DNA from: Candidatus Nanoarchaeia archaeon | GTDB taxonomy: Archaea; Nanobdellota; Nanobdellia; Woesearchaeales; JANQNE01 | Direction: 5' to 3' | DNA: 64,000 nt | NCBI GenBank assembly: GCA_028279725.1 | Contig: JANQNE010000007.1 | Coordinates: 99,406 to 163,405, forward strand | The notes under the pieces: model-generated | The model's input: only the letters and a program-made list of their open reading frames with translations | Told to the model about the DNA's origin: nothing | Database searches by the model: none | Translations under genes and position numbers: made by a program | In this document: one piece after another, positions 1-64,000 of the stretch | How the letters are laid out: each line of letters opens with the position of its first letter | Numbering within the stretch: position 1 is the stretch's first letter

Positions 1-1
1 C

Positions 2-373
2 ACAGATAAGATAGGGCATAAAAAAACACTCATAATAATACTCCTCAGCTGGATAGCTATAATACTGCTATTATATTTCATAAGCAACCTGATCACCTAT
101 GTAATAGTTGGATGTGTGGGAGGAGCATTGCTCGGTGGAGTCTGGACAGTTACAAGGCCTATGCTTCTTACGCTGGTTCCAAAAGAAAAAGCTGCTGAGT
201 TTTTCGGATTCCAGGGGCTTACAGAGAAGTTTGGAGGAGCTTTAGGACCTATACTTTTTGGATATGTCGTAGTAAGAGCAGGCTACAAGCCAGCCTTGCT
301 AATCATAATTGCGCTCCTTATCATCGCTCTGTCACTTTTCAGATTTATCCCGACCAAAAAGGTGAACCTATAG
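2..373 (+). CDS. MFS-type transporter, C-terminal fragment. The frame is open from the window edge, so this is 5'-partial. It is possibly an LplT-like lysophospholipid transporter given the Aas-like gene that follows.
   Basis: The frame is open from nt 2 with no stop. The sequence is a hydrophobic TM-helix protein, LLIIIALLIIALSLF. The ORF track starts it at GTG 116. The LplT analogy rests on synteny only. Confidence 0.45.
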   Translation, partial: TDKIGHKKTLIIILLSWIAIILLLYFISNLITYVIVGCVGGALLGGVWTVTRPMLLTLVPKEKAAEFFGFQGLTEKFGGALGPILFGYVVVRAGYKPALLIIIALLIIALSLFRFIPTKKVNL

Positions 374-377
374 ACAT

Positions 378-2813
378 ATGGCATTAAAAACATTCAAAGA
401 ACTGATAGATGGATTCAAAGACTCAGATAATACAGCGGTAATAAATAGAAAAGAATACAGAAAATTCACCTATTCTTACAAACAGTTGTATATTCTTTCT
501 AAGAAATTCTCAGCCTTTCTAAACAAGAACAACATAAAAAAAGGAGATAAGATAATTGTCTGGAACTATAACAGTATAGAATATGCTTTGATCTTCTTGG
601 GAGCTTTTTTAGAAGGAGTTATTGTAGTGCCTATAGATCTTAGATCAAACATAGATCTTGTGGAAAAAATACAGAAAGAAGTGAAAGCAAAGATAATATT
701 TCAGACAAGATACAGGTCAAAGCTAAAAAAAGCAAAGACAGTATTCACAGAAGATATTCTGGACATCTTAGAACAGATAAGACCAAAAAAAAGCTCAGTA
801 AATATTAAAGAGAACGATATCGCTGAGATAATCTACACATCCGGAACAACCGGAAATCCAAAAGGTGTTATTCTCACAAACAAGAACTTCATCTCTAACG
901 TAAACGCCCTGAATAAGATAGAAAAGATACAGCCATGCTTCAGATTTCTTTCAGTCCTTCCTTTAAGCCATGTATTTGAGCAGGTTGTAGGGCTATTCAT
1001 ACCATTATCAAACAGATCTACGATTGTTTACATAAAAGCTCTAAAGACGAGAGCATTGTTCGAGGCATTTAGTGAGGAGAAGATAACAAACATGGCTACG
1101 GTTCCAAGGCTTCTTGAACTGATAAAGTCAGGGATAATGAAAAAAGTGAAAGATAATAAGAAAGAAAAACAGTTCCTCTCTGCGCTAAAGATCTCAAGCA
1201 AGCTCCCTTACATTCTAAGAAGATTCATATTCAGGAAGATACACAAAAAATTTGGAAGCCATGTAAATTATTTTATGTCAGGCGGAGCAGCTCTTGATCC
1301 AGAACTGGAAAAGTTCTATGATTCTATGGGGGTAATTCTTCTTCAGGGATACGGCCAGACAGAAACATCTCCTGTCCTTACATCCAACACACTAAAAAAT
1401 AGAAGGATAGGCTCTGTCGGAAAAAAGATTCCAGGAGTCAGCCTAGAGCTGGATAAAGAAGAAGTGCTTGCCAAAGGGCCTAATATAACACAAGGTTATT
1501 ACAAAAATCCAAAAAAGACAAAAGAACTGTTCAAAGACAGCTGGCTAAAGACCGGAGACTTAGGCTATTTTGATAAAGATGATTTTCTGTTCCTGAAAGG
1601 AAGGAAAAAAGACTTGATTGTGACAGCTGCCGGAGTAAATATCTATCCAGAAGACATAGAATCTATATTAAACAAGACTGAAGGAGTAAAAGACAGCTGC
1701 ATCATAAGTATAGACGACAAGATACATGCTTCCCTATTGCTGAAAAAAGGGACAAACTTAAAGAAAATAATTCAGCAGGCTAACTCAAAGCTAGATTCTT
1801 CGCAGAAGATACAGGATTCCAGCACCTGGCCTTATGAAGATTTCCCAAGGACAACAACTATGAAGATAAAAAAATTCGCAGTAAAAGAGACGATCCAGAA
1901 CAAGGCAAAGCCGAAGATCACAGAGAGAAAGAACAAGCTTTTCAGCATATTATCACAGTTGACAGACAAAAAGATAACAAAAGATTCGACACTCCAAAGC
2001 CTAGGTCTTTCATCAGTCGACAGAGTAGAGCTGATCTCTCTCTTAGAGCAGGAATTCAATATCGAGATAGATGAGGAAAATATATTTCCAACTACAAAAG
2101 TAAAGGATCTTGAAACAATAATAAAACAGAGAAAACAGGTAGAAGAAAATCCGATATTCAAAACATGGGCTCTATCACTGCCGATCAGAGTGATCAGGGT
2201 AATCGCACAGGCATTTATCCATTCTTTTGTAAGATTCTACAGCTGGCCTAAGGTTGAAGGAAAAGAAAATCTCAAAGGAGTTAAAGGACCTGTTATATTC
2301 ACAGCAAACCATCAGAGCCATTTTGACACCCCTACAATATTCACTAAGCTGCCCCATAGATTCTCAAAGAAGATTGCAGTTGCAGCATGGAGGGAGCACT
2401 TTTTCAAAGATAATCTTGAATTCAAGAGCAAAGGGCTAAGAAATCTATTTTACGCTCTCACGATAGTGTTTAACATCTACCCATGGCCACAAAACAAAGG
2501 ATTCAGAAAATCGTTGAAATATACAGGAAGCTTGATAGACAAAGGATGGAACATATTGATATACCCAGAAGGAGAAAGAAGCAAGACAGGAGAGTTTCTA
2601 GAATTCAAGCAGGGCATAGGTATAGTTGCTGTAGAAACAAAAATCCCAGTAATACCGATAAGAGTCCATGGAACTAGAAACTCGCTTCCAAGAGGGAAAA
2701 ACTGGCCAACTTTTGGAAGATCTAAGATAAAGATTGGAAAACCTATTATAATTAAGGAAGATTCTTATATCAAAGCAGCCAATAAGATAGAAAAGGCGAT
2801 AAAAGAACTATGA
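378..2813 (+). CDS. Tri-domain fusion protein, Aas-like. Order: AMP-dependent acyl-CoA/acyl-ACP synthetase, then an acyl carrier protein domain, then a 1-acyl-sn-glycerol-3-phosphate (lysophospholipid) acyltransferase.
   Basis: AMP-binding signature IIYTSGTTGNPKGV plus YGQTE. A central phosphopantetheine-attachment-like segment LGLSSVDRVELISLLEQEFNIEIDEE (DSL-type serine). A C-terminal PlsC-family HX4D motif NHQSHFDT plus a YPEGERSKTG (FPEGTR-like) motif. Confidence 0.75.
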   Translation: MALKTFKELIDGFKDSDNTAVINRKEYRKFTYSYKQLYILSKKFSAFLNKNNIKKGDKIIVWNYNSIEYALIFLGAFLEGVIVVPIDLRSNIDLVEKIQKEVKAKIIFQTRYRSKLKKAKTVFTEDILDILEQIRPKKSSVNIKENDIAEIIYTSGTTGNPKGVILTNKNFISNVNALNKIEKIQPCFRFLSVLPLSHVFEQVVGLFIPLSNRSTIVYIKALKTRALFEAFSEEKITNMATVPRLLELIKSGIMKKVKDNKKEKQFLSALKISSKLPYILRRFIFRKIHKKFGSHVNYFMSGGAALDPELEKFYDSMGVILLQGYGQTETSPVLTSNTLKNRRIGSVGKKIPGVSLELDKEEVLAKGPNITQGYYKNPKKTKELFKDSWLKTGDLGYFDKDDFLFLKGRKKDLIVTAAGVNIYPEDIESILNKTEGVKDSCIISIDDKIHASLLLKKGTNLKKIIQQANSKLDSSQKIQDSSTWPYEDFPRTTTMKIKKFAVKETIQNKAKPKITERKNKLFSILSQLTDKKITKDSTLQSLGLSSVDRVELISLLEQEFNIEIDEENIFPTTKVKDLETIIKQRKQVEENPIFKTWALSLPIRVIRVIAQAFIHSFVRFYSWPKVEGKENLKGVKGPVIFTANHQSHFDTPTIFTKLPHRFSKKIAVAAWREHFFKDNLEFKSKGLRNLFYALTIVFNIYPWPQNKGFRKSLKYTGSLIDKGWNILIYPEGERSKTGEFLEFKQGIGIVAVETKIPVIPIRVHGTRNSLPRGKNWPTFGRSKIKIGKPIIIKEDSYIKAANKIEKAIKEL

Positions 2814-3211
2814 TGAGATCAAAAAACTGGAAAAACACACTTGCTCGTGACACGATGGTCTTAGGTGGCCTTCCATTCTACTTTATTGTCGCAGTCAGGG
2901 CAGTAATCGGACAGTTCGCACCTTTTGTAACACAGCTTGTCATCGCACTTATTGTCATACTCATCCTATCCAGGATGATCAAAAACTCAGACCAGTATAT
3001 TGCACGTGCACTTGTCCTTGTAGTTTTCACATCAATATTCTACAAAGACTCATTCTTCACAGTCTTTGCATCTTTATTATGGTTGATGATGATCATATCT
3101 GCACTTTACTTGAAGGTCAAAAGCAGCGAAATAAGCAAAGGGATATTCATTGGGATTATCGCAGCCATAATAAGCCATTACCTAACTCCTGTAATCATAC
3201 AATTGATTTAG
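2810..3211 (+). CDS. Small integral membrane protein, hypothetical. Translationally coupled to the Aas-like gene through an ATGA overlap.
   Basis: Four predicted TM segments. The start overlaps the stop of the upstream gene. Confidence 0.4.
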   Translation: MMRSKNWKNTLARDTMVLGGLPFYFIVAVRAVIGQFAPFVTQLVIALIVILILSRMIKNSDQYIARALVLVVFTSIFYKDSFFTVFASLLWLMMIISALYLKVKSSEISKGIFIGIIAAIISHYLTPVIIQLI

Positions 3212-3214
3212 AAT

Positions 3215-3709
3215 TCAGTCAACAGTAGTTGTAAACTTATCTCCGGCTACATGAAACATCTTCTTTCCATCTTTATTATGATAAGTTAACAAGACTTGCC
3301 CGATGAATATGAAATGGTCTCCTGCTTCTATCTCTTTCTCTACCTTGCATTCAAGATAAGACAATGCATCCTTTATCCTTACTCCATCGATAGCTTCAGC
3401 ATCCTCTTTCATCAAGCCAGCATGCTTAAACTTATCAACATGTCTCCCAGAGACCTGTCCGCACAGCAATAGCTTATCTTTCATCTCGATCGGAACAAAA
3501 TTAACGACAAAACTTCCTACTGATCTTATCATCTCGACAGTGTGATGGTCATTCCTAACAGCTATGGCATAAAGCTGAGGGTTTATAGAAACAGGCATAT
3601 GCCAGTCAAGAAGAAGTATATTCTCCCTTTCATCAGTCTTACCCAAAACACTTGTCTCTGCTCTTGTAGTAACTGCAACAGTCTGTCTCGGATTTATAGA
3701 ATCAAACAT
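3215..3709 (-). CDS. Flavin reductase-like FMN-binding domain protein.
   Basis: 164 aa. The pattern is typical of the flavin reductase-like domain family, with DHHTVEMIRSVGSFVVNFV and a conserved GD pair. Confidence 0.55.
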   Translation of the reverse strand: MFDSINPRQTVAVTTRAETSVLGKTDERENILLLDWHMPVSINPQLYAIAVRNDHHTVEMIRSVGSFVVNFVPIEMKDKLLLCGQVSGRHVDKFKHAGLMKEDAEAIDGVRIKDALSYLECKVEKEIEAGDHFIFIGQVLLTYHNKDGKKMFHVAGDKFTTTVD

Positions 3710-3710
3710 C

Positions 3711-3941
3711 TTATTTCTTTTTCTTCTTCTTTTTTGGATGATCTAATGCCCATTCTGCTTCAATAGGAGCATAAGTCATCGATATTATTGATGCTACAAA
3801 CATTATTGTAAAGAATATACCGAATGTGAATCCCCAGCTCATTGATCTTGGAAAGACATATATCGCAGAGACTAAGAATCCGACCATGCTTGTTAACATA
3901 AAACTTCCTGATAAAGGAGCAACTTTGTACATACCTATCAC
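3711..3941 (-). CDS. Small membrane protein with a lysine-run N-terminus, hypothetical.
   Basis: Two TM helices. The stop/start abuts the flavin reductase gene. Confidence 0.3.
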   Translation of the reverse strand: MIGMYKVAPLSGSFMLTSMVGFLVSAIYVFPRSMSWGFTFGIFFTIMFVASIISMTYAPIEAEWALDHPKKKKKKK

Positions 3942-4057
3942 CTCATTTGATTATTATCTTTTAAAATTTATAAAGTTATTGGAATTTTCAATCGTGGCGG
4001 ACCGAGCATAGCGAGGTCCTCCATACTTTCTACCAGATCTTTAGAAAAAATCTGAAG

Positions 4058-5155
4058 TTATTGGAATTTCACGAAATTTAGCTTTGTTATATGTTTCTTT
4101 GCCTTCTCCACACCATCATTAAAATTCTTCATAAAATCATCCATCTTCTTGCATGAGATATTCTTGCACTCACCGCACAACAATTTCCCAGCTTTGCAAT
4201 TTTCATATATTTCCTGTAATTCTTTATCTTCCTCAACAAGATGCTGCTTCTGTAGTTCAAAATTCATGCATTCCTCAGGCCTTCCTCCTTTTTCTTTCTG
4301 CTCATCAACAGTATCTCTTCCTCCTGTCTTTGCTCTCTTTATCTTCTTCTTGACTTTCTCTATAGGCTCAGGCAATTCGATGCAGCTCTCTGGCTTTGAC
4401 TTTGACATCTTTAACCCTCCATCTAATGAAGGGGTATATTTATGATAAAGTCCTGAAGGCAGGAAAAACTTATACTTCTCCTTTGTCCTTCTTGCAACAT
4501 CCCTAGTCAGCCTAATGTGGGGATCCTGATCAACACCGACAGGTATTATCCCTGGCATCCTCTCTTCCATCTGAGGATACAATATATCTCCAACCTGGGT
4601 CATAGCTGCCATTATTCTGCTTGGATCGGCGCTTCCATAAACAGCCTTAAACTCATTCAGTGTGATTTTCCTCGCAAACTCATAAGCAAGATGTATCACA
4701 TCTTTATTCTCCGACTGGAAATAGAATGTGGTCTTCTTAGGGTCTAGTCCTAATGCAATATATGCTGGAATATGAAAATTCAAAGCCCTTCTCTGCGCTT
4801 CTTCTAATGTAACTCCTCTTGTGCATGCTGATTCAAGATCAGCTATTAATATGAACGCATCTCCTCCTCTCTCCTGAAAATATCTTATATTCTCTACAAC
4901 CATCTTGTTTCCAAGATGTATCTTCTCTCCAGAAGGCATTATTCCGCTCAAGACATAGAATCTTTTCTTGTTCTTTATTGCTTTTGATATGGGTTCAAGA
5001 TCTCTTCCGCTAAAAACAACCCCTCTTCTCATTATCTTGTTCGGCTTAGGAAATGTCTTAGCTCCAAAAGTCTCCAACCCAAAATCTTTTACGATCTTTT
5101 CATAATCTTCAACTAATTCGCTTCCCCATGGGTCTATAATCTTTGCCATATGCAA
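4058..5155 (-). CDS. trpS: Tryptophanyl-tRNA synthetase of the archaeal/eukaryal type, with a C-terminal four-cysteine motif that is putatively Fe-S.
   Basis: Class I HIGH-like PSGEKIHLGN. KMSKS motif. GVDQDPHIRLTRDVA is the TrpRS-type DQDP. The C-terminal C-x23-C-x6-C-x2-C resembles the [4Fe-4S] motif reported for some TrpRS enzymes. Confidence 0.75.
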   Translation of the reverse strand: MHMAKIIDPWGSELVEDYEKIVKDFGLETFGAKTFPKPNKIMRRGVVFSGRDLEPISKAIKNKKRFYVLSGIMPSGEKIHLGNKMVVENIRYFQERGGDAFILIADLESACTRGVTLEEAQRRALNFHIPAYIALGLDPKKTTFYFQSENKDVIHLAYEFARKITLNEFKAVYGSADPSRIMAAMTQVGDILYPQMEERMPGIIPVGVDQDPHIRLTRDVARRTKEKYKFFLPSGLYHKYTPSLDGGLKMSKSKPESCIELPEPIEKVKKKIKRAKTGGRDTVDEQKEKGGRPEECMNFELQKQHLVEEDKELQEIYENCKAGKLLCGECKNISCKKMDDFMKNFNDGVEKAKKHITKLNFVKFQ

Positions 5156-5244
5156 AAATTAGGCATAGCTTTATTTAAACATTTCTGTTTTTTAGTATAA
5201 ACGAAAAACATTTATATGATATGACTAAATAATTACACCAGACA

Positions 5245-6198
5245 ATGAATATCGCAATAACAGGTTCTAACGGGTATGTGGGAAATTTCCTAGTTGAATA
5301 CTTCTCTAAAAAAGGAAATAATGTGATTGGATTAGATATTGCATCCATGGACCGCCAAAAAACATACAAAAACTTCAAGTTTGTAAAGTGTGATGTAAGG
5401 AATAAAGCACTGGTTAAAAAAACATTTGAAAAAGAGAAAATAACGCATATATTCCACCTGGCATATCTTATGAGTCCGCAACACAACAGAAAATTTGAGT
5501 TTGATGTTGATGTTAATGGTTCAAAAAATGTCTTCGAAGCTGCAAATGAGGTAAAGACAGTAAAACAATTCATACATTTCAGTTCTGCTAGCATCTATGG
5601 TGGCTGGCCATACAATCCGTTATGGATAGTGGAAAAAAGTCCAAGAAACCCGAGAGATTGGGTCTATGCGCAGAATAAGAAGATTGTTGAAGACTATTAT
5701 TTCAATTTCAAAAAAAGAAAAGACCTTAAGCTTGTTAACTTTAGGATGTGTACTGCTGTCGGCCCTTCTTATTACAAAGGTGGTGGTGTCGTAAAGACGT
5801 TATCAGGCCCTATCGGGCTTCTATTAAATGGAAAAGACACACTATTACAGTTCATCCATGAAGATGATGTAAATAAGATAGTTGAACTTACAGTAAAAAA
5901 GAAGATAGAAGGAGTATTCAATCTTGCTCCTGATTCATACTCAATAACTAAAGAGCTAAATCCAAATCCAAAGAAGATCTTTATCCCGTTCCCAAAGATA
6001 CTTTTCAAACTGATAGTATCTATCCTATGGTATACAAGAATAGCTCCTATCTCACCAACTTCAGTCAATTTAGTTGCGCATGGGGTTGTTGTTTCACCAA
6101 AAAAACTAATGAAAGCATTAGATTACAGGTTCAAATATTCTACAAAAGAGGCTTTTTTTGACGCTGTTAAAAAGAGGAAGAAAAATAAGACTTTATGA
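5245..6198 (+). CDS. NAD-dependent epimerase/dehydratase family protein.
   Basis: N-terminal Rossmann motif ITGSNGYVGNFL. 317 aa. Confidence 0.65.
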   Translation: MNIAITGSNGYVGNFLVEYFSKKGNNVIGLDIASMDRQKTYKNFKFVKCDVRNKALVKKTFEKEKITHIFHLAYLMSPQHNRKFEFDVDVNGSKNVFEAANEVKTVKQFIHFSSASIYGGWPYNPLWIVEKSPRNPRDWVYAQNKKIVEDYYFNFKKRKDLKLVNFRMCTAVGPSYYKGGGVVKTLSGPIGLLLNGKDTLLQFIHEDDVNKIVELTVKKKIEGVFNLAPDSYSITKELNPNPKKIFIPFPKILFKLIVSILWYTRIAPISPTSVNLVAHGVVVSPKKLMKALDYRFKYSTKEAFFDAVKKRKKNKTL

Positions 6199-7196
6199 AA
6201 AAGAAGATAGATTTCTCAGATGGATGGCATCCTACAAAAGAGGGGTATGTTGAATGGTGGTACTTTACATTAATTTGTGAAGATGGCTGCTATATTTCAG
6301 GGGTTTTAGCTATAAAAGACAAGACACCTCACGTCTGGCTTTCTATAAATAGTGAAGCAGGTAAGCCAATATATGTTAACAATACGCATGCATTTAAGGA
6401 TTTCAAAGCTTCAAGAAGATCATGTAATGTAAAAATTAAGAACAGCTACATAAAAGAGCATGGAAAAGATATCAAGATCAAAGTAAAAGAAGGGAATATT
6501 GACCTATGTGTTGATATCAAGAGGATTGTCACCTGGAGGGATAATAAGATCAGTGGTAATGTTAACAAGAAAGAAAAAGCTATGTGGATTGTTCCCTGCC
6601 TAAAAGGAGATTTCATAGGATATCTTAAGATAGGAAACAGGAAACATAAGATGAAAGGTCTTGCATTCCATGACCATGTCTGGAACAATATCAAGACAAC
6701 AACAGGATTGGCAAACTTTAATCAGTGGTATTGGGGCATTGCTCTAAGCAGAGACTTTGCATGCCTTTTTGTCTGTGTCAGATTCAAGAGAAGGATCTTC
6801 AAATTCTTATGTTTTGAAGAAAATGGAAAAGTGATGTCTTCTAACGATGAGATCAAAGAAAAGGATTTTAAGATAGAGACTGATGGAAAATTCCCTCCGA
6901 AAAATATTGATATCTTCTTAAAAGGTGAAAAATTTGTTGAAATCAAGCTGAAAAAAGAACATAAGATCCCTTTCATAAGTAAAAATCCTCTCGCAAATAC
7001 AATCTTAGAGAATGTTGTAGGCATATCAAAAGTCCATCTTAGCGGAAATTTCAAGAACACGAAAGAGCGCGGAAGGAGTTTTGTAGAGATGCTTAGGTTC
7101 CAACTAATGCCTCGACTACCCCGAAAGCTGCCTCTTTCCTTGAAGGAAAGACTGCAATCTGTATTTTCACGTGGAAACAATTCCCGGAATCAATGA
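6195..7196 (+). CDS. Hypothetical protein, possibly CrtC/AttH-like of the carotenoid 1,2-hydratase / lipocalin-fold hydrolase family.
   Basis: N-terminal GYVEWWYFT resembles the EWWY motif of the CrtC/AttH family. This identification is weak. Confidence 0.35.
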   Translation: MKKKIDFSDGWHPTKEGYVEWWYFTLICEDGCYISGVLAIKDKTPHVWLSINSEAGKPIYVNNTHAFKDFKASRRSCNVKIKNSYIKEHGKDIKIKVKEGNIDLCVDIKRIVTWRDNKISGNVNKKEKAMWIVPCLKGDFIGYLKIGNRKHKMKGLAFHDHVWNNIKTTTGLANFNQWYWGIALSRDFACLFVCVRFKRRIFKFLCFEENGKVMSSNDEIKEKDFKIETDGKFPPKNIDIFLKGEKFVEIKLKKEHKIPFISKNPLANTILENVVGISKVHLSGNFKNTKERGRSFVEMLRFQLMPRLPRKLPLSLKERLQSVFSRGNNSRNQ

Positions 7197-7542
7197 TCCT
7201 AAACTCATCATTAAGCAGTTTCTCTTTATCTAACCTTATGAAAAAATTACAGTCATCATCAACTCTGCTTTCTTTCTGTCTTATCAACATATTCTTCTGA
7301 ACTTCATCAAATTTAGAGAAAAAACTGTCTAAAAAAGCATTAACATTTCTGTCTTTATTCAGAAGAACAGTATAGATTATTATCTCCTTTTCGTTAAAAC
7401 CCTGAGCTTTCTTCTCTTCAATCTTTATCTTTTCTTTCTCAAGGTCTAAAGGGATCAAAGACACTAACTTCTCCTTTATCCTTTCCCTGTCCTCTCCTTC
7501 ATTTGCAAAAACACTTATTTTTACAGAATGCGCTATTTTCAT
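7093..7542 (-). CDS. UPF0201-like small RNA-binding protein (COG1325-type), tentative.
   Basis: 149 aa. The length and composition resemble the archaeal UPF0201 family. It overlaps the 3' end of the convergent gene by about 100 nt. Confidence 0.4.
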   Translation of the reverse strand: MKIAHSVKISVFANEGEDRERIKEKLVSLIPLDLEKEKIKIEEKKAQGFNEKEIIIYTVLLNKDRNVNAFLDSFFSKFDEVQKNMLIRQKESRVDDDCNFFIRLDKEKLLNDEFRIIDSGNCFHVKIQIAVFPSRKEAAFGVVEALVGT

Positions 7543-7589
7543 AATAAAATGATAACAATAAATTTATATAAGCTTTACGTTTTATATTA

Positions 7590-8495
7590 TTGATGAAGCA
7601 TACATTAAAGATTACACTTATACTGATCTTATTCTTCCTGATTACACAGGTTGTAGGGCTATCTATAATAAACAGTTATATCGACCACAAAACATCAGTT
7701 GAAACAGGAAAATCAACATTCAAATCATTACCAGGTGGCCTAGAACGTCCCCAGGTTGAAGAAGAAACTTCTTATATTCCGATATTTGCTGCAATAATTG
7801 TGGGGACTCTGCTGATATTGTTGATAATCAAGATGAAAAAAGTAAGATTATGGAAATTTTGGTTCTTCTTATCTGTCTTATTGTGCCTCACAGTTGCACT
7901 TGCAGCTTTTTTCCAAAGTATATATGCTTTCATTGCAGCATTGCTCTTATCATTACTAAAAGTATTAAGGCCAAACATCTACATACATAACCTAACTGAA
8001 ATCTTCATCTATGGTGGACTTGCAGCGATCTTTGTTCCTATCATCAGCTTTAATTCGGTCATTGTCCTTCTGCTATTGATATCAATCTATGATATGTTCG
8101 CAGTTTGGCAGAGTAAACATATGGTCAAGCTTGCTAAATTCCAGACAAATTCTAGATTATTTGCAGGTCTGCTTATACCTTATTCATTACCAAAAAAAGC
8201 TAAGAAAACAGGAAAGACTAAGATGGTAAAGGTTAAAGCAAACAACGCAATCCTTGGCGGAGGAGATATAGGCTTCCCATTAATCTTCGCAGGTGTTGTC
8301 ATGAAAAACCTCATGCTTCAAGAACCAATGATGACAGCATTCCTAAAGACACTGATCATCCCATTAATAGTAAGCTTCGCACTTCTATATCTTTTAGTAA
8401 AAGCAGAAAAAGACAAGTTCTACCCGGCAATGCCCTTCCTATCTATTGGATGTCTGGCTGGATATGGCGTTTTGACATTAATTGCTTTATTATAG
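7590..8495 (+). CDS. Presenilin / signal-peptide-peptidase-like intramembrane aspartyl protease, GxGD family A22.
   Basis: Multi-TM protein. YD motif SIYDMFAVW. GxGD-type motif LGGGDIGFP. C-terminal PAL-like FYPAMPF. Confidence 0.6.
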   Translation: MMKHTLKITLILILFFLITQVVGLSIINSYIDHKTSVETGKSTFKSLPGGLERPQVEEETSYIPIFAAIIVGTLLILLIIKMKKVRLWKFWFFLSVLLCLTVALAAFFQSIYAFIAALLLSLLKVLRPNIYIHNLTEIFIYGGLAAIFVPIISFNSVIVLLLLISIYDMFAVWQSKHMVKLAKFQTNSRLFAGLLIPYSLPKKAKKTGKTKMVKVKANNAILGGGDIGFPLIFAGVVMKNLMLQEPMMTAFLKTLIIPLIVSFALLYLLVKAEKDKFYPAMPFLSIGCLAGYGVLTLIALL

Positions 8496-8498
8496 AAC

Positions 8499-9320
8499 TT
8501 ACATCCCAGTCAATTTCTTCTGAGCTGACTTTGCAGAATAGCTTCCAGGATTGATTGCCATCCCTTCTTTAGCAGATATTGTCTGTATCCCAGTTGCTGC
8601 CTGTATCTCTCTTGCTTCATAGATTGGATCAGCCTTTGCCATCTTAACACCAAAGTGTGTTATTACAGCTAGTCTTGGCTTTACTTTATCAATCATCTTG
8701 ACAGCATCATCACTTGACATTCCGCTTCTCTTATCTTCTTTAGAAGTTCCTCTTGGATGCTGCACATTCATTATCAGTATATCGCATCCTTCATAAGCTT
8801 TCACAACATCTGGTGAAAGCACAGTATCAGAAGTATACCCCATAGTAAAATCTTGTGTTATTACCTTCAGACCAATAGCTTTCGGATCAGTATGTTCTGC
8901 TGGAGTTGCAACTATCTCAACATCTTCTATTCCGACCCTCTTCCCATTTTCTAAAGTTATTACTCTTTCAACACATTTCTTATGAAATTCAGAAACAACA
9001 GGACTTTCATCTTCCAATCCTGCAATCACAGAATCAGAAGCGATCAAAACTCCTTTTTTATCAAACCCATTATGGGTCATTGCATCAATAACTGCATTGA
9101 CATCATTGCAATGGCCAAGGTGATTATGTGTAACAACAACAGCTGTTGTATCTCTAAGATTTATGTTTCCAACTCTCGCCCTATTAAGTGTTCCTGGTCC
9201 TGGATCTATATGTAGATTAACTCCATCAGATTCCACAATAATACCTCCAGAACCTAGCATCTGCTTTCCTACAGTGTAATAATCTCCTCCCGTTCCTAAG
9301 AATACAATTCTGCTTGCCAT
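8499..9320 (-). CDS. MBL-fold metallo-hydrolase.
   Basis: HNHLGHCNDV is an HxHxDH-like metal-binding motif. 273 aa. Confidence 0.55.
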   Translation of the reverse strand: MASRIVFLGTGGDYYTVGKQMLGSGGIIVESDGVNLHIDPGPGTLNRARVGNINLRDTTAVVVTHNHLGHCNDVNAVIDAMTHNGFDKKGVLIASDSVIAGLEDESPVVSEFHKKCVERVITLENGKRVGIEDVEIVATPAEHTDPKAIGLKVITQDFTMGYTSDTVLSPDVVKAYEGCDILIMNVQHPRGTSKEDKRSGMSSDDAVKMIDKVKPRLAVITHFGVKMAKADPIYEAREIQAATGIQTISAKEGMAINPGSYSAKSAQKKLTGM

Positions 9321-9389
9321 ATATTATTCCCCCAACACTATTCACGAGTAAAACCATCTTAATAAATGTTTCGCTGTTTTTTAGATACA

Positions 9390-9399
9390 TTTAAAAATA
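9390..9399 (+). promoter_or_regulatory. Archaeal TATA-box candidate for the SRP RNA gene.
   Basis: TTTAAAAATA lies about 25 nt upstream of the GGG putative 5' end. Confidence 0.3.
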
Positions 9400-9418
9400 T
9401 CCATATTCTCAAGCAAAT

Positions 9419-9665
9419 GGGCAAGCTAGACTGGACAGTTAGCTCCTGTCTGTAACCACAACCGAGCTATATGGTGGAGTCGAAGTTTGGAGAGCGCTAT
9501 AGGATTGGCTTATTGGTCTTGAGTTGGACGTTGAAGTTCTGTCCTATAGGACTGGTGCCTTTGAGAATCGGGTCAGGCTGGGAACAGAGCAGCCCTAATC
9601 ATTAGTATTGGTGCTTGTAGGGTAGCGGAATTGAGGAAAATTCAAGGTTAACCATTAGGTTTTTT
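9419..9665 (+). ncRNA. ffs: Signal recognition particle RNA (7S / SRP RNA). Boundaries are approximate.
   Basis: A GC-rich stretch with no ORF in AT-rich surroundings. GGUCAGGCUGGGAACAGAGCAGCC matches the universally conserved SRP domain IV (helix 8) motif GUCAGGUCCGGAAGGAAGCAGC with a GNRA-type loop. It ends in a T-run at 9660-9665. Confidence 0.6.
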
Positions 9666-9924
9666 CTTATATCCATCTCTTTACGTGCTTGCCCGCTTAC
9701 ATTCACCACTTTCTGAAGACTATCACCAAAAAATTTATATAAAACAAACACCTAACAGCTAATTATGAACACCACAAGTAAAATCAGTATATTGAATGTT
9801 CTGGTCTTGCTAGTGGTCGTTGTACTGTAAAGCTCTCAGGCTTCGCTTGGGACTTTGCATGACTGATTCTAAAATGTAATATTCTCAAGCTGAAAAACCA
9901 AGAGCAAATAGGAGGCAAATAGAA

Positions 9925-10209
9925 ATGAAAGGTTTAAAAGCTGAAATAGAAAACACAGAATCTGCCAGATTCATAGAAAAAGCGCAGATCAATGAATCAC
10001 ATCCTTGGGCACAGAAAATACCCATACCTACAAATGCAAGATACCTAAGGACAAAAGGAAAAGATGTAAAGTATTTTGAAAACAAAATACAGACAAAAAA
10101 GAACGGCTTCATAGAAATACCAGAAGATGCTATGTATGTATCGTTCCCATCTTACAGCATAAGAAGTGGACACACCTCACATGGAGAACCAACTTTCCAT
10201 TACAATTGA
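9925..10209 (+). CDS. Hypothetical small protein.
   Basis: There is an AGGAGG about 9 nt upstream of the ATG. No recognisable domain. Confidence 0.3.
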   Translation: MKGLKAEIENTESARFIEKAQINESHPWAQKIPIPTNARYLRTKGKDVKYFENKIQTKKNGFIEIPEDAMYVSFPSYSIRSGHTSHGEPTFHYN

Positions 10210-12903
10210 TCATTCAATCAATATCGCAGGCTTTGCAGGATAAGCATTCTTAGATTTAGCCTCTCTGCTGTCCTGCGCTTTAATTACTTCAATCTTAATG
10301 CCAAACTCCTTTTTGATATCAGCAGAAGCATCTTTAAGAGAATTAAATTCTTTTTCTTGATCTAGAACAGTTTCAGGTATCTTTGACTCATCTTTGACTA
10401 ACTTAGGAACTAGCTTGCTTATCTCTTTTCCATATTTCTTAAGTTCAGTTGCCATCAGTTTCTTCATTATCGCTCCTGCATTATGTGTTTCCTTAAGATG
10501 CTCTTTAACTTCTTTTATAAGATCATATTTCCATTGCTCTGAAATAAACAATATTATCTTCTTAGGCTTTTTAACTTTAGTCAGTTCCATTACTGCATGG
10601 ATATCAGACACAACTCCATGAACAGTCTCTTCGCTTGCCATAGCTTCTCTGTCTATCTTACTGTCATCAAACTGAGGCCATCCAGCCTGAGAAATAAATC
10701 CTTTATTCCCCATCTTTTCCCACATCTCTTCAGCAAGATGTGGTGTAAAAGGACAAAGCATCAGAGCAAGGTTAATAGTTAATTCATCATAAACATCTTT
10801 ATTGATCTCTCCTTCTTTGTACTTATAAACATCATTCACAAATTCCATTAGTATTCCTATAGCCAAACTCAATTTGAATTCTTCCATAAACTGTGTAACT
10901 TTCTGGATCGTATAGTGCATCTTTCCTACTATATGCTTATCTCTGTTTGTCAGCTTAGCCTTCTTCTTAACTGCAAACTCACCTTCAACTAGAGTATAGA
11001 CTCTGTTCAAAAACCTAAAAGCTCCGCTAACACCTTGATCATTCCATTCTAATTCTTTCTCAGGCAATGCAGTAAACAAGATAAACAATCTAGCAGTATC
11101 ACTCCCATATTTATCGATAATCTGGCTAGGATCAACAACATTCCCTAAAGACTTGCTCATCTTAGCTCCATCTTTGATTACCATTCCCTGGCATAACAAT
11201 CTCTTAAAAGGCTCATCAAAATGTATCAACTTAAGATCACGCAAAGCTTTAGTAAAAAATCTTGCATATATCAGATGCATGCAAGCATGTTCTATGCCTC
11301 CAATATATTGATCAACAGGCATCCAATATTTAGCAGCCTTCTTATCAAACACCTCATCAACCTTAGGGCTACAGTATCTTAAGAAGTACCATGAACTATC
11401 TACAAAAGTATCCATTGTATCAGTCTCCCTTCTTGCTTTCCCACTACATTTTGGACATTTACAGTTCTTATACTCTTCAGAAGTTTCTAAAGGATTTCCG
11501 CTTCCAGTAAACTTAACATCCTTAGGCAGTTTAACAGGAAGTTCTTCCTCAGGAACAGGAACTATTCCGCATTTATCACAATAAACAATAGGTATTGGTG
11601 TTCCCCAGTATCTTTGTCTTGAGATCAGCCATTCTTTCAATTTAAAATTTACAGTCCGTTCTCCCCATCCTTTTTCTTCAGCAAGATCAGCTATATCTTC
11701 CATAGCATCTCTATTGCTCATGCCGTCAAACTCTCCGCTGTTGACCATAACTCCTTCTTCAACAAAAGCTCTTGACATCTTATCTAACTTAAGATCATAA
11801 TCATGAGGATTGATAACGATCTTCAAAGGAAGATCATACTTTTTAGCAAAATCAAAATCTCTCTGGTCATGAGTAGGAACTGCCATAACTGCTCCAGTCC
11901 CATAATCATAAAGCGCATAATCTGCAACCCACAAAGGGCATTTATCTCCTGTAAATGGGTTGATAAAATACTTCCCCAAGAAAACTCCATTCTTCTCTTT
12001 TCCTTCAGCAGTCCTTTCTATAACACTAAGCTTCTTTACTTTAGCTACAAAATCCTTCACTTCCTTCTCTTTTTTTGTTCCTTTTGTCCATTCAAGAACC
12101 TTAGGATGTTCTGCAGCCAAAACTAAATATGTTATTCCATAAACCGTATCGCATCTTGTTGTATATGTTTCAATCTCATCTATCTTCTTTCCTTTCTCAT
12201 CAACAATACCGAACTTTAAAGTTACTCCAGTACTTCTTCCGATCCAGTTCTCCTGCATTATCTTGACTCTTTCAGGCCAGTGCTCTAGTTTCTTTATATC
12301 ATCCAAAAGTTCTTCAGCATAATCTGTTATCTTGAAGAACCACTGCTCAAGATTTTTCTGATCAACTTCAGCTGAACATCTCCAGCACTTTCCGTCATGA
12401 ACCTGCTCATTTGCAAGAACAGTCTCACATTTAGGACACCAGTTGACAAAAGACTTTTTCTTATACGCTAATCCTTTCTCCAAGAATTTCAAGAATATCC
12501 ATTGGTTCCATCTAAAATACTCTGGCCTGCATGTTGCAACTTCTCTGTCCCAGTCATAACTAAGGCCCACCATCTTCTGCTGAGCCTTTATTCCCTCGAT
12601 ATTCTTGTCAGTCCAATCAGCAGGATCTGCTTTCTGTTTTATAGCTGCATTCTCAGCTGGCATTCCAAAAGAATCATAACCCATTGGATACAATACATTA
12701 AACCCTTGCATCCTCTTATACCTTGCAAAAGCATCACCAATAGAATAATTTCTTACATGGCCCATATGAAGATAGCCTGAAGGATAAGGAAACATCTCAA
12801 GAACATAATATTTAGGCATCTTCGGATCTTCCTTAACCTTAAAGATTCCTTTATCTGCCCATCTCTTCTGCCATTTATCCTGTATCTTCCTAAAATCTGC
12901 CAT
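10210..12903 (-). CDS. leuS: Leucyl-tRNA synthetase, archaeal type.
   Basis: HIGH-region MGHVRNYSIGD. KMSKSLGN. 897 aa with zinc-knuckle cysteines. Confidence 0.9.
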   Translation of the reverse strand: MADFRKIQDKWQKRWADKGIFKVKEDPKMPKYYVLEMFPYPSGYLHMGHVRNYSIGDAFARYKRMQGFNVLYPMGYDSFGMPAENAAIKQKADPADWTDKNIEGIKAQQKMVGLSYDWDREVATCRPEYFRWNQWIFLKFLEKGLAYKKKSFVNWCPKCETVLANEQVHDGKCWRCSAEVDQKNLEQWFFKITDYAEELLDDIKKLEHWPERVKIMQENWIGRSTGVTLKFGIVDEKGKKIDEIETYTTRCDTVYGITYLVLAAEHPKVLEWTKGTKKEKEVKDFVAKVKKLSVIERTAEGKEKNGVFLGKYFINPFTGDKCPLWVADYALYDYGTGAVMAVPTHDQRDFDFAKKYDLPLKIVINPHDYDLKLDKMSRAFVEEGVMVNSGEFDGMSNRDAMEDIADLAEEKGWGERTVNFKLKEWLISRQRYWGTPIPIVYCDKCGIVPVPEEELPVKLPKDVKFTGSGNPLETSEEYKNCKCPKCSGKARRETDTMDTFVDSSWYFLRYCSPKVDEVFDKKAAKYWMPVDQYIGGIEHACMHLIYARFFTKALRDLKLIHFDEPFKRLLCQGMVIKDGAKMSKSLGNVVDPSQIIDKYGSDTARLFILFTALPEKELEWNDQGVSGAFRFLNRVYTLVEGEFAVKKKAKLTNRDKHIVGKMHYTIQKVTQFMEEFKLSLAIGILMEFVNDVYKYKEGEINKDVYDELTINLALMLCPFTPHLAEEMWEKMGNKGFISQAGWPQFDDSKIDREAMASEETVHGVVSDIHAVMELTKVKKPKKIILFISEQWKYDLIKEVKEHLKETHNAGAIMKKLMATELKKYGKEISKLVPKLVKDESKIPETVLDQEKEFNSLKDASADIKKEFGIKIEVIKAQDSREAKSKNAYPAKPAILIE

Positions 12904-12955
12904 TTTAAGCTAAATTATTCAGTTCTTATATTTAAATCTTTAAGAAAAAATAGAA

Positions 12956-13153
12956 TCAGAATTTTTTGAACTTTGATGCAGTATCAATCAGATCGACATG
13001 CCCTAAAAACAGAGCTCTGCAGCAGTACTTCTCTAGACCAAGTGAATCCAGAACTTTGATTCCTTCCTCTCCTTTCTCAGTCCTTTCCTTATACTCTTCC
13101 CATGCATGTGCAACCGGCTTTCCGCATGAAAAACATCTTATTGGTATTATCAT
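12956..13153 (-). CDS. rpoN: DNA-directed RNA polymerase subunit N (Rpb10 homologue).
   Basis: MIIPIRCFSCGK...CCR has the zinc-binding pattern and length (65 aa) typical of RpoN. Confidence 0.85.
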   Translation of the reverse strand: MIIPIRCFSCGKPVAHAWEEYKERTEKGEEGIKVLDSLGLEKYCCRALFLGHVDLIDTASKFKKF

Positions 13154-13157
13154 ATGA

Positions 13158-13559
13158 TCACCTGTATGACTTCTGCCTTTTAGCTCTTGCTTTTGAATCG
13201 TTAGGCTTCCCAGTCTCCTTCCTTCTTACATCTGCAACAAGCAGATGCCTGTCATAATCTAAAAACCTTCTTTTAAGCTTGTCATCTTTTGTATATTCAA
13301 CTAATGATTTTGCAATGACTAATCTTGCAGCTTCAGTCTGGCTCGCTACTCCTCCGCCGCATACATTAACATCAATATCAACCTGGCTTGATATATTGCC
13401 AGCGATCATAAGTGGCTCTTTTATCTTCAATCTCATTATTTCAGGCTGATAAACATCTAGATCAACATTATTGATCAGTATATTTCCTTTTCCTGCTTTT
13501 ATTGTAGCTCTGCTCTTCGCACTTTTTCTTTTTCCTGAAACATGAAATGATTTGCTCAT
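13158..13559 (-). CDS. rps9: 30S ribosomal protein S9 (uS9).
   Basis: Conserved GGGVASQTEAARLVIAKSL and a basic C-terminus. Position in the operon fits. Confidence 0.85.
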   Translation of the reverse strand: MSKSFHVSGKRKSAKSRATIKAGKGNILINNVDLDVYQPEIMRLKIKEPLMIAGNISSQVDIDVNVCGGGVASQTEAARLVIAKSLVEYTKDDKLKRRFLDYDRHLLVADVRRKETGKPNDSKARAKRQKSYR

Positions 13560-13972
13560 ATTTTTGCCCCCAGTACTTTGCTTATCTCTCCTACAGACAT
13601 ATATCTTAGGCTTGGAACTTTTGAGACATTAGCTTCTTTGAAAGTTTCTGCTTTCTTGTCTTTAAGCTCATCAGGAACTCCTGCATAGCACATGACATTC
13701 TTGAAAGCTTCTCTTCCTCTTTCCTGCTTATAGGGAAGCATGCCTCTTATTGTTCTTCTGACAATTCTGTCAGGTAATCTAGGAAAATAAGGTCCTTTCA
13801 GAGGGATTCCTCTGTTTTTCTTCTGCTTATATTTCTCCAAAAGATAGCTTTTCCTTCCTGTAATTATTGCTTTTTCGCAGTTTATTACATCTATCTTCTC
13901 ACCTAACAAAGAAAGCTTAGCTATCCTTGCAGCCATCCTTCCAAGTATTAGATCAGTAGCGTCGACTATCAT
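13556..13972 (-). CDS. rpl13: 50S ribosomal protein L13 (uL13).
   Basis: N-terminus MIVDATDLILGRMAARIAKLSLLGEKIDVINCEKAIITG. Confidence 0.85.
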   Translation of the reverse strand: MIVDATDLILGRMAARIAKLSLLGEKIDVINCEKAIITGRKSYLLEKYKQKKNRGIPLKGPYFPRLPDRIVRRTIRGMLPYKQERGREAFKNVMCYAGVPDELKDKKAETFKEANVSKVPSLRYMSVGEISKVLGAKI

Positions 13973-14331
13973 CCTATTATCCTCACCTTGCTTGCTTTTG
14001 GATTTTCTTTCATAAGTTCTGAGATTGTAATTGCTTTTCCTACTTTGTTTATCTTATCTATAGCACTTTCAGAAAATTGATATGCAGCAACAGTAACTTT
14101 TCTTCCAAGTTCTCCGCCACCCAATACTTTTCCAGGAACGATTATTGTTTCGTTATCCTTGACGTTCTTATTGATTCTCAATAAATTAACAACTCTTCTG
14201 ATTCTTGTAGGTTTTTCAAGATCATCAGCAACTCTTTTCCATATCTGAACCTTCTCCTGACTACTTTTTTTCTTCAACTCTTCTACCAATGACTTCAACA
14301 TTGGGTTTGTGGGTCCGGTTCTTTTTACCAT
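13969..14331 (-). CDS. rpl18e: 50S ribosomal protein L18e (eL18).
   Basis: MVKRTGPTNPMLKSLV... The archaeal rpoD-L18e-L13-S9-rpoN gene order is conserved here. Confidence 0.8.
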   Translation of the reverse strand: MVKRTGPTNPMLKSLVEELKKKSSQEKVQIWKRVADDLEKPTRIRRVVNLLRINKNVKDNETIIVPGKVLGGGELGRKVTVAAYQFSESAIDKINKVGKAITISELMKENPKASKVRIIG

Positions 14332-14333
14332 TT

Positions 14334-14666
14334 TTATGTTATTGGGATTCCTTGTTCAATTTCCTTATCTGGAGTTAGTAATACACATTCACTCTCATCT
14401 TCTTTTTCTGCACAAAGCAACATCCCTTCTGAGATTTCACCGCCAAACTTGGCTGGTTTTAAATTAATTAAGACAATTATTTTTTTATCTTTTAATTCAT
14501 CTTCGCTGTAATAAGGAACTAAGCTCGTTACTATTTGGATTGTCTTTTCTCCGATATCTACTTTTAATTTATAGAGTTTCTCAGTTTTTGGAACCCTTTC
14601 TACTCCAATTATTTTTCCAACTTTGATTTCCAATTTTTTCCAATCATCAAAATTTATTTGTTCCAT
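14334..14666 (-). CDS. tRNA-binding domain protein (Trbp111/CsaA/EMAP-like OB fold).
   Basis: 110 aa. KVGKIIGVERVPKTEKLYKLKVDIGE...ISEGMLL is the typical Myf-domain pattern. It is inserted between rpoD and L18e. Confidence 0.6.
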   Translation of the reverse strand: MEQINFDDWKKLEIKVGKIIGVERVPKTEKLYKLKVDIGEKTIQIVTSLVPYYSEDELKDKKIIVLINLKPAKFGGEISEGMLLCAEKEDESECVLLTPDKEIEQGIPIT

Positions 14667-14676
14667 TTTTCCATAA

Positions 14677-14809
14677 TGCGGGAGACGAGGTTTGAACTCG
14701 CGCAGGCACTAAGCCACAAGGCGTTTGAAGGCGCAGGCTTCGAACCTCAAAAACCGCCAGGTTTTTCGCCGCCTCAACCTTGCCCGTTTGACCACTCCGG
14801 CACTCCCGC
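14677..14809 (-). tRNA. tRNA-Leu(GAG) with an intron of about 49 nt at the canonical 37/38 position.
   Basis: Read on the minus strand. Acceptor GCGGGAG / CUCCCGC plus A73. D-arm CCGGAGUGGUCAAACGGG. Anticodon stem CAAGG / CCUUG. Loop UUGAGG|intron|G. Long variable arm UGGCUUAGUGCC (type II). T-arm GCGAG-UUCAAAC-CUCGU. The intron-exon junctions fold into bulge-helix-bulge: a 4-bp helix U32-A35 pairs with the intron 3' end and is flanked by 3-nt bulges. CCA is not encoded. Confidence 0.65.
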
Positions 14810-14823
14810 TTTACAAACAGGAA

Positions 14824-15606
14824 TTACTTGAGCTCTTTGAGTTTTTCAGCAAATTCGTCAGCTTTCTCCTTCAGTACATCAGCTGTCTTTGCTATCATAT
14901 CTTTCGGGCTAAGTTGTCCCCATGATTCAACATAGAATACAAACTCATCTTCTTTGTATTCCACTTTGACAACATCATCACAGATCCCGTCAACAGCATC
15001 TATAAGATTTGGTGTGTTGATCTGATCTTTGTTTATCTTTCCGCTCTTGTCAAATACCTGCGGAGGATATTTATCCTTAAATTCATCAAATGATTTACTG
15101 TTATTATTAACTGTAATAATTGGTTTGTATGTATAATAGACATATCCAGGGCTCCACTTTGCGTGATCTTTTCCTCTTCCAAGAACTGCAGTTGCAGTCA
15201 GCTCCACATCCTGGCCTTTTATCAGCTTTAATACAGGAGTCTTTGGATACAATGGAACAACTTTTGGATCTGTGCTCTTTATATCAGCTGCATAAACAAC
15301 TCCAGCTTTCTTTGCAGATAATGTCATCTTAAGCTGGCACTGAGCACATCCTGCTCCCTTGCATGTACATTTATCAGGAAGATTATATGATTTCAGATCA
15401 GTCTTCAAAGGGATTAATCCTAATCTATGAGCTACCATCTCATCATACATTATTGAAGAGTTCTTTGTAAATTCAACTTCTTCTATAGCCATTGTCGGGA
15501 CTTCATCCATTGTCATCCTTCTTACAGCATTTGCAAATGGTACATCAGCACCTTTCAAGGTAAATGAAAGCTTCTCTCCCTTTTTGTCAAGTACATTTAT
15601 TTCCAT
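14824..15606 (-). CDS. rpoD: DNA-directed RNA polymerase subunit D (Rpb3 homologue).
   Basis: 260 aa with a cysteine-cluster insert CTCKGAGCAQC. Position between S11 and L18e fits. Confidence 0.85.
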   Translation of the reverse strand: MEINVLDKKGEKLSFTLKGADVPFANAVRRMTMDEVPTMAIEEVEFTKNSSIMYDEMVAHRLGLIPLKTDLKSYNLPDKCTCKGAGCAQCQLKMTLSAKKAGVVYAADIKSTDPKVVPLYPKTPVLKLIKGQDVELTATAVLGRGKDHAKWSPGYVYYTYKPIITVNNNSKSFDEFKDKYPPQVFDKSGKINKDQINTPNLIDAVDGICDDVVKVEYKEDEFVFYVESWGQLSPKDMIAKTADVLKEKADEFAEKLKELK

Positions 15607-15609
15607 TTT

Positions 15610-16092
15610 TTATACTCTCCTCCCTCTTCTTCCGCCTTTCTTTCGGCATCCGTCATGAGGGATTGGTGTTACGTCTTCTATTACCCCTATTCTTAGTCCC
15701 ATTCTTGATAGTGCTCTTACTGCTGCTTGCGCTCCTGGACCTGGATTCATAGGACCGTTGTGCCCTCCAGGCGCCTTTATCTTTACATGTATAGCATTTA
15801 TTCCTTTGTCTCTTGCAACTTCAGCTGCCTTCTTAGCTGCAACCATCGCTGCAGTTGGGCTTGATTCAAGTCTGTCCTGCTTTACTACTTGCCCTCCTGA
15901 AGTTCTTGCGATTGATTCTGTCCCTGTTATATCAGTTATATGGATTATAGTATTATTATATGAAGTGAATATATGTGCGATTCCCCACCTTTGGTCAGGC
16001 CTGGGTCTTCTGTCAAACTGCCTTCTATCATTTCTTCTGTCATGAGGTCTCCTGTTGTCTGGCCTTCTGCTTGGAGGTCTTCTTTCTTCCAT
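15610..16092 (-). CDS. rps11: 30S ribosomal protein S11 (uS11) with an R/P/D-rich N-terminal extension.
   Basis: Core [23 protein letters not shown]...AAMVAA. N-terminus [36 protein letters not shown]. Confidence 0.85.
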
Positions 16093-16094
16093 TT

Positions 16095-16754
16095 TTATTC
16101 ACTTTTCTCCTCAGTTTTTTTCTCTTCCTTTTTCTCTGCTTTCTTCTCTTCCTTTGATTTCTCTTTCTTCGCTGGTTTTTTATCTTCCTTCTTGCCTTCT
16201 TTCTTCTTTGGCTTCTTCTTCTCTTCCTTTTCTTCCTTCTCGACTATCTTCCTTTCAGGGTGTTCAGGATCTGATAATGACGACGAAGGTATAAATCCTA
16301 TCATAGCCTCTTCTTCTGTTGTTATAAGATAAGATGGCTGCGTTATTATCTTTCCGTTTACTGTAACATGTCTGTGTGTTATAAACTGCCTTGCCTGATC
16401 GATTGACCTTGCCATTCCCTTGCTCAAAAGCTGTGTCTGAAGTCTCCTCTCCATAACATCTTTCAATTTCAATCCTAAAACATCAGCCAGCTGTGCTGTT
16501 GCAGGCAGTAATCCTAAAGATTGTAATTTGACAAGCATCTCCTGCTTCTCTTTATCAGCTTGCTTTGACCTTAATGCAACCAATTTCTTAGCATCATCAG
16601 CAAATCTCTTAAGGAAAGAATTCATCTTCTGGATCTCTTTCTTATTTCTGACCCCATACTCTTTCTTAATCTCTTTCTCTTCATCTATTCTCGTCTTTTG
16701 CCACGGATGTGTTGGCGTTGAGTACGTCTTCCTTCTTTTCCTTGGATCTCCCAT
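16095..16754 (-). CDS. rps4: 30S ribosomal protein S4 (uS4) with a K/E-rich C-terminal tail.
   Basis: N-terminus [20 protein letters not shown]. The tail is [22 protein letters not shown]... Confidence 0.85.
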
Positions 16755-16765
16755 TTATTGCACCT

Positions 16766-17254
16766 TTACTTTCCTGATTTTGCTCCTGGCCTTTTCTTCA
16801 CACCAGTAACATTTCCTTTATTCTTTCTGAAATTTGATTTTGTCTTCTGTCCTCTTACAGGCAATCCATCCATATGTCTTATTCCCCTGTAAGTCTTGAA
16901 CTTCTTCATCATCTTGATATCATTATCTTTGATAAACTTAAGATCCGCAGTTGTTATATGCTTATCTTCTCCAGTCTCATAATCATTCCTTCTGTTAAGC
17001 ATCCAAGCTGGAGCTCCATTGCCCAATGGGTTGTTGATCGCATCCTCTAGTTTCTTTACTTCATCATCACTTAGAGTTCCTGCTTTTTTTGTTTTGTCAA
17101 CGCCAGTTGCAGAACATACCATGTTTGCAAACATGAAACTGACACCATAGATCTTTCTAAGTGCATTAACTATAGGTTTGCTTCCGTCAAGATCAGTATT
17201 GACGACCCTTATTATATGTTTAAAATTCTCGTCTTCTCCCATTTTATCCCCCAA
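16766..17254 (-). CDS. rps13: 30S ribosomal protein S13 (uS13).
   Basis: FKHIIRVVNTDLDGSKPIVNALRKIYGV is typical of S13. It is the first gene of the S13-S4-S11-rpoD cluster. Confidence 0.85.
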   Translation of the reverse strand: MGDKMGEDENFKHIIRVVNTDLDGSKPIVNALRKIYGVSFMFANMVCSATGVDKTKKAGTLSDDEVKKLEDAINNPLGNGAPAWMLNRRNDYETGEDKHITTADLKFIKDNDIKMMKKFKTYRGIRHMDGLPVRGQKTKSNFRKNKGNVTGVKKRPGAKSGK

Positions 17255-17365
17255 TGACGCATAGAATTAAAGCATAAGATAGCCTTAAACCCTAATGCGC
17301 TCGATTTGAACTCGGGCTTTTTACCTCAAGAAACTAGAAGTTATTTATAAAGCTTTTGATAACAT

Positions 17366-17373
17366 TTATAAAC
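17366..17373 (+). promoter_or_regulatory. TATA-box candidate for tRNA-His.
   Basis: TTTATAAA lies about 26 nt upstream of the tRNA 5' end. Confidence 0.35.
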
Positions 17374-17398
17374 CATAATCCATCCCAAACATTTCATG

Positions 17399-17475
17399 GC
17401 GGCCATGGTGTAGCCTGGCTAGCATAGGGGACTGTGGATCCTCTAGGGCGGGTTCAAATCCCGCTGGCCGCCCCA
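17399..17475 (+). tRNA. tRNA-His(GUG), intronless, with G-1 and CCA encoded.
   Basis: Acceptor GCGGCCA / UGGCCGC, discriminator C, then CCA. A G immediately 5' (17398) can serve as G-1. D-loop AGCCUGGCUA. Anticodon stem-loop GGGGA-CUGUGGA-UCCUC. T-arm GCGGG-UUCAAAU-CCCGC. A T7 run follows. Confidence 0.8.
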
Positions 17476-17482
17476 TTTTTTT
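17476..17482 (+). terminator. Oligo-T archaeal terminator after tRNA-His.
   Basis: TTTTTTT immediately 3' of the CCA. Confidence 0.4.
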
Positions 17483-17532
17483 AATGTTTACAAACTAGGA
17501 GTTTGTGAACACTAGAAATTTTTCTAAATTTC

Positions 17533-18033
17533 TCATTTCTTAATTATTTTAGAAACAAAATAAGGCAGTACAAACCCAACAACATACACGATAGCTACTG
17601 GCAAGGGGTCTGTCGCAGGTATCTCTAAAAAAGCAACCTGTGAAGCAAGCACATTGGAGAATCTTACGATAATAAACACATTAACGACTGCAATTATCGG
17701 GATGAACATCCCTGCAATCAAATGATGATGTGTCTCCATATTATCTATATCTTTTATCAGTATGTTAAACAAAAAACCGAACAAAGCTGCAATCACAAAT
17801 ATTATAACAAAAAGAACAACTCCCTGCACCATAAACAAGAAAGGTATCAGAACAAAAGAGACAGCTATATTCCCTAACAATGTAATCACTAAAGCTGTCC
17901 AGTACACAAAAAGATCAAGCCCATGCTTATATTTTGTCTTCTGTATTCCAGCTTCTATTATCCTCTCTGCATGATCAATCTCATGCTCTAACCATCCCTT
18001 TTTCCTTAACTTGTGTTTTGTGTCCTCTTTCAT
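17533..18033 (-). CDS. Hypothetical integral membrane protein.
   Basis: Soluble N-terminus followed by 3-4 TM helices. The stop/start overlaps the MinD-like gene. Confidence 0.4.
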   Translation of the reverse strand: MKEDTKHKLRKKGWLEHEIDHAERIIEAGIQKTKYKHGLDLFVYWTALVITLLGNIAVSFVLIPFLFMVQGVVLFVIIFVIAALFGFLFNILIKDIDNMETHHHLIAGMFIPIIAVVNVFIIVRFSNVLASQVAFLEIPATDPLPVAIVYVVGFVLPYFVSKIIKK

Positions 18034-18803
18034 TTAGCAAAAAAATCAGAATACTCTAACTTTACCTCTTTTAATTCACCGCTTCCATCTTCATAAACTT
18101 GCCCGATTATCTTAGATGCCAGATACTTAAACTCCTTCCCTATGGCTGTATTTGGATAAGCATAAGCTACTGGCTGCTTTGTTCCTAACGATTCCAATAC
18201 TTTCTTATCATTGCTTATTGCAGCTATTATTGGTTTTTCAAGAATTGTCTCGATGTTCTGTAAGCTCAGCTCAAAACTTTCCCCTCTGACTTTGTTGATT
18301 ATGACTCCAAGCACATTAGCTCCGTTCTCCTCTGCAAAAGCTATTGACTTCAAAGCCCCTGTAACTGCATTAAGATCTGGTGTTGTAACAACAATAACAT
18401 CATTAACAGCTTTTATCACACCTCTTGCTTCCTCATTTATTCCGCCAGCACTGTCAACTAAAACGATCTCTGTCCTGTCCTTAAGCAGTTTGATATTATT
18501 CTTTAAGCTTTCAAAGTTATGGCTTCCTGCTGTCTTGTACTTTATATCAGAAGGTATGATCATTAACCCAGAAATATGCCTGTACGCAGTATTTGTTATA
18601 TCTCCTTTTCCATCAAGAACATCATTCAGGTCTATCTTAAAGCTTGGAATCCCCAAACTCAGCCCAAGATTAGGTGTTGCAAGATTCCCATCCACAGCAA
18701 CAACATGCCTTCCAAAATTTGTAAGGGTGATAGCTAGATTCAAAACACAAGTTGTCTTGCCAACACCTCCCTTACCAGATATAATCCCTATAAATCTAGT
18801 CAT
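18030..18803 (-). CDS. MinD/ParA-family P-loop ATPase.
   Basis: Deviant Walker A GIISGKGGVGKTT. The ORF track extends to 18866. The likely start is the MTRFIGIISGKGG methionine at about 18803, which leaves an 8-nt overlap with the upstream gene. Confidence 0.75.
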   Translation of the reverse strand: MTRFIGIISGKGGVGKTTCVLNLAITLTNFGRHVVAVDGNLATPNLGLSLGIPSFKIDLNDVLDGKGDITNTAYRHISGLMIIPSDIKYKTAGSHNFESLKNNIKLLKDRTEIVLVDSAGGINEEARGVIKAVNDVIVVTTPDLNAVTGALKSIAFAEENGANVLGVIINKVRGESFELSLQNIETILEKPIIAAISNDKKVLESLGTKQPVAYAYPNTAIGKEFKYLASKIIGQVYEDGSGELKEVKLEYSDFFAK

Positions 18804-19248
18804 TATACTTTTCCTCGATATACTCCACAAATGATTTGATATATTCAAAATGCTCATATACAACATCTATGTTTATTATCACTTCTTTTCCATCTACATC
18901 AGCAGTCATCTTCACGTGCCTCCTAAACTCCTGATCCTTCTCATAATTAGCTCTCATTATCTTCTTCAATGATTGTCTAAAATCTATTGCATCAACAATT
19001 TTTTTATCGTCTTTATATACATCTTTCACGATATTAAACCTCAATCCGCTCTGTGTAGGGACATCCTCTATCTTGCCTTCTTTCTTCGCTTTATCGATCA
19101 GCCCATCCATTATAAAATCGATGCAATTCATCAATCTTTCAACTACACTCCTAAGAACATCAACTGTACGGGTATACTTAAGGCTGACATAGATCAGATG
19201 ATCCATCCTTTTCAGCTCTTCCTTTGCATCATCTAAATAGTCCTTCAT
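18796..19248 (-). CDS. Hypothetical helical protein, member A of a tandem paralogue pair.
   Basis: 150 aa. KRMDHLIYVSLKYTRTVDVLRSVVERL aligns with the next gene's RKADHMISVTYPLVKDTKLLLAVMENI. A second block, EFRRHVKMTADVDGKEVII, matches EFVRNDKFVICDNDYNMKAI. Confidence 0.4.
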   Translation of the reverse strand: MKDYLDDAKEELKRMDHLIYVSLKYTRTVDVLRSVVERLMNCIDFIMDGLIDKAKKEGKIEDVPTQSGLRFNIVKDVYKDDKKIVDAIDFRQSLKKIMRANYEKDQEFRRHVKMTADVDGKEVIINIDVVYEHFEYIKSFVEYIEEKYND

Positions 19249-19714
19249 TCTTACTGGTGATGTTATGTATCTCTTCTATAAATAGCTTTGCTTTAGAGAT
19301 ATGGCTCTTTACCTCATCAACTGATATTGCCTTCATATTATAGTCGTTATCACATATCACAAACTTATCATTCCTGACAAATTCCACAGGGCTTTTCTTA
19401 TGCTGCTTTACTGTATTCTTTACTTCCTGGATAAGCTCAACATAGCTCTCATCTATCTTATGTCTCCTTGTGCATCTTGCCCTGAATATGTTGAACTTGC
19501 TGTCAAAATTATCCTGGAACCTAGGAATCTTCTTGAAAAGGAACTCATAATAAAGCAAAGAGCTCATCGTATTCGTCAACCCTAGAAATATGTTCTCCAT
19601 AACTGCTAAAAGCAGCTTTGTATCTTTGACTAAAGGATATGTTACAGAAATCATATGGTCTGCTTTCCTAATGTTAAGTTTGGCAGCCTCCCTCAACTCC
19701 TGGAATCTTTCCAT
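19229..19714 (-). CDS. Hypothetical helical protein, member B of the tandem paralogue pair.
   Basis: 161 aa. It overlaps member A by 20 nt. See the paralogy note above. Confidence 0.4.
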   Translation of the reverse strand: MERFQELREAAKLNIRKADHMISVTYPLVKDTKLLLAVMENIFLGLTNTMSSLLYYEFLFKKIPRFQDNFDSKFNIFRARCTRRHKIDESYVELIQEVKNTVKQHKKSPVEFVRNDKFVICDNDYNMKAISVDEVKSHISKAKLFIEEIHNITSKNEGLFR

Positions 19715-19759
19715 TTTAGAAGCTGTAAAGGCATTATTCTATAAATAATTTATGCAGAA

Positions 19760-20101
19760 TTATTGGCTTAATTCCATTATTGAAGCAGCAAGATCTCCTT
19801 CATTCTTTTCAAGAACTTCTTTAGCTTTTTCCTCACTCACACCTGTCTGCTCAACTACTGTCTTTATATCTTCTTCAGATATCTCAACTTTTATAGGCTC
19901 TCTTGGCAGCTCTTCAATATCTCCTGTAACTTGTAAAGTGTCCTGGCCCATCATATTCACTTTGCTTACACCAGGATTCCTGATTATAAGGTCAACTTCA
20001 GGTGTCTTTATGATAACTTCAGTTGCAGGAATATCTACCTGTGACATTCCCATCTTCTTCATCATCTGCTGCATCTTCCTTGGATTCATTCCTGGAATCA
20101 T
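19760..20101 (-). CDS. nac: Nascent polypeptide-associated complex protein (NAC alpha homologue).
   Basis: NAC domain (VIIKTPEVDLIIRNPGVSKVNMMGQDTLQVTG) plus a C-terminal UBA-like segment. Confidence 0.8.
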   Translation of the reverse strand: MIPGMNPRKMQQMMKKMGMSQVDIPATEVIIKTPEVDLIIRNPGVSKVNMMGQDTLQVTGDIEELPREPIKVEISEEDIKTVVEQTGVSEEKAKEVLEKNEGDLAASIMELSQ

Positions 20102-20102
20102 C

Positions 20103-20285
20103 TTATCCTAACATTGCACCGCCATAAGCGTGTAGAAGTATTATTATGATCATTACAACAATACACAGGACAATAACATGTCCTGGCTTTAATGTTATCT
20201 TGCTCTTATAATCTTCAAAATATCTGATCAGTCCGCCTCCGCTTGAAGGCATTGTCATCCTGTCTTTTACCATTTTCTTTCTCAC
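20103..20285 (-). CDS. secG: Preprotein translocase subunit Sec61beta (archaeal SecG).
   Basis: 60 aa. SSGGGLIRYFED motif followed by a single TM helix. Confidence 0.65.
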   Translation of the reverse strand: MRKKMVKDRMTMPSSGGGLIRYFEDYKSKITLKPGHVIVLCIVVMIIIILLHAYGGAMLG

Positions 20286-20296
20286 CTAAAATTAAA

Positions 20297-20637
20297 GTTG
20301 TAGGGTAGCTGTAAGCCACCTTCTGTCAGACCCTCATGCAACACTGGTTACGATGGTCTGCCTTAGCATTTAACTAAGCGTCATTGCCGAATCATTGTTG
20401 ATTCAACATTTTCGACTTGCACAAGCCAGGTCTCGCCGTTTCACCCATTCTCACCAAAACATCAGTTGGTTAACTCCCTTCTCTCGCGAGAAGCTTCACA
20501 ACATCATCTTATCGGTAAGTGGTCTCGTTTCTGAGCCGTTGCCGCAGGTTTCCCCGCCTTGATTCCGCAAGTGGCCACGTATAGTGGGTGGACTTTCCTC
20601 AGACATATGTCCGTCAGCTAAGCACTACCCTACAGCC
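20297..20637 (-). ncRNA. rnpB: RNase P RNA.
   Basis: The minus strand contains CR-I-like GAGGAAAGUCCACCCAC. CR-IV-like AAUGGGUGAAACGGCGAGACC. CR-V-like GACAGAAGGUGGCUUACAG. A P1 helix CUGUAGGGUAG / CUACCCUACA joins the ends. The region is GC-rich and ORF-free. Confidence 0.75.
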
Positions 20638-20656
20638 CCTAGAAACAGTATTTTCT

Positions 20657-21769
20657 TTAAAAGGTTTTCGATAAAACCACAACCTTATACTCCTGCTTTC
20701 CACTCCAGACTAATCTCTCTGATTCTATCTTAAACTTCTTCCTCAAAGCAGTTTTCTTGAAAAGCTCGATATTCTTTGAAATTGCAACCATTTTCCCTTT
20801 CAAAATAAATTCAGCATTGTGAAAAAACTCATCATAAAGTTTCTGTATAACTGTCGGTCCAGCATGCTGTGTTATTATCGGTGGATTTGTTACAATAAGA
20901 TCAACTGCCCCTTTGTCAAGTTTAGCATCCAGCCATTTTGCTTCGATCCTAGAAAAATTTATCAGCTTCTCAACACCAGCGATCTTTGCATTGTTCTTTG
21001 CAGACTTGATATATCTAAGCTGGTCGTCAAAACCATTCAGTTTAATCTCCTTGCTCTTGTCAGTTTCCTTATCAATCTTATCAAAGAATTTGTCAAAATC
21101 AAACTTCTCAAAACATTTGAATCCTAAAAAAGCAAATTTATCCTTTTGATAAAAATTAACCGGAAACTTTGACTTATGCAGAGCAGCTTCAATTATTAAA
21201 GTTCCACTTCCGCAAAAAGGATCCAATACATTTTCTCCTTCAGCCAATCTATACACGCAATAAGCGACAGTTCCCTTCAGTGCATAAGGATGCTGAAAGA
21301 TCTTATACTGCCTTTTGCTCAGATCAATTCCAGAAAAATCAACTCCAAGATATGCTTTTCCTCCTGAGATATTGACAAAAAAAGTTACATCAGGATCTTC
21401 CAGTTTTACTTTAGCTTTTTTCCTGTCTAAGATAAATCCTCCAACTCTGGATTCAACATCTTGTGTTGATTCATCTCCATCATGCATGCATCTTACACAA
21501 AAAGTTGTATCCTTCCCAAACCATTCATCAATATTTATCTTCTCAACTGATTTCTTTATATCATCAACATCAGAATAATCTACTGTATCAATCAGATAAA
21601 GAACCTTAACAACAGATTGAGCTTTATAACAAAGAAGACAAAGATCTTCCAGCTTACAGTCAAATTCAACACAGCCATCAAGAACTTTCCCCTTAGCTCC
21701 TATCAGCTCAAAAATTTCTTTAGAACAAATATCTTCAAAACCCTTATGAGTTATAGCTAATCCTTTCAT
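20657..21769 (-). CDS. THUMP-domain class I SAM-dependent RNA methyltransferase (Trm14/TrmN-like tRNA m2G methyltransferase).
   Basis: SAM-binding [15 protein letters not shown]. Catalytic DLIVTNPP. N-terminal THUMP-like region. There is a 4-nt overlap with gyrA. Confidence 0.6.
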
Positions 21770-24594
21770 CTCCTTTTCATAGCTTTCTTTCTAAGCTCGT
21801 CTATTGAAGGAACATAGTCTGGCGTTGGCTTTGGATTGAAATCCTCTTCTTTATCTTCTTCAGCAGGTTTTTCCTTTACTTCCTCTGATGATGCTTCTTG
21901 AACTGGCTCTTTCTCTTCAACTTCTTTTCGTGGTTCTTCCTCTTTTTTTTCTTCAACAGGTTCTTCTGGCTGAATCTCTTCCTGCTTTGAATCTTCAACT
22001 GGCTGCTCTTCCTTTACTTCAGGCTGCAGTTCTTCATCATGTCCATTTCCATTCTCTTCTCCAGTTTCCTCTTTTTTTATCGCTTTATTCAGTTCATCTT
22101 CACTTTCAACAACAATCTTTGCAGCTGCAGCAACCTTGTCATCTCCGCCCATCTTCATAAGCCTTACTCCTTGGGTATTTCTTCCTATCTTCGATATTCC
22201 ATCAACTCTGGTTCTGATAACAATTCCCTGCCTGCTCATAAATATAATCTCGTTATCAGGATAGACTGCTTTAACTTCAACAACCTTTCCGTTCCTTTCG
22301 CTGCACTGTATGTTGATTACACCGACCCCACCACGACCGATAACTCTGTATTCAGCCATCGATGTCTGTTTTCCATAACCATTCTCTGTAATAGTAAGCA
22401 ACCTCTTCTTATCAGTTGCAATATCCATACCAATAACTGCATCCTTTCCTTTCAGATTTATTCCTTTTACACCTTTTCCAGTCCTTCCTATTGGCCTTAC
22501 ATCTTTTTCATCAAACCTAATTGCCATTCCATTTTCTGTAGCAAGAACAATATGCCTGCTTCCATCAGTAAGCTTAGCTGTTATCAGATCATCTCCTTCA
22601 TCTAAAGTTATAGCTCTTATTCCTCCTCTTCTGGGTTTCTTAAAATTAGAAAGTGGGGTCTTCTTAATTATACCCTGTTTAGTCGCTAACATCAAGAAGT
22701 GTTCTTCATCAAATTCTTTTACAGGAATAAACGCAGTAACACTTTCTTCCTTATCTAGTTCAACTAAATTAACTATTGGTCTTCCTTTAGCCTGTCTGCT
22801 TCCCTCAGGAATATTATAGACTTTAAGCCAATGTACATTTCCTTTGTCCGTAAATACTAAGATATAACTATGGGTTGACGCAACAAATATTTCCTCTACA
22901 AAATCTTCTTCTTTTGTTCCTGTTGCTATAACACCCTTTCCTCCTCTTGCCTGTAATTTGTAAGTGTTCATAGGAACTCTCTTAACATAACCAGCATGTG
23001 TAACAGTGACGACCATCTTTTCTTCTTCAATAAGATCTTCAAAATCAATCTCAACATCTTGTCCGCCTTCCATGATCTGTGTCTTTCTTTCATCGCCATA
23101 CTTTTCTTTCATATCCTCAAGTTCTTTTTTGATTATTTCCAGTATCTTTTGCTCAGAAGCTAAGATCGCTTTTAATTCTTCAATTAATTCCAACAATCCT
23201 TTATGTTCTTCTTTGATTTTATCTTGCTCTAAGTTAGTTAACTTCTGTAATTTCATATCTAGGATAGCCATCGCCTGCTTTTCACTTAATTCATACTTGG
23301 CGATTAATCCATCTCTTGCTTCAACTGTTGATTTAGATTGTTTGATCAGCTGGATCGCATTGTCGATATCATTCAAAGCTATGATTATACCTTCAAGAAT
23401 ATGCGCTCTTTCCTCAGCCTTAACCAACTCATACTTTGTTCTCCTTCTTACAACTTCTTTTCTGTGATCTATAAAGTTCTGTATTATTTCTTTAAGGTTC
23501 AGTACTTTTGGTTCTCCATCAACCAAAGCCAACAATATCATACCTACAGTTTCCTGCATTCTTGTATGTTTATACAATTGATTAAGAACAATGTCAGGAT
23601 TTGCATCCTGCCTTAATTCAATAACTATCCTCATTCCTTCTCTGTCGCTTTCATCTCTAAGATCAGATATTCCTTGTATCTTTTTATCTCTTACAAGATC
23701 AGCAATCTGTTCTATAAGGTGGGCTTTATTCACCATAAATGGAATCTCAGAAACAATTATCCTCTGCTTATTCTTCATCTCTTCAACATTTGTCCTTGCT
23801 CTTACCAAAACTTTTCCTTTTCCTTTAGAATAAGCACTAAGGATTCCGCCAGTTCCGTAAATAATTCCTCCAGTAGGAAAATCAGGACCTTTGACATTCT
23901 CAACAAGATCCATCGCAGTTACATCAGGATTGTCAATAACTCTTATCGTTCCGTCAATAACCTCGGTCATGTTATGTGGTGGAATTGTCGTAGCCATGCC
24001 TACTGCAATACCACTGCTTCCATTAATCAAAAGATTTGGAATCTTTGAAGGAAGAACAGAAGGCTCTTTCAGGCTATTGTCAAAATTAGGGACAAAATCA
24101 ACAGTGTCCTTATCAATATCAACTAACATCTCTTCAGCAATTCTAGATAGTCTTGCCTCAGTATACCTCATTGCAGCTGCATTATCTCCATCAATTGAAC
24201 CAAAATTTCCCTGACCGTCAACTAAAGTATATCTTAAAGAAAAATCCTGAGCCATCCTGACCATGCTGTCATAGACAGCTGTATCACCATGCGGATGATA
24301 CTTTCCCAGCACCTCTCCAACAATCCTTGCAGATTTCTTAAAAGGCTTGTTATGCATCATTCCCATGCTGTGCATCGCAAAAAGAATTCTTCTGTGAACT
24401 GGTTTTAATCCATCTCTTACATCTGGCAAAGCTCTGCCAACTATTACACTCATAGAATAGTCCAGATAGCTGCTCTTCATCTCATCTTCCACTACCCTTT
24501 GGACTACTTTTTCTTCTGTATTTTGGCCTTTATTTTGCTCTGGTTGGCTATTTTCCTGGCCTTCAATTTCCTTATTTTCAGGGTTTTCAGACAT
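21766..24594 (-). CDS. gyrA: DNA gyrase subunit A with a long acidic C-terminal tail.
   Basis: [25 protein letters not shown]. The active-site Tyr region and a beta-pinwheel CTD. The last roughly 120 aa are an E/K/P-rich low-complexity tail. Confidence 0.9.
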
Positions 24595-24851
24595 CTTCTC
24601 CTCGATAGTTGTTAATGGAGGTTTATTTATAAATCTTTTGTTCGTAAAATGGCAATACAGAGTCTGTAAAGCCAGAATTATAGCATTTCAGCTATCTGAA
24701 TTTGGCCACTTCAGACCCCTCAAAATGCCCAAAAATTAGCTATTTCACTACTCTACAGAGACTACAAAACGAAAGGTTTAAATACTTGCTTTGCTTTACT
24801 TTATTTAGAGAGAGGTGACTAAGCTTCTTTCTAAAAAAAGGTGGTTAAAAA

Positions 24852-25133
24852 ATGAAAATCAAATTCGAAAGTGCAAAAGGTGGAAGAGGAATAGACGCAT
24901 GTGCTTCTACTATGACCGAAAGATACGGACTGCAATATGCATTACATAAACTAGAGATGCAAAATCCTTCATTAAGCAGCATAAGGCCTACTGATGTGGC
25001 GGACATTCTAGGCGGTGGAGATGGATATGTTCCAGCTGACAAAATAGGGACTGATTTTGAAACAAACCAACCGATATATCAATTTAGAAATTATGAATTA
25101 ATCACCAGACCTACAATAGAAAAAGGTGAATAA
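24852..25133 (+). CDS. Hypothetical protein, island gene 1.
   Basis: GGTGG RBS. No recognisable domain. Confidence 0.3.
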   Translation: MKIKFESAKGGRGIDACASTMTERYGLQYALHKLEMQNPSLSSIRPTDVADILGGGDGYVPADKIGTDFETNQPIYQFRNYELITRPTIEKGE

Positions 25134-25136
25134 AAA

Positions 25137-25733
25137 ATGATAAGAAGATTAGCGAACAACAGAATTGTCAGAGGACTTGTTACATTTCCTATCATATTCT
25201 CAAGCGGTTGTATAGATGAACTTGTAGATGAAGCTGCCAAAAGTAGAATCAAGAAAATAAAAAAAATCAGTAACAACATCAAACGAGAAGTAGATGATCT
25301 CGGTTATTTTAATGATTCTCTTGTAAACTCTGTGAAAGAAGATGCAAAAAATGCATATGGACAGATGAATTCTGTATTAAATACACTAAGGTATCAAAGA
25401 GAGTATGGCAATAATACTGGAATTCCAGTTCAGCTAAGCCCCGGAGATATAGTTAATTTAGGAAATGGAGGGGTGTTTGACCACAGATACATGAATAGAT
25501 TAAGTAGAGAATCACAAAGAGAAATACAAGTGCAATGTGATGGTTCTGTAAAGATCCTTGAAGGACTGTCTAAAGGAGTTCGTGTAAAACCTAGATGGAT
25601 CGCAAGCGCGATAAAGGGAAGAGGCAACGAACCATATGAGATTCACATTAATGGGGAAACAGCAAAATACAACGGAGAGGCATATGTCATGTCAAGAAAA
25701 AAGTTGAATAACTCAAGATTGTTAAGAAATTAA
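25137..25733 (+). CDS. Hypothetical protein, island gene 2, with a signal-peptide/lipobox-like N-terminus.
   Basis: N-terminus MIRRLANNRIVRGLVTFPIIFSSGC. Preceded by the AAAAAGGTGAATAAAAAATGATA cassette. Confidence 0.35.
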   Translation: MIRRLANNRIVRGLVTFPIIFSSGCIDELVDEAAKSRIKKIKKISNNIKREVDDLGYFNDSLVNSVKEDAKNAYGQMNSVLNTLRYQREYGNNTGIPVQLSPGDIVNLGNGGVFDHRYMNRLSRESQREIQVQCDGSVKILEGLSKGVRVKPRWIASAIKGRGNEPYEIHINGETAKYNGEAYVMSRKKLNNSRLLRN

Positions 25734-25749
25734 AAAAGGTGAATAAAAA

Positions 25750-25845
25750 ATGATACGCACAATAAAAAAGATTTTTGCTGCATTAGTAAAACTTAGTCCA
25801 ATCACAATTGAGATTGAAAGAGAAAATTATGTTTTACTGAGGTGA
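25750..25845 (+). CDS. Possible 31-aa micro-ORF (MIRTIKKIFAALVKLSPITIEIERENYVLLR).
   Basis: It is not in the ORF track, which cuts off at 60 aa. It is preceded by an exact 23-nt copy of the RBS/start cassette of island gene 2. Confidence 0.15.
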   Translation: MIRTIKKIFAALVKLSPITIEIERENYVLLR

Positions 25846-25851
25846 ATAAAA

Positions 25852-26118
25852 ATGCCAGATGATAATTTACCAAATCCAGAAGAACATTTCAAAAAACCAG
25901 AATCACCAGAAGAATACAAGCCTGGAAAATTAGGAGATGCAAAAAGATACGGAAGTCTTCCTCCAGCAAAAAGTTATAGTCAAGAAACTAATTACCAAAG
26001 CAAGCAATTCACAGATGATCTTGCTATAGCAATGAAATTGAGTGATCCGATTGAATTCATGACCAAAATGGGCATGTTCGCTCCAGAAGGTGTAGGAAAT
26101 CCAAGAAAAGGTGAGTAA
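25852..26118 (+). CDS. Hypothetical protein, island gene 3.
   Basis: GAGGTGA RBS. Pro/Glu-rich N-terminus. Confidence 0.3.
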   Translation: MPDDNLPNPEEHFKKPESPEEYKPGKLGDAKRYGSLPPAKSYSQETNYQSKQFTDDLAIAMKLSDPIEFMTKMGMFAPEGVGNPRKGE

Positions 26119-26120
26119 AG

Positions 26121-26423
26121 ATGGAAAACATACAAACAATCAAGATAGGAGATGGTTACCTGGATCTTAAAAATCCAGAATTATGTGATGTTAACTATAA
26201 CGGAAAGATATATCATGGTTGGTACAAGAAGATTGACAAGGCTGGACGTAGATGTTATTTTCTTCCAGAAGACGTCGATTCAAGAAATCCGATCTCAAGA
26301 GACAACATAATTGACATGAAAATAGAACTTAATAAAATAAAAACTGTAGAAGACGCAATAAACTCGAATCTGTTTGCAAAAAACTACAGGGCATTTATCA
26401 GCCCGGAAGATGCAGGAAAATGA
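26121..26423 (+). CDS. Hypothetical protein, island gene 4.
   Basis: GGTGA RBS. 2-nt spacing from the previous gene. Confidence 0.3.
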   Translation: MENIQTIKIGDGYLDLKNPELCDVNYNGKIYHGWYKKIDKAGRRCYFLPEDVDSRNPISRDNIIDMKIELNKIKTVEDAINSNLFAKNYRAFISPEDAGK

Positions 26424-26707
26424 TTCAACAAAATCAACAAACATATGGACACTGGTACCATGACATTGCAGAAAAGATCCCTAGCATTGACGCTGAAATT
26501 GAAGACTGTCAAAGATGTCTAGGTATGATAAGATCTGGAGACAGGCTTAGCCTCATGAAGAGTGGAAGAAGTATAGAAACAAGGGATTATCTGGTCTACA
26601 TGGATATGTTGACTAACTTAAAAATAGCTCTTACTCGATCTAAAAACTTAGTTCCAGCAATGGATGAAAACCCAACTCTAAACACAGAATATGTTTTTGA
26701 AAAATGA
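26420..26707 (+). CDS. Hypothetical protein, island gene 5.
   Basis: 4-nt overlap with the previous gene. Confidence 0.3.
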   Translation: MIQQNQQTYGHWYHDIAEKIPSIDAEIEDCQRCLGMIRSGDRLSLMKSGRSIETRDYLVYMDMLTNLKIALTRSKNLVPAMDENPTLNTEYVFEK

Positions 26708-26771
26708 TTCTCGAAATCTTAACTTAAAACAGAAACCTATTTAAAATTCTCACAAACTCCAGCTTATTAAA

Positions 26772-27398
26772 ATGAAAAATATATTATTGATTGGAGGGAT
26801 GGCATCAGGAAAGACTACACTAGTTGAAGCTCTGATGAAAGCAGATCCTTCCATAAATGACATAAATATGTCAAACTATGCTGTAAAGATTCCGATGACT
26901 TTAATCTCTAAAGATCATCCAGATCTAATGTCATACCCTAAAAATATCTATATTGATACAATCCTGAAAAATCAAACAGTTGATGAAGATTTATTCCGTT
27001 ACAAAAGAAGAGAGATGGATGAATTCTGTCAGAAAGTTAGAGATGTTTATGGAGAGACAATACTCGCAGAACTTGGTTTTTTAGCATCAGACATACACAA
27101 GCAGAATGTCATAGATAATATTGCAAAAGTTCCAAGCGTGAAATACCTTAAAGACCAAGGATTCTATGTTGTTGGTCTTGAATGCAGCTTTGAAGATCAG
27201 ATTCAAAGAAGACTGGAAAATCCAAAAAGTATTGATCATCCCAGCAGATATAAATTAGAAGAACAGATAATGAGAACAAACGCATTCTTCGAGATTAGAG
27301 ACACTACGAAACTTGCAGATAAAGTATATGATACAAGAAAGATTAGATCAGACTCCTCTCAAGTAGTCCAAGAAATATTAAGAGATGCAAGATTATAA
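26772..27398 (+). CDS. P-loop NTPase of the nucleotide/nucleoside-kinase-like fold.
   Basis: Walker A LIGGMASGKTTLVEAL at the N-terminus. 208 aa. The family cannot be assigned by eye. Candidates are dNMP kinase, CoaE-like or zeta-like. Confidence 0.45.
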   Translation: MKNILLIGGMASGKTTLVEALMKADPSINDINMSNYAVKIPMTLISKDHPDLMSYPKNIYIDTILKNQTVDEDLFRYKRREMDEFCQKVRDVYGETILAELGFLASDIHKQNVIDNIAKVPSVKYLKDQGFYVVGLECSFEDQIQRRLENPKSIDHPSRYKLEEQIMRTNAFFEIRDTTKLADKVYDTRKIRSDSSQVVQEILRDARL

Positions 27399-27535
27399 TT
27401 TCTTAACAATATTATCCCTAACCTTAAAACTTCTCCCGCAATAAACACATCTTTTGCTTTTCCCGACAATATATCCATCCATGGAATTATATTTCATATT
27501 ATTCTTGCACTTTGGACATTTTAGAAGTAGCATTC

Positions 27536-28666
27536 TTACGCAGCTCTTTGGTCTTCTTCAGTATCTTCAAAATCTTCTGGTTTTCCTTGAGCTAGATTTT
27601 CCATATCACTATGTTCTTGTTCTTCTTTAGTATAATTCTTTTCCGTAAACTCTCCTTCTTCCTCTTCTGACTTCTCTTCCCTTTCTTCATGAGTTTCTTC
27701 AGGTTCTTCCTTCGGTTCCTCTTCCTCTGCTTTTTCTTCCTTAGGTTCTTCCTGCTTTGGAGGGACATAACCTTCAGGATGGATCATCTCTTCAATCCTT
27801 TTCTCGACTTCAGGAGCAACTTCCTCAGTTTCAACTTTCGCAACGATCTCATCAGCTTTCTTCTCTTTATCTTCCTGCCTCTTATTGTCTTCTTTTCCTT
27901 CTGTGATTATCTCAGGCTGCAATTTCTCTTTTATCTCTTTAACTTCTTTATTCCTTTCCTCTTCATCTTCAGGTTTTTCTTCATAAGTTTCTAATTTAGT
28001 CTTAGCTCCAAAATCATCAACAATATCAATCTCTTTCTCCAATTGTTCAGCCTTCTCTTTCTCCTCTCTCATCTTCTGTTCCATCTCTTCTTTTTTAGCT
28101 TTGGCCTCTTCAACTTTCTCTTCTGTATCTTTTATCTCTCCTTCTCTTTTTTCTATAGCATCCCTTACCTCTTCAGGAACAGCCTGCCTGAAAGTTTCCC
28201 TTGTCTGTTCACCTTTAGGCAGATCAAAATAATCAAAGAACTTCTGGGTCAGCTTTATCGACCTTGTCCTTCCGTAGACTTCTCTTGCGATAAAACCAGC
28301 AGCCTCCAGCTCTTTCATATGCTCATAAGCTTTATTATTTCTTATCTTGATGACATCAGCCTGTAATATTGGATATTTCCAGGCAATGACTGCTAATGTT
28401 TCCATTATAGACTTATCAAGTTCAGTTTCAGAGACTATATTCTGCACAATTCCTAAATATTTCTCCCTTACAGCTAATTTCCACGTATCTCCCTCGTTGT
28501 CAAGCATCAGGGAGCTATCTTCATCGCCATATTTCTCCTTTAATTCCTCAAGGCCTTTCTTTACCTGAGAAAGTTTAAGGTTTGTCAGCTGTACGATCTC
28601 ATCCTCTCTCATCTTTCTTCCGGATGAAAACAGCAAAGATTCTACTTTATTTGATTCTTCACTCAT
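27536..28666 (-). CDS. scpB: Segregation and condensation protein B (ScpB) with a long acidic K/E-rich tail.
   Basis: N-terminus SLLFSSGRKMREDEIVQLTNL with tandem winged-helix regions. About 200 aa of E/K low complexity at the C-terminus. Confidence 0.65.
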   Translation of the reverse strand: MSEESNKVESLLFSSGRKMREDEIVQLTNLKLSQVKKGLEELKEKYGDEDSSLMLDNEGDTWKLAVREKYLGIVQNIVSETELDKSIMETLAVIAWKYPILQADVIKIRNNKAYEHMKELEAAGFIAREVYGRTRSIKLTQKFFDYFDLPKGEQTRETFRQAVPEEVRDAIEKREGEIKDTEEKVEEAKAKKEEMEQKMREEKEKAEQLEKEIDIVDDFGAKTKLETYEEKPEDEEERNKEVKEIKEKLQPEIITEGKEDNKRQEDKEKKADEIVAKVETEEVAPEVEKRIEEMIHPEGYVPPKQEEPKEEKAEEEEPKEEPEETHEEREEKSEEEEGEFTEKNYTKEEQEHSDMENLAQGKPEDFEDTEEDQRAA

Positions 28667-29240
28667 TTTTTAAAGAATATGTCCCCTTTTCTTCTTGTAT
28701 TATTCCTAATTTAACAACTGTAGCTAAGAACTTCTTCATCTCTCCCTCAACTACTCCAGTTATCTTAGACAATTTCTCCAGATCTTTCGGTCCGTTATGC
28801 AGGGCAACAGTAACAAGATTCCTAAGCAGTGTATTTGTATTCTTCCTCAGGAACTGGTTCTCATTCCTTGCCTGCTTTATAGCCATATCAACATTATGCA
28901 GCTTAGCCTGCAGATCATTGAAGAAATTTGAAAGGTCATTATACTTTATCTTAAGTTCCTCTGGCTCGATAACTTCAATTGAAGAAGGCATATAATCAAA
29001 ACTGAACCCCATCAGAGCAGGCATCCCTTTAGCCAAGAACTCAAGTTCAACAAAAGCAGCCCACATATTATCCTGTTCTTTTGCATCTGCAAACTTCTCA
29101 TTAGTAATCTCAAAATCTTTATCTTCTTTTATCTTATCAACATACTCCTTCAGTGTCTTCTCAACATGCTCTTTCGGCTTTCCAAGTATTTCTATTATCA
29201 CTCTTGCTTTTATCTTCTCAGGTCCCTCTTCATCTGCCAT
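28659..29240 (-). CDS. Hypothetical protein with a C-terminal winged-helix, possibly a short ScpA/kleisin-like partner.
   Basis: It overlaps the scpB start by 8 nt. The C-terminal LEKLSKITGVVEGEMKKFLATVVKLGII is wHTH-like. The assignment is by synteny only. Confidence 0.3.
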   Translation of the reverse strand: MADEEGPEKIKARVIIEILGKPKEHVEKTLKEYVDKIKEDKDFEITNEKFADAKEQDNMWAAFVELEFLAKGMPALMGFSFDYMPSSIEVIEPEELKIKYNDLSNFFNDLQAKLHNVDMAIKQARNENQFLRKNTNTLLRNLVTVALHNGPKDLEKLSKITGVVEGEMKKFLATVVKLGIIQEEKGTYSLKNE

Positions 29241-29278
29241 AGTATAAAATGAGTACTCTCAAGTTTATATAGTTTTCG

Positions 29279-31366
29279 TCAAATATCCTTCCTATGCACC
29301 AGATATATCAAAAGAATAACAAGCAAAAAAACAATCCCTCCTAAAACTAGCTCCTTAGCTTTATAAGAAGTAGATTGGTATATTACTCTCGGACCATCGC
29401 CAGTCGCTAAAACGATTCTGCCAGTCATGCCACTTACATCTTTTCTCAGGCTGTTTTTTTCAAAAAAATCCCCATCCAGATACTCATTTTCTCCAACATC
29501 AACAAAGCCAGTCTCATCAACTGATATTTCTTTCTTTTCAAAATCAAGAACACCATTATTCTCTAATCTTATAAAGAACACGTTCCTTTCAGAAGCAGCA
29601 TCAAAATTAAAACTCAACTGTTTTTCCTCATCTTCCTTCAGATCAACATCCAGATTCTTACTTTCAAAAAAAGTATCTACAAAAACATCCAGTCCCCTTA
29701 TCTCCTTACCATAATTTTTGATCCTTGGATAAAGTCTCAACTGCCCTTCGCTAAAATTAACACCAACATCTTCTATTTTACAGCTTATTCCTTGTTCAGC
29801 CTCAACAATTATATCTCTGGTTATCTCTTTCAAGGTCTTCTGATTATCTTTTCTTATCTTAACCTTAAACTTATACAGGCCCGGATCAGCACTTTCAATT
29901 TTATTTGATAATTTAACAACTAAAGAATCCCCTTCCCTGATAAAATCCTCTTTCTTATTCTCTTCTCTGTCCCCACTATACACTTTACTTCCTCTATAAA
30001 CATAGCTCCAAAACTCAACCTTAACTCCTGAATCATCATTATTCATCATCTCAACTCTGCTTTCAAACTTCTCTCCAACCCTTACTTTTTCAGGTAAAAA
30101 CAACAGACTATAATCAAATTTTCTTTTGTTTGCTTTATCTTCCTCACTAAGATAAACCTCCTCACACATCTCATCAGTTATATCTTCAACCATGAGATCA
30201 AAACTGTCTTCTCTATCAAGGCCCTCAATAAATAGCGTATAATTTCCATCCTTATAATCATAATCACAGTTAGGTTTTAGCTGAACAGGTATTGTCAAAG
30301 TATAATCAGTAAAATCTGTATAAACGTTTGTCTTAGACTCCTTGCTTATCCTATCACCTTTATCATTTTCAACCCAGAGCGCAATGGAATTTTTGGTAGA
30401 AACTCCTTTGTAAACAATAACATTAACTCTTAAAGTCTGGCCAAACTTAGCCTTATTATCGGTTCCAAGATCATATATCTTCTCTATCTTGAGATAAGAT
30501 TCATTGCTTTTCTCTTCTTCTTTTACTATTATAACTTTTGAATCCATATCATTGCTTGAATCAGTATCATTACATCCAGGAAATATCACAGTATTTATCA
30601 CATAACTTCCTTCATCAAGATTTGGGGAATAACCATATGTCTTGTGATTTGTGATCTCATTCGTCAGATTTGCATAGCTTTTAACCAGTTCTCCGGAACT
30701 GCTTCTTATCTCTTTAAACAAAGTGACATTGCTCTTATTCCCATGCTTTCTTTTAATATAGATGTCAAAATCAAAATTATTTCCATCATCAAAAAAAGAT
30801 TGATTGGTAATTACACTAACACTAAAATCGCATCCTGTCTTTTCAGCTTCATAGCTTCCGTCATTGCTATAGCCGCAAGTCACATTCCCTTTATCCCAGG
30901 AATCGTTGAGCAAAAACCAGCTATTTCCTTCATCAGTCTCATTATAAGAAAAAGAATCAATTAAACTCCCCTCAGAATCATATAGGTACAAAGTATCTCC
31001 ACTATTGCTCAATCCATTTCCTATTGAGCTATCATCAACATATAATCTCAAAACATTATTAGCACAGTCAAAATTATCATATGTTCTTGTAGAGTCATCA
31101 GTTATCAATGCGTATGCTCCTGCACCCAATATAGTTCCACTCCCAAAATATAATCCACCTTCAATTGTATCATTATCATTAGAATCTCCAATTATCCATC
31201 CGCTCAGATTAACACCTGAACTTCCGCCATTATACAGCTCAACCCATTCATTCAGATTTTCATCTGCAATAGGGTCTGCCATAATCTCATTTATCAAAAT
31301 GTCTGCTCTAACTACTGAAACTAGAAATAATACAAAAAATCCAAAAATTGCGATTTTTTTGTACAT
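29279..31366 (-). CDS. Secreted surface protein with an N-terminal lamin-tail-domain (LTD)-like module and a C-terminal TM anchor.
   Basis: Signal peptide MYKKIAIFGFFVLFLVSVVRA. LTD-like ILINEIMADP...NEWVELYN...VNLSGW. C-terminal hydrophobic LVLGGIVFLLVILLIYLV followed by HRKDI. Confidence 0.5.
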   Translation of the reverse strand: MYKKIAIFGFFVLFLVSVVRADILINEIMADPIADENLNEWVELYNGGSSGVNLSGWIIGDSNDNDTIEGGLYFGSGTILGAGAYALITDDSTRTYDNFDCANNVLRLYVDDSSIGNGLSNSGDTLYLYDSEGSLIDSFSYNETDEGNSWFLLNDSWDKGNVTCGYSNDGSYEAEKTGCDFSVSVITNQSFFDDGNNFDFDIYIKRKHGNKSNVTLFKEIRSSSGELVKSYANLTNEITNHKTYGYSPNLDEGSYVINTVIFPGCNDTDSSNDMDSKVIIVKEEEKSNESYLKIEKIYDLGTDNKAKFGQTLRVNVIVYKGVSTKNSIALWVENDKGDRISKESKTNVYTDFTDYTLTIPVQLKPNCDYDYKDGNYTLFIEGLDREDSFDLMVEDITDEMCEEVYLSEEDKANKRKFDYSLLFLPEKVRVGEKFESRVEMMNNDDSGVKVEFWSYVYRGSKVYSGDREENKKEDFIREGDSLVVKLSNKIESADPGLYKFKVKIRKDNQKTLKEITRDIIVEAEQGISCKIEDVGVNFSEGQLRLYPRIKNYGKEIRGLDVFVDTFFESKNLDVDLKEDEEKQLSFNFDAASERNVFFIRLENNGVLDFEKKEISVDETGFVDVGENEYLDGDFFEKNSLRKDVSGMTGRIVLATGDGPRVIYQSTSYKAKELVLGGIVFLLVILLIYLVHRKDI

Positions 31367-31507
31367 CTAGTCCTTATTTCAACCAACCCAACTATATTAT
31401 TCTTCCCTATTTATTTCGTCCCATGGTTGTGACAAAACCGAAAGCTTTATAAATAGAAACCAAACATTTATAAATAAAATTCCCTATACTACTTTTTAGT
31501 AAGAACG

Positions 31508-31948
31508 TTGGGGAATGGGATGAGAAACGATAATACTTCAGGAAGAAGATGTACTGTAATTCTAAAAAAAGGTCATGTTACTAAATTCTATGAGACAAAT
31601 AGTCTTCAGGAGCAAGTCAGAGAGTATAGGATGAGCTTTGGACCAGAACTTACGATATCAGGAACAGTAATAAAAGAAAATAACGGCTACTTATCAGTCT
31701 TATCAGATATAGATGGGATCGGATCCGAACATCCTTTATGTGTTGAAGAATCACTTAACTGCAACCCAGTAGAAAAACAAGACGGACTTGAACATAGTGT
31801 TGCAAACATCTTTCATAACTTACACAACTGTACAAGGCCTGATTTCAAACCAGATCAGGGAGTTGAAACAAGACCTTCTGAACTTTCTCCAGTAGATACT
31901 CAATACAAAGTAGAAATCTATCAGAGAGATATTCTTATGAAACTTTAA
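31508..31948 (+). CDS. Hypothetical protein.
   Basis: 146 aa with several cysteines. No recognisable domain. Confidence 0.3.
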   Translation: MGNGMRNDNTSGRRCTVILKKGHVTKFYETNSLQEQVREYRMSFGPELTISGTVIKENNGYLSVLSDIDGIGSEHPLCVEESLNCNPVEKQDGLEHSVANIFHNLHNCTRPDFKPDQGVETRPSELSPVDTQYKVEIYQRDILMKL

Positions 31949-33372
31949 GCTGCTTGCTTTATTCTTTTGGCTAAAACAGTTGCCAGATAATTAGAAGTGC
32001 CTGTAACTTGCACAACATCAAACATGACACCAATATAATCTATCTTATATTTAGATTCAATAAACTCATAATTAACTCCTGATTTTGCTGTTGTAAAATG
32101 ATCATGATTGTTTCCATAAGTCAAAAAAGAGAAATAAGCTATCAGGTTCTTGAAATTGTTGTTGCTTAAATTAAAAGAATCAGTTAATATTCCGTTTTTC
32201 TTCGCAATCCCCCTCAAAACTTTTCTCCCATAGATATCAGTATTGTTCTTTGCTTCAACATGCTCTATCCTGGAGATAAAAGCACCATACTCCTGCCTTA
32301 TTTTATTCTCTAATAAAGAAACTATCTTGGAAGCAACCTCTCTTGCATTGCCTGATGTATAAGATTCTGCAAATTGCCTAAATTGCTTTTTCTCTTCTAC
32401 CCTATCTTGCGTAAATTTTGAAGGTATTTCAGGAACAAAAAGCCTTACTCTTTGTATATTACTTAATGCATCTTCAATCTCTTTCCTAAGCTCATCAGCT
32501 ATCACTAGTATTGACTTTGTAAGGTTTGCTTTCTTCTGCTCTCTGACGATTATCCTATCCAGTGTATTCTTTTGCTGTGATAATGTATTGTCCATCAGTG
32601 AGATCATTTTTTGTTTTTGTTCTTGTATCCTTCTGAAAACACCATAATCAATCCTGCTTGATCCAAACAACTGCCTTATCTGCAGCGTGTATATGCTTTT
32701 CACAGAATTATACCAGCTTTTTATCTGTTCGATCTGCTCTTCCAATGATTCTCTTAAGACCTTAACTTCTTCTGACAACTTTTCATCGATCTCTTTCATC
32801 TCCAAAAGTTCAGAAAATAAGGTGCCGACCATATCTCTTCTCTTATGTAATTTTCCGACTATTGAATTAAAAACTGATTCGAGATCTTTAGTATTTTTTA
32901 TATCATTCATGATACTGATCAGCTGCATAACATATTCAGAATCTTTTTTGATCAGCTTCTCTGTTATTTTTTCTTCCCTGTATTCTTCTTTTTCCTCTTC
33001 AATCAGACTTTCTATCTTAGAAAAAAATAACTTATCTAGTCTTGTTAAAGCATACTTCTCAAAAAAAGCTTGTTTTTCCGCCTTACTCTGAATCTTAGCA
33101 AGATGACTGACAATTTTTGGCTCTCTTCGTAAAGATGAGATAAAATTCTTAGCATTATTAAGCTCCTTGACTATAGAAACAGCTATCTCTCTTTTATTAT
33201 CTAACTTCTGCCTAAGAGACTTAGCATGTCCCACTATCTCTGCTTCTATCTTCTCATCAATTCTCTCTCTTTTTAGAAAATCTCTCAATCCTCTCAGAAC
33301 TTTCCTCTTTATTTCAGCAGGATCAGCAGTAGAATTTGCTGAACCCCTTATCAGGTTTCTCAAAAATTCCAT
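31945..33372 (-). CDS. Hypothetical coiled-coil protein.
   Basis: 475 aa. Largely helical and K/E-rich. Confidence 0.35.
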   Translation of the reverse strand: MEFLRNLIRGSANSTADPAEIKRKVLRGLRDFLKRERIDEKIEAEIVGHAKSLRQKLDNKREIAVSIVKELNNAKNFISSLRREPKIVSHLAKIQSKAEKQAFFEKYALTRLDKLFFSKIESLIEEEKEEYREEKITEKLIKKDSEYVMQLISIMNDIKNTKDLESVFNSIVGKLHKRRDMVGTLFSELLEMKEIDEKLSEEVKVLRESLEEQIEQIKSWYNSVKSIYTLQIRQLFGSSRIDYGVFRRIQEQKQKMISLMDNTLSQQKNTLDRIIVREQKKANLTKSILVIADELRKEIEDALSNIQRVRLFVPEIPSKFTQDRVEEKKQFRQFAESYTSGNAREVASKIVSLLENKIRQEYGAFISRIEHVEAKNNTDIYGRKVLRGIAKKNGILTDSFNLSNNNFKNLIAYFSFLTYGNNHDHFTTAKSGVNYEFIESKYKIDYIGVMFDVVQVTGTSNYLATVLAKRIKQAA

Positions 33373-33405
33373 AATAGAAATCTAAAACTTACTCCTTTAT
33401 AACTT

Positions 33406-34404
33406 TTACTCCAAAAAACCAGCTATCTTCTCTCCACAGCTGCATTTTCCCTTCTCAACATCATTCTTCAATATATTATACCCTTTTCTCTCGATTGCAA
33501 TCTTTCCAGATTCAGGACAATATGTATTCTCACCTTCTTCAGTAAGCAGGTTCCCGATATAAACATAATTCAATCCAACTTTCATTGCAATCTCCCTTGC
33601 TTTCAGCAAAACATCTTCTGATGTTGGAGATATCTCACTCATCTGATAATATGGAAAAAATCTTGAAAAATGAAGAGGAATATTCTTCCCAACATTCTCA
33701 AATATCCATCCACACATCTCTCTAATCTTATCAAGATCATCATTCTTTGTTGGGATTATCAAATTAGTAATTTCCATCCATGTTTTCATCTTACTTATTC
33801 TTTTTATCGTATCCAACACAGGCTGAAGATGAGCCCCAGTGACAGAAGTATAGAATTCTTCAGTAAATCCTTTAAGATCAACATTGACTCCATCAATATA
33901 CCTATATAACTCTTTTAATGGCTTTTCATTGATATATCCATTTGTAACCATAACATTCTTCAGTCCTTTCTTATTGGCTAACTTAGCAGTATCATATACA
34001 TACTCAAAAAATATGCTTGGCTCATTATACGTATAGGCGATAGATGAACAATTATTTTCTAAAGCCTGCTCAACAACTTCTTCAGGCATCAACTTCTCTC
34101 CCATTATCTCTCTTTCCTGGGATATCTGCCAATTCTGGCAGTGCTTACACTTAAGATTACAGCCAACAGTTCCGATTGAAAACACATCTGTTCCAGGCAA
34201 AAAATGAAATAAAGGCTTTTTCTCTATAGGATCGATAGAAATTGAAACAGGCTTTCCATAAACTAAAGCAACTAACTTACCTTTCTGATTCTCTCTGACA
34301 CCACAAACACCTCTTTCGCCGTCAGCGATAACACACTTCCAAGGGCATAACTCACACTGCACAACATCATTTTCTTTCTTAACATAATGCATTGCCTCTT
34401 TCAT
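33406..34404 (-). CDS. Radical SAM enzyme, AmmeMemoRadiSam-type / PflA-like activase.
   Basis: CNLKCKHCQNW is a CxxxCxxC cluster. An N-terminal extra cysteine cluster is CELCPWKCVIADGERGVCGVR. Confidence 0.6.
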   Translation of the reverse strand: MKEAMHYVKKENDVVQCELCPWKCVIADGERGVCGVRENQKGKLVALVYGKPVSISIDPIEKKPLFHFLPGTDVFSIGTVGCNLKCKHCQNWQISQEREIMGEKLMPEEVVEQALENNCSSIAYTYNEPSIFFEYVYDTAKLANKKGLKNVMVTNGYINEKPLKELYRYIDGVNVDLKGFTEEFYTSVTGAHLQPVLDTIKRISKMKTWMEITNLIIPTKNDDLDKIREMCGWIFENVGKNIPLHFSRFFPYYQMSEISPTSEDVLLKAREIAMKVGLNYVYIGNLLTEEGENTYCPESGKIAIERKGYNILKNDVEKGKCSCGEKIAGFLE

Positions 34405-34465
34405 AAGCCATCACAATTAAAATCAACTATTAAAACTTTGTTGTCTCGTCTATAAAAAAGTATCC

Positions 34466-34502
34466 ATTTTAGAATAGTTAAAACATGTTAGTATTCTAAA
34501 AT
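34466..34502. promoter_or_regulatory. Imperfect palindrome, a candidate transcription-factor site between divergent genes.
   Basis: 11-nt perfect inverted arms ATTTTAGAATA ... TATTCTAAAAT separated by 15 nt that contain AACATGTT. It lies just upstream of a TATAAAAA box. Confidence 0.3.
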
Positions 34503-34566
34503 ACTTAGAAAAACTTTAATAAGGAGAAGCAATTTATAAACAGAATATTAGGTGGAGGTGTATTAG

Positions 34567-35025
34567 ATGGGGTTATTAAATATGTTTGGAAAGTCTAAAG
34601 AGAAGAAAGAAGGCTTTGAATTCCCTGAAAAAGAAGACTTAGACATCCCTCCAGCTCCTCCTTCTGTCACTGAAGAACCAACAGAACTTCCTAGCTTCCC
34701 GGTAAAAGAAGAGAAAGTAGAAGTTCCAGAAATTTCTCCTGTTGATGAAGCTGAGGACGAGGCTGTTCAGATCGTAAAAGAAGGTCTTGAAGAAAGGGAA
34801 TCTTTAGAATTAGCAAAGCCGCTGTACATAAAATATAAGATGTACAAAGCTATGTTAGATGAGGTTAGTCAGATTAAGATTATTCTGAAAGAATCAGAAG
34901 ATACCTTGACAAGACTTGCTGATTTTAAAGACGACGAAGACAAGGAATTTGCAAAGTGGCGCAGGGAACTGGATGACATTCAAAGAAAGCTTATCTATGC
35001 TGATAAAGTTTTATTTGGCAAATAA
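34567..35025 (+). CDS. Hypothetical small helical protein, paralogue 1 of a triplet, with an acidic P/E-rich N-terminus.
   Basis: The C-terminal 70 aa, KPLYIKYKMYKAMLDEVSQIKIILKESEDTLTRLADFKDDEDKEFAKWRRELDDIQRKLIYADKVLF, align position-by-position with the next gene. Confidence 0.4.
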   Translation: MGLLNMFGKSKEKKEGFEFPEKEDLDIPPAPPSVTEEPTELPSFPVKEEKVEVPEISPVDEAEDEAVQIVKEGLEERESLELAKPLYIKYKMYKAMLDEVSQIKIILKESEDTLTRLADFKDDEDKEFAKWRRELDDIQRKLIYADKVLFGK

Positions 35026-35046
35026 AAATTAAAAGGTGGTACTAAA

Positions 35047-35289
35047 ATGGAAGAACTTCAAGGAGAAACTATGCCGGTCTTTGTTAGGGTCGATGAATAC
35101 AAAGACGTGCTAGATGTTATGAATCTTATCAAAAGCAAGATTGGTGAAGCTAGAGAAACACTGGCTAAGCTGAACGATCTAAAGAATGAAGAAGACGCAG
35201 AACTAGAGCTTTGGCACACTAGCTTGGAAGAAATCGAAAGAAAAGTAGATTTTGTTGACAAGACACTGTTCGAACCATCTGCTCTTTAG
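35047..35289 (+). CDS. Hypothetical small helical protein, paralogue 2.
   Basis: MPVFVRVDEYKDVLDVMNLIKSKIGEARETLAKLNDLKNEEDAELELWHTSLEEIERKVDFVDKTLF. Shared motif P-x-F/Y-(I/V)-(K/R)...YK..LD...IK...E...TL..L.D.K.EED.E...W...L..I.RK....DK.LF. Confidence 0.4.
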   Translation: MEELQGETMPVFVRVDEYKDVLDVMNLIKSKIGEARETLAKLNDLKNEEDAELELWHTSLEEIERKVDFVDKTLFEPSAL

Positions 35290-35733
35290 GTGAACAATAT
35301 GGCTGAGAAAAAAGAAACAGATGTTTTCTTTGTTGGTATTAAGGACCCTATAGAGATCAGAAGAAGTATTCTTGAATCACTAAAAGGAACTGTTGAAGAT
35401 CTTCAGAGATTCGAGAGATTCAAAGCAGTAAGGGAAGAAAAAGCCAACACAGCTGCTGCATTAAAAGGTCAGGTTAAAGAGATCCAGAAGCTTATCAATA
35501 AGCTGAAATCAGAGCTTCCAAAAGGAGACTTAAGGATCAAGCTTGGACTTGAACACGCAGCTGTTGAAGAAGAAAAAGCTAAGAAAGAAGCTGCTAAAAA
35601 AGACAAGAAGAAAAAGAAAGCAAAAAAAGTAGTTAAGAAAGAAGTAAAAGTAAAGCCAAAGGAGCTTTCTGAGCTTGAAAAGCTAGAATCTGAACTTAGC
35701 AACATAGAATCTGCCCTAGGCAAGATTTCTTAA
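35290..35733 (+). CDS. Hypothetical small helical protein, a divergent paralogue 3 with a lysine-rich C-terminus.
   Basis: DVFFVGIKDPIEIRRSILESLKGTVEDLQRFERFKAV follows the same pattern. A KKEAAKKDKKKKKAKK tail. Confidence 0.35.
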   Translation: MNNMAEKKETDVFFVGIKDPIEIRRSILESLKGTVEDLQRFERFKAVREEKANTAAALKGQVKEIQKLINKLKSELPKGDLRIKLGLEHAAVEEEKAKKEAAKKDKKKKKAKKVVKKEVKVKPKELSELEKLESELSNIESALGKIS

Positions 35734-35800
35734 TTTTTTTATTTTATTTCTGGTTTTTTAGTAAGTTTTTTATAATACTCTCTAGTTCTTAGACCTTGAT

Positions 35801-36000
35801 GCGGAGGTGCCGGAGATTGTCGAGTTCATGAGACTCGCGACTGGAATGGTCAAACGGGATGGACTCAAGGCATTTGAGTGTTGAGTGCTCGTAAAGAGTG
35901 CGATGAAAATATCAATGTAAGTCATCCATTGGCTTAGTGCCTACGAGGGTTCGAAAGGTTGACGATGTAATCGGCAACAACGAAAGACCCTTCCTCCGCA
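35801..36000 (+). tRNA. tRNA-Leu(CAA) gene interrupted by three introns: D-loop about 31 nt, anticodon loop 37/38 about 54 nt, T-loop 59/60 about 31 nt.
   Basis: Acceptor GCGGAGG / CCUCCGC plus A73. After removing the three intervening segments the D-arm is CCGGAG|UGGUCAAACGGG, identical to the tRNA-Leu(GAG) at 14.7 kb. Anticodon stem AUGGA / UCCAU with loop CUCAAG|A. Variable arm UGGCUUAGUGCC identical to the other Leu. T-arm GAGGG-UUCGAA|A-CCCUU. Each junction can be drawn as bulge-helix-bulge. The T-loop junction shows a 4-bp UUCG/CGAA helix flanked by 3-nt bulges. The D-loop junction shows CCGG/CUGG. The mature length is about 84 nt. A T-run follows. Confidence 0.55.
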
Positions 36001-36011
36001 TTTTTTATTTT
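36001..36011 (+). terminator. Oligo-T terminator after the multi-intron tRNA.
   Basis: TTTTTTATTTT immediately 3' of the acceptor end. The RNase J ATG is 16 nt downstream. Confidence 0.35.
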
Positions 36012-36016
36012 GAAAA

Positions 36017-37348
36017 ATGGTAGAAATATACGCAATAGGTGGATACAACGAAGTTGGCAAGAACATGACTGCCATCAGAGTAGACAACGAGATCATAATT
36101 CTAGATATGGGTCTCCATCTTCCGAACTATATCAACTTCACAAAAGATGAAGATGTATTTGCAGCAGATCCTGCTGACCTTATAGAAGCTAAAGCGATTC
36201 CAGATGATTCAGTCTTACACCAATGGAAAGATCAAGTCAAAGCAATAATTCCAACACATGCTCATCTAGATCATGTTGGTGCAATCCCTTATCTTGCAAA
36301 AAACTATGACTGTCCTGTAATCTGCACACCATTCACAGCTGAAGTTATAAAAGCGATAACAAGAGATGAAAAGATAAAACTAAAAAATCAGATTAAGATC
36401 CTTAACTCAAACTCGATAATATCAATAACAAAAAATATCAAGATAGAATTCATATATGCAACACACTCCACCCCTCAGACAGTTATGGTTGCTATACACA
36501 CAAAAGAAGGGATAATTCTTTACTGCAATGATTTCAAATTTGATAACTTCCCGACAATAGGTTCTAAACCCAACTACAAGAGGCTAAAAGAGCTTGGAAA
36601 GCAAAACGTAATAGCTATGATCGTAGATTCATTATACTGCACCGAAAAAAGAAAGATGCCTGGGGAAAACATAGCTAGAGAGATGTTAAAAGATGTTATG
36701 ATCGAGACAGACTCTGAAGGAAAAGCAGTCATAATAACTACATTCTCATCACACCTTGCAAGATTAAAAAGTATTATGGAATATGGAAAAAAGATGAACA
36801 GGAAGATTGTATTCCTGGGAAGAAGTCTTTCAAAATATATCCAGGCTGGAGAAAGTGTAGGATTGATTGACTTCTCCAAAGATGCTGAAATTGTAAAGTT
36901 CGGTGGAGAGATCAAAAGAAAGCTGAAAAAGATAGAAAAAGATGGTGTAGAAAAATACTTATTGATAATAACAGGTCATCAGGGAGAGCCAAAAGCAACA
37001 CTATCAAAGATGGTTGATGGGGAACTTCCATTCAAGTTCAAGAAAGGCGATCATGTTATATTCTCATGTAATGTTATCCCAACCCCCACAAATATCGAAT
37101 TAAGAAAGATATTGGAAGGAAAGCTGCAGAAATTTGGAGTCAGGATGTTCAAAGGAGTACATGTAAGCGGTCATGCTGCAAAAGAAGATATAAGGGACCT
37201 TATTGAATTTGTAAAACCAAAACATATCATTCCTGGTCATTGTGAAAAAGAGGAAAGTGAAGCTCTTTTATTCCTCACAGAAGAGATGGGTTATAAAAAA
37301 GACAAGGACGTCCACCTTATAAAAAACGGCAAAATTCTCAATATTTAA
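36017..37348 (+). CDS. rnj: Ribonuclease J, an archaeal beta-CASP MBL-fold RNase.
   Basis: HAHLDHVGAIPYL (HxHxDH), beta-CASP motifs, and 443 aa, which is typical of archaeal RNase J. Confidence 0.7.
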   Translation: MVEIYAIGGYNEVGKNMTAIRVDNEIIILDMGLHLPNYINFTKDEDVFAADPADLIEAKAIPDDSVLHQWKDQVKAIIPTHAHLDHVGAIPYLAKNYDCPVICTPFTAEVIKAITRDEKIKLKNQIKILNSNSIISITKNIKIEFIYATHSTPQTVMVAIHTKEGIILYCNDFKFDNFPTIGSKPNYKRLKELGKQNVIAMIVDSLYCTEKRKMPGENIAREMLKDVMIETDSEGKAVIITTFSSHLARLKSIMEYGKKMNRKIVFLGRSLSKYIQAGESVGLIDFSKDAEIVKFGGEIKRKLKKIEKDGVEKYLLIITGHQGEPKATLSKMVDGELPFKFKKGDHVIFSCNVIPTPTNIELRKILEGKLQKFGVRMFKGVHVSGHAAKEDIRDLIEFVKPKHIIPGHCEKEESEALLFLTEEMGYKKDKDVHLIKNGKILNI

Positions 37349-37394
37349 CAGAAACGTTTATATATTGGCTTAAGCTTTCTATTGCCCAGGGGGG

Positions 37395-38147
37395 ATGTAT
37401 ATGAAACTTACTTTAGCAGAACCAAACTATCTAAAAGACAGTATTTCGATAATCTCAGAGCTAGTTAACGAAGCTTCTTTCAAGATCACATCTAACGCAG
37501 TTGAGATGGTAGCGATGGACCCTGCAAACGTTGCAATGGTCGTTTTCAAGCTTCTTTCATCATGCTTTGCAGAATATGATGTAAAAGAAGACACAAGTAT
37601 CGCGATTAATCTTAATAATCTTAAACAGATCCTGAAAAGAGCAGGCTCAAGTGATGTTTTAACATTAGAGTTAGACAAAGAAAACAAGCTTAAGATACAG
37701 ATCAAAGGTAATACTACAAGAACTTTCTCATTGCCTATAATAGAATTAGAAGAAAAAGAACAGAAGGTTCCTGACCTAAGCTTTGCTGCATCAATAAAGA
37801 CTTCAACAACACTTTTCAATGAAGCTATTGAAGACGCTGATATTGTAGCTGAATCTGTTGTTTTTGAGGCTGAGCCTAAAAAACTGACACTTATGGCTGA
37901 AGGAGATCTTTCAAAAGCTAAGATCGACATAAATGATGGAGACTCAACTAAGATAATCACAGAAGGTGAAGATAAGGTAAAAGCAAAATACTCCATAGAA
38001 TATCTGAAGAAGATGACTGGAGGATCAAAGCTTTCTAACGAAGTCAGCATCCAGCTAAACAAGGATTATCCATTGAAACTGGAATACAAAAGCGTCGACA
38101 AGGTTATGCTTTCATTCATACTCGCCCCTAGGGTAGAGAATGAATAA
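37395..38147 (+). CDS. pcn: DNA polymerase sliding clamp PCNA.
   Basis: 250 aa. The two-domain PCNA pattern. N-terminus LAEPNYLKDSISIISELVNEASFKI. Confidence 0.8.
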   Translation: MYMKLTLAEPNYLKDSISIISELVNEASFKITSNAVEMVAMDPANVAMVVFKLLSSCFAEYDVKEDTSIAINLNNLKQILKRAGSSDVLTLELDKENKLKIQIKGNTTRTFSLPIIELEEKEQKVPDLSFAASIKTSTTLFNEAIEDADIVAESVVFEAEPKKLTLMAEGDLSKAKIDINDGDSTKIITEGEDKVKAKYSIEYLKKMTGGSKLSNEVSIQLNKDYPLKLEYKSVDKVMLSFILAPRVENE

Positions 38148-38171
38148 TTTATTTTTTCTTTTTAGAATTGA

Positions 38172-38621
38172 TTATTTCTTATTGCCAAAATAGAAAACAT
38201 CATTGATGTCAACATCACCTGGCTCAAAATCACCGCTTCTTGGTTTCGCCTCTTCAACTTTCTTCCCTTCCTTAACTTCAGCCTTAAGTGTCTGCTGTTC
38301 AGGTTTAGGAGCAGGTCTGCTTGCAAGATCTTTCACCATATCTCTCAAAGCCTTAAGCTCTCCAGCCATATTGCCAACTTCTGCCCTTAGCTTATCTGTC
38401 TCTTCTTTAAGTCTCTTCTCACTAAGTTCAGAAAGATATTGCATCTTTCTGTTAATCATATTCAGAATTTCCTGGCTTACCTCTTCTTTCTGCATCCCGT
38501 TCAGCGCCTCTTTACTGATAACCCTCGTCGCTTCTTTTATAGCTTCTTCTTCTGTCGCTATTCCGTGCTTCTTAAATTCATTAACAAGCTGATTTATCTT
38601 TACTGTTTGTTTGACATCCAT
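38172..38621 (-). CDS. Hypothetical coiled-coil protein.
   Basis: 149 aa and helical. No recognisable domain. Confidence 0.3.
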   Translation of the reverse strand: MDVKQTVKINQLVNEFKKHGIATEEEAIKEATRVISKEALNGMQKEEVSQEILNMINRKMQYLSELSEKRLKEETDKLRAEVGNMAGELKALRDMVKDLASRPAPKPEQQTLKAEVKEGKKVEEAKPRSGDFEPGDVDINDVFYFGNKK

Positions 38622-38651
38622 GATTTTCAGAAATTATAGAAGATATTTAAA

Positions 38652-39767
38652 TTATTCTTTTTTGTTTAAATACCTTGTAAGAAACTCCTGCCTGTACTCT
38701 TCAAAACTTCCTTTCTCTATCTCTTTCCTTGCCTCTTTTATCATATTCTGCAAAAAATAAAGATTATGTATCGTCGCCAATCTCAAACCGAAATTTTCCC
38801 TGGAATTCAGCATAAAATTAACATAAGCTTTTGAAAAATTCTTGCATGTATAACATTTACACCCTTCTTCTATAGGTGCATTTTCATCAATAAACTTTCC
38901 CCTGTCAAGCCTTATCTGTCCATCTCCCGTAAACAAGCTCCCTCTTCTTGCATTCTGCGCAGGAAATATTGAATCAAATATGTCTGCACCCATTGATATT
39001 GAATTCAGTATCTCTTCAGGAGTGCCCATACCCATTACATACTTTGGCTTCTCCTTATCGATATTCTTCATCCCAGCTTTTATCATCTCATAAGTCTTCT
39101 TCCTGTCCTCTCCGATGCATAACCCTCCAAAAGCAACACCATCAAAATTCAATCCATCAATAAATTTAGCGCTCTCAGAACGCAGATCCTCGAATATTCC
39201 GCCCTGTATTATCCCAAACATCATCTGCTTGTCATTCTTATGAGCTTTCAGACATCTCCCAGCCCAGTCATGCGTCCTATTCATAGAAGCCTTAACATCT
39301 GATTTTTTATCATCATGATGCGGAACATGATCAAATGCCATCGCAACATCACTCCCAAGTTGATTCTGTACTTTTACAGAATCTTCCGGCCTAAACCACC
39401 CGCTCTTTCCGTTGATAGGATCTTTGAACTTCACGCCTTCATCAGAGTATTTGACGAAAAAATCATCAAGCAGCACTTGAAATCCGCCGGAATCAGTAAA
39501 TATCCCTCTATCCCAGTTCATAAACTTATGGATGCCTCCAAATTCCTCGATCAATTTAGAGCCAGGCTTTAAAGAAAGGATAAAAGCATTTGATATCAGG
39601 CATTCAGTGCCCATCTCTTTAAGCTCTTCAGGACTTATATTCTTAACATTTGCCTTCGTCCCAACTGGCATAAAAAACGGAGTCTTCAACCTCCCATGCG
39701 CTGTATTTAGATATCCAGTCCTTGCTTCATTGTCTTCTTTTTTTATCTTGAACATATCAGGAAACAA
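38652..39767 (-). CDS. tgt: Queuine/preQ1 tRNA-guanine transglycosylase, bacterial-type short form.
   Basis: GRLKTPFFMPVGT, DSGGFQV, FGIIQGG, the LFTGDG region, and the zinc motif CKCYTCKNFSKAYVNFM. 371 aa. It lacks the long archaeosine-TGT C-terminal PUA region. Confidence 0.8.
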   Translation of the reverse strand: MFPDMFKIKKEDNEARTGYLNTAHGRLKTPFFMPVGTKANVKNISPEELKEMGTECLISNAFILSLKPGSKLIEEFGGIHKFMNWDRGIFTDSGGFQVLLDDFFVKYSDEGVKFKDPINGKSGWFRPEDSVKVQNQLGSDVAMAFDHVPHHDDKKSDVKASMNRTHDWAGRCLKAHKNDKQMMFGIIQGGIFEDLRSESAKFIDGLNFDGVAFGGLCIGEDRKKTYEMIKAGMKNIDKEKPKYVMGMGTPEEILNSISMGADIFDSIFPAQNARRGSLFTGDGQIRLDRGKFIDENAPIEEGCKCYTCKNFSKAYVNFMLNSRENFGLRLATIHNLYFLQNMIKEARKEIEKGSFEEYRQEFLTRYLNKKE

Positions 39768-39843
39768 GCCACAGATACTTTATAAATATTTTCAATCAGA
39801 AAATTTTATAAAGCTAAATCTCATTTATCTTTAAAGGTGATAG

Positions 39844-40329
39844 GTGTTGGATAACGTAATCCCTTTTTTAAGTGAATGGATGTTCAATTACATAAAGAAC
39901 AGAGATCTGATCACTAAAAAGATCGAGAAGATTGAAGAATATATGAATAAAAGCTATATCTTCGTAAAATACAAAGATAAAAAACAAATATTCTTCATAG
40001 AACCAGAAATAACAAATATTGACGAGACATTAGAAAATATCAATTCCGCAAAAAAAGAGACTGATTCTGAATGGTCCAGCCTGATTGTATTGAATTCTTT
40101 AAACAATCTAAAAGCTATGCAGGATAACTGGAAAACGCTTTCAAAAGATACGAAGTTCAGCATCATGATGATCAATCCTTTCTCTGTCCTGGACAAAAAA
40201 TGGATAATCTCACCTTATGTTCATTCCAAGATCACTGAGCCAAAAACGCTAAAACAGGGCTTAAAAGCCATGTTTGACAGCGTAGAGCGCCTCTCCTTGG
40301 ATGACTTAAAAAGGAAGATCAAGCAATAA
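39844..40329 (+). CDS. Hypothetical protein.
   Basis: 161 aa. No recognisable domain. Confidence 0.3.
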   Translation: MLDNVIPFLSEWMFNYIKNRDLITKKIEKIEEYMNKSYIFVKYKDKKQIFFIEPEITNIDETLENINSAKKETDSEWSSLIVLNSLNNLKAMQDNWKTLSKDTKFSIMMINPFSVLDKKWIISPYVHSKITEPKTLKQGLKAMFDSVERLSLDDLKRKIKQ

Positions 40330-40455
40330 CTTTATAAAGTTCTCATCAAATCAAGCTTTCGTGCACTTGGGACGCAAAGGGTGCCTAATCTAAAAAAAGG
40401 ACTGTGTCCAATCAAATTAAGTTACCTTATTTGGTCCCTTGTGCACAACCTAAAA

Positions 40456-41025
40456 ATGATTTCTAAAGAAAAGAAGAAGGTGTTGCTCCATGTCTGCTGC
40501 GCTCCATGCGCAACTCATGTAATTAACAGACTAAAACTAGCCTATAATCTGACTTTTTTTTTCTACAATCCAAACATCTATCCAGAATATGAGTACAAAA
40601 AAAGACTAGAGAATGCAAAAAAAATAGCTGAAAAACTCAGAGTTCCATTAGTTGAAGGAAAATATGATCCAGACAATTGGCTAAAAGCAGTAAAAGGATA
40701 TGAAGAAGATAAAGAAGGTGGAGAAAGATGCAGCATATGCTTCAACTTTAGGTTAGAAAAAGCAGCAAAATATGCAAAAGAGAACAACTTCAACTTATTC
40801 ACGACAACCCTTACAATAAGCCCATACAAAAATTCAAAAATTATCAACCTTATCGGAAAAGATCTAGAACAAAAGTACAATATTCCTTTCTTTGAATCTG
40901 ATTTCAAAAAAGAAGATGGTTACAAAAAGAGCATAGAACTTAGCAAAAGATTTGACCTGTACAGACAACACTACTGCGGCTGTGTTTTCTCCTTAAACAG
41001 CAGCATTGCATCACCAAAACTATAG
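40456..41025 (+). CDS. queH: Epoxyqueuosine reductase QueH (DUF208).
   Basis: KVLLHVCCAPCATHV is the signature HxCCAPC. The ORF track starts at 40381. The start chosen here is the MISKEKKK methionine. Confidence 0.7.
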   Translation: MISKEKKKVLLHVCCAPCATHVINRLKLAYNLTFFFYNPNIYPEYEYKKRLENAKKIAEKLRVPLVEGKYDPDNWLKAVKGYEEDKEGGERCSICFNFRLEKAAKYAKENNFNLFTTTLTISPYKNSKIINLIGKDLEQKYNIPFFESDFKKEDGYKKSIELSKRFDLYRQHYCGCVFSLNSSIASPKL

Positions 41026-41984
41026 AATCTATATTTATTCTCTATGGCTTCCTTATAAGCTTCAAATATCCTTTCTCTTCCTGCAAAACCGCAAACCAAC
41101 AAAAGCAAAGTTGATTTTGGAAGATGAAAATTAGTTATCAGCACATCAATTCCAGCTTTAAATTCATGTTCTGGAGTGATAAAAAGATTAGACCATCCTT
41201 TCATTACCTTAACTCCATTTCCGTCGACAGAAGCTGACTCTAAAGTCTTCAATGTTGTAGTTCCGACAGCAAACAATCTGCCAGTTCGATTATTGATCGC
41301 ATCAGCACTCTCTTCACTAACTTCAAAATACTCTTCTTCCATCTTATGATCAAGCACATTCTCACTCCTTACAGGAATAAAAGTTCCAAATCCAACATGG
41401 AGAACAACCTTAACAACCTTTACACCTTTCCTCTCGATCTTGTCCAATAGCTCAGAAGTAAAATGAAATCCTGCTGTCGGCGCAGCTACAGATCCTTCCT
41501 CCTTAGCATACGCTGTCTGATAATCTTCATTCTTATCAAGCTCTTTTTTTACATAAGGTGGAGTCGGAAGCTTCCCATATTTTTTCAAATAATCTTCAAC
41601 ATCATCAATATTAAACTTGACGTAAAAAACATCCTTATTCTGTATTATAATAGTGGCTTTCAACCCATCCTCAAATTCCAGCTCATTCCCTTCCCTAGGA
41701 TTATTCGCAGTTATCCTGACCTTATACAGATCATCTTCCTTTCCTGTGATGATCATCTCAGCTTTAGCCCCTGTACTTTTCTTTCCTATCAGCTTAGCTG
41801 GAATCACTTTAGTCTCATTCAAAACTAAAACATCTCCTTCTTCAAAATAATCAAAAATATCTTCGAAATGTTTATGCTCTAATTTATCCTTGACAACTAG
41901 CATCTTAGAGCTGCTCCTTGGAAAAACAGGCTTTTGTGCTATAAGCTCCTCAGGCAATTCATAATCATAATCTTTAAGTTTCAT
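40971..41984 (-). CDS. queA: S-adenosylmethionine:tRNA ribosyltransferase-isomerase QueA.
   Basis: N-terminus MKLKDYDYELPEELIAQKPVFPRSSSKMLVV is the characteristic QueA start. 337 aa. Confidence 0.85.
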   Translation of the reverse strand: MKLKDYDYELPEELIAQKPVFPRSSSKMLVVKDKLEHKHFEDIFDYFEEGDVLVLNETKVIPAKLIGKKSTGAKAEMIITGKEDDLYKVRITANNPREGNELEFEDGLKATIIIQNKDVFYVKFNIDDVEDYLKKYGKLPTPPYVKKELDKNEDYQTAYAKEEGSVAAPTAGFHFTSELLDKIERKGVKVVKVVLHVGFGTFIPVRSENVLDHKMEEEYFEVSEESADAINNRTGRLFAVGTTTLKTLESASVDGNGVKVMKGWSNLFITPEHEFKAGIDVLITNFHLPKSTLLLLVCGFAGRERIFEAYKEAIENKYRFYSFGDAMLLFKEKTQPQ

Positions 41985-42715
41985 TTGAACTTCTCCAGAA
42001 ACTTCATGTCTTTATTTAACTTTATCGCTTCATCCCTATATTTCTTTCCTTCTCTATTCTTTCCGATCTCAAAACAGTGTATTGCCATCTCTGCAAAAGA
42101 ATGTGCTGTCGGAAATTCTTTTATCTTCTTTTCCAATAACTTATAATAAAACTCCCCTTTGCTTTTTCCAAAATGATGCATAGGAATCTCAGAGTTGACA
42201 ACTTTTCCTTTTATATTATTAAAAACAGTCTCATGTATTGGATATTCAAACTTAACTCCTTTTTTATTTCTAAATAATCTTATTATCCCTCTAAATTGCC
42301 AGCCTAAAAACTTCTTGCTCTCTTCATAACTATCTCCTTCGCTAGATCTCCATTTTATTGGTTTCTCCTCATTATAATAGTTCCTCTGTACAAATTTATA
42401 ACCATTGACACTTTCATCCTTAACAAGATCCTCAATCTTCTTCAGATCTATCAGAGAAATCCTTTCATCAGCATCTAAAACTAAAATCCAATCTCCGTTG
42501 GCTTTTGAAATAGAAAAATTCCTTGCAGCAGAAAAATCATCACACCATTCAAAATCAAAAACTTTTGCTCCGAAACTCCCAGCAATATCTTTTGTCCTGT
42601 CAGAACTTCCAGTATCGACAACTATGATCTCATCAACAAAATCCCTTACAGATTCTAGACAAGCGCTAATATTCTTCTCCTCATCCTTAACAATCATACA
42701 CAAAGAAATGGTCAT
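41981..42715 (-). CDS. Family 2 glycosyltransferase.
   Basis: ISLCMIVKDEEKNI...VVDTGSSD is the GT2 DxD region. There is a 4-nt overlap with queA. Confidence 0.65.
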   Translation of the reverse strand: MTISLCMIVKDEEKNISACLESVRDFVDEIIVVDTGSSDRTKDIAGSFGAKVFDFEWCDDFSAARNFSISKANGDWILVLDADERISLIDLKKIEDLVKDESVNGYKFVQRNYYNEEKPIKWRSSEGDSYEESKKFLGWQFRGIIRLFRNKKGVKFEYPIHETVFNNIKGKVVNSEIPMHHFGKSKGEFYYKLLEKKIKEFPTAHSFAEMAIHCFEIGKNREGKKYRDEAIKLNKDMKFLEKFK

Positions 42716-43242
42716 TTTCTCTCTTCTAGATACTTCTTCCTCACACCAACTAAAAAATCTCTTACCAATCTTGTCCTGTAATCAGGAAAAGTATGCCTTG
42801 AATCCTCATAGTCTCCTTTCCTATATTCTAAAACAACATCCCCAAACATCCCTCTGCCAATAGACACTTTATGAGGCATTTCCTTAGCACTTGCCAAAAC
42901 AACATTATGCTCAGTCATATAGCCAGGATCAAGATTTATTTTTCTCTTCCCATCTTCAGAAAGATTATCTTCTATTTTGTTTGTAAAATGCTTTATCTCA
43001 GCCAATTCATCTCTATCAACTAGTTCCTCAAACACGATAATCCTCTTCTTAAGATCCTTTCCACTCTCATCTTCATAATAATCTGTAAAATCAAAAGCAT
43101 AATCATCACTCTGACAACATATTTCCCCAAATCTTTCAGAAAGGGTTCCAACAACCCCATCAAAAACTTCCTTATCTCTGTACATGATTCCAACTATAAG
43201 TTTAACCTTTGATATTTGCTTTATACTGGCCATAATAAGCAA
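42712..43242 (-). CDS. Hypothetical protein, first gene of the operon with GT2 and queA.
   Basis: 176 aa. 4-nt overlap with GT2. Confidence 0.35.
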   Translation of the reverse strand: MLIMASIKQISKVKLIVGIMYRDKEVFDGVVGTLSERFGEICCQSDDYAFDFTDYYEDESGKDLKKRIIVFEELVDRDELAEIKHFTNKIEDNLSEDGKRKINLDPGYMTEHNVVLASAKEMPHKVSIGRGMFGDVVLEYRKGDYEDSRHTFPDYRTRLVRDFLVGVRKKYLEERK

Positions 43243-43422
43243 AGAATAAGGATTAATATAAAAAATTTAAGAATTAATTAGGTGCATTGGTCATAAGGGG
43301 CACAGTAGGGTCTTCACTAATCTGCTCAAAACTCCTTATATCAACTTGATTATATCTAAGCATAATATAATTAGTTTTAGCTAGATCTGTCAATATCCTT
43401 GTATTTTTAGATTTGTACAAGT

Positions 43423-43698
43423 TTATTCTGCCTCTTCTTCTTCAGGGTTATAAGATGGAACTGCAGCCTTAGAGATCACCATTATATCTCCTATAGCTTT
43501 GACAAGCTGATGAGGTACAATGACTCCTTTTGCACTTCCCAGAACTTTTGTTAAAAATGAGTTTCTTGTTGCCTTTACTTTCCAGCCAAAAATCTTGTTT
43601 GTTGTCAGTATTGTCTCTTCAATATCTCCAAAATAATCTCCAGTATCAGTGAAAACCTTCATATCGTAAGTTTCAGAAATTTTCTTCATCTTTAGCAT
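43423..43698 (-). CDS. PRC-barrel-like small protein, tentative.
   Basis: 91 aa. The pattern is typical of archaeal PRC-barrel proteins. Confidence 0.35.
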   Translation of the reverse strand: MLKMKKISETYDMKVFTDTGDYFGDIEETILTTNKIFGWKVKATRNSFLTKVLGSAKGVIVPHQLVKAIGDIMVISKAAVPSYNPEEEEAE

Positions 43699-43816
43699 AT
43701 TTTCTCACCCTCTTATCTTTAGATTGATTATCTTTATTCTAGAGTACTAATACTTTATATACTTTTCTATTCCTTCCGTAAACCTTTTAAAAGCACAGAA
43801 TAAAGCCCATTTAACT

Positions 43817-44527
43817 ATGAAAAATCTCACAATTATAGGAACATCTCATATTGCAAAACAGAGCTTAGATGAAGTTACAAGCACCATAGAAAGAGAAAAG
43901 CCAGACATCATAGCCATAGAACTAGACAGAAGAAGGCTTTTCGCTTTAAAAACAAACAAGAAAAGAAAACTGACTTTCAGGGATATCAGAAGCATAGGAA
44001 TCAAAGGATTCCTGTTTAATGTGATCGGAGCTTACATAGAAAAAAAGCTTGGAAAGATTGTTGGTGTTAAGCCAGGCTCTGAGATGATCTCAGCGATAAA
44101 ACTCGCAGAAAAAAACAAGATAAAGCTTGCATTAATCGATCAAGACATCGCAATAACACTGAAAAGATTCTCGAAAACTTTCACATGGAAAGAAAAATTC
44201 AACTTAGCAAGAGATCTCTTCCGAGCAGTATTTTTCAGAAAAAGAGAGCTAAAAAGGCTTGGAATAACTGATCTAGACCTATCAAAAGTTCCTTCAAAAA
44301 AACTGATAAAAAAACTTTTAGAAAGGGTAAAGACAGACTATCCAAATATCTACAAAGTTCTCATTGAAGAAAGAAATCACGTCATGGCAAACAATCTTAG
44401 AAAATTAATATCACAACACCCAGATAAAAGGATACTTGCAATTATTGGAGCTGGCCATAAAGAAGGCATAGAAGAGCTCCTAAATAATCCTGATGAACAA
44501 ATTACATACTCATTCTCTGTGGGTTGA
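43817..44527 (+). CDS. TraB/PrgY/GumN family protein.
   Basis: N-terminus IIGTSHIAKQSLDEVTSTIEREKPDIIAIELDRRR is the family signature GTSH...ELD. Confidence 0.65.
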   Translation: MKNLTIIGTSHIAKQSLDEVTSTIEREKPDIIAIELDRRRLFALKTNKKRKLTFRDIRSIGIKGFLFNVIGAYIEKKLGKIVGVKPGSEMISAIKLAEKNKIKLALIDQDIAITLKRFSKTFTWKEKFNLARDLFRAVFFRKRELKRLGITDLDLSKVPSKKLIKKLLERVKTDYPNIYKVLIEERNHVMANNLRKLISQHPDKRILAIIGAGHKEGIEELLNNPDEQITYSFSVG

Positions 44528-44669
44528 TGCATAGCACCAGGCGAAGTATTTGGTAAAACATCAATAATACTTAAATCTGCATCACATCATTAAAATAAAC
44601 GATACGAAGCGTGCTATGCATAGTTAAGGAAAACATTTATAAACACCAAACCCCATTTAAATAATAAAA

Positions 44670-45422
44670 ATGAGGAACTTGATAGATAAGATTAAACGAT
44701 ACTTTGGCTTTAACAGGGCTGAAGTTCAGGCACTGATAATCACGATATTGATTCTTGGTTTTGTTGTTGGATTTAATGATGGAAGCAAGAAGTTTAGCGC
44801 AGCTTCTTGGTTGTTCAATCTGTTCAATTCGATATTGCTTGTTGCATTAGCTCTTTTAGTGCAGCAGTCTTTATTGAGAATAGCCTGTCTTAATTCAGGC
44901 TACAGGCCAGAATACAAGATGTTCTTTTATGGATTATTATTCTGCTTGATCCTTGCACTGGTCTCAAGAGGCAAACTTATCTTCCTTTTGCCAGGATTCT
45001 ATGTAGTAAGGATGCTTGAAGGTCATAGGCTTGGAAAATTTAGGTATGGTATAAAGCAGGAGACTATGGGTTGGATCGCCCTCTTGGGCCCGATATCAAA
45101 TATGTTGCTTGCACTATTCTTCAAAGCTTTGACATATATTCCTGCATTGTCAGCTAACCCTATAATCCAGAAAGCTATTACAGTCAACATGTTATTTGCC
45201 ATATATACTATGCTTCCTATTCCAAACTCAGTTGGCTTATATGTTTTCGCATGGTCAAGGTTAGGATTGGTCTATGTTTTCTCTGCATTTGTGGGATTAT
45301 CACTTATGATCTATTTAGACTTGAACTTATTCATAATAATTTTAGTTGCAGCACTTATAGGTGTAGTTGGATGGGGCATCTACTACATACTTTTTGAACA
45401 GGGAGCGTGGGAGTACATATGA
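44670..45422 (+). CDS. Hypothetical multi-TM membrane protein.
   Basis: About six hydrophobic segments. Confidence 0.4.
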   Translation: MRNLIDKIKRYFGFNRAEVQALIITILILGFVVGFNDGSKKFSAASWLFNLFNSILLVALALLVQQSLLRIACLNSGYRPEYKMFFYGLLFCLILALVSRGKLIFLLPGFYVVRMLEGHRLGKFRYGIKQETMGWIALLGPISNMLLALFFKALTYIPALSANPIIQKAITVNMLFAIYTMLPIPNSVGLYVFAWSRLGLVYVFSAFVGLSLMIYLDLNLFIIILVAALIGVVGWGIYYILFEQGAWEYI

Positions 45423-45805
45423 TAAAAATATTCAGATCAAAAAAAGCAGCAGCACTTGACTACTGGAACAAATGGGCTGAATTCTATACAATCTTATTGT
45501 TAGTTATTGGATTCCTGATTGGAATAACTGTCAGAAGCGTTGCTCTCAACTATGTGATCATCTTCATAGCAGGACTTATGGGTGGAAGACTCCTTCACAG
45601 CAGAAAAAACAAGCATAAGTTCTCTTATTATCTGATTATAATAGGGTTTCTTCTGGGGTATATGCTAGGTTCTGTTGTCTACAACAAGAAGATCATAGCT
45701 TTCCTGTTCCTTTCTGCATTTCTGATTAGTTATTACTTACACGAAAAAGGTATCGTTGAAAAAGCGCTGCCTTTGAAAGACCCTCATAAAGAGCTGTGGA
45801 AATAA
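45407..45805 (+). CDS. Hypothetical membrane protein.
   Basis: Three TM segments. Overlaps the upstream gene. Confidence 0.35.
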   Translation: MGVHMIKIFRSKKAAALDYWNKWAEFYTILLLVIGFLIGITVRSVALNYVIIFIAGLMGGRLLHSRKNKHKFSYYLIIIGFLLGYMLGSVVYNKKIIAFLFLSAFLISYYLHEKGIVEKALPLKDPHKELWK

Positions 45806-45869
45806 TCTTCTTTCAGAAGATTAGACCAAAAAAGAAACCTATAAAAAGAAGGAAGTTTCTTTTTTACGT

Positions 45870-46427
45870 ATGATAGAGAAGATATCTAACTCTGTAAGAA
45901 AGTTTATTGGAAACTCTAACATCTATGTGATCTTACTGGACAAACCAATAGTCATAGACGCTGGAAACAGGGCAGACAAGCAGCTTGTAGAAAAGTTCCT
46001 AGGTAAATTGATAGACTTAAATCAAGTAGAAAAAGTAATATTCACACATCTTCATTACGATCATATCGGAAATTTTGACCTGTTCCCAAATGCAAAATTC
46101 TACGCTTCAAAAGCTGAGATAGAATCTTTCAAAAAAGATCCGATGGGAACTGTTCTTGATGAAGACACAATAGAAAAATTCAATGTAGAACTTCACCCAA
46201 TAACTTCTGATGAAACTTTAGAGGTTATAGAAACACCAGGACACACTGCAGGTTCTATTTGCTTATGGTTTGATAAAGAAAAAGTTCTCTTCTCCGGAGA
46301 TACACTGTTAAAAGGAGGAACTGGAAGAACTGATCTTCCATCATCACAGCCAGAAGAGATGCAGAAAAGTATCCTAAAACTAATAAAATACACTTACAAA
46401 TATCTGGCAACAGGGCATGAGTATTAA
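45870..46427 (+). CDS. MBL-fold metallo-hydrolase, glyoxalase II-like.
   Basis: FTHLHYDHIGN is an HxHxDH motif. 185 aa. Confidence 0.6.
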   Translation: MIEKISNSVRKFIGNSNIYVILLDKPIVIDAGNRADKQLVEKFLGKLIDLNQVEKVIFTHLHYDHIGNFDLFPNAKFYASKAEIESFKKDPMGTVLDEDTIEKFNVELHPITSDETLEVIETPGHTAGSICLWFDKEKVLFSGDTLLKGGTGRTDLPSSQPEEMQKSILKLIKYTYKYLATGHEY

Positions 46428-47001
46428 AATGAAAAAACAAAACTCAAAGATAAATCCAGAATTGATCTTAAAATATACATTTCTTTTTCTGCTCGCATGT
46501 GTGATAGGCAGGATCTATGAGCTTGATCTGATAATAAGTGCAGGCACATTAAACTACTTAAAATTTTTCCCGACTGCTATCTACACTTTCATCTTTGCAT
46601 TGCCTTATGGGGTTGCAGGATTAGTTCTTTACAAGATTGCAAATGTTTTGAACAGATATGACTTCACAAAAAATAAGACAGTCCTGAAGATAATAATATG
46701 TGTTACGGTGATTAATCTGATAGAACTGATAACTGGTCTGATAGCACTGAAATTTTTAGGGGTTATGCCCTGGGACTACTCTCATCATTTTCTAAATTTC
46801 ATGGGATTGATCTCAGTTCCGATTACTGTAAGATGGCTTATTTTTGTGATAGTTCTGGGATTATTCGCTTACAAGCCAGCTAAAAGATTCATAGAAAGGC
46901 CGCTCCCAAAGAAGATTAAGAAACTGACGATCGCCACACTTGTTGTTTATGGGATTTATTTGATTGCAATAATGACATTAAAAGTTCTTGGGATTATCTA
47001 A
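46417..47001 (+). CDS. Hypothetical membrane protein.
   Basis: Five TM segments. Overlaps the MBL gene by 11 nt. Confidence 0.4.
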   Translation: MSIKMKKQNSKINPELILKYTFLFLLACVIGRIYELDLIISAGTLNYLKFFPTAIYTFIFALPYGVAGLVLYKIANVLNRYDFTKNKTVLKIIICVTVINLIELITGLIALKFLGVMPWDYSHHFLNFMGLISVPITVRWLIFVIVLGLFAYKPAKRFIERPLPKKIKKLTIATLVVYGIYLIAIMTLKVLGII

Positions 47002-47024
47002 GCTGTACAGTCTATTAAAAAAGG

Positions 47025-47537
47025 TTAATCCTTTGCCTCAACATCCTTGATTCTTTTGACAGCATCTATCTTCTTAAGATATCCAGAAACAGATTCAGGG
47101 ACCAGCTCTTCCCACTCCCTTTCATTAAGCAGCTCTTCCCTTACTTTTGTCGCAGAAACATCGATATCCTTAGACACTTCTCTAACTTCATAACCTTTAT
47201 TCTTCTCAAAAAGCATCTTTGTTATCGGAGATCCTGTATACACTATCTCAAACTTAGGACACAATATCTCTACATGACTTACCCACATACCATACTTTTC
47301 TATATCTCTTATATGGATAATCAGATATCTGTCAGTACTTATTCCTTCTCCTTCAAGAGCAGAAGTAATCATCTCAACCCGTTCTCCAGCAGTAAAAGGA
47401 TTATCTCTGGTGTAACATTTCTCAGGACTTCCAATCCCTATTATCAATTTATCAACTTCTTTAAGTGCATTCTTTATTGCAGACATATGCCCGTTATGCA
47501 GCGGCTGGAATCTTCCGATATAAAATCCTGTTTTCAT
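47025..47537 (-). CDS. nadM: Nicotinamide-nucleotide adenylyltransferase, archaeal NadM type.
   Basis: GFYIGRFQPLHNGHMSAIKNAL is the (H/T)xGH nucleotidyltransferase motif in archaeal NMNAT context. 170 aa. Confidence 0.8.
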   Translation of the reverse strand: MKTGFYIGRFQPLHNGHMSAIKNALKEVDKLIIGIGSPEKCYTRDNPFTAGERVEMITSALEGEGISTDRYLIIHIRDIEKYGMWVSHVEILCPKFEIVYTGSPITKMLFEKNKGYEVREVSKDIDVSATKVREELLNEREWEELVPESVSGYLKKIDAVKRIKDVEAKD

Positions 47538-48238
47538 TTTATTTTTATCTTTGGTATTGCATCTGTTTTATGTTTGTTGTTTTTAACCCTTTCCATTATC
47601 TTAGCAGATCTCTTCTTTCCTTCCAGTACTTTATCAATTTCTTCATAAACCATCCCTAGCTCTTTCTCATCAGTATGCCCGTGATAAAGCTCTGCACTCG
47701 GCTCTTTATTGATTATCTCATCAGGCAATCCTAGATATCTGGCAAGCTCAAAAACTTCAGTCTTATAGAGTCCAGCAATGACTTCAACATCAACAGCACC
47801 ATCCCCATATTTTGTAAAATATCCAAGCATAAGCTCAGTTTTATTTGAAGTTCCAACAACCAAAGCATCATGAGTATTTGCATAGTTATACAAAATATTC
47901 GCCCTTATCCTCGCTTTTGTATTTATTACAGCTGATTTATTCTCTCTCCAGCCGACTTTTCTGAAAGGCTTCAGAAAATCATTGATAGGGATTATTTTAT
48001 ACTTAACACCAGCTATCTTTGCGATCTCAATACCATGCTCAACTCCAGCTCTAGATGAAACTCCTTTCTCAGGCAATATCAAGCCAAAAAGATTCTCAGG
48101 ACCAATCGCTTTAGCAACTAAAAAAGCAGAAAGAGAAGAATCTATACCTCCACTTAATCCTATCACAGCTTTCTTGAATCCTGCCTTTTTGAAATAACTC
48201 CTTATATTCTTTACAAGTGCCTTATAGATTTTTTCCAA
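47534..48238 (-). CDS. nadE: NH3-dependent NAD+ synthetase.
   Basis: PP-loop GLSGGIDSS. 234 aa. 4-nt overlap with nadM. Confidence 0.8.
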   Translation of the reverse strand: MEKIYKALVKNIRSYFKKAGFKKAVIGLSGGIDSSLSAFLVAKAIGPENLFGLILPEKGVSSRAGVEHGIEIAKIAGVKYKIIPINDFLKPFRKVGWRENKSAVINTKARIRANILYNYANTHDALVVGTSNKTELMLGYFTKYGDGAVDVEVIAGLYKTEVFELARYLGLPDEIINKEPSAELYHGHTDEKELGMVYEEIDKVLEGKKRSAKIMERVKNNKHKTDAIPKIKIK

Positions 48239-48352
48239 CTTAATCCCCCAACAAAGGTGTTATCTCCCTCAAACTTATAAATCTTTGCCAGAGCACTGGA
48301 CACTGGACATACACGCCCAAACTTTATAAATGAATTTTGACAATAATAGAAT

Positions 48353-50563
48353 ATGATCAATAACTTCAAGCCAAGGCTTTACCAGGAAACTATCCTTTCT
48401 ACAGCAGTTAACTATAACACCTTGGTTGTTCTTCCTACAGGTATGGGTAAGACAGCAGTCTCCCTTATGCTTTCAGTAAAACAATTATCATTGTATCCAG
48501 ACTCAAAAATTGTCATCCTAGCTCCCACAAGACCTCTTATAGACCAACATATGAGAACATTCAAATCATTTTTGAATATTGAAGAGGATAAACTAGCTGT
48601 CTTCACTGGATTTGTAAAACCTACAGTAAGACAAGAGCTATGGAAAACAGCTCAGCTGATCTTCTCAACACCGCAAGGGCTGGAAAATGATATTATCTCA
48701 AACAGGATAAGCTTAGAAGATGTCAGCCTACTTGTCTTTGATGAAGCCCATAGGGCTGTAAAAGATTATTCTTATGTTTGGATTGCAAAACAGTATAATA
48801 AGCTTGCAAAACATCCAAAAATACTTGCACTTACAGCATCCCCTGGTTCTGATATGGAATCTATAACAGAAGTCTGCAAAAATCTGCATATTGATGAGAT
48901 TGAACTAAGGACTGATGAAGATCCTGATGTCAAACCATACATACAGGAGATGGAGATTAAGTGGGCAAAAGTTGATCTTCCTGAAGAGTTTAAAGAAGTA
49001 AAAAGATTTCTAGAACAATGCTATAGGTCAAAGCTTGAAGAGGCAAAGAACTATGGCTATATCTCATCCCCACAGCTGCAGTACGCTTCAAAAGTAGATT
49101 TGTTGAAAATGCAGTCAAGACTTCATGCAGAGATAGCAAAAGGAGATAAAAACTTTGAGATACTAAAATCAGTATCTTTGATTGCAGAAGCTATGAAAGT
49201 TCAGCATGCCATGGAGCTTATAGAAACACAAGACCCATTAGCGCTTCAGATGTACTTTGAAAAACTACAATCACAAGCTGTAACTTCTAAAGTCCAGGCT
49301 GTAAAAAATTTAGTGAGAGATCTAAATTTTAAATCTGCATTCATAAAAAATAATAATCTTGTTGAAAATAACATAGAACATCCTAAGCTTACAAAGCTAA
49401 AAGAGATATTAAGGGAAGAGATAAAAAAAGACAGAGACGTAAAGATAATAATTTTCTCCCAATACCGTGATGTTGGATCTAAGATAAATGATGAGGTTAA
49501 CAAAATAGAAGGAATCTCATCAAAAGTCTTCATAGGTCAGGCAAAAAAGAACGGAAACGGCATGAGCCAGAAAAAACAGATCGAAGTTCTGGATGAATTC
49601 AGAGAAAATAAGTTCAACACTATCTGTATGACTTCTGTCGGAGAAGAAGGATTAGACATACCTTCTGTAGACTTAGTCATATTCTATGAGCCAATACCTT
49701 CGGCTATAAGGACTATCCAAAGAAGAGGCAGGACTGGAAGAAACGAAAAAGGAAGGGTTACTATTCTTATGACAAAAAACACAAGGGATGAAGGATACAA
49801 ATGGTCTGCTCATCATAAAGAAAAAAGGATGTATAGAAATCTGAATACATTAAAGAAAAATTTCAGATCAAACAAAGTAAAACAGCAGCCTGCTATCTCA
49901 GATTATGTTCTAAAAGAAAAAAAGCTAAAAGTATTCGCAGACTTCAGGGAAAAAGGATCTGGTATAATAAAAGAGCTAATAGACTTAGGAGCAAACATAC
50001 AATTAGAAAAACTAGATTCCGCAGATTATCTTTTATCGCAGAGGGTTGCGGTCGAACATAAGACAACCCATGATCTTGTTGAATCAATAATAGATGGAAG
50101 ATTACTACAGCAGATGAAAGAATTGAAAAGAAACTTCGAAAGGCCAATAATCATCGTAGAAGGTGAAGAAGATATCTATTCCTTAAGAAATATACATCCT
50201 AACGCAATAAGAGGTATGCTTGCAACTATCTCAGTAAGCTATGGTGTTCCTCTGATCTATTCAAGAAACTTCAAAGATTCCGCTGCAATCCTGAACATAA
50301 TCGCAAAAAGAGAACAGGAAGAGTCATCATCAGAATACAGCTTACATGGAGATAAAAAACCATTAGCATCAAAAGAGCAGCAGGAATATATAATCTCATC
50401 TCTCCCAGGAGTTGGTCCTTCTCTAGCAAAAGAACTGCTCAAAAACTTCAGGACAGTAAAAAATATAGTCAATTCAAATCATGAATCACTTAAAGAAGTT
50501 GATAAGGTCGGAGATAAGATCGCAAATAATATAAGAAATATAATAGAAAAAGAATATGTTTAA
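48353..50563 (+). CDS. hef: Hef-like helicase-nuclease: superfamily 2 DEAH helicase, then ERCC4/XPF nuclease-like domain, then HhH2.
   Basis: Walker A VVLPTGMGKTAV. DEAH box VFDEAH. C-terminal ERCC4-like VAVEHKTTHDL and helix-hairpin-helix LPGVGPSLAKELL. 736 aa. Confidence 0.65.
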   Translation: MINNFKPRLYQETILSTAVNYNTLVVLPTGMGKTAVSLMLSVKQLSLYPDSKIVILAPTRPLIDQHMRTFKSFLNIEEDKLAVFTGFVKPTVRQELWKTAQLIFSTPQGLENDIISNRISLEDVSLLVFDEAHRAVKDYSYVWIAKQYNKLAKHPKILALTASPGSDMESITEVCKNLHIDEIELRTDEDPDVKPYIQEMEIKWAKVDLPEEFKEVKRFLEQCYRSKLEEAKNYGYISSPQLQYASKVDLLKMQSRLHAEIAKGDKNFEILKSVSLIAEAMKVQHAMELIETQDPLALQMYFEKLQSQAVTSKVQAVKNLVRDLNFKSAFIKNNNLVENNIEHPKLTKLKEILREEIKKDRDVKIIIFSQYRDVGSKINDEVNKIEGISSKVFIGQAKKNGNGMSQKKQIEVLDEFRENKFNTICMTSVGEEGLDIPSVDLVIFYEPIPSAIRTIQRRGRTGRNEKGRVTILMTKNTRDEGYKWSAHHKEKRMYRNLNTLKKNFRSNKVKQQPAISDYVLKEKKLKVFADFREKGSGIIKELIDLGANIQLEKLDSADYLLSQRVAVEHKTTHDLVESIIDGRLLQQMKELKRNFERPIIIVEGEEDIYSLRNIHPNAIRGMLATISVSYGVPLIYSRNFKDSAAILNIIAKREQEESSSEYSLHGDKKPLASKEQQEYIISSLPGVGPSLAKELLKNFRTVKNIVNSNHESLKEVDKVGDKIANNIRNIIEKEYV

Positions 50564-51072
50564 GGTACATCACTCACGACTAAAGTTTCTGTTCCCTCGA
50601 CATCCTCTATCTGTCTTATGTTCTTCTGGAGAAAATCCTCCAACTCTCTGTTTGTCTTTGTCTTAACTTTAGCGATTATATCAAATTGCCCGTAAAGCTC
50701 ATGCACTCTCTCTACTTCATCTCTTTTTGCTAATTTCTCAGAAACTTCTCTTGTCTTCCCATATTTCACTGTAAATAATATGTATGCTACAGAATCGTTC
50801 AGCCCTGTTGACTCATTTCCCCCTTCTTTTATCGTCTCAGAAACAACTAAAGTCTCTGACCTTGTAACCCCAGGAATATGTCTTATCTTTGTCTCCATAA
50901 ACTCTTCTGCATTAACTCTGTTGTCTGCAACAACCTTGACCAATACATCATACTGTCCGTAAAGCTCATGTATATTCTCTATCTCTTTGTATTCAAGAAG
51001 TTTCTCTGAAACTTTCTTTATCTGTGCTACATCTGTGTTTATCAGGATGAATACTTTGAATTTTTCGCTCAT
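50560..51072 (-). CDS. Tandem RAM-domain (Lrp/AsnC ligand-binding domain) protein with no HTH.
   Basis: Two repeats of the pattern ...VEKVHELYGQYDVLVKV... The ORF track extends to 51177. The start chosen here is the MSEKFKVFIL methionine, which avoids a 109-nt overlap with htpX. Confidence 0.5.
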   Translation of the reverse strand: MSEKFKVFILINTDVAQIKKVSEKLLEYKEIENIHELYGQYDVLVKVVADNRVNAEEFMETKIRHIPGVTRSETLVVSETIKEGGNESTGLNDSVAYILFTVKYGKTREVSEKLAKRDEVERVHELYGQFDIIAKVKTKTNRELEDFLQKNIRQIEDVEGTETLVVSDVP

Positions 51073-51980
51073 AATTTCAACTCCTTTAGTTTTTTTATTC
51101 TTTCCTTCATCGGAGGATGTGTACTGAATAAGTTTAATACACCAACTCCTCTGAAAGGATTTGCTATAAACAAGCATGATGTTGCTTTGCTCCCAAAATT
51201 CATCGGATTCATCTTAACTCCTTGCTCTAATTTATGCAAAGCACTTGCAAGATGGTTCGGATCATTTATTATCCTTGCTCCAGTCTCATCTGCTAAATAT
51301 TCCCTAGATCTTGATATTGCAAGCTGTATTATTGTAGCTATCAAAGGAGTTAATATCGCCAAAGCCAGAAGCTCAAACGCATTCCCACTATCTCTGTCTC
51401 TTCCTCCTCCAAATATAGCTGCAAATCGTGCCATAAATGCAACATATGATATCACGCCTGCTATTGTTGCAGCAACAGTCTGCACTAATATGTCTCTGTT
51501 CTTCACATGAGCTATCTCATGTGCGATAACACCTTTTAGTTCATCCTTTGAAAGCAGCTGCATTATACCGACAGTCGCAGCAACAGCTGCATTCTTTGGA
51601 TTTCTCCCTGTCGCAAAAGCATTTGGATTATGCGTCGGTATTATATAGACTTTAGGCATAGGCACTTTAGCCATATGTGCAACTTCTTTGACGATCTCAT
51701 ACAGTTCAGGAGCCTCTTTTGCTGTAACTTTCTTGGCTTTATACATCGCCAAGACAATCTTATCAGAAAACCAATAAGAGCCAAAATTCATAAGCAGAGC
51801 TAAAACCAGTCCAGCAGCCAACCCTGTTCTTCCGCCGACCAACTGTCCTACTCCTAAAAGTACTCCAGTCAGTAATCCCAATAATATTATAGTTTTTATC
51901 TGATTTTTTATCATCTTACCCCCAATTGCTCCAAAGCCTTTTTGATTTAAAAATCTATCGCTTTTCTTTGATCCTTTCAA
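51069..51980 (-). CDS. htpX: HtpX-like M48 zinc metalloprotease.
   Basis: HEIAHVKNRD (HExxH) and the TM topology typical of HtpX. The start may be the internal MIKNQIKT methionine at about 51914. Confidence 0.75.
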   Translation of the reverse strand: MKGSKKSDRFLNQKGFGAIGGKMIKNQIKTIILLGLLTGVLLGVGQLVGGRTGLAAGLVLALLMNFGSYWFSDKIVLAMYKAKKVTAKEAPELYEIVKEVAHMAKVPMPKVYIIPTHNPNAFATGRNPKNAAVAATVGIMQLLSKDELKGVIAHEIAHVKNRDILVQTVAATIAGVISYVAFMARFAAIFGGGRDRDSGNAFELLALAILTPLIATIIQLAISRSREYLADETGARIINDPNHLASALHKLEQGVKMNPMNFGSKATSCLFIANPFRGVGVLNLFSTHPPMKERIKKLKELKL

Positions 51981-52320
51981 AGTAATTCGCTATCCCTTCT
52001 ATCTGCCTTAGCTTTGTTTTCTTAAAAAGAAAATTTCTGAATCTCTTGTCAACCCTCACTCCTCTCTCGCTAAGCCCTGAATTTATCTTTCCAAATAGCT
52101 TTTTCCCCTCTTTATCAAGGTCCATCAGAACAACACAATCCTTGTATCTGTCTGATATAAACTCAACAACCTTATAAATCGCTCTCCTCCCAAGGGTTAT
52201 CACTTTATCAACATCAAGCTCAGCCAAAGCCCGCTTATCTTTAATACCTTCAACCAATATAACTTTACCAGAATCTCTTAATTTCTCAAGTTCTTCGCAG
52301 AATTCATCATATTCCCTCAT
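51955..52320 (-). CDS. Small Toprim-domain protein, tentative.
   Basis: VILVEGIKDKRAL with a conserved E, plus LMDLDKEG as a DxD. Confidence 0.35.
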   Translation of the reverse strand: MREYDEFCEELEKLRDSGKVILVEGIKDKRALAELDVDKVITLGRRAIYKVVEFISDRYKDCVVLMDLDKEGKKLFGKINSGLSERGVRVDKRFRNFLFKKTKLRQIEGIANYFERIKEKR

Positions 52321-52379
52321 AAACTCATTAAAACAAAAAGTATTATATATTTTTATTGTATCTTTCAGTCTGAGGGGGT

Positions 52380-53993
52380 ATGTTAGACTTAAGCACTACT
52401 TTATTGTATTACAAGAGAAAAGATATCCAGGACGCTCTTGTTGATTATGGAAAGAACAGAGAAGTAGTCGGCAGCTTCAAAGGTCAGGGCTTTGCAAAAA
52501 GACCTGACACAATACAATACCCGAGAGATGTTATAGAACTTGTTAAGCAGGGCATAACCTCATTCCACGTCTCTGAAGAAGTTTGGCACAATCCGCTACA
52601 ATTAGACTCAAGCATGAACAGAAGAGATCTTGACGAGCTTAGGATGGGTTGGGATTTAGTATTAGATATTGACTGTCCGTTCTGGCAGCTTTCAAAAACA
52701 ACCGCATGGCTGATAATAAAAGCATTAAAAGAGCATGGTGTAAAATCTATCTCATGTAAGTTCTCAGGAAATAAAGGATTCCATCTTGGAGTTCCTTTTG
52801 AAGCATTCCCTGAAAAGATTTCAGGCAACGACACAAAAGATGTATTTCCAGAAGGCCCGAGAAAGATAGCAGAATATTTAGTAAATTACATGAGTTCAAA
52901 ACATACAAAAGTCGACGGAGATAGTGTTATCTTTGGAGATTCTGTATCTCTCCCCCTAAAAAAGATAGAAGAAGACACAAAAAAGACAAGAGATGAAATA
53001 ACAACAAAATCATGCAGCTCCTGCGGTAAAAAGATAAAAGACAAAGGAACATCTGAATCAAAGTCAACTTTCTACTGTAATTCGTGCGGATTTGAAGAAG
53101 AAGCAAAAACAGATGAACTGTTCAAAAAATGCACTAAGTGCGGTTATCCTGTTGAGGCTGCAGAGACAAAAAAAGCTTTGTGCGACTGTGGCTCAAGTAA
53201 ATATGAGCTTAAGTTCAATCCTTTATCAGTTATTGAAGTTGATACTATTTTAATAGCATCAAGACACCTATACAGGATGCCTTACTCTCTTCACGAGAAA
53301 TCTTCTCTTGCATCTGTCCCAATAGACCCAGAAAAAATCCTTGACTTTGAAAAAGATATGGCAAAGCCAGAAAATGTTAAGATCAATGAATTCAAATTCT
53401 TAAACTTAGAAGAAGGTGTAGTTGGAGAATGCAACGAACTCTTTAGAGAAGCTTTTGATTTCAATCCTGATGTAGATGAAGAAGAAAGCGATGATACAAT
53501 AAAAAAAGATTTTGAATCCTTACAGGAAGCTGCTCCAAGGGATCTTTTCCCTCCTTGCATAAAAAATATCCTCAAGGGATTAAAAGATGGGAAAAAACGT
53601 TCACTATTCATACTTACTAATTTTCTAACATGCTGCGGATGGCAGTATGATGATATTGAAAAGATCCTGAAAGAATGGAATCAGAATAATGAAGAACAGT
53701 TAAGAGAAGTCCTAATCACAGGACAGCTTAGATACCATAAGCAAAACAAGAAAAAGGTCCTGCCTCCAAACTGTCCTCCACACAACACATACTTAAAAGA
53801 CATTGGAGTCTGCGTCCCAGATAATATCTGCAGCAGAATAAAAAACCCAGTTTCCTACACAAAAAGAAAAGCCTTCGCAATCAGCAAACAAGCTGAGCCT
53901 GGCAAAGCAGGCAGAACTAGGCTTACAGAAGAGCAGAAGGAGATGCGTAGAAAACACAGGAAAAAGTTGAAAAAAGAGAAGGAAGAAAATTAA
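52380..53993 (+). CDS. priS: Fused DNA primase: PriS catalytic domain with a zinc ribbon, joined to a PriL-CTD-like Fe-S domain.
   Basis: LVLDIDCP is the catalytic DxD. SGNKGFHL. Zn ribbon CSSCGKK...CNSCG...CTKCG...CDCG. C-terminal cysteines CIKN...CCGW...CPPHN...CVPDNIC resemble the PriL C-terminal 4Fe-4S domain. 537 aa. Confidence 0.6.
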   Translation: MLDLSTTLLYYKRKDIQDALVDYGKNREVVGSFKGQGFAKRPDTIQYPRDVIELVKQGITSFHVSEEVWHNPLQLDSSMNRRDLDELRMGWDLVLDIDCPFWQLSKTTAWLIIKALKEHGVKSISCKFSGNKGFHLGVPFEAFPEKISGNDTKDVFPEGPRKIAEYLVNYMSSKHTKVDGDSVIFGDSVSLPLKKIEEDTKKTRDEITTKSCSSCGKKIKDKGTSESKSTFYCNSCGFEEEAKTDELFKKCTKCGYPVEAAETKKALCDCGSSKYELKFNPLSVIEVDTILIASRHLYRMPYSLHEKSSLASVPIDPEKILDFEKDMAKPENVKINEFKFLNLEEGVVGECNELFREAFDFNPDVDEEESDDTIKKDFESLQEAAPRDLFPPCIKNILKGLKDGKKRSLFILTNFLTCCGWQYDDIEKILKEWNQNNEEQLREVLITGQLRYHKQNKKKVLPPNCPPHNTYLKDIGVCVPDNICSRIKNPVSYTKRKAFAISKQAEPGKAGRTRLTEEQKEMRRKHRKKLKKEKEEN

Positions 53994-54302
53994 TTAATCT
54001 AATAAATATTCTAACTCGTGCATCAATCTTTCAGAAATATGCTCTTTACTCTTGTTTAATTCATTAATTTTTGCTTCAAGTATTCCTAATGCTTTTGCAT
54101 TAATATTAAAATAAGGTATGAGGATACTTAGATCTGGATTCTGTCTAATTTCTTCATTTACTTTTGCTATGTGCTCATCTTCAGAACCAAAAGTAGTCAT
54201 CAATGAGAATCTATCTGTCACTAGGTCATTTTTGATGAATTCGAGATACATAAGATTACTTTGAATATCTCCTTTATATTCCTCGTTATATTCCCCGACC
54301 AT
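53994..54302 (-). CDS. Hypothetical protein.
   Basis: 102 aa. No recognisable domain. Confidence 0.3.
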   Translation of the reverse strand: MVGEYNEEYKGDIQSNLMYLEFIKNDLVTDRFSLMTTFGSEDEHIAKVNEEIRQNPDLSILIPYFNINAKALGILEAKINELNKSKEHISERLMHELEYLLD

Positions 54303-54614
54303 TTTCTAATACCAAAGATTACCTAGAATGCCCCTTTAATGCTTATAAGCCTCCAATCTATATAAATGTTATTTATACATTAAACCAACCATAAGCTTTA
54401 TAAATCAACTCATATTCTCTCAGACAAATCAAATACAGTATTTAAATCAGCTAAAACATGTTTAAATACATTATTACACATGAAACGAGCCTGAAAAGAA
54501 GCTTTTTCAGTACAGTTTCGCTATAAATAGCGCTGTTTCTAAAAAAGGGCTTCATTAAAAGGCTTTTTCCAACCTTTGAGAGAGGACAATTAGACTGAAT
54601 TGTCTCGTTAAAAA

Positions 54615-55595
54615 ATGCCTAAAGCACATAACCCAAGACACGGAAGCATGCAGTTTTGGCCTAGAAAGAGGGCTAAAAGACCTTATGCTAGAGTTAGATC
54701 TTGGTCCAATGGCAAAGAAGCAAAACTTCAAGGATTTGCTGGTTACAAGGCTGGGATGACTCATCTGTTGATTACAGACAACAGAAAAACATCTTTAACA
54801 AAAAATGAGGACATCATTTGCCCGGTAACAGTCATCGAATGTCCTCCATTAAAAATTTCTTCTGCTCGTTTCTACAAAAAAACAATAAAAGGTCTTGTTC
54901 TTCAAGGTGAAATTCTTGCTGAAAAACTTGATAAAGAATTAGCAAGAAAAATCACACTACCAAAAAAAGTCAAGAAGAACTTCGACGATATGAAAGAGTT
55001 TGATGATATAAGAGTATCAGTATTTACTCAGCCAAAACTAACATCAATCGGAAAGAAAAAACCTGAGATTTTTGAAGTTGGTCTAGGAGGATCAAAAGAA
55101 GACAAATTAAACTATGTTAAAGAAAATCTAGGAAAAGAAGTTGACATTGCAGATGTTCTTCAGGAAGGAGAACAGATTGATATTCACGCTGTAACAAAAG
55201 GAAAAGGATACCAGGGCCCTGTAAAAAGGTTTGGTGTTAAGATCAGATTCCATAAAGGAGAAAAAACATTAAGAGGTCCTGGATCATTAGGCGGATGGAA
55301 AGGTCAAGGGCATTTCATGTATAGGATTGCTCATGCAGGTAAGATGGGTTATCACACAAGAACAGAATATAATAAATGGCTTATAAAAATAGGAGAAAAA
55401 CCAGAAGATATCAATCCAAAGGGTGGGTTCATAAACTATGGTCTTGTAAAAAACAAGTATCTGATAGTAAAGGGATCCATTGCAGGTAACAAAAATACAA
55501 TCATAAGATTCAATAAAGCGATAAGAACTAATAGAAAGATACCAACTCAGGCTCCAGAGATACAATACACAAGCTTAGAGTCAAAACAAAGGTAA
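54615..55595 (+). CDS. rpl3: 50S ribosomal protein L3 (uL3).
   Basis: MPKAHNPRHGSMQFWPRKRAKR... Confidence 0.9.
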   Translation: MPKAHNPRHGSMQFWPRKRAKRPYARVRSWSNGKEAKLQGFAGYKAGMTHLLITDNRKTSLTKNEDIICPVTVIECPPLKISSARFYKKTIKGLVLQGEILAEKLDKELARKITLPKKVKKNFDDMKEFDDIRVSVFTQPKLTSIGKKKPEIFEVGLGGSKEDKLNYVKENLGKEVDIADVLQEGEQIDIHAVTKGKGYQGPVKRFGVKIRFHKGEKTLRGPGSLGGWKGQGHFMYRIAHAGKMGYHTRTEYNKWLIKIGEKPEDINPKGGFINYGLVKNKYLIVKGSIAGNKNTIIRFNKAIRTNRKIPTQAPEIQYTSLESKQR

Positions 55596-55597
55596 AA

Positions 55598-56398
55598 ATG
55601 AAAGTATTAGACACTCAAGGAAAAGAAGTAGGAGACAAGAAACTTCCAGCTCAGTTTAAGGAAGAAGTAAATCCAGATATTATAAAGAGAGCTGTCCTTG
55701 CTATACAATCACACAACAAACAGCCATATGGTGCTGATCCGGAAGCTGGAAAGAAATCATCAGCTGAACTTTCAAGAAGAAGGAGAAAGTACAGAGGATC
55801 ATATGGAGTTGGAATATCAAGAGTTCCTAGAAAAGTTATGAGTAGAAGAGGAACTAGGCTTAACTGGGTAGGTGCATTTGCTCCAGGAACTGTAGGAGGA
55901 AGAAGAGCTCATCCGCCAAAAGCAGATAAGATCATAGATCAAAAAATAAATATCAAAGAGAAGAGAAAAGCTATAAGATCTGCTCTTGCAGCAGCTATGG
56001 AAAAAGAAATTGTAAAAGAAAGAGGCCATGAAACACCTGATAATTATCCATTCATCATAGGAAATGATTTTGAATCACTAAAAAAGACAAAAGAAGTTAT
56101 CGCTTCCCTTACAAAACTTGGTTTAGACAAAGAATTGAGCAGATCAGAAAAAAAGACAATAAGATCTGGAAAAGGAAAGACAAGGGGAAGAAAATACAAA
56201 AAAACTAAAGGTCCGCTATTAGTAGTAGCAGACAACTGCACACTTTCAAAAGCTGCTAAAAACATAGCAGGTATAGATATTGTAGAGATAAAAAAGATCA
56301 ACTCAGAACTTCTTGCTCCAGGAGCAGAAGCTGGGAGACTTACATTGTTTACAGAAAACTCAATAACTAAATTAGAAAAAGAAAAACTATTCATGTGA
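55598..56398 (+). CDS. rpl4: 50S ribosomal protein L4 (uL4).
   Basis: Gene order and sequence pattern. Confidence 0.9.
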   Translation: MKVLDTQGKEVGDKKLPAQFKEEVNPDIIKRAVLAIQSHNKQPYGADPEAGKKSSAELSRRRRKYRGSYGVGISRVPRKVMSRRGTRLNWVGAFAPGTVGGRRAHPPKADKIIDQKINIKEKRKAIRSALAAAMEKEIVKERGHETPDNYPFIIGNDFESLKKTKEVIASLTKLGLDKELSRSEKKTIRSGKGKTRGRKYKKTKGPLLVVADNCTLSKAAKNIAGIDIVEIKKINSELLAPGAEAGRLTLFTENSITKLEKEKLFM

Positions 56399-56664
56399 TT
56401 AAGATGGATCCATACAAAATAATAAAACACCCGTTGTCAACAGAAAAATCAATTAGATTGATGGATTCAGAGAACAAACTTATATTCGCAGTATTCGACG
56501 ATTCAACAAAAAAAGATATCAAAGAAGCGATCGAGACAATATTTAAGGTAAAAGTAGTGAAAGTAAACACATTCAAGCACCCTTCAGGACAGAAGAGAGC
56601 CTATGTAAAGCTTTCACCAGACACTCCTGCAATTGATATTGCAACTGAAATAGGTATGATATAA
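56395..56664 (+). CDS. rpl23: 50S ribosomal protein L23 (uL23).
   Basis: MIKMDPYKIIKHPLSTEKSIRLM... Confidence 0.9.
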   Translation: MIKMDPYKIIKHPLSTEKSIRLMDSENKLIFAVFDDSTKKDIKEAIETIFKVKVVKVNTFKHPSGQKRAYVKLSPDTPAIDIATEIGMI

Positions 56665-56665
56665 G

Positions 56666-57382
56666 ATGGGAAAGAGACTAATCCAACAGGCAAGAGGAAA
56701 AGGTTCACCTACTTACAAGTCCCCTAGCTTCAGGTTCAAAGGAGAAGTAAAGCATTATAAGATTACAGACAAAGCAGTTAGTGGAAAAGTTGAAGATCTT
56801 ATCCACTGTGCTGGACATTCAAGCCCGTTGATGATTGTTAACTATGAAGATAATCAGATAATCACAGTCGCTCCAGAAGGTATAAGAGTTGGAGAAGAGA
56901 TTGCATGTGGATCAGGAACAGAATTGAAACCAGGAAATGTTCTTCCTCTAAAAGACATTCCTGAAGGAACACTTATTCATAATATAGAATCAAGACCTGG
57001 AGATGGTGGAAGATTTGTAAGAGCAAGCGGCGGTTACGCTAGAGTTGCAAGCAGGCTTAAGAACAAGGTTCTTGTATCACTTCCTTCAAAAAAGCAGAAA
57101 GAATTTGCTCTGAACTGCAGAGCTAGTGTCGGAGTTATTGCTGGAAGTGGAAGGACAGAAAAACCATTCATAAAAGCAGGAACAAGATTCTATAAGATGA
57201 AAGCTAAGAACAAGCTTTATCCGAAGATCAGCGGAGTATCACAGAATGCAGTTGATCATCCATTCGGTAACGCAAGATCACAGAGAAAATCAAAAGCAAA
57301 GCCTATTCCTAGAAACGCTCCTCCTGGAAGGAAGGTTGGAATGGTAGCTGCTAGAAGAACTGGCAGAAAGAAAGGAAGGTGA
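56666..57382 (+). CDS. rpl2: 50S ribosomal protein L2 (uL2).
   Basis: MGKRLIQQARGKGSPTYKSPSFRFKGE... Confidence 0.9.
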   Translation: MGKRLIQQARGKGSPTYKSPSFRFKGEVKHYKITDKAVSGKVEDLIHCAGHSSPLMIVNYEDNQIITVAPEGIRVGEEIACGSGTELKPGNVLPLKDIPEGTLIHNIESRPGDGGRFVRASGGYARVASRLKNKVLVSLPSKKQKEFALNCRASVGVIAGSGRTEKPFIKAGTRFYKMKAKNKLYPKISGVSQNAVDHPFGNARSQRKSKAKPIPRNAPPGRKVGMVAARRTGRKKGR

Positions 57383-57388
57383 TTATAA

Positions 57389-57772
57389 ATGGCTAAGAAA
57401 GAATTTATTTTCAAAGGAAAGAAAGTAGAAGAGCTAAAGCAGCTAAGCATAGAAGAGTTCAGCCAGCTGGTCACCTCAAGACAGAGAAGATCATTGAAAA
57501 GAGGATTCACAGAAGCGCAAAAAAGCCTTATGAAAAAAATACAGAAGAACGCTAAAAATATAGAGACTCATTGCAGAGACATGGTCATCATACCTGAGAT
57601 GCTTGGTATGACTATTAAGGTTCACAGCGGAAAAGAATTTGTCCCTATCCTCATTCAGCCGGAGATGCTTGGTCATTTCCTTGGAGAATTTGTAATGACA
57701 AGAAAAAGGGTTGCACACTCATCACCAGGAGTAGGTGCTACAAGATCAAGTTCAGCAATATCAGTGAAATAA
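57389..57772 (+). CDS. rps19: 30S ribosomal protein S19 (uS19).
   Basis: PEMLGMTIKVHSGKEFVPI. Confidence 0.9.
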   Translation: MAKKEFIFKGKKVEELKQLSIEEFSQLVTSRQRRSLKRGFTEAQKSLMKKIQKNAKNIETHCRDMVIIPEMLGMTIKVHSGKEFVPILIQPEMLGHFLGEFVMTRKRVAHSSPGVGATRSSSAISVK

Positions 57773-57773
57773 G

Positions 57774-58328
57774 ATGGCTCAATACAACTATTCAACAAAG
57801 CTAGTAGAGAAGGAAAACACTGCTAAGGCAGTCGGTAGAGACCTGGCTATCTCTACAAAACAGACTATTGAAGTATGTAACTTAGTCAGAAAGATGAATG
57901 TTGAAAAAGCAAAGAAACTGCTTTCAGAAGTCATCTCAAAAAAACAGGCAGTTCCTTTCAAAAGATTCAACGGAGATATGGGTCACAAGAGAAAGATTGG
58001 TCCCGGAAGGTATCCTGTAAACACATGTACTGAAATATTAAGATTGTTGGAAAGCGCTTCAACAAATGCACAGTTCAAAGGACTTAATGCCACAAGCCTA
58101 ATTATCGCTCACATAAACGCTCAGGGCGGAGCAAGAAGATGGCATTATGGAAGAAAAAGAAGGAGACAGATGAAGAGAACTAACGTTGAGATCGTACTTG
58201 AAGAGATTGAAGCTAAAAAAGAAGAAAAAAAGGTTGAGAAAAAAGAAAAACCTGTAGAAAAGAAAGAAGCTCCTAAAAAAGAAACACCAGCTGTCAAGAA
58301 AGAAGAACAGAAAGAGGATAAAAAATGA
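57774..58328 (+). CDS. rpl22: 50S ribosomal protein L22 (uL22) with a K/E-rich C-terminal tail.
   Basis: Gene order and the L22 core. The tail is EEKKVEKKEKPVEKKEAPKKE... Confidence 0.85.
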   Translation: MAQYNYSTKLVEKENTAKAVGRDLAISTKQTIEVCNLVRKMNVEKAKKLLSEVISKKQAVPFKRFNGDMGHKRKIGPGRYPVNTCTEILRLLESASTNAQFKGLNATSLIIAHINAQGGARRWHYGRKRRRQMKRTNVEIVLEEIEAKKEEKKVEKKEKPVEKKEAPKKETPAVKKEEQKEDKK

Positions 58329-59041
58329 TTGAGAGACAATTCGTAGCACAAAACGTAAAAGAATATCTGATCCAGGAATATGTAGCTGCTAATGTGAGCA
58401 AAGGCGGCCACTCTCACACAAAGATGCAGAGAACACCTCTTGGTGAAAAGATCATAGTTTATGCTTCAAGACCTGGACTTATCGTTGGAAGGAAAGGAGC
58501 TAACATTAAGAAACTTACAAAAGATTTGAAGAAAAAGTTCAACCTTGAAAATCCTCAGATAGAGATCAGCGAAGTAGAAAATATTTTCATGGATGCTCAG
58601 ATAGTAGCTGAGATGATCGCATCATCATTAGAAAGATTTGGAACTAATAGATTCAAAGGTGTCGGTCACAAGATGATGAGTGATGTTATGAATGCTGGAG
58701 CTATCGGAATAGAGATATTGATCTCAGGAAAGATTCCAGGAGCAAGAGCTAAGAGATGGAGATTTTATGAAGGTTATCTGAAAAAATGCGGAGATGTTGC
58801 ATTGACTGATGTTAAGACAGCATTTTCAAGTGCTATGCTTAAGACTGGCGCAATAGGTATAAGAGTTAAGATAATGCCGCCGGAAGCTAAGGAAAAGAAT
58901 GATATAAAGATCAAAAGCGAAGAGACAGTAGAAGAAGAGGCAAAAGAGAAAAAAGAGCCTGAGAAAAAAGAAGTAAAGAAAAAGACAAGAAAGAAAAAAG
59001 CTAAGAAAGTAGAGGAAAAGAAGGATGCCGATAAAAAATAA
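58325..59041 (+). CDS. rps3: 30S ribosomal protein S3 (uS3) with a K/E-rich tail.
   Basis: KH domain GEKIIVYASRPGLIVGRKGANIKKL. Confidence 0.9.
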   Translation: MIERQFVAQNVKEYLIQEYVAANVSKGGHSHTKMQRTPLGEKIIVYASRPGLIVGRKGANIKKLTKDLKKKFNLENPQIEISEVENIFMDAQIVAEMIASSLERFGTNRFKGVGHKMMSDVMNAGAIGIEILISGKIPGARAKRWRFYEGYLKKCGDVALTDVKTAFSSAMLKTGAIGIRVKIMPPEAKEKNDIKIKSEETVEEEAKEKKEPEKKEVKKKTRKKKAKKVEEKKDADKK

Positions 59042-59231
59042 AGAGTTAAGATCAACTGCTATAGAAGAATTGAAGAGTAAGATGTCAGAACTAAAAAAAC
59101 AATTGATGAAAGATTACACTCAAGTGTCAACTGGGACAACTCCTAAAAGTCCTGGTCAGATTAAAGCAGCGAGAAAGACTATCGCTAAGATAAAGACAAT
59201 ATTGAAGGAGAAAAAGGAAGAGGAGGCGTAA
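59025..59231 (+). CDS. rpl29: 50S ribosomal protein L29 (uL29).
   Basis: 68 aa. The helical ELR...EL..L pattern and gene order. Confidence 0.8.
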   Translation: MPIKNKELRSTAIEELKSKMSELKKQLMKDYTQVSTGTTPKSPGQIKAARKTIAKIKTILKEKKEEEA

Positions 59232-59558
59232 ATGACTGAAGTTTGTCCAAATTGTGGCTTGCCAAAAGAACTTTGTGTTTGTGAAACAATCGCTAAAGAA
59301 AGTCAGACGATAAAAGTTAAGATCGAAAAGAAAAAATTCGGCAAAGAATACACGACAATAGAAGGGATTGATGACAAGGACATAAACATGAAAGATTTGT
59401 GCAAGAAACTCAAAGCAAAATTTGCTTGTGGAGGAACAATAAAAGAAGGAAGGGTTGAACTGCAGGGAAATCATATAAAATCAGACAACGCAAAATCAAT
59501 ATTCAAAAAGACGCTTACAGAACTGGGATTCGCCCCAGAGACTATCGAGATGAAATAA
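59232..59558 (+). CDS. sui1: Translation initiation factor SUI1 (aIF1) with an N-terminal zinc ribbon.
   Basis: [14 protein letters not shown], then the SUI1 core [19 protein letters not shown]. Confidence 0.8.
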
Positions 59559-59564
59559 AAAACG

Positions 59565-59813
59565 ATGGATGTAAAAAAGATAACAAGACATGAACTGATC
59601 GGCCTGAAAGCGAAGATAACAGATGCAAAAAACAAGGCAAACATCGGCATCCAGGGAAAGATCATTGACGAGACAAAAAACACGATCAGTATCGAAGGAA
59701 AAAAGATATTAAAAAAGAATGTGGAGATCGAATTCACGATAAACAACAAAAAAATCAAGATTGATGGAGAAAAATTACAAAAAAATCCGATTGACAGAAC
59801 AAAATCAAGGTGA
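59565..59813 (+). CDS. rnp1: RNase P protein component 1 (Rpp29/Pop4).
   Basis: 82 aa. HELIGLKAKITDAKNKANIGIQGKIIDETKNTISIEG is the Rpp29 pattern. Position between SUI1 and S17 fits. Confidence 0.75.
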   Translation: MDVKKITRHELIGLKAKITDAKNKANIGIQGKIIDETKNTISIEGKKILKKNVEIEFTINNKKIKIDGEKLQKNPIDRTKSR

Positions 59814-59816
59814 ACA

Positions 59817-60254
59817 TTGATGGCTAAACAAAGCACAAAAAATATTGGAATGGATGTAGCATCTCCAAAGGAAGCATGTGAAGATATAAACTGTCCTTTC
59901 CACGGATCACTTAAGGTTAGAGGGAGAACTTTTACAGGAGTTGTACTTTCCAGTAAGATGCATAAGACATGTATTGTAGAATGGGAAAGATCATACTTCC
60001 TTCAAAAATATGAAAGAAGTGAGAAAAGAAAAAGTAAGGTTAAGGCTCATAATCCTCCTTGCATCAATGCTGAAGAAGGAGATCTTGTTAAGATCGCTGA
60101 ATGTAGGCCATTGAGCAAGACTAAAAACTTTGTCATTATAGAGAAAGTAGGAAGAGAAAAGCTTTTCACAGAAAAGATGGAAGCAAGACAGGAAAGCAAG
60201 GTAAAAGACAAGGAAAAAGTTGAAGAGAAGGAAGAACATCCTAAAGAGGAATAA
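59817..60254 (+). CDS. rps17: 30S ribosomal protein S17 (uS17) with a K/E-rich tail.
   Basis: GRTFTGVVLSSKMHKTCIVEW... Confidence 0.85.
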   Translation: MMAKQSTKNIGMDVASPKEACEDINCPFHGSLKVRGRTFTGVVLSSKMHKTCIVEWERSYFLQKYERSEKRKSKVKAHNPPCINAEEGDLVKIAECRPLSKTKNFVIIEKVGREKLFTEKMEARQESKVKDKEKVEEKEEHPKEE

Positions 60255-60256
60255 TC

Positions 60257-60658
60257 ATGCAAGCTATAAAATCAAGAGCAACAAGAGGATTGAATGTAGG
60301 ATCTAAGATCCCTACCTGTGATAACTCAGGAGCTAAGATGCTTAAGTTGTTCACTGTTAATGGTCTTAAGACTGTAAAAAGAAGGTCACCTTCAGCTGCT
60401 ATCGGAGACTTAGTGATGGCATCTGTAATAAAAGGAAGGCCAGATATGAGAAAACAGGTTGTTTTCGCTGTTATAGTCAGGCAGAAGAAAGAATACAGAA
60501 GAGCTGACGGTACAAGAATCAAATTTGAAGATAATGCAGCTGTAGTATTGAAAGATGATAAAGGAAATCCAAAAGGAACTATGTTCAAAGGCCCTATAGC
60601 TAAAGAAGTTACAGAAAGATGGCCAGGCATAGCAAAAGTAGCAAGCATAATTATATAG
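60257..60658 (+). CDS. rpl14: 50S ribosomal protein L14 (uL14).
   Basis: MQAIKSRATRGLNVGSKIPTCDNSGAK. Confidence 0.9.
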   Translation: MQAIKSRATRGLNVGSKIPTCDNSGAKMLKLFTVNGLKTVKRRSPSAAIGDLVMASVIKGRPDMRKQVVFAVIVRQKKEYRRADGTRIKFEDNAAVVLKDDKGNPKGTMFKGPIAKEVTERWPGIAKVASIII

Positions 60659-60665
60659 GTAAAAA

Positions 60666-61070
60666 ATGAAAAATAAATTTTCAAAAACATGGGAAAGTAG
60701 CAAACAGCCAAGAAAACAGAAGAAATTCTTAGCTAACGCTCCTCTTCATACAAAAAGCAGGCTTTTAGGAGTTAATCTTTCCAAAGAACTAAGGACAAAA
60801 TATGGAAGAAGAAACATAACTATAAGAAAAGGAGACAAAGTAAAAGTATTAAGAGGAAAAACAAAAGGAAAAGTAGGAAAGATCGACAGAGTAAGCATCA
60901 AAAAATCAAGAGTTTATGTAGAAGGAATAGATGTTGTTAAGAAAGATGGAACAAAAAGACTTGTTCCTATACATCCTTCAAACTTATCGATACTTGAACT
61001 AAGATTAGATGATAAAAAAAGAGTACAATCACTAGAAAAAAAGAAAGAAGGAGAGAAGAAAGATGGTTAA
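60666..61070 (+). CDS. rpl24: 50S ribosomal protein L24 (uL24).
   Basis: KOW motif IRKGDKVKVLRGKTKGKVGKI. Confidence 0.85.
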   Translation: MKNKFSKTWESSKQPRKQKKFLANAPLHTKSRLLGVNLSKELRTKYGRRNITIRKGDKVKVLRGKTKGKVGKIDRVSIKKSRVYVEGIDVVKKDGTKRLVPIHPSNLSILELRLDDKKRVQSLEKKKEGEKKDG

Positions 61071-61755
61071 GAATCACTTGAAAAGGCTGAACATGCCAAG
61101 TTCATGGCAGATCAAGAGAAAGATAATCAGATGGGTCACTAGACCTAATCCTGGAGCACATGCTCTTGAGTTCGGATTATCAATAAACACATTCCTAAAA
61201 GAGATTACCGGCTTAGCTTCCTCAACAAGAGAAGTGAGAAATATCTTATATAATAAAGAGATATTTGTTGATGGAAAGATAAGAGATGAGCGTAAGTTTA
61301 TAGTTGGTCTTATGGATGTTGTCTCTGTTCCAAAGATGAATAAGCATTACAGGATCGCATTCAATAGCAAAGGAAAGCTTACAGCTGTTCCTATAAAAGA
61401 AGAAGAGAGCAAGATAAAGCTTTCAAAGATAAAGAACAAATCCCTTGTTAAGGGAAAGACGCAGCTTAACCTATCAGACGGGAGAAACATCCTTGTTGAC
61501 AAAGATGATTTCAAAGTGGGAGATAGTGTAGTCATTGAACTTCCTTCCCAAAAGATAAAACAATCCGTAAAGCTGGAAAAGGGGGCACTGATCTACCTTA
61601 CTGGTGGAAAACACACAAGTGACATCGGAAAAGTAGAAGACATATCATCAAGAAAGATCACATTCAAATCAAATACAGGAGAGACTTATCAGACACTGAA
61701 AAAATATGCTTTTGTTGTCGGAAAAGATAAGCCTTTAGTTTCATTGAGTGAATAA
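61063..61755 (+). CDS. rps4e: 30S ribosomal protein S4e (eS4).
   Basis: 230 aa. Gene order and the S4e pattern. Confidence 0.85.
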   Translation: MVKNHLKRLNMPSSWQIKRKIIRWVTRPNPGAHALEFGLSINTFLKEITGLASSTREVRNILYNKEIFVDGKIRDERKFIVGLMDVVSVPKMNKHYRIAFNSKGKLTAVPIKEEESKIKLSKIKNKSLVKGKTQLNLSDGRNILVDKDDFKVGDSVVIELPSQKIKQSVKLEKGALIYLTGGKHTSDIGKVEDISSRKITFKSNTGETYQTLKKYAFVVGKDKPLVSLSE

Positions 61756-61757
61756 AA

Positions 61758-62276
61758 ATGAGTAATCCTATGCAACAGATAAGGGTAGAGAAAGTGACGC
61801 TTAATATAGGCGCAGGTAAAGACCAAGGTAAGCTGGAGAATGGCATCAAGCTGCTGAAGAATATCACTGGCATCAATCCTGTAAAGACATTCACTCAAAA
61901 AAGGATTCCAAGCTGGGGTCTTCGTCCAGGTCTTCCTATTGGATGCAAGATAACACTGAGGAATAAGCAGGCTGCTGAGATGGTAAAAAAATTGTTAGAA
62001 GCAAAAGATAATATACTTACAGAAAATCAGTTTGATGATTATGGAAACATCGCTTTTGGAATTGCAGAATATATTGATATTCCTGCTGTAAAATACGACC
62101 CAAAGATCGGAATAATCGGTCTTGAGGTCTGCATTACACTTCAGAGGCCTGGTTTCAGGATAAAAAGAAGAAGGATAAAGAAAAGAAAGGTTCCGAAAAA
62201 ACATGGGATCCCTAAGGAAGAATCCATAGATTTCATGCAAAAGAACTTTAATGTTAAAACAGGTGAAGATGAATGA
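61758..62276 (+). CDS. rpl5: 50S ribosomal protein L5 (uL5).
   Basis: Gene order and the L5 core. Confidence 0.9.
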
Positions 62277-62329
62277 CTTATAGCTCCTTTGATAAACCAC
62301 TAAAACAGTTGAAAGTAAAGCCTGCAAAG

Positions 62330-62503
62330 ATGGGTAAATACATCAAACATAACTCTCCAAAAGAGAGAAAGATGGGAAGATCAACAAAAAGATGTGTTAG
62401 ATGTGGAAGGATCAGAGGTCTTATAGCATCATATGATATAAAATTATGCAGACAATGTTTCAGAGAAGTTGCCACAAAGATTGGCTTCAAAAAATTCAGT
62501 TGA
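62330..62503 (+). CDS. rps14: 30S ribosomal protein S14 (uS14), zinc-binding type Z.
   Basis: [11 protein letters not shown]...CRQCFRE. The ORF track starts at 62273. The likely start is the [14 protein letters not shown] methionine. Confidence 0.85.
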
Positions 62504-62513
62504 GGTAATAAAA

Positions 62514-62906
62514 ATGTCCATGAACGATCCGATAGCAAACGCATTATCACACATACTTAATTGTGAAAGGACTGCTAAATCCTCATGTATTGTACAGAAC
62601 AGTTCCAAAGTTATCAAAAAGATTCTGGAGATAATGAAGGACAACCAATATGTGGGATCCTTTGAAGAGATAGACGACGGAAAAGGTGGAATACTAAAAG
62701 TAAACCTGCTTGGAAAGATAAACAATTGCGGAGTCATAAAGCCTAATTTTCCTGTAAAAAAAGATGGGGTTGAAAAATTTGAGAAAAGATATCTTTTGGC
62801 TAAAGGATTTGGTATCATCTTAATCTCAACACCGCTTGGGATAATGACACATAAGGAATCACGGGAAAAGAACGTAGGAGGAAAACTACTGGCTTATTGT
62901 TATTAA
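62514..62906 (+). CDS. rps8: 30S ribosomal protein S8 (uS8).
   Basis: MSMNDPIANALSHILNCE. GAGGT RBS 8 nt upstream. The ORF track starts upstream at 62469. Confidence 0.85.
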   Translation: MSMNDPIANALSHILNCERTAKSSCIVQNSSKVIKKILEIMKDNQYVGSFEEIDDGKGGILKVNLLGKINNCGVIKPNFPVKKDGVEKFEKRYLLAKGFGIILISTPLGIMTHKESREKNVGGKLLAYCY

Positions 62907-62913
62907 GATCAAA

Positions 62914-63459
62914 ATGGGAACAAAGAACATAACAGCAGAGATTGAAATTCCAGAAAAGACTAATCTTGATATTGGTAAGGATATTGTTATCAAAGGTGAA
63001 AAAGGAGAGATTAAGAGAAGATTAGTCAGCCCTAAAGTAACTATAGAAAAAAAGGATAATAAAGTGGTCCTATCTGCAAAAAATGCAACCAAAAGAGAAA
63101 AGATTACCATAGGAACATTCAAATCACACATAAAAAATATGATCAAAGGAGCAAACGAGGGCCATTCATACAGGCTAAAGATATGTTCAGGCCACTTTCC
63201 TATGACTGTTGCTGTATCAGGCAACGAGCTTACAGTAAAGAACTTCCTTGGAGAGAGTATCCCAAGGGTGCTTAAGCTGAAAGAAGGTGTTGACGTAAAG
63301 GTTGATGGGGAGAATGTTGTAGTAGAAAGCATCAACAAAGAGCTTGCTGGACAGACAGCTGCTGATATTGAACAGCTTACAAGAATCACAAATAGGGATA
63401 AAAGAATATTTCAGGATGGTATCTGGATCATAGAAAAAGATGGGAAACAGGTAGAATAA
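62914..63459 (+). CDS. rpl6: 50S ribosomal protein L6 (uL6).
   Basis: Two-domain L6 pattern and gene order. Confidence 0.85.
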   Translation: MGTKNITAEIEIPEKTNLDIGKDIVIKGEKGEIKRRLVSPKVTIEKKDNKVVLSAKNATKREKITIGTFKSHIKNMIKGANEGHSYRLKICSGHFPMTVAVSGNELTVKNFLGESIPRVLKLKEGVDVKVDGENVVVESINKELAGQTAADIEQLTRITNRDKRIFQDGIWIIEKDGKQVE

Positions 63460-63460
63460 G

Positions 63461-64000
63461 ATGGAAAAACTGCTGGAATTAAGGAAGAAGATCAAAGGCA
63501 AGAAGCCTAAGTTCGTAAGGACTGATATCCATAAGAAGAAAAAGCTAGCTGTTAAATGGAGAAAGCCAAAAGGAAGGCAGAACAAGATGAGACTGAAACT
63601 TAGAGGATACAGGAGAGTAGTTAAGGTTGGATGGGGTTCACCTGTGGCTGTAAAAGATACATTAAAATCAGGATTAAAAGGAGTGATCGTAAAGTCACTG
63701 AAAGATATGAAAGATCTTGACCCTAAGAAGGAGGAGATAATCATATCAAAGACTGTGGGTCTGAAGAAAAAGATAGATATTATAAAAAAATCAAAAGAAT
63801 TAGGATTGAAGATAGCCAACATAAAGAATGCTGATCTTTTCATAAAAGAGATTGAAGAAAAACTAAGCGCTAAAAAAGCTTCAAAAGAGAAGATAACTAA
63901 AGAGAAAGAAGAGAAGAAAAAAGAAAGAGAAGCTAAAGCTAAGGAAAAAGAAGCAAAAGAAAAACAAGAGAAGGAAAAAGGCACTGAAGATGACCTCGCA
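63461..64000 (+). CDS. rpl32e: 50S ribosomal protein L32e (eL32). There is no stop before the window end, so this is 3'-partial or carries a long K/E tail.
   Basis: KFVRTDIHKKKKLAVKWRKPKGRQNKMRLKLRGY...VGWGSP is the L32e core. The frame stays open to position 64000. Confidence 0.75.
   Translation, partial: MEKLLELRKKIKGKKPKFVRTDIHKKKKLAVKWRKPKGRQNKMRLKLRGYRRVVKVGWGSPVAVKDTLKSGLKGVIVKSLKDMKDLDPKKEEIIISKTVGLKKKIDIIKKSKELGLKIANIKNADLFIKEIEEKLSAKKASKEKITKEKEEKKKEREAKAKEKEAKEKQEKEKGTEDDLA

Follow-up and report, generated by a model that had tools for sequence, protein, structure and literature searches.

A fused adenylating, acyl carrier and acyltransferase enzyme at an archaeal locus that may serve fatty-acid salvage and lipid re-acylation

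The window, by which we mean the whole 64-kb stretch of DNA analyzed, opens with three closely packed genes on the forward strand. The first is cut by the window start; its reading frame is open from base 2 and closes with a TAG stop at positions 371-373, leaving a 4-nt gap before the ATG of the second gene at position 378. The second encodes an 811-aa protein, and its stop overlaps the start of the third, which encodes a 133-aa protein, in an ATGA. An earlier note, made from the letters of the sequence, had described these three open reading frames and proposed translational coupling of the enzyme gene to that of a small membrane protein; both the positions and the overlap agree with that description. 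The features are as follows.

2..373, + strand: C-terminal part, 123 residues long, of an MFS transporter of the Atg22/UMF1-like kind (gene cut by the window start)
378..2813, + strand: tri-domain enzyme of 811 aa, with ANL adenylating, acyl carrier and PlsC-type acyltransferase domains (Pfam)
423..1907, + strand: adenylation (AMP-binding) domain, residues 16-510 (PF00501)
837..866, + strand: adenylation P-loop TSGTTGNPKG, a motif in the 811-aa protein
1863..1865, + strand: codon of the A10 catalytic Lys496, in the adenylation domain of the 811-aa protein
1956..2111, + strand: acyl carrier (PP-binding) domain, residues 527-578 (PF00550)
2013..2015, + strand: codon of the predicted phosphopantetheinyl Ser546 (alignment to solved ACPs)
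2250..2666, + strand: PlsC/AGPAT-type acyltransferase domain, residues 625-763 (PF01553)
2310..2312 and 2325..2327, + strand: codons of His645 and Asp650 of the HX4D motif, in the acyltransferase domain
2810..3211, + strand: membrane protein of 133 aa with four hydrophobic segments (ORF and hydropathy)

The window carries an archaeal RNase P RNA, an archaeal SRP RNA, an archaeal-type TrpRS and a presenilin-type protease, and so bears out the earlier claim that the genome is archaeal. The GC content of the tri-domain gene (0.366) matches the window mean (0.367 +/- 0.021) and is therefore not that expected of an assembly chimera. GC3 also fits the window, and relatives of the gene are placed among archaeal housekeeping genes, e.g., proteasome and exosome genes. 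On these grounds, we ruled out misassembly and contamination as well. A scan for sigma-70 promoters and terminators, which says little about an archaeon, gave results near the shuffle expectation.

Pfam searches with the 811-aa protein gave significant matches to all three of the families expected from the serial domains that had been read from the sequence: PF00501 (residues 16-375; E=3e-66), PF00550 (residues 527-578; E=5.3e-7; 30.2 bits, with a cut-off of 20.8) and PF01553 (residues 625-763; E=2.4e-18). We counted the conservation of individual residues in 115 full-length homologues. In the adenylation domain, the P-loop TSGTTGNPKG (residues 154-163), the GYGxTE motif of ANL enzymes (GYGQTE, residues 324-329) and the A10 lysine are all present, and Lys496 is invariant (115/115). 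The carrier segment has the sequence LGLSSVDRVEL at residues 542-552. In alignments with solved ACPs, its Ser546 (the second Ser of LGLSS) falls on the serine that carries phosphopantetheine in LGLDSLDTVEL, and it is likewise invariant (115/115). The earlier reading depended on such a serine, and it is there, together with the helical bundle typical of PF00550 (helices predicted at 520-526, 546-560 and 575-584 in an AF2 model). The acyltransferase domain has both the HX4D dyad (NHQSHFD, residues 644-650) and the (F/Y)PEG block (YPEGERS, residues 729-735, with PEG at 730-732) of PF01553. His645 is kept in 114 of the 115 homologues, and Asp650, Pro730 and Gly732 are kept in every one.

Comparisons with solved structures gave a similar picture. 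The best solved relatives of the adenylation domain are the fatty-acyl-CoA synthetase FadD13 (3R44, 1.9e-33) and MatB, and that of the acyltransferase domain is Thermotoga maritima PlsC (5KYM, E=7.4e-13). The AF2 model of the 811-aa protein (pLDDT, 89.3; pTM, 0.85) matched ANL enzymes and an A-PCP didomain in Foldseek, and it places a long helix at residues 601-621, ahead of the acyltransferase domain. Hydropathy peaks at residues 66-84 and 190-208 were rejected as transmembrane segments because they fall within the AMP-binding domain, which is modelled with confidence. Fatty-acid activation and acylation of membrane lipids are the probable functions of this bacterial-style, three-part enzyme.

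The fragment upstream of the enzyme gene matched MFS_1 (E=2.9e-16) and ATG22 (E=3.8e-9) in Pfam and is thus part of a transporter, as the earlier note required. It is 50 to 56% identical to the C-termini of full-length MFS proteins of 394 to 404 aa at three related loci (L002, L005 and L006), where the MFS gene also adjoins the tri-domain gene; counting the window and five relatives, an Atg22-like MFS gene is adjacent or nearby in six cases. The full-length orthologue from L002 has 12 hydrophobic segments, and its best subfamily is PF11700 ATG22 (E=7e-34). The transporter had been called LplT-like. However, comparison of the full-length orthologue with Escherichia coli LplT gave only E=0.034 across 21 residues, and LplT models were absent among the NCBIfam matches of the MFS. 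We therefore rejected LplT in favor of the Atg22/UMF1 subfamily.

The description of the enzyme as Aas-like fared better, in part. Distant homology to Aas stood (22 to 25% identity per domain; E=2e-26 and 5e-9), with the domain order reversed and the ACP fused in, whereas an E. coli-type Aas did not: the protein scored 156 bits against the NCBIfam equivalog model NF006386 (cut-off, 1221) and 153 bits against NF005291 (cut-off, 1349), about a tenth of the cut-offs. In its strict version, the earlier interpretation amounts to an orthologous bacterial lplT-aas module that was transferred into the archaeon and rearranged. The placement of an MFS gene beside an acyltransferase/adenylase gene resembles the E. 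coli lplT-aas pair, and the homology of both enzyme domains to Aas points the same way. Against it stand the results with LplT and the Aas models, the different order and fused carrier, and the distribution of the transporter, which is missing from many of the related loci while AcpS is encoded in every one. We consider this strict reading extremely improbable, and it appears to have been largely refuted already by these sequence comparisons.

We compared the neighborhoods of the tri-domain gene in relatives. At 12 of 12 DPANN/CPR-type loci, a gene for AcpS (PF01648) adjoins the tri-domain gene or lies at most ~1.5 kb upstream, often in an arrangement with a 4-nt overlap; the AcpS of L003 scored above the cut-off of TIGR00516. 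ACP and AcpS are not generally known in archaea. A search of the 64-kb window, which starts inside the upstream MFS gene, gave no AcpS homologue, and by analogy with the relatives we would expect one just upstream of window position 1 in this genome. The 133-aa membrane protein matched no Pfam family, and only six homologues of it were found. One of these, 46% identical, is encoded between AcpS and the tri-domain gene at L033.

Three unrelated types of lipase-like hydrolase are encoded beside the tri-domain gene across the loci. Four DPANN loci have an archaeal esterase-like alpha/beta hydrolase (best PDB match, esterase 5G59, 2.5e-24), two CPR-type loci have a PGAP1/LCAT-like hydrolase, and Sungbacteria have a patatin-like protein. 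No such neighbor is visible in the window, given its start inside the MFS gene. In Desulfuromonadaceae, the tri-domain gene is flanked on one side by the gene for MlaA, a lipoprotein of phospholipid trafficking, and on the other by another MFS gene, whose product held up neither as LplT-like nor as an orthologue of the DPANN MFS. AcpS is absent beside this copy, which would be expected to rely on a housekeeping AcpS. A metagenome scan added one further full-length locus. A neighbor-joining tree was used only qualitatively, since it lacks support values and names few of its taxa. The sharing of the gene, AcpS and lipases between DPANN archaea and ultra-small bacteria points to a common way of recycling other cells' lipids. 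The family is common too in free-living bacteria that would be expected to synthesize fatty acids themselves, e.g., Geobacter, and salvage is therefore not its sole role.

The acyltransferase domain departs from PlsC at sites that bear on the acceptor. The block II Arg of PlsC (FxxR) is apparently missing: 'gvfldrknprr' of 5KYM aligns to 'ivfniypwpqnkg', which has no Arg equivalent, and the family consensus at this position is NIYPFPQ. In PlsC/AGPAT enzymes, the block II Arg has been linked to recognition of the phosphate group of LPA or G3P. In block III, the position of Arg734 is Arg in 62 and His in 48 of the 115 homologues. The missing block II Arg and the variable Arg734 together make recognition of a phosphomonoester acceptor (LPA or G3P) uncertain. 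They also favor an alternative in which the enzyme acylates something other than a glycerophospholipid, be it a glycolipid, a lipoamino acid (OlsA-like), a surface protein or glycan or a small secondary metabolite, and the MFS exports the product. PF01553 acyltransferases include non-phospholipid enzymes, and we know of no lipid role for Atg22/UMF1-type MFS proteins. Moreover, some family members are fused to PF01594 permease or glutaredoxin-like domains, suggesting varied contexts. However, the three kinds of lipase/phospholipase-like neighbor and the MlaA gene in Desulfuromonadaceae point to membrane lipids, and the annotated related loci contain no PKS, NRPS or glycosyltransferase genes. 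We therefore regard a non-phospholipid target as unlikely.

An NAD-dependent epimerase/dehydratase gene lies 2.4 kb downstream of the tri-domain gene in the window, separated from it by three opposite-strand genes. The earlier note had suggested that this gene and that of a CrtC/AttH-like protein may belong to the same lipid locus. We rejected this on synteny: the epimerase was absent from all of the related loci searched for it, and it forms a conserved pair with the AttH-fold protein elsewhere. The gene also bears on an alternative in which the enzyme feeds an ether-lipid route like that of Myxococcus ElbD, with acyl-DHAP or acyl-glycerol-phosphate being converted to alkyl ether lipids and the epimerase acting in the role of ElbE/ElbA. 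By published description, the architecture of the 811-aa protein equals the ElbD core, and the elb operon carries two NAD-dependent epimerase/dehydratase genes (PMC9131029). The position and distribution of the epimerase count against this route, as do the lack of a FAR/NAD_binding_4 reductase domain in the 811-aa protein and the lack of AGPS, elbB and elbC homologues among the genes seen. In addition, the acyltransferase activity of ElbD itself has never been demonstrated (PMC9131029). We judge this route quite unlikely.

The domain identities, the conserved catalytic residues, the operon structure and the conserved neighborhoods described above are observed directly. The rest is inferred, namely that the substrate is a fatty acid, which acceptor is used, what the transporter does and that this particular genome encodes AcpS. 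On balance, we lean toward the view that the locus belongs to a self-priming cassette for fatty-acid salvage and lipid re-acylation, in a Woese/Pacearchaeota-type DPANN archaeon that is auxotrophic for lipids; to this extent, the overall interpretation of the earlier note is partly supported. In such a cassette, a dedicated AcpS-type phosphopantetheinyl transferase would convert the internal carrier to its holo form at Ser546. The ANL domain would then adenylate a free fatty acid with ATP and attach it through a thioester bond to the carrier on the same chain, a step for which NRPS A-PCP pairs and ElbD offer precedents. The PlsC-type domain, using His645 and Asp650, would pass the acyl group on to a membrane glycerolipid with a free hydroxyl at the cytoplasmic face; lysolipids and glycerol-phosphate derivatives are the most likely acceptors. 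Substrate may be supplied or flipped by the co-transcribed Atg22-like MFS and the 133-aa 4-TM protein, and in relatives the products of the neighboring lipase/esterase genes may release fatty acids and lysolipids from foreign lipids.

The same chemistry could instead be a sink rather than a building pathway, with the cassette esterifying membrane-damaging free fatty acids from the environment or a host. Ultra-small cells on lysing hosts would meet free fatty acids, and lipase-linked fatty-acid detoxification is known in staphylococci (PMC11096360). Detoxification and salvage look alike in sequence alone, but a dedicated AcpS and an importer-like MFS suit acquisition better than defence, and we consider detoxification very unlikely.

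Salvage could extend further. It is possible, if rather doubtful, that some Woese/Pacearchaeota-type DPANN archaea build or repair their membranes with ester-linked fatty-acyl glycerolipids salvaged from bacteria, by means of a compact, laterally shared cassette (AcpS, ACS-ACP-acyltransferase, lipase and MFS) that CPR bacteria have as well. The salvage reading itself draws support from published work: GGGPS and DGGGPS are missing in Woesearchaeota (PMC8421398), and CPR bacteria have no lipid synthesis, are enriched in lysolipids and had no ACP machinery found in them (PMC7242380). However, the lipidomes of cultured DPANN archaea, all of which have archaeal hosts, consist purely of isoprenoid ether lipids (PMC11035636), and there would therefore be no ester lysolipid in those cells to re-acylate, which counts against salvage. 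Coleman et al. also considered it unlikely that PlsC homologues of archaea have a part in membrane synthesis (PMC6431249).

No enzyme has yet been tied to the way in which DPANN archaea and CPR bacteria obtain and maintain membranes when they do not synthesize lipids. The locus offers a concrete, testable candidate: a single polypeptide that, with a priming enzyme of its own, could make membrane lipid from scavenged fatty acids. The finding also bears on the "lipid divide," since the acylation system in these archaeal genomes depends on ACP, is conserved and is compositionally ameliorated. Probst et al. reported no ACP-producing or ACP-requiring enzymes in the CPR genomes studied (PMC7242380); the cassette shows such machinery in some CPR lineages. 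If some DPANN archaea do use salvaged ester lipids, there would be archaea with partly bacterial-type membranes, and the two ultra-small radiations would share a molecular answer to lipid auxotrophy. Its small size makes the cassette suitable for expression in a heterologous host and for assays in vitro.

Four known systems are close enough for comparison. E. coli Aas/LplT shares the functional logic proposed here, namely ATP-dependent activation of a fatty acid onto a phosphopantetheine carrier and PlsC-family transfer to a lysolipid, and in both cases an MFS gene adjoins the enzyme gene. However, the domain order is reversed here, the ACP is fused in cis whereas Aas borrows it in trans, and the MFS comes from the Atg22/UMF1 subfamily, unlike LplT. 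T. maritima PlsC (5KYM) shares the HX4D and PEG blocks, and the helix before the catalytic core resembles its membrane-anchoring helices; in contrast, its block II FLDR is replaced by NIYPWPQ, and the donor here would be the in-cis carrier rather than free acyl-ACP. Chlamydia trachomatis AasC (CT776) and LpaT (CT775) form a host-lipid salvage pair (PMC5693948). They too combine an acyl-ACP synthetase with a lysophospholipid acyltransferase, in an obligate symbiont that builds membranes from host fatty acids and lysolipids. Unlike the present enzyme, they are separate proteins that depend on the cell's own ACP and FASII; here the carrier is on the same chain, and at related loci the priming enzyme is encoded alongside.

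The closest architecture is that of Myxococcus xanthus ElbD (Q1DC43), for which ACS and ACP activities have been shown in vitro (PMC9131029). Both proteins have an ACS-ACP-AGPAT core in one polypeptide, as judged from the published architecture of ElbD. Unlike ElbD, the 811-aa protein has no N-terminal fatty-acyl reductase domain, its host is an archaeon, and elbB, elbC and elbE are not its neighbors. None of the 12 related loci has elb genes as neighbors; AcpS, Atg22-like MFS and lipase-like hydrolase genes accompany the tri-domain gene instead. Equally close are ElbD-like homologues without the FAR1 domain, which were described by Lorenzen et al. in 2014 and are covered in the review PMC9131029.

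The MFS fragment, the 811-aa ORF, and the 133-aa ORF described in the earlier note are all present at the start of the window. The features of the window that bear on their setting are as follows:

2..373 (TAG at 371-373), forward strand: C-terminal fragment of an MFS transporter, open from base 2 (Pfam MFS_1, E = 2.9e-16)
378..2813, forward strand: tri-domain enzyme, 811 aa (Pfam PF00501, PF00550, PF01553)
2810..3211, forward strand: ORF for a 133-aa membrane protein, its start overlapping the 811-aa stop
7590..8495, forward strand: presenilin-family intramembrane aspartyl protease homolog (NF041679, E = 1.5e-21, below the family cutoff)
9419..9694, forward strand: archaeal SRP RNA
17399..17475, forward strand: tRNA His-GTG, the sole tRNA gene found in the 64 kb
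20300..20633, reverse strand: archaeal RNase P RNA
29279..31366, reverse strand: 695-aa protein with a hydrophobic N terminus and a lamin-tail domain (PF00932, E = 2e-21), probably secreted or located at the cell surface

The MFS stop codon and the ATG at 378 lie 4 nt apart, and the stop of the 811-aa gene overlaps the 133-aa start in an ATGA, in agreement with the proposed coupling to a small membrane protein. We concluded that the three genes belong to a single, tightly packed transcription unit. The setting is indeed archaeal, with archaeal RNase P and SRP RNAs, an archaeal-type TrpRS, and a presenilin-type protease. The GC content of the tri-domain gene is 0.366 (window genes, 0.367 ± 0.021) and its GC3 is 0.381 (window genes, 0.33 ± 0.05). 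Both values lie inside the gene-to-gene spread of the window, indicating a resident gene that is neither a chimera nor a recent import.

Pfam searches of the 811-aa protein recovered the three domains in series that had been claimed: PF00501 at residues 16-375 (E = 3e-66), PF00550 at residues 527-578 (30.2 bits; cutoff, 20.8), and PF01553 at residues 625-763 (E = 2.4e-18). The adenylation domain is most closely related to the fatty-acyl-CoA synthetase FadD13, and also to MatB and MenE; the nearest relative of the C-terminal domain is Thermotoga maritima PlsC (5KYM; E = 7.4e-13). When the central segment is aligned with genuine ACPs, its second serine, Ser546, falls on the phosphopantetheinyl serine of LGLDSLDTVEL, confirming the DSL-type serine noted earlier. 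In an alignment of 115 full-length homologs, Ser546, the A10 lysine (Lys496), Asp650, and Pro730 and Gly732 of the PEG block are each conserved in 115/115, the P-loop core (T154, S155, G156, P161, K162, G163) is invariant, and His645 is conserved in 114/115. We concluded that all three catalytic centers are under purifying selection. The block II arginine of 5KYM (FLDR) is replaced in the 811-aa protein (NIYPWPQ), and block III Arg734 is an arginine in only 62 of the 115 homologs, indicating that the acceptor need not be LPA or G3P. A confident AlphaFold2 model built from 64 homologs (pLDDT, 89.3; pTM, 0.85) resembles ANL enzymes and an NRPS-type A-PCP didomain (McyG, 4R0M). Just ahead of the acyltransferase core the model shows a long helix (residues 601-621); by parallel with the known 5KYM structure, it would sit where PlsC has its membrane-anchoring helices.

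The Aas-like identity, taken strictly, did not hold. An Aas ortholog was rejected, since the two shared domains are only 22-25% identical and the protein reaches just 153-156 bits with the NCBIfam equivalog models for Aas, far under their cutoffs of 1221-1349. A search with the ACP-acyltransferase half alone returned 328 clusters (50% identity level; E ≤ 1e-30). Of the 150 best hits, 89 are proteins of 750 aa or more, and the query matched the C terminus of the full-length proteins among the hits listed, indicating that the tri-domain architecture defines an established, sizeable family. Some members carry further fused domains: an AI-2E/PerM-type permease (PF01594) in P0062 (1207 aa) and glutaredoxin-like domains (PF00462, PF05768) in P0108 (925 aa). 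Full-length homologs are 57-69% identical in Woese-, Pace-, and Nanoarchaeota, about 42-44% in Patescibacteria/CPR, and 38-40% in Geobacter, Desulfuromonadales, Desulfobulbaceae, and Omnitrophica. In a rough neighbor-joining tree, drawn without support values, the window protein falls in a coherent DPANN clade surrounded by CPR and unlabelled sequences, with the Desulfuromonadales copies grouped in a distant clade of their own. Myxococcus xanthus ElbD is FAR-ACS-ACP-AGPAT (FAR, fatty-acyl reductase), and uncharacterized FAR-less "ElbD-like homologues" have been noted in other phyla (PMC9131029; see also bioRxiv 10.64898/2026.06.23.733905). Judged by its architecture, the 811-aa protein is of this FAR-less class. 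Our literature search found no description of such a protein in DPANN or CPR; PlsC homologs have been recorded in DPANN bins by Coleman et al., who considered a role in the membrane improbable (PMC6431249).

The main new evidence is the conserved neighborhood. An AcpS-type phosphopantetheinyl transferase (roughly 105-117 aa) is encoded next to the tri-domain gene or no more than ~1.5 kb upstream of it in all 12 DPANN/CPR-type loci with upstream sequence (L002, L003, L005, L006, L007, L026, L031, L032, L033, L049, L050, L051), often joined to it by a 4-nt overlap. It was assigned as AcpS by PF01648 (E about 3e-11) and, for L003, also by a TIGR00516 score above the cutoff. The L003 and L005 MAGs are titled "uncultured Methanosarcinales archaeon," but their tri-domain, AcpS, and (L005) MFS proteins group with Woese/Pacearchaeota versions; the titles may be a mislabel of DPANN bins. 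L033 encodes a 46%-identical homolog of the 133-aa protein, placed between its AcpS and tri-domain genes; the family of the 133-aa protein is tiny and without annotation. The 64-kb window has no AcpS or hydrolase homolog; if the locus is arranged as in L002, L005, and L006, both would be expected immediately before position 1.

The earlier note also read the transporter as LplT-like. It is an MFS protein, as the MFS_1 match indicates. In L002, L005, and L006, full-length MFS proteins (394-404 aa) encoded next to the tri-domain gene have C termini orthologous to the fragment (50-56% identity). The one from L002 contains 12 hydrophobic segments and matches PF11700 (Atg22-like) over nearly its whole length (E = 7e-34). 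Its NCBIfam hits include no LplT model, and it matches E. coli LplT only at E = 0.034 over 21 residues, leaving the LplT label unsupported. An Atg22-like MFS gene adjoins the tri-domain gene in the window, L002, L005, L006, and L031, making a functional link plausible. L032 has several such MFS genes nearby, and lipase-like hydrolases of three unrelated kinds also occur at related loci:

L032, 1544..5340, reverse strand: three tandem Atg22-like MFS paralogs, about 1.3-5.5 kb upstream of the AcpS/tri-domain pair, suggesting that the transporter partner expanded in that lineage
L002, L004, L005, L006: membrane-anchored alpha/beta hydrolase (best solved relative, esterase 5G59, 2.5e-24)
L026, L050 (CPR type): PGAP1/LCAT/Lipase_3-like alpha/beta hydrolase
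L049 (Sungbacteria): patatin-like protein (25.8 bits, just under the cutoff)

The Desulfuromonadaceae copy (within 1..12000 of L028) has no adjacent AcpS. It directly follows MlaA and precedes an unrelated MFS gene and an OmpA-like protein, with a standalone PlsC-like acyltransferase and a PLD-family gene a few kilobases upstream, a context that suggests envelope phospholipid maintenance.

We concluded that the 811-aa protein is a DPANN representative of the ElbD-like ACS-ACP-acyltransferase family that lacks FAR, and that its gene belongs to a cassette (AcpS, MFS, lipase) shared with CPR bacteria. The family itself is common and already carries generic annotation; as far as the literature could be searched, we found no description of the cassette or of its presence in archaea. 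The earlier observation is confirmed, and the lipid-scavenging reading of it is partly supported: the tri-domain enzyme is there, the LplT label finds no support, and Aas orthology is rejected. The most likely role of the cassette is fatty-acid salvage with lipid re-acylation. A dedicated AcpS would prime the internal carrier domain; the ANL domain would adenylate a free fatty acid and load it onto the Ser546 phosphopantetheine; and the PlsC-type domain would acylate a hydroxyl on a membrane glycerolipid. Substrate supply would fall to the MFS and the 4-TM (133-aa) protein, and in relatives the adjoining lipases may free fatty acids and lysolipids from foreign lipids. The predicted enzymology is well supported as far as acyl-carrier formation; from there we infer the acceptor, and hence the biological product. 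Salvage would suit organisms in which, by published account, lipid synthesis is missing: Woesearchaeota without GGGPS and DGGGPS (PMC8421398) and lysolipid-rich CPR bacteria without lipid pathways (PMC7242380). Against it, cultured DPANN lipidomes are purely isoprenoid (PMC11035636), and family members are also present in bacteria for which endogenous fatty-acid synthesis would be expected. The proposed salvage cassette shares its functional logic with Aas/LplT and with the chlamydial AasC/LpaT salvage pair (PMC5693948), but differs from both in architecture.

Follow-up and report, generated by a model that had tools for sequence, protein, structure and literature searches.

A free-standing tRNA-binding OB-fold gene beside an intron-containing tRNA-Leu(GAG) in the ribosomal-protein cluster of a Candidatus Nanoarchaeia archaeon

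Introduction

The closest described counterpart of the locus analysed here is the alpha-operon/L18e cluster of the DPANN archaeon GW2011_AR10, whose gene order is S13-S4-S11-rpoD-tRNA(leu)-L18e-L13-S9-rpoN-S2 (PMC10833476); in the literature on rpl18e/rpoD/tRNA and on tRNA genes of the alpha operon, this was the only such statement that we found. The stretch studied here (the window, 64,000 nucleotides of genomic DNA from a Candidatus Nanoarchaeia archaeon, a Woesearchaeota-like member of the DPANN archaea) has the same order of protein genes, with tRNA-Leu again between rpoD and L18e, but it differs from AR10 in two respects: an extra gene encoding a tRNA_bind protein lies between the tRNA and L18e, and rpoN is followed by the gene for leucyl-tRNA synthetase (LeuRS) rather than by S2. 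The alpha-operon region of Haloarcula marismortui is presumably another example of an embedded tRNA-Leu.

Free-standing proteins of about 110 aa that consist of a tRNA_bind OB fold are represented by YgjH (3ERS) and by Trbp111 of Aquifex aeolicus (1PYB). Trbp111 binds only the 3′ terminal CA of tRNA and not the tRNA body, and the residues that grip the CA are E32, K33, K73, R75, I77, F78, S82 and M85 (PMC11286949). The window protein is of the same size and fold; unlike YgjH and Trbp111, it is archaeal and is encoded inside a ribosomal-protein operon. CsaA, an export-related chaperone, shares the Pfam domain and the size of the window protein, which nevertheless falls outside the CsaA subfamily. 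The C-terminal domain or beta subunit of methionyl-tRNA synthetase (MetRS; Pyrococcus abyssi 1MKH; 8VTZ) has a homologous fold, and some relatives of the window protein are named ‘methionine--tRNA ligase subunit beta’; in contrast to the MetRS domain, the window protein is not fused to a synthetase.

Results

Gene order and the place of tRNA-Leu

Pfam searches identified S13, S4, S11, RpoD, the tRNA_bind protein, L18e, L13, S9 and RpoN in this order, all on the minus strand (Table 1). In the window, as in many of the orthologous loci, the gene after rpoN encodes LeuRS, and the LeuRS at the end of the window's gene string is chimeric. An Rfam scan also found an RNase P RNA gene in the same 64-kb window. 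A T-arm-like stretch upstream of S13 was considered as a further tRNA and dropped, as it gave no Rfam tRNA match.

Table 1. Features of the ribosomal-protein cluster and its flanks, in the order in which they are read on the minus strand
Feature	Coordinates	Strand	Basis
Putative promoter of the unit: a pair of TATA-like boxes (TTTATAAAT) upstream of S13	17341-17372	-	sequence
S13 (likely start, ATG at 17242)	16766-17254	-	Pfam
S4	16095-16754	-	Pfam
S11	15610-16092	-	Pfam
rpoD, RNA polymerase subunit D (Rpo3)	14824-15606	-	Pfam RNA_pol_L and RNA_pol_A_bac
tRNA-Leu(GAG) gene	14677-14809	-	ARAGORN -i; Rfam RF00005; covariation with 21 intron-less orthologues
tRNA-Leu(GAG) 5′ exon, tRNA positions 1-37	14772-14809	-	alignment with intron-less orthologues
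Bulge-helix-bulge (BHB) elements	14722-14777	-	read from sequence; energies by folding
tRNA-Leu(GAG) intron, 49 nt, at 37/38, with two small hairpins inside	14723-14771	-	ARAGORN and orthologue alignment
tRNA-Leu(GAG) 3′ exon, G38 to A73	14677-14722	-	alignment with orthologues; G38 the same in most
Stand-alone 110-aa tRNA_bind protein (OB fold), YgjH/Trbp111/MetRS-beta type	14334-14666	-	Pfam, NCBIfam, PDB
L18e	13969-14331	-	Pfam
L13	13556-13972	-	Pfam
S9	13158-13559	-	Pfam
rpoN	12956-13153	-	Pfam
T6 run just after rpoN, putative end of the ribosomal unit	12945-12950	-	sequence
TTTAAATATAA, ~25 nt ahead of the ATG of LeuRS, putative separate LeuRS promoter	12926-12936	-	sequence

Of 80 species-representative Woesearchaeota/Nanoarchaeota loci surveyed, 73 have a tRNA-Leu(GAG) gene between rpoD and L18e. 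The initial annotation of this DNA had held that a tRNA next to a tRNA-binding protein gene in this cluster is not the usual arrangement. As far as the tRNA is concerned, the comparison of gene orders contradicts this, as does the order in AR10 (PMC10833476). We conclude, from the DPANN data and that one paper, that the place of tRNA-Leu in the operon is ancestral and not odd.

The tRNA-Leu(GAG) gene and its intron

With introns enabled, ARAGORN called c[14677,14809] as tRNA-Leu(gag), with 84 nt in the mature form and a 49-nt intron. When the region was searched alone, the Rfam tRNA model matched exactly the same interval over model positions 1-71, with 40.8 bits (E = 1.7e-7) against a gathering score of 29 for RF00005. 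The proposed tRNA is real on both counts. It was called neither by ARAGORN in its default mode nor by the Rfam gathering scan of the whole window; annotation of DPANN genomes readily overlooks tRNAs with introns.

The tRNA is of type II, with a long variable arm, discriminator A73 and a Leu anticodon, and CCA is absent from the gene sequence. Removal of exactly 49 nt yields a perfect cloverleaf, whose anticodon loop, UUGAGGG, is the same as that of the intron-less orthologues; when the spliced tRNA was compared with 21 of these, 14 of 24 pairs showed compensatory changes and none was broken. The alignment also sets the intron boundary at 37/38 independently of the BHB motif, bearing out the position first proposed. 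Minimum free energy (MFE) folding was dropped as a test of the BHB, as the MFE structure does not return it, and the boundaries defined by the orthologues were used instead.

As in canonical archaeal 37/38 BHB introns, the intron follows position 37, and a motif of a 4-bp helix and two 3-nt bulges, with the predicted cleavage sites inside them, can be drawn in the correct register. The central helix pairs 14774-14777 (U32-U-G-A35) with 14725-14728 (UCAA, intron -6 to -3); the 5′ bulge is 14771-14773 (GGC: G36-G37-C) and the 3′ bulge 14722-14724 (ACG: A-C-G38). Unlike in canonical introns, the outer (intron-side) helix has only 2 bp, G-U and G-C, and the BHB conformer, at -38.4 kcal/mol, is predicted to be ~13 kcal/mol less stable than a competing non-BHB fold (MFE -51.4 kcal/mol). 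The geometry and register are those originally described, but because of the short outer helix and the preference of the energy model for another fold, ‘textbook’ overstates the case. The stability of the whole pre-tRNA is unremarkable (z = -0.35).

The intron has homologues in loci L023 (49 nt) and L047 (46 nt), and it shares the splice features ...CAAAC/G and GG/C with L047 and L021. The idea that it might be a C/D-box RNA was rejected, since neither a C box (RUGAUGA) nor a D box (CUGA) was found in the 49 nt by eye. Over half of the orthologous tRNA-Leu genes have introns. Across the 73 syntenic orthologues they occupy at least five different positions, and many of these depart from the canonical site, being in the D-loop, the anticodon stem or the T-loop, which implies a splicing endonuclease of broad specificity in the lineage. 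An acceptor-like hairpin was seen upstream of the tRNA in L015, L017, L022 and L070, for which the tRNA coordinates are those of ARAGORN.

Spacing and transcription of the cluster

The rpoD ORF ends at 14824 and is separated from tRNA-Leu by 14 nt, within the range of 5-25 nt in which most orthologous spacers fall. Ten nucleotides lie between the end of the tRNA and the ATG of the tRNA_bind gene at 14666, and 2 nt between the stop codon of that gene and L18e. The distances originally given on either side of the tRNA, 15 and 10 nt, were correct to within 1 nt. There is no T-run in the 10-nt and 2-nt spacers, no oligo-T terminator after rpoD or the tRNA, and no TATA-like hexamer at -38 to -22 of the window tRNA. 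Given these spacers and the lack of such signals, it is very likely that tRNA-Leu and the tRNA_bind gene are co-expressed, as the initial annotation had supposed.

Their adjacency would be merely physical if the cluster were divided into separate transcription units, with a tRNA promoter in the 3′ end of rpoD and/or a promoter for tRNA_bind-L18e-L13-S9-rpoN that overlaps the 3′ part of the tRNA. Archaeal promoters can be weak and can lie within coding sequence, leaderless mRNAs are common in archaea, and the tRNA_bind ATG is preceded at ~30 nt by the T-loop TTCAAA; yet the 10-nt spacer together with the G+C-rich 3′ end of the tRNA offers no space for a normal BRE/TATA, neither rpoD nor the tRNA has an oligo-T terminator behind it, and the TATA-like hexamer that the window lacks was seen in only 5 of the 73 orthologous loci. 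We regard separate units as rather unlikely.

The 110-aa tRNA_bind protein

The window protein matches PF01588 with 104 bits, residues 14-107 covering 95 of the 96 profile positions. Its best-scoring NCBIfam models are those of the YgjH/Trbp111/MetRS-beta type: it passes TIGR00399 (metG_C_term; 118.7 bits, cut-off 116.65) and scores 141.4 against a cut-off of 150 for NF007492, ‘tRNA-binding protein’. PDB searches matched it to YgjH (3ERS, E = 7e-33) and Trbp111 (1PYB, E = 4e-19). Assignment to the CsaA subfamily was rejected, the scores for TIGR02222 (54.6, cut-off 119.65) and NF007496 (45.2, cut-off 171) being far below threshold. Of the original label ‘Trbp111/CsaA-like’, the first half is retained and the second is not.

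Residues 1-108 align with residues 1-108 of Escherichia coli YgjH at 54% identity, and the ATG corresponds to YgjH residue 1. This start, the tRNA gene 10 nt upstream and the lack of an adjacent MetRS or PheRS ORF led us to reject the possibility that the ORF is a C-terminal fragment of either synthetase gene. The protein is a stand-alone tRNA_bind protein, as had been proposed. Of the ten largest ORFs in the window, none encodes MetRS. It retains the equivalents of Trbp111 E32, K33, K73, S82 and M85, while I77 is replaced by Phe, R75 by Ala, the residue also present in E. coli YgjH, and F78 by Gly. With the changes at R75 and F78, its mode of binding may differ from that of Trbp111.

A rare and scattered insertion

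A tRNA_bind gene occupies the slot between tRNA-Leu and L18e in only 4 of the 80 loci (L050, L055, L056 and L076), and it is to this gene that the description of the arrangement as unusual properly applies. Two further carriers, L008 and L010, were found by protein search. In L001, L004 and L013 the slot has no tRNA_bind gene, and the protein is encoded elsewhere (75-80% identity). None of ~45 metagenomic loci that encode relatives at at least 60% identity has a tRNA_bind gene next to L18e. On a neighbour-joining tree of seven cluster proteins the carriers are scattered, with close sisters that are without the insertion.

The slot carriers have tRNA_bind genes of two subfamilies, YgjH/Trbp111 and CsaA. 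In L050, L056 and L076 the gene is of the CsaA type, and the L050-type protein passes the CsaA model with a score of 138.1.

At the rpoD-L18e junction, gaps exceed 300 nt in 18 of 76 cases and 450 nt in 8 of 76; no other junction of the cluster has as many gaps above 300 nt. Gaps above 450 nt number six at S9-rpoN and 0-2 at the remaining five junctions. Inserts at rpoD-L18e include tRNA_bind genes, which make up about half of the protein genes, as well as LAGLIDADG and unknown ORFs. No other junction of the cluster varies as much as the spacers around tRNA-Leu, which probably form a permissive insertion slot; the tRNA_bind gene beside tRNA-Leu is an unusual, lineage-restricted insertion into it.

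Discussion

The explanation that we favour, and consider probable, is that an ancestral, operon-embedded tRNA adjoins a permissive slot that captured the gene for a generic tRNA 3′-end-binding protein, which is co-transcribed with the ribosomal genes. Judged from the spacing, tRNA-Leu would have neither a promoter nor a terminator of its own and would be transcribed within a polycistron whose start lies upstream of S13. It would be released by RNase P and RNase Z; the splicing endonuclease would cut out the 49-nt intron at the BHB, a ligase would join the exons and CCA would be added. Polycistronic transcription followed by excision of the tRNA would necessarily leave the message in two parts, one comprising S13 to rpoD and the other the downstream genes, with its 5′ end 10 nt before the first AUG.

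In the lineage of the window and in a few scattered others, the slot would have captured a small free-standing tRNA-binding OB-fold gene. By analogy with its homologues, the protein probably acts as a dimer that grasps mature tRNAs in general by their single-stranded 3′ CCA end, and for this reason it is most likely a general tRNA/synthetase cofactor and not a partner of tRNA-Leu. Its position in the slot would give it growth-coupled expression at the level of ribosomal proteins, with no specific pairing of protein and substrate.

A functional coupling would assign more to the position: the protein would lie after tRNA-Leu in order to act on it, as a chaperone of precursor folding or splicing or by handing tRNA-Leu to the chimeric LeuRS. 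The initial annotation pointed the same way in suggesting that a tRNA chaperone is co-expressed with its substrate, a suggestion that we find unsupported. OB folds of the Trbp type bind the 3′ CA common to all mature tRNAs and not the tRNA body (PMC11286949), and this end is missing from the gene and from the primary transcript. Most relatives have the tRNA without the protein gene, which is missing at the site in 69 of the 73 tRNA-bearing loci, or encode close homologues of the protein elsewhere in the genome. The tRNA-Leu has an intron in 6 of the 7 carriers, but the association is not significant, because more than half of all the orthologous genes have introns anyway; likewise, LeuRS does lie behind rpoN here and in numerous orthologous loci, but a promoter of its own seems to be situated behind the T-run. 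In favour of coupling, two tRNA_bind subfamilies occupy the identical tRNA-Leu/L18e slot in seven distinct genomes, and tRNA_bind genes account for about half of the protein genes inserted at this junction. Overall, we give functional coupling a low probability.

Nevertheless, the holding of one slot by two subfamilies is ill-predicted by random capture and hints at selection for a tRNA-binding protein there. The recruitment of the two OB-fold subfamilies to the tRNA-Leu/L18e slot, whether independent or by replacement in place, might have been selected: an mRNA made by RNase Z cleavage of the tRNA would tie production of the tRNA-binding protein, and with it that of L18e-L13-S9-RpoN, to tRNA processing capacity, or the protein would specifically assist the maturation of the intron-rich tRNA-Leu or its charging by the chimeric LeuRS. 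We hold selection of this kind to be unlikely.

That the tRNA-Leu(GAG) gene is decaying or cannot be spliced, its fold blocking the BHB while a functional tRNA-Leu(GAG) is encoded elsewhere, is highly improbable, for although the preferred fold is not the BHB, the outer helix is short and the nearest neighbours on a rough tree (L027, L028 and L078) have lost the tRNA at this site, the spliced cloverleaf is intact and fits the 21 orthologues through compensatory changes, the related introns of L047 and L021 retain the same splice-site features, and the intron positions in orthologues imply an endonuclease of broad specificity.

The 73 syntenic tRNA-Leu orthologues provide a natural series for intron gain and loss and for endonuclease specificity. 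If the recurrence of genes for tRNA-binding OB-fold proteins at the rpoD-L18e junction is selected, the locus would offer a minor instance, among archaea whose genomes are reduced, of a ribosomal-protein operon punctuated and perhaps regulated by tRNA processing.

tRNA-Leu(GAG) in the ribosomal protein cluster

With introns allowed, ARAGORN predicted a tRNA-Leu(GAG) of 84 nt plus a 49-nt intron, and the Rfam tRNA model, applied to 14600–14900, scored 40.8 bits (gathering threshold 29) over exactly 14677–14809, with 52 nt inserted in the anticodon loop. The gene was missed by default ARAGORN and by an Rfam scan of the whole window. The two methods thus agree on the intron-bearing tRNA of the initial annotation, which had proposed covariance-model scoring as a check. 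The tRNA is separated from the rpoD end (14824) by 14 nt and from the start of the following ORF (14666) by 10 nt, close to the 15 and 10 nt first given. CCA is not encoded at the 3′ end; the gene reads ...CTCCCGCA up to its border, followed by TTATGG. The Pfam order on the minus strand is S13, S4, S11, RpoD, tRNA_bind protein, L18e, L13, S9, RpoN.

A tRNA beside a tRNA-binding protein gene in this cluster had been described as not the usual arrangement, with a proposal to compare gene order. We took the 80 best RpoD-anchored loci of a species-representative genome collection, all of them MAGs of Woesearchaeota or Nanoarchaeota or ones wrongly labelled ‘Methanosarcinales’, placed the cluster proteins by tblastn, and scanned the rpoD–L18e gaps with ARAGORN -i and an acceptor/anticodon pattern search. 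A tRNA-Leu lay in the gap at 73 of the 80 loci, two of them truncated at a contig edge; its anticodon loop is UUGAGG or, in a few, UCGAGG. These searches found none at seven loci, where the gaps were 13–66 nt (L027, L028, L038, L077, L078 and L082; L numbers denote the related loci compared) or an A+T-rich 159 nt (L089). The order S13-S4-S11-rpoD-tRNA(leu)-L18e-L13-S9-rpoN has been printed for the complete genome of the DPANN archaeon GW2011_AR10 (PMC10833476). Placement of the tRNA in the cluster is therefore the rule in this lineage rather than the exception, and already known. The spacer from the rpoD stop to the tRNA is mostly 5–25 nt among orthologous loci, and just 5 of 73 loci have a TATA-like hexamer between −38 and −22 of the tRNA; the window has none. 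We therefore infer that the tRNA is normally transcribed within the operon. The tRNA-Leu order in the alpha-operon region of Haloarcula marismortui is presumably the same.

Features of the window and of related loci (coordinates after a handle are positions in that locus)
Feature	Position	Strand	Basis or remark
tRNA-Leu(GAG)	14677-14809	minus	ARAGORN with introns; Rfam tRNA model
tRNA_bind gene	14334-14666	minus	110-aa product
LeuRS gene	10210-12903	minus	52 nt downstream of rpoN
S11	15610-16092	minus	N-terminal extension, ~35 aa, Arg/Pro/Asp-rich, outside Pfam domain
S4	16095-16754	minus	C-terminal tail, ~60 aa, Lys/Glu-rich, outside Pfam domain
tRNA-His(GTG)	17399-17475	plus	divergent from S13
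Archaeal RNase P RNA	20300-20633	minus	Rfam, 166 bits
Archaeal SRP RNA	9419-9694	plus	Rfam, 143 bits
DNA gyrase A gene, bacterial-type	21766-24594	minus	
537-aa ORF	52380-53993	plus	Pfam primase small- and large-subunit families
LAGLIDADG-type ORFs	L008:2788-3714, L076:3110-3949, L061:5000-5871		motifs GLCFGDGSL and LRGLIDTDGSV
Hairpin element	L010:5690-5740, L014:4795-4847, L017/L018/L020/L022, L045, L070:4800-4942		long rpoD-to-tRNA spacers
CsaA-type tRNA_bind genes	L050:5264-5596, L056:1089-1424, L076:4021-4353		TIGR02222
tRNA-Lys(CUU)	L001:5531-5703 (= L095:2531-2703)		98-nt intron
tRNA-Leu 3′ repeat	L029:4890-5090		

The intron and its splice motif

Intron borders were set independently of any motif, by alignment to intron-less orthologues of related genomes. 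This placed a 49-nt insertion after position 37; the spliced tRNA aligns over its full length with 21 such orthologues, G38 being shared with most, and among these the consensus cloverleaf with its long variable arm has 24 pairs, 14 with compensatory changes and none broken. In this register the central helix is formed by U32-U-G-A35 and the UCAA of intron positions −6 to −3. G36-G37-C(i1) and A-C-G38 form the bulges, and the predicted cut after the second bulge nucleotide on both strands yields the exons observed. The chance of an exact 4-nt Watson–Crick complement at a fixed offset is ~1/256. The features ...CAAAC/G and GG/C (slash, splice border) recur in related introns of L047 (46 nt) and L021 (34 nt), and homology to the window intron is visible in that of L023 (49 nt).

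The bulge-helix-bulge (BHB) motif initially proposed can thus be drawn in register, with its 4-bp helix and 3-nt bulges, but ‘textbook’ is too strong, because the helix on the intron side has just two pairs, G-U and G-C, and the minimum free energy fold differs: ViennaRNA gave −38.4 kcal/mol for the cloverleaf-plus-BHB conformer versus −51.4 for the competing fold, which lengthens the anticodon stem instead of forming the BHB. Compared with shuffled sequences, the complete precursor shows no excess stability (z = −0.35). We conclude that this is an ordinary canonical intron, if weakly structured.

The syntenic orthologues in the rpoD–L18e gaps of L014–L093 provide a natural series, in which ~30 of 71 complete tRNA-Leu genes have no intron and the remainder carry one to three (three in L057). 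The intron sites are 37/38 (11–49 nt), the D-loop and anticodon stem positions 27–29 (several loci each), T-loop position 59/60 (at most 117 nt, in L063) and the variable arm (L073). The window intron belongs to this variable set, whose non-canonical positions point to a splicing endonuclease of broad specificity in the lineage. In L029, the 3′ ~55 nt of the tRNA-Leu, T-loop intron included, is directly repeated ~85 nt downstream, resembling the footprint of integration at a tRNA 3′ end.

The tRNA_bind protein and its distribution

Pfam tRNA_bind covers residues 14–107 of the 110-aa protein (104 bits). Its best solved relative is Escherichia coli YgjH (3ERS; E=7e-33), with residues 1–108 aligned to 1–108 and 58/108 identical; Pyrococcus MetRS C-domain, Trbp111 (1PYB) and MetRS beta subunits follow. 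Among NCBIfam models it scores above the cut-off for metG_C_term (118.7 versus 116.65), just below that for the YgjH-type equivalog (141.4 versus 150) and far under those for CsaA. By domain span, alignment and model scores it is therefore assigned as a stand-alone protein of Trbp111/YgjH type rather than a synthetase fragment, and the label ‘CsaA-like’ is dropped.

A 2024 co-crystal study showed that Trbp111 reads tRNAs solely via the single-stranded 3′ terminal CA, through contacts E32, K33, K73, R75, I77, F78, S82 and M85 (PMC11286949). Equivalents of E32, K33, K73, S82 and M85 are kept in the window protein; I77 is changed to Phe, F78 to Gly and R75 to Ala, the last as in YgjH. By analogy, a protein of this type would bind mature tRNAs of any kind but not the primary transcript of the adjoining gene, which lacks CCA.

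Searches with the protein recovered the order rpoD–tRNA-Leu(GAG)–tRNA_bind–L18e in L008 (86% identity), L009 (81%) and L010/L011/L012 (80%); homologues were named Woesearchaeota, Aenigmatarchaeota and others. In the 80-genome survey the YgjH type occupied this slot only in L055 (same contig as L009), and at three loci (L050, L056, L076) a CsaA-type gene lay between tRNA-Leu and L18e (TIGR02222, 138 bits versus cut-off 119.65; 33–39% identical to the window protein). Homologues of 75–80% identity in L001, L004 and L013 have unrelated neighbourhoods, and none of ~45 metagenomic loci with relatives at ≥60% identity has the gene in the cluster beside L18e. In L001 a tRNA-Lys(CUU) lies ~300 nt upstream of the non-cluster tRNA_bind gene, with a PQ-loop gene between them.

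The carriers are dispersed over a rough NJ tree of seven concatenated cluster proteins, with near sisters that lack the gene (e.g. L039 and L065 beside L008). The tRNA_bind gene is also the most conserved cluster gene between the window and L008/L009/L010 (80–86% identity, versus 47–54% for RpoD and 70–81% for S11). Distribution and conservation together would agree equally with capture on several occasions, lateral exchange, in-place replacement or frequent loss. The tRNA_bind gene is thus the unusual, patchy element of the locus.

A permissive slot

Of the cluster's seven junctions, rpoD–L18e (n=76) has the most gaps of >300 nt (18/76); gaps of >450 nt number 8/76 here, six at S9–rpoN and 0–2 at each of the other five. 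The slot is permissive for insertions. Three genomes have a LAGLIDADG endonuclease ORF between rpoD and tRNA-Leu (frameshifted in L061); the 3′ ends of these ORFs run into the tRNA gene, and their products may be free-standing homing endonucleases aimed at this junction. Other contents are unknown ORFs (L070, L080), partial tRNA duplications (L029, L010) and acceptor-like hairpin elements, whose first 7 nt are those of the tRNA acceptor 5′ strand and which enclose a 6–7 bp inner hairpin, end with the acceptor complement and are followed by a conserved leader, ~CTCGCTCACGCTCGT. This element, in two tandem copies in L070 and absent from the window, looks like a tRNA-derived mini-helix.

LeuRS and neighbouring genes

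Residues 4–577 of LeuRS match the bacterial leuS model TIGR00396 (1013 bits) and residues 523–897 the C-terminal part of archaeal models (PRK12300, 389 bits; TIGR00395, 331 bits), identifying it from sequence as a bacterial/archaeal chimera, an enzyme of a kind described for Natrialba magadii (PMC4005665). LeuRS directly follows rpoN in at least 12 orthologous loci, so tRNA-Leu and LeuRS lie on one gene string across the lineage. The cluster is flanked by RNase P RNA, SRP RNA and tRNA-His(GTG). Elsewhere in the window, matches to both primase families in one ORF suggest a fused PriS–PriL.

Expression and significance

The region upstream of S13 contains two TTTATAAAT boxes, and every junction from S13 to rpoN is 0–14 nt or overlapping. 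After rpoN comes a T6 run, and ~25 nt before the LeuRS ATG there is a TTTAAATATAA box. Together these suggest a single transcript from S13 to rpoN, with LeuRS probably a separate unit. RNase P and RNase Z would free the tRNA and so leave two messages, S13–rpoD and, behind a 10-nt leader, tRNA_bind-L18e-L13-S9-rpoN; the intron would be cut out at the BHB and CCA then added. The tRNA_bind protein would be produced at ribosomal-protein levels and act in trans on tRNA 3′ ends in general.

The original observation is a correct piece of annotation. Random capture explains poorly the presence of two tRNA_bind subfamilies in the same slot, and we therefore retain a small probability of a real functional link. 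The tRNA_bind insertion, made of known families, is a rare variant in gene order.

Follow-up and report, generated by a model that had tools for sequence, protein, structure and literature searches.

In Woesearchaeota-type archaea, a gene for a MinD-type ATPase can be found chained to genes for two small helical proteins and a membrane protein, and the question raised by such a locus is whether the ATPase is the centre of the system or an addition to it. The locus considered here lies in a 64,000-nucleotide stretch of DNA (the window) from a tiny DPANN (Woesearchaeota-type) archaeon. An ORF check bears out the sequence-only reading made earlier, in which four genes on the minus strand were described as overlapping from one to the next: paralogue B (19229–19714, 161 aa), paralogue A (18796–19248, 150 aa), MinD (18030–18803, 257 aa), and a membrane protein, Mem (17533–18033, 166 aa). 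The B and A genes overlap by 20 nt, A and MinD by 8 nt (ATGACTAG), and MinD and Mem by 4 nt (ATGA). The longest mechanical ORF for MinD reaches 18866, and alignment with homologues favours the ATG at 18803 (MTRFIGIISGKGG). An HMM search found one copy of the module within the 64-kb window. A TATA-like element, TTTATA, sits on the minus strand at 19740–19745, ~28 nt upstream of the B start codon, and is a possible archaeal promoter from which a leaderless B-A-MinD-Mem transcript could arise. Upstream on the same strand are two conserved neighbours recognised by Pfam, NAC (19760–20101) and Sec61beta (20103–20285, Pfam Sec61_beta). We regard both as genomic context and claim no functional membership in the module for them.

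The assignment of the ATPase made from sequence is supported. The deviant Walker A motif GKGGVGKTT occupies residues 10–18 and contains KGGxGK[ST] with the signature lysine, Pfam finds the CbiA, ParA, and AAA_31 domains, and the best-scoring family by far is TIGR01969 (minD_arch), at 187.5 bits just under the cut-off of 201.75. The best PDB sequence matches are archaeal MinDs, 1hyq (E = 9.5e-35), 1g3q, and 1ion, with full-length similarity. The KGGVGKT motif is thus common to this MinD and to those of Archaeoglobus fulgidus (MinD-1, 1hyq) and Pyrococcus furiosus (1g3q); what sets it apart from known archaeal MinDs is that its gene is embedded between a gene for a protein of predicted HEPN fold (discussed below) and a membrane-protein gene. 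About half of the MinDs at related loci have a C-terminal extension (20 of 38 are at least 245 aa, the window included), and this extension may be comparable to the membrane-targeting tails of other MinDs. Many of the extended proteins end in an amphipathic-looking ...F..IL.KLGLKK tail; the protein in the window ends in ...KLEYSDFFAK. The hydrophobic moment of the tails, 0.56, is not clearly higher than the background of 0.47 ± 0.13. A bacterial Min system (MinCDE) does not fit, with no match to MinC or MinE families among the genes neighbouring MinD and with a HEPN, not a MinE or MinC, fold predicted for A and B. The archaeal Dip divisome-positioning system (DipABC) was also rejected: its components are the GTPase DipA, the DUF2073 protein DipB, and the Zn-ribbon protein DipC (PMC13228585), and by Pfam none of the four proteins has these domains.

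Conservation of the locus was judged in 66 loci from related species, each with enough flanking sequence. Mem follows A in 60 of the 66, at a median distance of 11 nt, whereas 33 contain MinD and 41 contain B. A and Mem thus make up the conserved core, with B and MinD as additions that vary by lineage, MinD being accessory. With 1147 homologues of A and 261 of B (E ≤ 0.01) alongside this adjacency of Mem to A, all four are, as judged by homology, real genes and not chance ORFs. The 33 loci from which MinD is missing keep A; presence was scored at the locus only, and MinD could sit elsewhere in such genomes. A whole large clade has A and Mem only, and high-GC relatives retain B, A, and Mem with no MinD within 4–5 kb, Mem remaining nearby even when it is on the other strand. 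Linkage of all four genes across relatives, which had been proposed as a check, therefore holds for A and Mem and is only partial for MinD and B.

The surroundings are conserved too. The order GyrA-THUMP-Sec61beta-NAC-[B]-A-[MinD]-Mem-...-S13 is syntenic and single-copy, with NAC upstream in 57 of the 66 loci. The spacer from NAC to B is ~30–85 nt in relatives with B, and that from NAC to A has a median of 15.5 nt where B is absent. The module occurs in at least 593 GTDB species, and the phylogeny of A tracks locus architecture. Inheritance of the locus is vertical, at a site between Sec61beta-NAC and the S13 ribosomal operon, and its single-copy state, synteny, and spread over these species point to a housekeeping role.

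Can MinD still be the engine of a positioning system, with A and B as adaptors or ATPase regulators in the role of MinE, ParB, or McdB and Mem as landmark or cargo? The gene arrangement speaks for it in part. Where MinD is present, its gene sits precisely between those of A and Mem; in 27 of 35 such relatives it overlaps the A gene, by 4 or 8 nt, and the gap to Mem is short, which supports an operon and, with it, the translational coupling proposed from sequence. A distant low-GC relative also has the B-A-MinD arrangement (locus L084), and B and MinD co-occur beyond expectation (odds ratio 4.5, Fisher p = 0.01, uncorrected for phylogeny). ParA/MinD genes usually adjoin those of their partners or cargo, and the tails described above may resemble a membrane-targeting sequence in many of the MinDs. 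The range of protein and nucleic acid cargos served by these ATPases is wide (PMC11407121). Against this arrangement stand the persistence of A and Mem at the 33 loci that are missing MinD, the clade with A and Mem only, and the high-GC relatives, which together show that A and B are not obligate partners of MinD. Moreover, A and B have no basic N-terminal peptide of the type that typically stimulates ParA/MinD ATPases, and the dense invariant polar cluster of A (see below) exceeds what an adaptor would need. We consider a MinD-centred system possible but doubtful; its distribution across relatives argues against placing MinD at the centre, as one would naturally do.

If A and Mem form the core, the nature of A becomes the main issue, and B bears on it as a relative. 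A direct BLASTP comparison of A with B gives no significant similarity (E = 0.88). At the level of families, however, an hhalign comparison aligns the two over 153 columns with 95.6% probability (E = 1.1e-8), and the HMMs cross-match reciprocally in the window (E = 2.5e-6 and 8.4e-6). The predicted secondary structures have the identical order H-H-h-H-E-E-E-H, and the models have the same predicted fold. A and B are genuine remote paralogues, as had been proposed from two shared sequence blocks; these blocks correspond to the aligned D-H motif of helix 1 and the E-[FY]-x-R motif. Across the joint A and B alignment, His17 is invariant and Asp16 and Glu107 nearly so.

Fold searches with the predicted structures match both A and B to the HEPN superfamily, which ranks clearly above generic bundles at non-significant Foldseek E-values (0.16). 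HEPN proteins are known for RNA cleavage or binding and for nucleotide binding, and are not known as partners of MinD. A match to a family unrelated to MinD function had been named in advance as evidence against a MinD partner pair, and the HEPN match is in part such evidence. The earlier statement that A and B belong to no nameable family stands for sequence families: Pfam and NCBIfam have no family for A, B, or 30 members of the A family, PADLOC has no defence model matching A, B, or Mem, and PDB searches with A, B, and joint A and B profiles return no HEPN chain at E ≤ 10. It does not stand for the fold, as the two are not fold-orphans. Weak matches to VWA_N, AvrM-A, DUF2070, and RecX_HTH1 in scans of A, B, and Mem are far below the cut-offs and were set aside.

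The canonical HEPN motif, Rx4-6H, located at the end of helix 3 or the start of the helix 3–4 loop, is absent from both proteins. In its place, A has an invariant E-[YF]-R-R-H ~10 residues past helix 3, with Arg and His adjacent and no conserved Arg at −5 to −7. Families with variant motifs, namely AF0298, AbiV, and PaREP1, are documented within the superfamily (PMC3710099), so the absence of Rx4-6H is compatible with membership. By their predicted fold, A and B would represent a sequence-orphan, motif-variant branch of HEPN. The closest known type is HEPN-T/UPF0332 (A. fulgidus AF0298, 2hsb; HepT toxins, 5yep and 8xdj), with which A and B have in common a four-helix up-down bundle of ~120–150 aa and an additional element between helices 2 and 3. 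A also resembles this type in having conserved Arg and His residues in the connector between helices 3 and 4. However, neither A nor B has detectable sequence similarity to any HEPN profile, and E-[YF]-R-R-H in A and E-F-x-R in B take the place of Rx4-6H. Further differences are the extra invariant D-H of helix 1, the KYTRT loop, a three-stranded sheet between helices 3 and 4, and a setting that is housekeeping and syntenic rather than mobile, with no MNT partner.

The region of HEPN proteins that holds the catalytic motif is the connector between helices 3 and 4, and it is here that the invariant R-R-H of A falls. Two motifs of A are invariant: ELKRxDHLIYVSLKYTRTVDV runs from helix 1 into helix 2, and E-[YF]-R-R-H-V-x-M lies in the connector. 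An alignment of 30 sequences has 23 invariant columns, rich in Arg, Lys, His, Asp, Glu, Thr, and Tyr, and the motifs hold in a set of 268 sequences as well. The invariant residues include a basic/His cluster (Arg14, Asp16, His17, Lys24-Tyr-Thr-Arg-Thr28, Arg38, Glu107, Arg109, Arg110, and His111). Such a pattern is what one expects of a site for catalysis or ligand binding, which A may have. Some distant homologues of A carry Lys/Arg-rich tails of 60–250 aa, consistent with binding of a polyanion such as nucleic acid. B has a degenerate motif set: it retains A-D-H in helix 1 and E-F-x-R, is without the KYTRT and RRH motifs of A, and has no His at the site matching R-R-H. Its best match is AF0298 (PDB 2hsb) of the HEPN-T family. 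The AF0298 type deviates from Rx4-6H and was proposed to use an alternative His (PMC3710099).

These residues also weigh on whether the bundle does any chemistry. It could serve solely for dimerisation, as a structural part of a membrane complex (for instance, in envelope biogenesis, division, or host contact), a reading that would account for the missing Rx4-6H, for the lack of any sequence link to HEPN families, and for a strict partner that is a membrane protein. The 23 invariant columns of A are mostly charged or polar, however, whereas inactive HEPN domains are expected to be without conserved residues of this kind (PMC3710099). The Lys/Arg-rich tails and the ranking of HEPN above generic bundles likewise argue against it, and we judge a non-enzymatic scaffold unlikely.

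Mem itself has four TM segments predicted from hydropathy, preceded by a basic N-terminus of ~40 aa that is predicted to be cytoplasmic and contains an L..KGWS..EI motif. A word-indexed homologue search with Mem gave four proteins, and the family alignment was built from the related loci instead; in it, the loop DIEHLExKHH is conserved. Neither the family nor profile scans match Mem to Pfam, NCBIfam, or PDB entries, and weak sub-threshold matches hint that its N-terminus may be a small three-helix motif.

A gene for a HEPN-fold protein directly beside one for a SIMIBI (ParA/MinD-type) ATPase has a precedent. Such a dyad of HEPN and ParA/Soj ATPase genes, the MAE_18760 family, was reported from bioinformatic analysis and predicted to be a toxin-antitoxin system (Anantharaman et al. 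2013, PMC3710099), which tempers the proposal that the locus is a new kind of MinD module. By analogy with this dyad and with MNT-HEPN, A could be a HEPN RNase toxin neutralised by MinD (or by B or Mem), and the fold of A, the direct pairing of its gene with that of MinD through the 8-nt overlap, and the small, overlapping genes all fit. What does not fit is obligate pairing or a mobile, patchy, or multi-copy spread: in the 66 loci and at least 593 species, one copy of the locus occupies a fixed housekeeping site, the phylogeny of A follows architecture, and the putative antitoxin MinD is missing from half of the lineages that keep A. There is no adjacent MNT gene and no PADLOC defence match. 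A is also highly conserved, whereas toxins as a rule evolve rapidly according to the same survey (PMC3710099). Fixed synteny, vertical inheritance, and the loss of MinD lead us to give a toxin-antitoxin or defence function the least credence. The MAE_18760 family is bacterial and has canonical Rx4-6H, whereas the ATPase here is archaeal, MinD-type, and optional, the constant partner is the membrane protein Mem, there is a degenerate second HEPN paralogue, and inheritance is vertical.

The reading that we prefer, tentatively and at a probability of roughly 40%, is that the locus encodes a lineage-specific (Woesearchaeales/DPANN) membrane-associated HEPN-type dimer that acts on RNA or a nucleotide and to which MinD is accessory. 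At its core would be the small HEPN-fold protein A and the four-TM protein Mem, which may dock A through its cytoplasmic N-terminal domain and the DIEHLExKHH loop. A would act as a homodimer when alone and as a heterodimer with B where B is present, B being a putative regulatory or structural pseudo-subunit. The invariant basic/His cluster of A would bind, and possibly cleave, RNA or a nucleotide at the membrane. Where encoded, MinD may serve as an ATP-dependent dimer that assembles, positions, or switches the complex on the membrane.

A, B, and Mem have been without any annotation to date, and literature on HEPN with MinD or Woesearchaeota and on conserved hypothetical clusters of DPANN yielded no description of the module. 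Its retention at a fixed site among translation and secretion genes by at least 593 species of Woesearchaeales and related DPANN, whose genomes are tiny, suggests that it is probably important for their cell biology. The HEPN assignment provides a first testable handle in RNA or nucleotide binding, with defined residues to mutate. Should MinD turn out to regulate a HEPN complex, archaeal MinDs, whose partners are poorly known, would gain a new type of cargo or partner, and the pairing of HEPN with a ParA-type ATPase would have a use other than as a toxin system. In Haloferax volcanii, MinD4 and MinD2 are reported to influence the motility machinery, cell shape, and CetZ1 localisation; no HEPN-type partner was found in the literature searched.

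A more specific role can be imagined, which we hold to be very unlikely in this form: A/B on Mem would serve DPANN archaea as a housekeeping RNase, or as a factor that binds RNA or ribosomes, tethered to the membrane and governed by MinD as an ATP-driven switch. Its targets would be ribosomes engaged with the translocon or mRNAs directed to the membrane, in functional analogy to the RNA surveillance carried out at membranes by Ire1. In many lineages its genes would share a transcript with Sec61beta and NAC, and MinD would control where or when it is active. The KEN domain of eukaryotic Ire1 and HEPN-TM fusions such as STY4199 (PMC3710099) are alike in concept, a HEPN dimer at a membrane. Here, in contrast, the HEPN-like protein and Mem are separate gene products, and their interaction is suggested by the linkage of their genes.

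Four minus-strand genes make up the operon: B (19229–19714, 161 amino acids), A (18796–19248, 150 amino acids), a MinD-type ATPase (18030–18803, 257 amino acids), and the membrane protein Mem (17533–18033, 166 amino acids). The mechanically called MinD frame reaches 18866, and homologue alignment favors MTRFIGIISGKGG as the N terminus. Read from the strand, B and A overlap by 20 nt (stop to start), A and MinD by 8 nt (ATGACTAG), and MinD and Mem by 4 nt (ATGA). The 20-nt overlap (19229–19248, minus strand) is the modal arrangement across related loci L001–L080, and the ATG of A sits within the conserved C-terminal Lys-Asn-Glu codons of B (AAG AAT GAA), which puts this stretch under dual-coding constraint. 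A TTTATA element (19745–19740, minus strand), about 28 nt 5′ of the B start, is compatible with a candidate archaeal promoter giving a leaderless transcript. A short inverted repeat, GAAATTT-AGAA-AAATTTC, directly follows the Mem stop codon, and a plus-strand tRNA-His (GTG) gene (17399–17475) runs toward the operon's 3′ end from the other side.

The ATPase carries the deviant Walker A motif GKGGVGKTT, matches the Pfam CbiA and ParA families, and scores 187.5 bits against TIGR01969 (archaeal MinD), slightly below the cut-off of 201.75; among solved structures it is closest to 1hyq, 1g3q, and 1ion, all archaeal MinDs. Twenty of 38 MinDs from these loci, the window's included, are at least 245 residues long, and many of the twenty have a C-terminal extension of about 25 residues with an F..IL.KLGLKK-like end that, as a sequence, resembles the MinD membrane-targeting helix. 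The hydrophobic moment of these tails does not stand clearly above background, and the tail of the window protein, KLEYSDFFAK, is atypical.

BLASTP detects no similarity between A and B (E = 0.88). Profile-profile comparison, from one 30-sequence alignment per family, relates them with 95.6% probability (E = 1.1e-8, 153 columns), the HMM of each family picks up the other family's ORF within the window (E = 2.5e-6 and 8.4e-6), and confident AlphaFold2 models of A (pLDDT 87, pTM 0.82) and B (pLDDT 90, pTM 0.85) have a common element order, H-H-h-H-E-E-E-H. These results support A and B being remote paralogues. H17 does not vary anywhere in the joint alignment, and D16, L51, E107, and F140 come close to invariance; the two shared blocks described in the sequence-only reading are its helix-1 D-H and E-[FY]-x-R. 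Because the ORFs (an exact match to the six-frame list), the start/stop overlaps, the MinD/ParA motif, and the paralogy were all found, that observation is borne out in full.

The families comprise 1147 (A) and 261 (B) homologues; nearly every one comes from a Woesearchaeota/Nanoarchaeota metagenome bin, and Pfam domains are absent from all of them. A and B have no match among Pfam, NCBIfam, or PADLOC models, and sequence searches retrieve no PDB chain, even when A and B are combined in one profile. The earlier statement that the blocks match no nameable family thus stands for sequence, but not for fold: in the Foldseek comparison it had proposed, the top rank goes to HepT toxins (TM ~0.5–0.6, probability up to 0.96), with E-values that are not significant (0.16). 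In both models an additional helix separates core helices 2 and 3, an insert that distinguishes HEPN domains from other four-helix bundles (Anantharaman et al. 2013; PMC3710099). We therefore file A and B as putative HEPN domains, with superfamily membership by fold only; part of the module's apparent novelty, its unnameable paralogues, thereby comes down to a known fold.

The canonical Rx4-6H motif is not present in A or B. In a 30-sequence alignment, A has 23 invariant columns, mostly charged or polar. Its invariant motifs are ELKRxDH...VSLKYTRTVDV, running from helix 1 into helix 2, and E-[YF]-R-R-H in the connector from helix 3 to helix 4. B keeps only A-D-H and E-F-x-R of these and adds an HKKSP motif of its own. 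HEPN families with alternative active-site residues are documented, the AF0298 type among them, and HEPN domains that are truly inactive are stated to have no conserved charged residues (PMC3710099). On the basis of fold, motif conservation, and these variants, we file A and B as a predicted new sequence-orphan, motif-variant HEPN-fold family, in which A probably binds a ligand or acts as a catalyst, with B as its degenerate partner. That A and B form a purely structural scaffold is, given such conservation in A, unlikely. HEPN-T/UPF0332 domains share the fold, but their motifs and context differ.

Scanning one genome for each GTDB species with a degenerate pattern showed A to be encoded in at least 593 species, and 80 loci were retrieved. 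Annotation by HMM and phmmer shows a near-constant order, GyrA–THUMP methyltransferase–Sec61beta–NAC–(B)–A–(MinD)–Mem–...–S13. Of the 66 loci with sufficient flank, Mem is present in 60, NAC in 57, B in 41, and MinD in 33; 26 have both B and MinD, 15 only B, 7 only MinD, and 18 neither. B and MinD are thus associated (odds ratio 4.5, Fisher p = 0.01, with kinship of loci ignored). All junctions are tight: B overlaps A in 40 of 46 loci (mode 20 nt), and in 27 of 35 loci A and MinD share 4 or 8 nt; the median A-to-Mem gap in MinD-less loci is 11 nt. Of the four-gene block in the sequence-only reading, A and Mem are the conserved part, and B and MinD vary between lineages. In a neighbor-joining tree of A, one large clade has A and Mem only, all four genes occur together widely, and forms with just B or just MinD are scattered, a distribution that implies a stable A-Mem core around which B and MinD were repeatedly gained or lost. 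Translational coupling favors the MinD-centered positioning module of the sequence-only reading, but half of the loci are without MinD, and this reading is unlikely. The Sec61beta and NAC genes (19760–20285, minus strand) lie 1 nt apart, and at 57 of 66 related loci the two stand ahead of the module. The median NAC-to-A gap of 15.5 nt in B-less loci suggests that A and Mem are co-transcribed with Sec61beta-NAC.

Distant loci follow a similar pattern: a low-GC contig (L084) has B-A-MinD, and in bins of high and mid GC (L081, L086) a B-like gene overlaps A, Mem is two genes off on the other strand, and MinD is absent within 4–5 kb. A in the latter bins and a few others has a Lys/Arg-rich C-terminal tail of 60–250 residues (P0289, P0293, P0299, P0348; L081 5001–5915, L086 4001–5188), of low complexity (e.g. 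repeated KKKVxKK), which resembles nucleic-acid-binding tails. Many of the GTDB or TPA records with this Woesearchaeales-type locus and synteny (L007, L015, L017, L018, L028, L029, and others) bear the title "uncultured Methanosarcinales archaeon" and are probably mislabelled bins.

Mem, which matches no family or solved structure, has a basic, predicted cytoplasmic N terminus of about 40 residues with a conserved L..KGWS..EI motif, four hydrophobic segments, a conserved, predicted cytoplasmic DIEHLExKHH loop between TM2 and TM3, and further conserved motifs (GN, LIPFL, FG.LF, IP..A..N, LPY). In our best-supported, still tentative reading (probability roughly 0.4), A would form a HEPN-type dimer, A/A or A/B with B as the degenerate subunit, docked on the cytoplasmic face of Mem, and its D-H/KYTRT/E-x-R-R-H cluster would bind, and perhaps cleave, RNA or a nucleotide. 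Where MinD is encoded, it would play an accessory part, as an ATP-dependent dimer that binds the membrane and assembles, positions, or gates the complex. The analysis shows the structure of the genes, the paralogy, the predicted fold, which residues are conserved, and the phyletic pattern; dimerization, contact with Mem, the ligand, and what MinD does are inferred.

The predicted HEPN-ParA/Soj dyad has the same gene pairing as A-MinD, but it belongs to another domain of life, has another motif, and is an obligate pair. A toxin/antitoxin function was proposed for the bacterial MAE_18760 dyads (PMC3710099); for A as toxin and the ATPase as antitoxin it is very improbable, as synteny is fixed, inheritance is vertical, A is strongly conserved, MinD is lost without loss of A, and PADLOC gives no matches. 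Archaeal MinDs share the ATPase, and the literature searched yielded no HEPN partner for them and no published description of the B-A-MinD-Mem module. The likeness of our proposed Mem-docked A dimer to membrane-tethered HEPN RNases (Ire1, HEPN-TM fusions) is no more than an analogy, and the Dip positioning system recently described in archaea is unrelated. The module is conserved and wholly unannotated in DPANN, and it yields a concrete, testable hypothesis.

Several housekeeping proteins encoded nearby (15610–16754 and 21766–24594, minus strand) have charged extensions: a K/E-rich C-terminal tail on S4, an R/P-rich N-terminal extension on S11, and a long acidic E/K-rich C-terminal tail on GyrA. 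Between the RpoD and L18e genes, a 110-residue ORF (14334–14666, minus strand) looks, from its sequence read by eye, like a protein made of a single tRNA-binding domain of the Trbp111/CsaA type.
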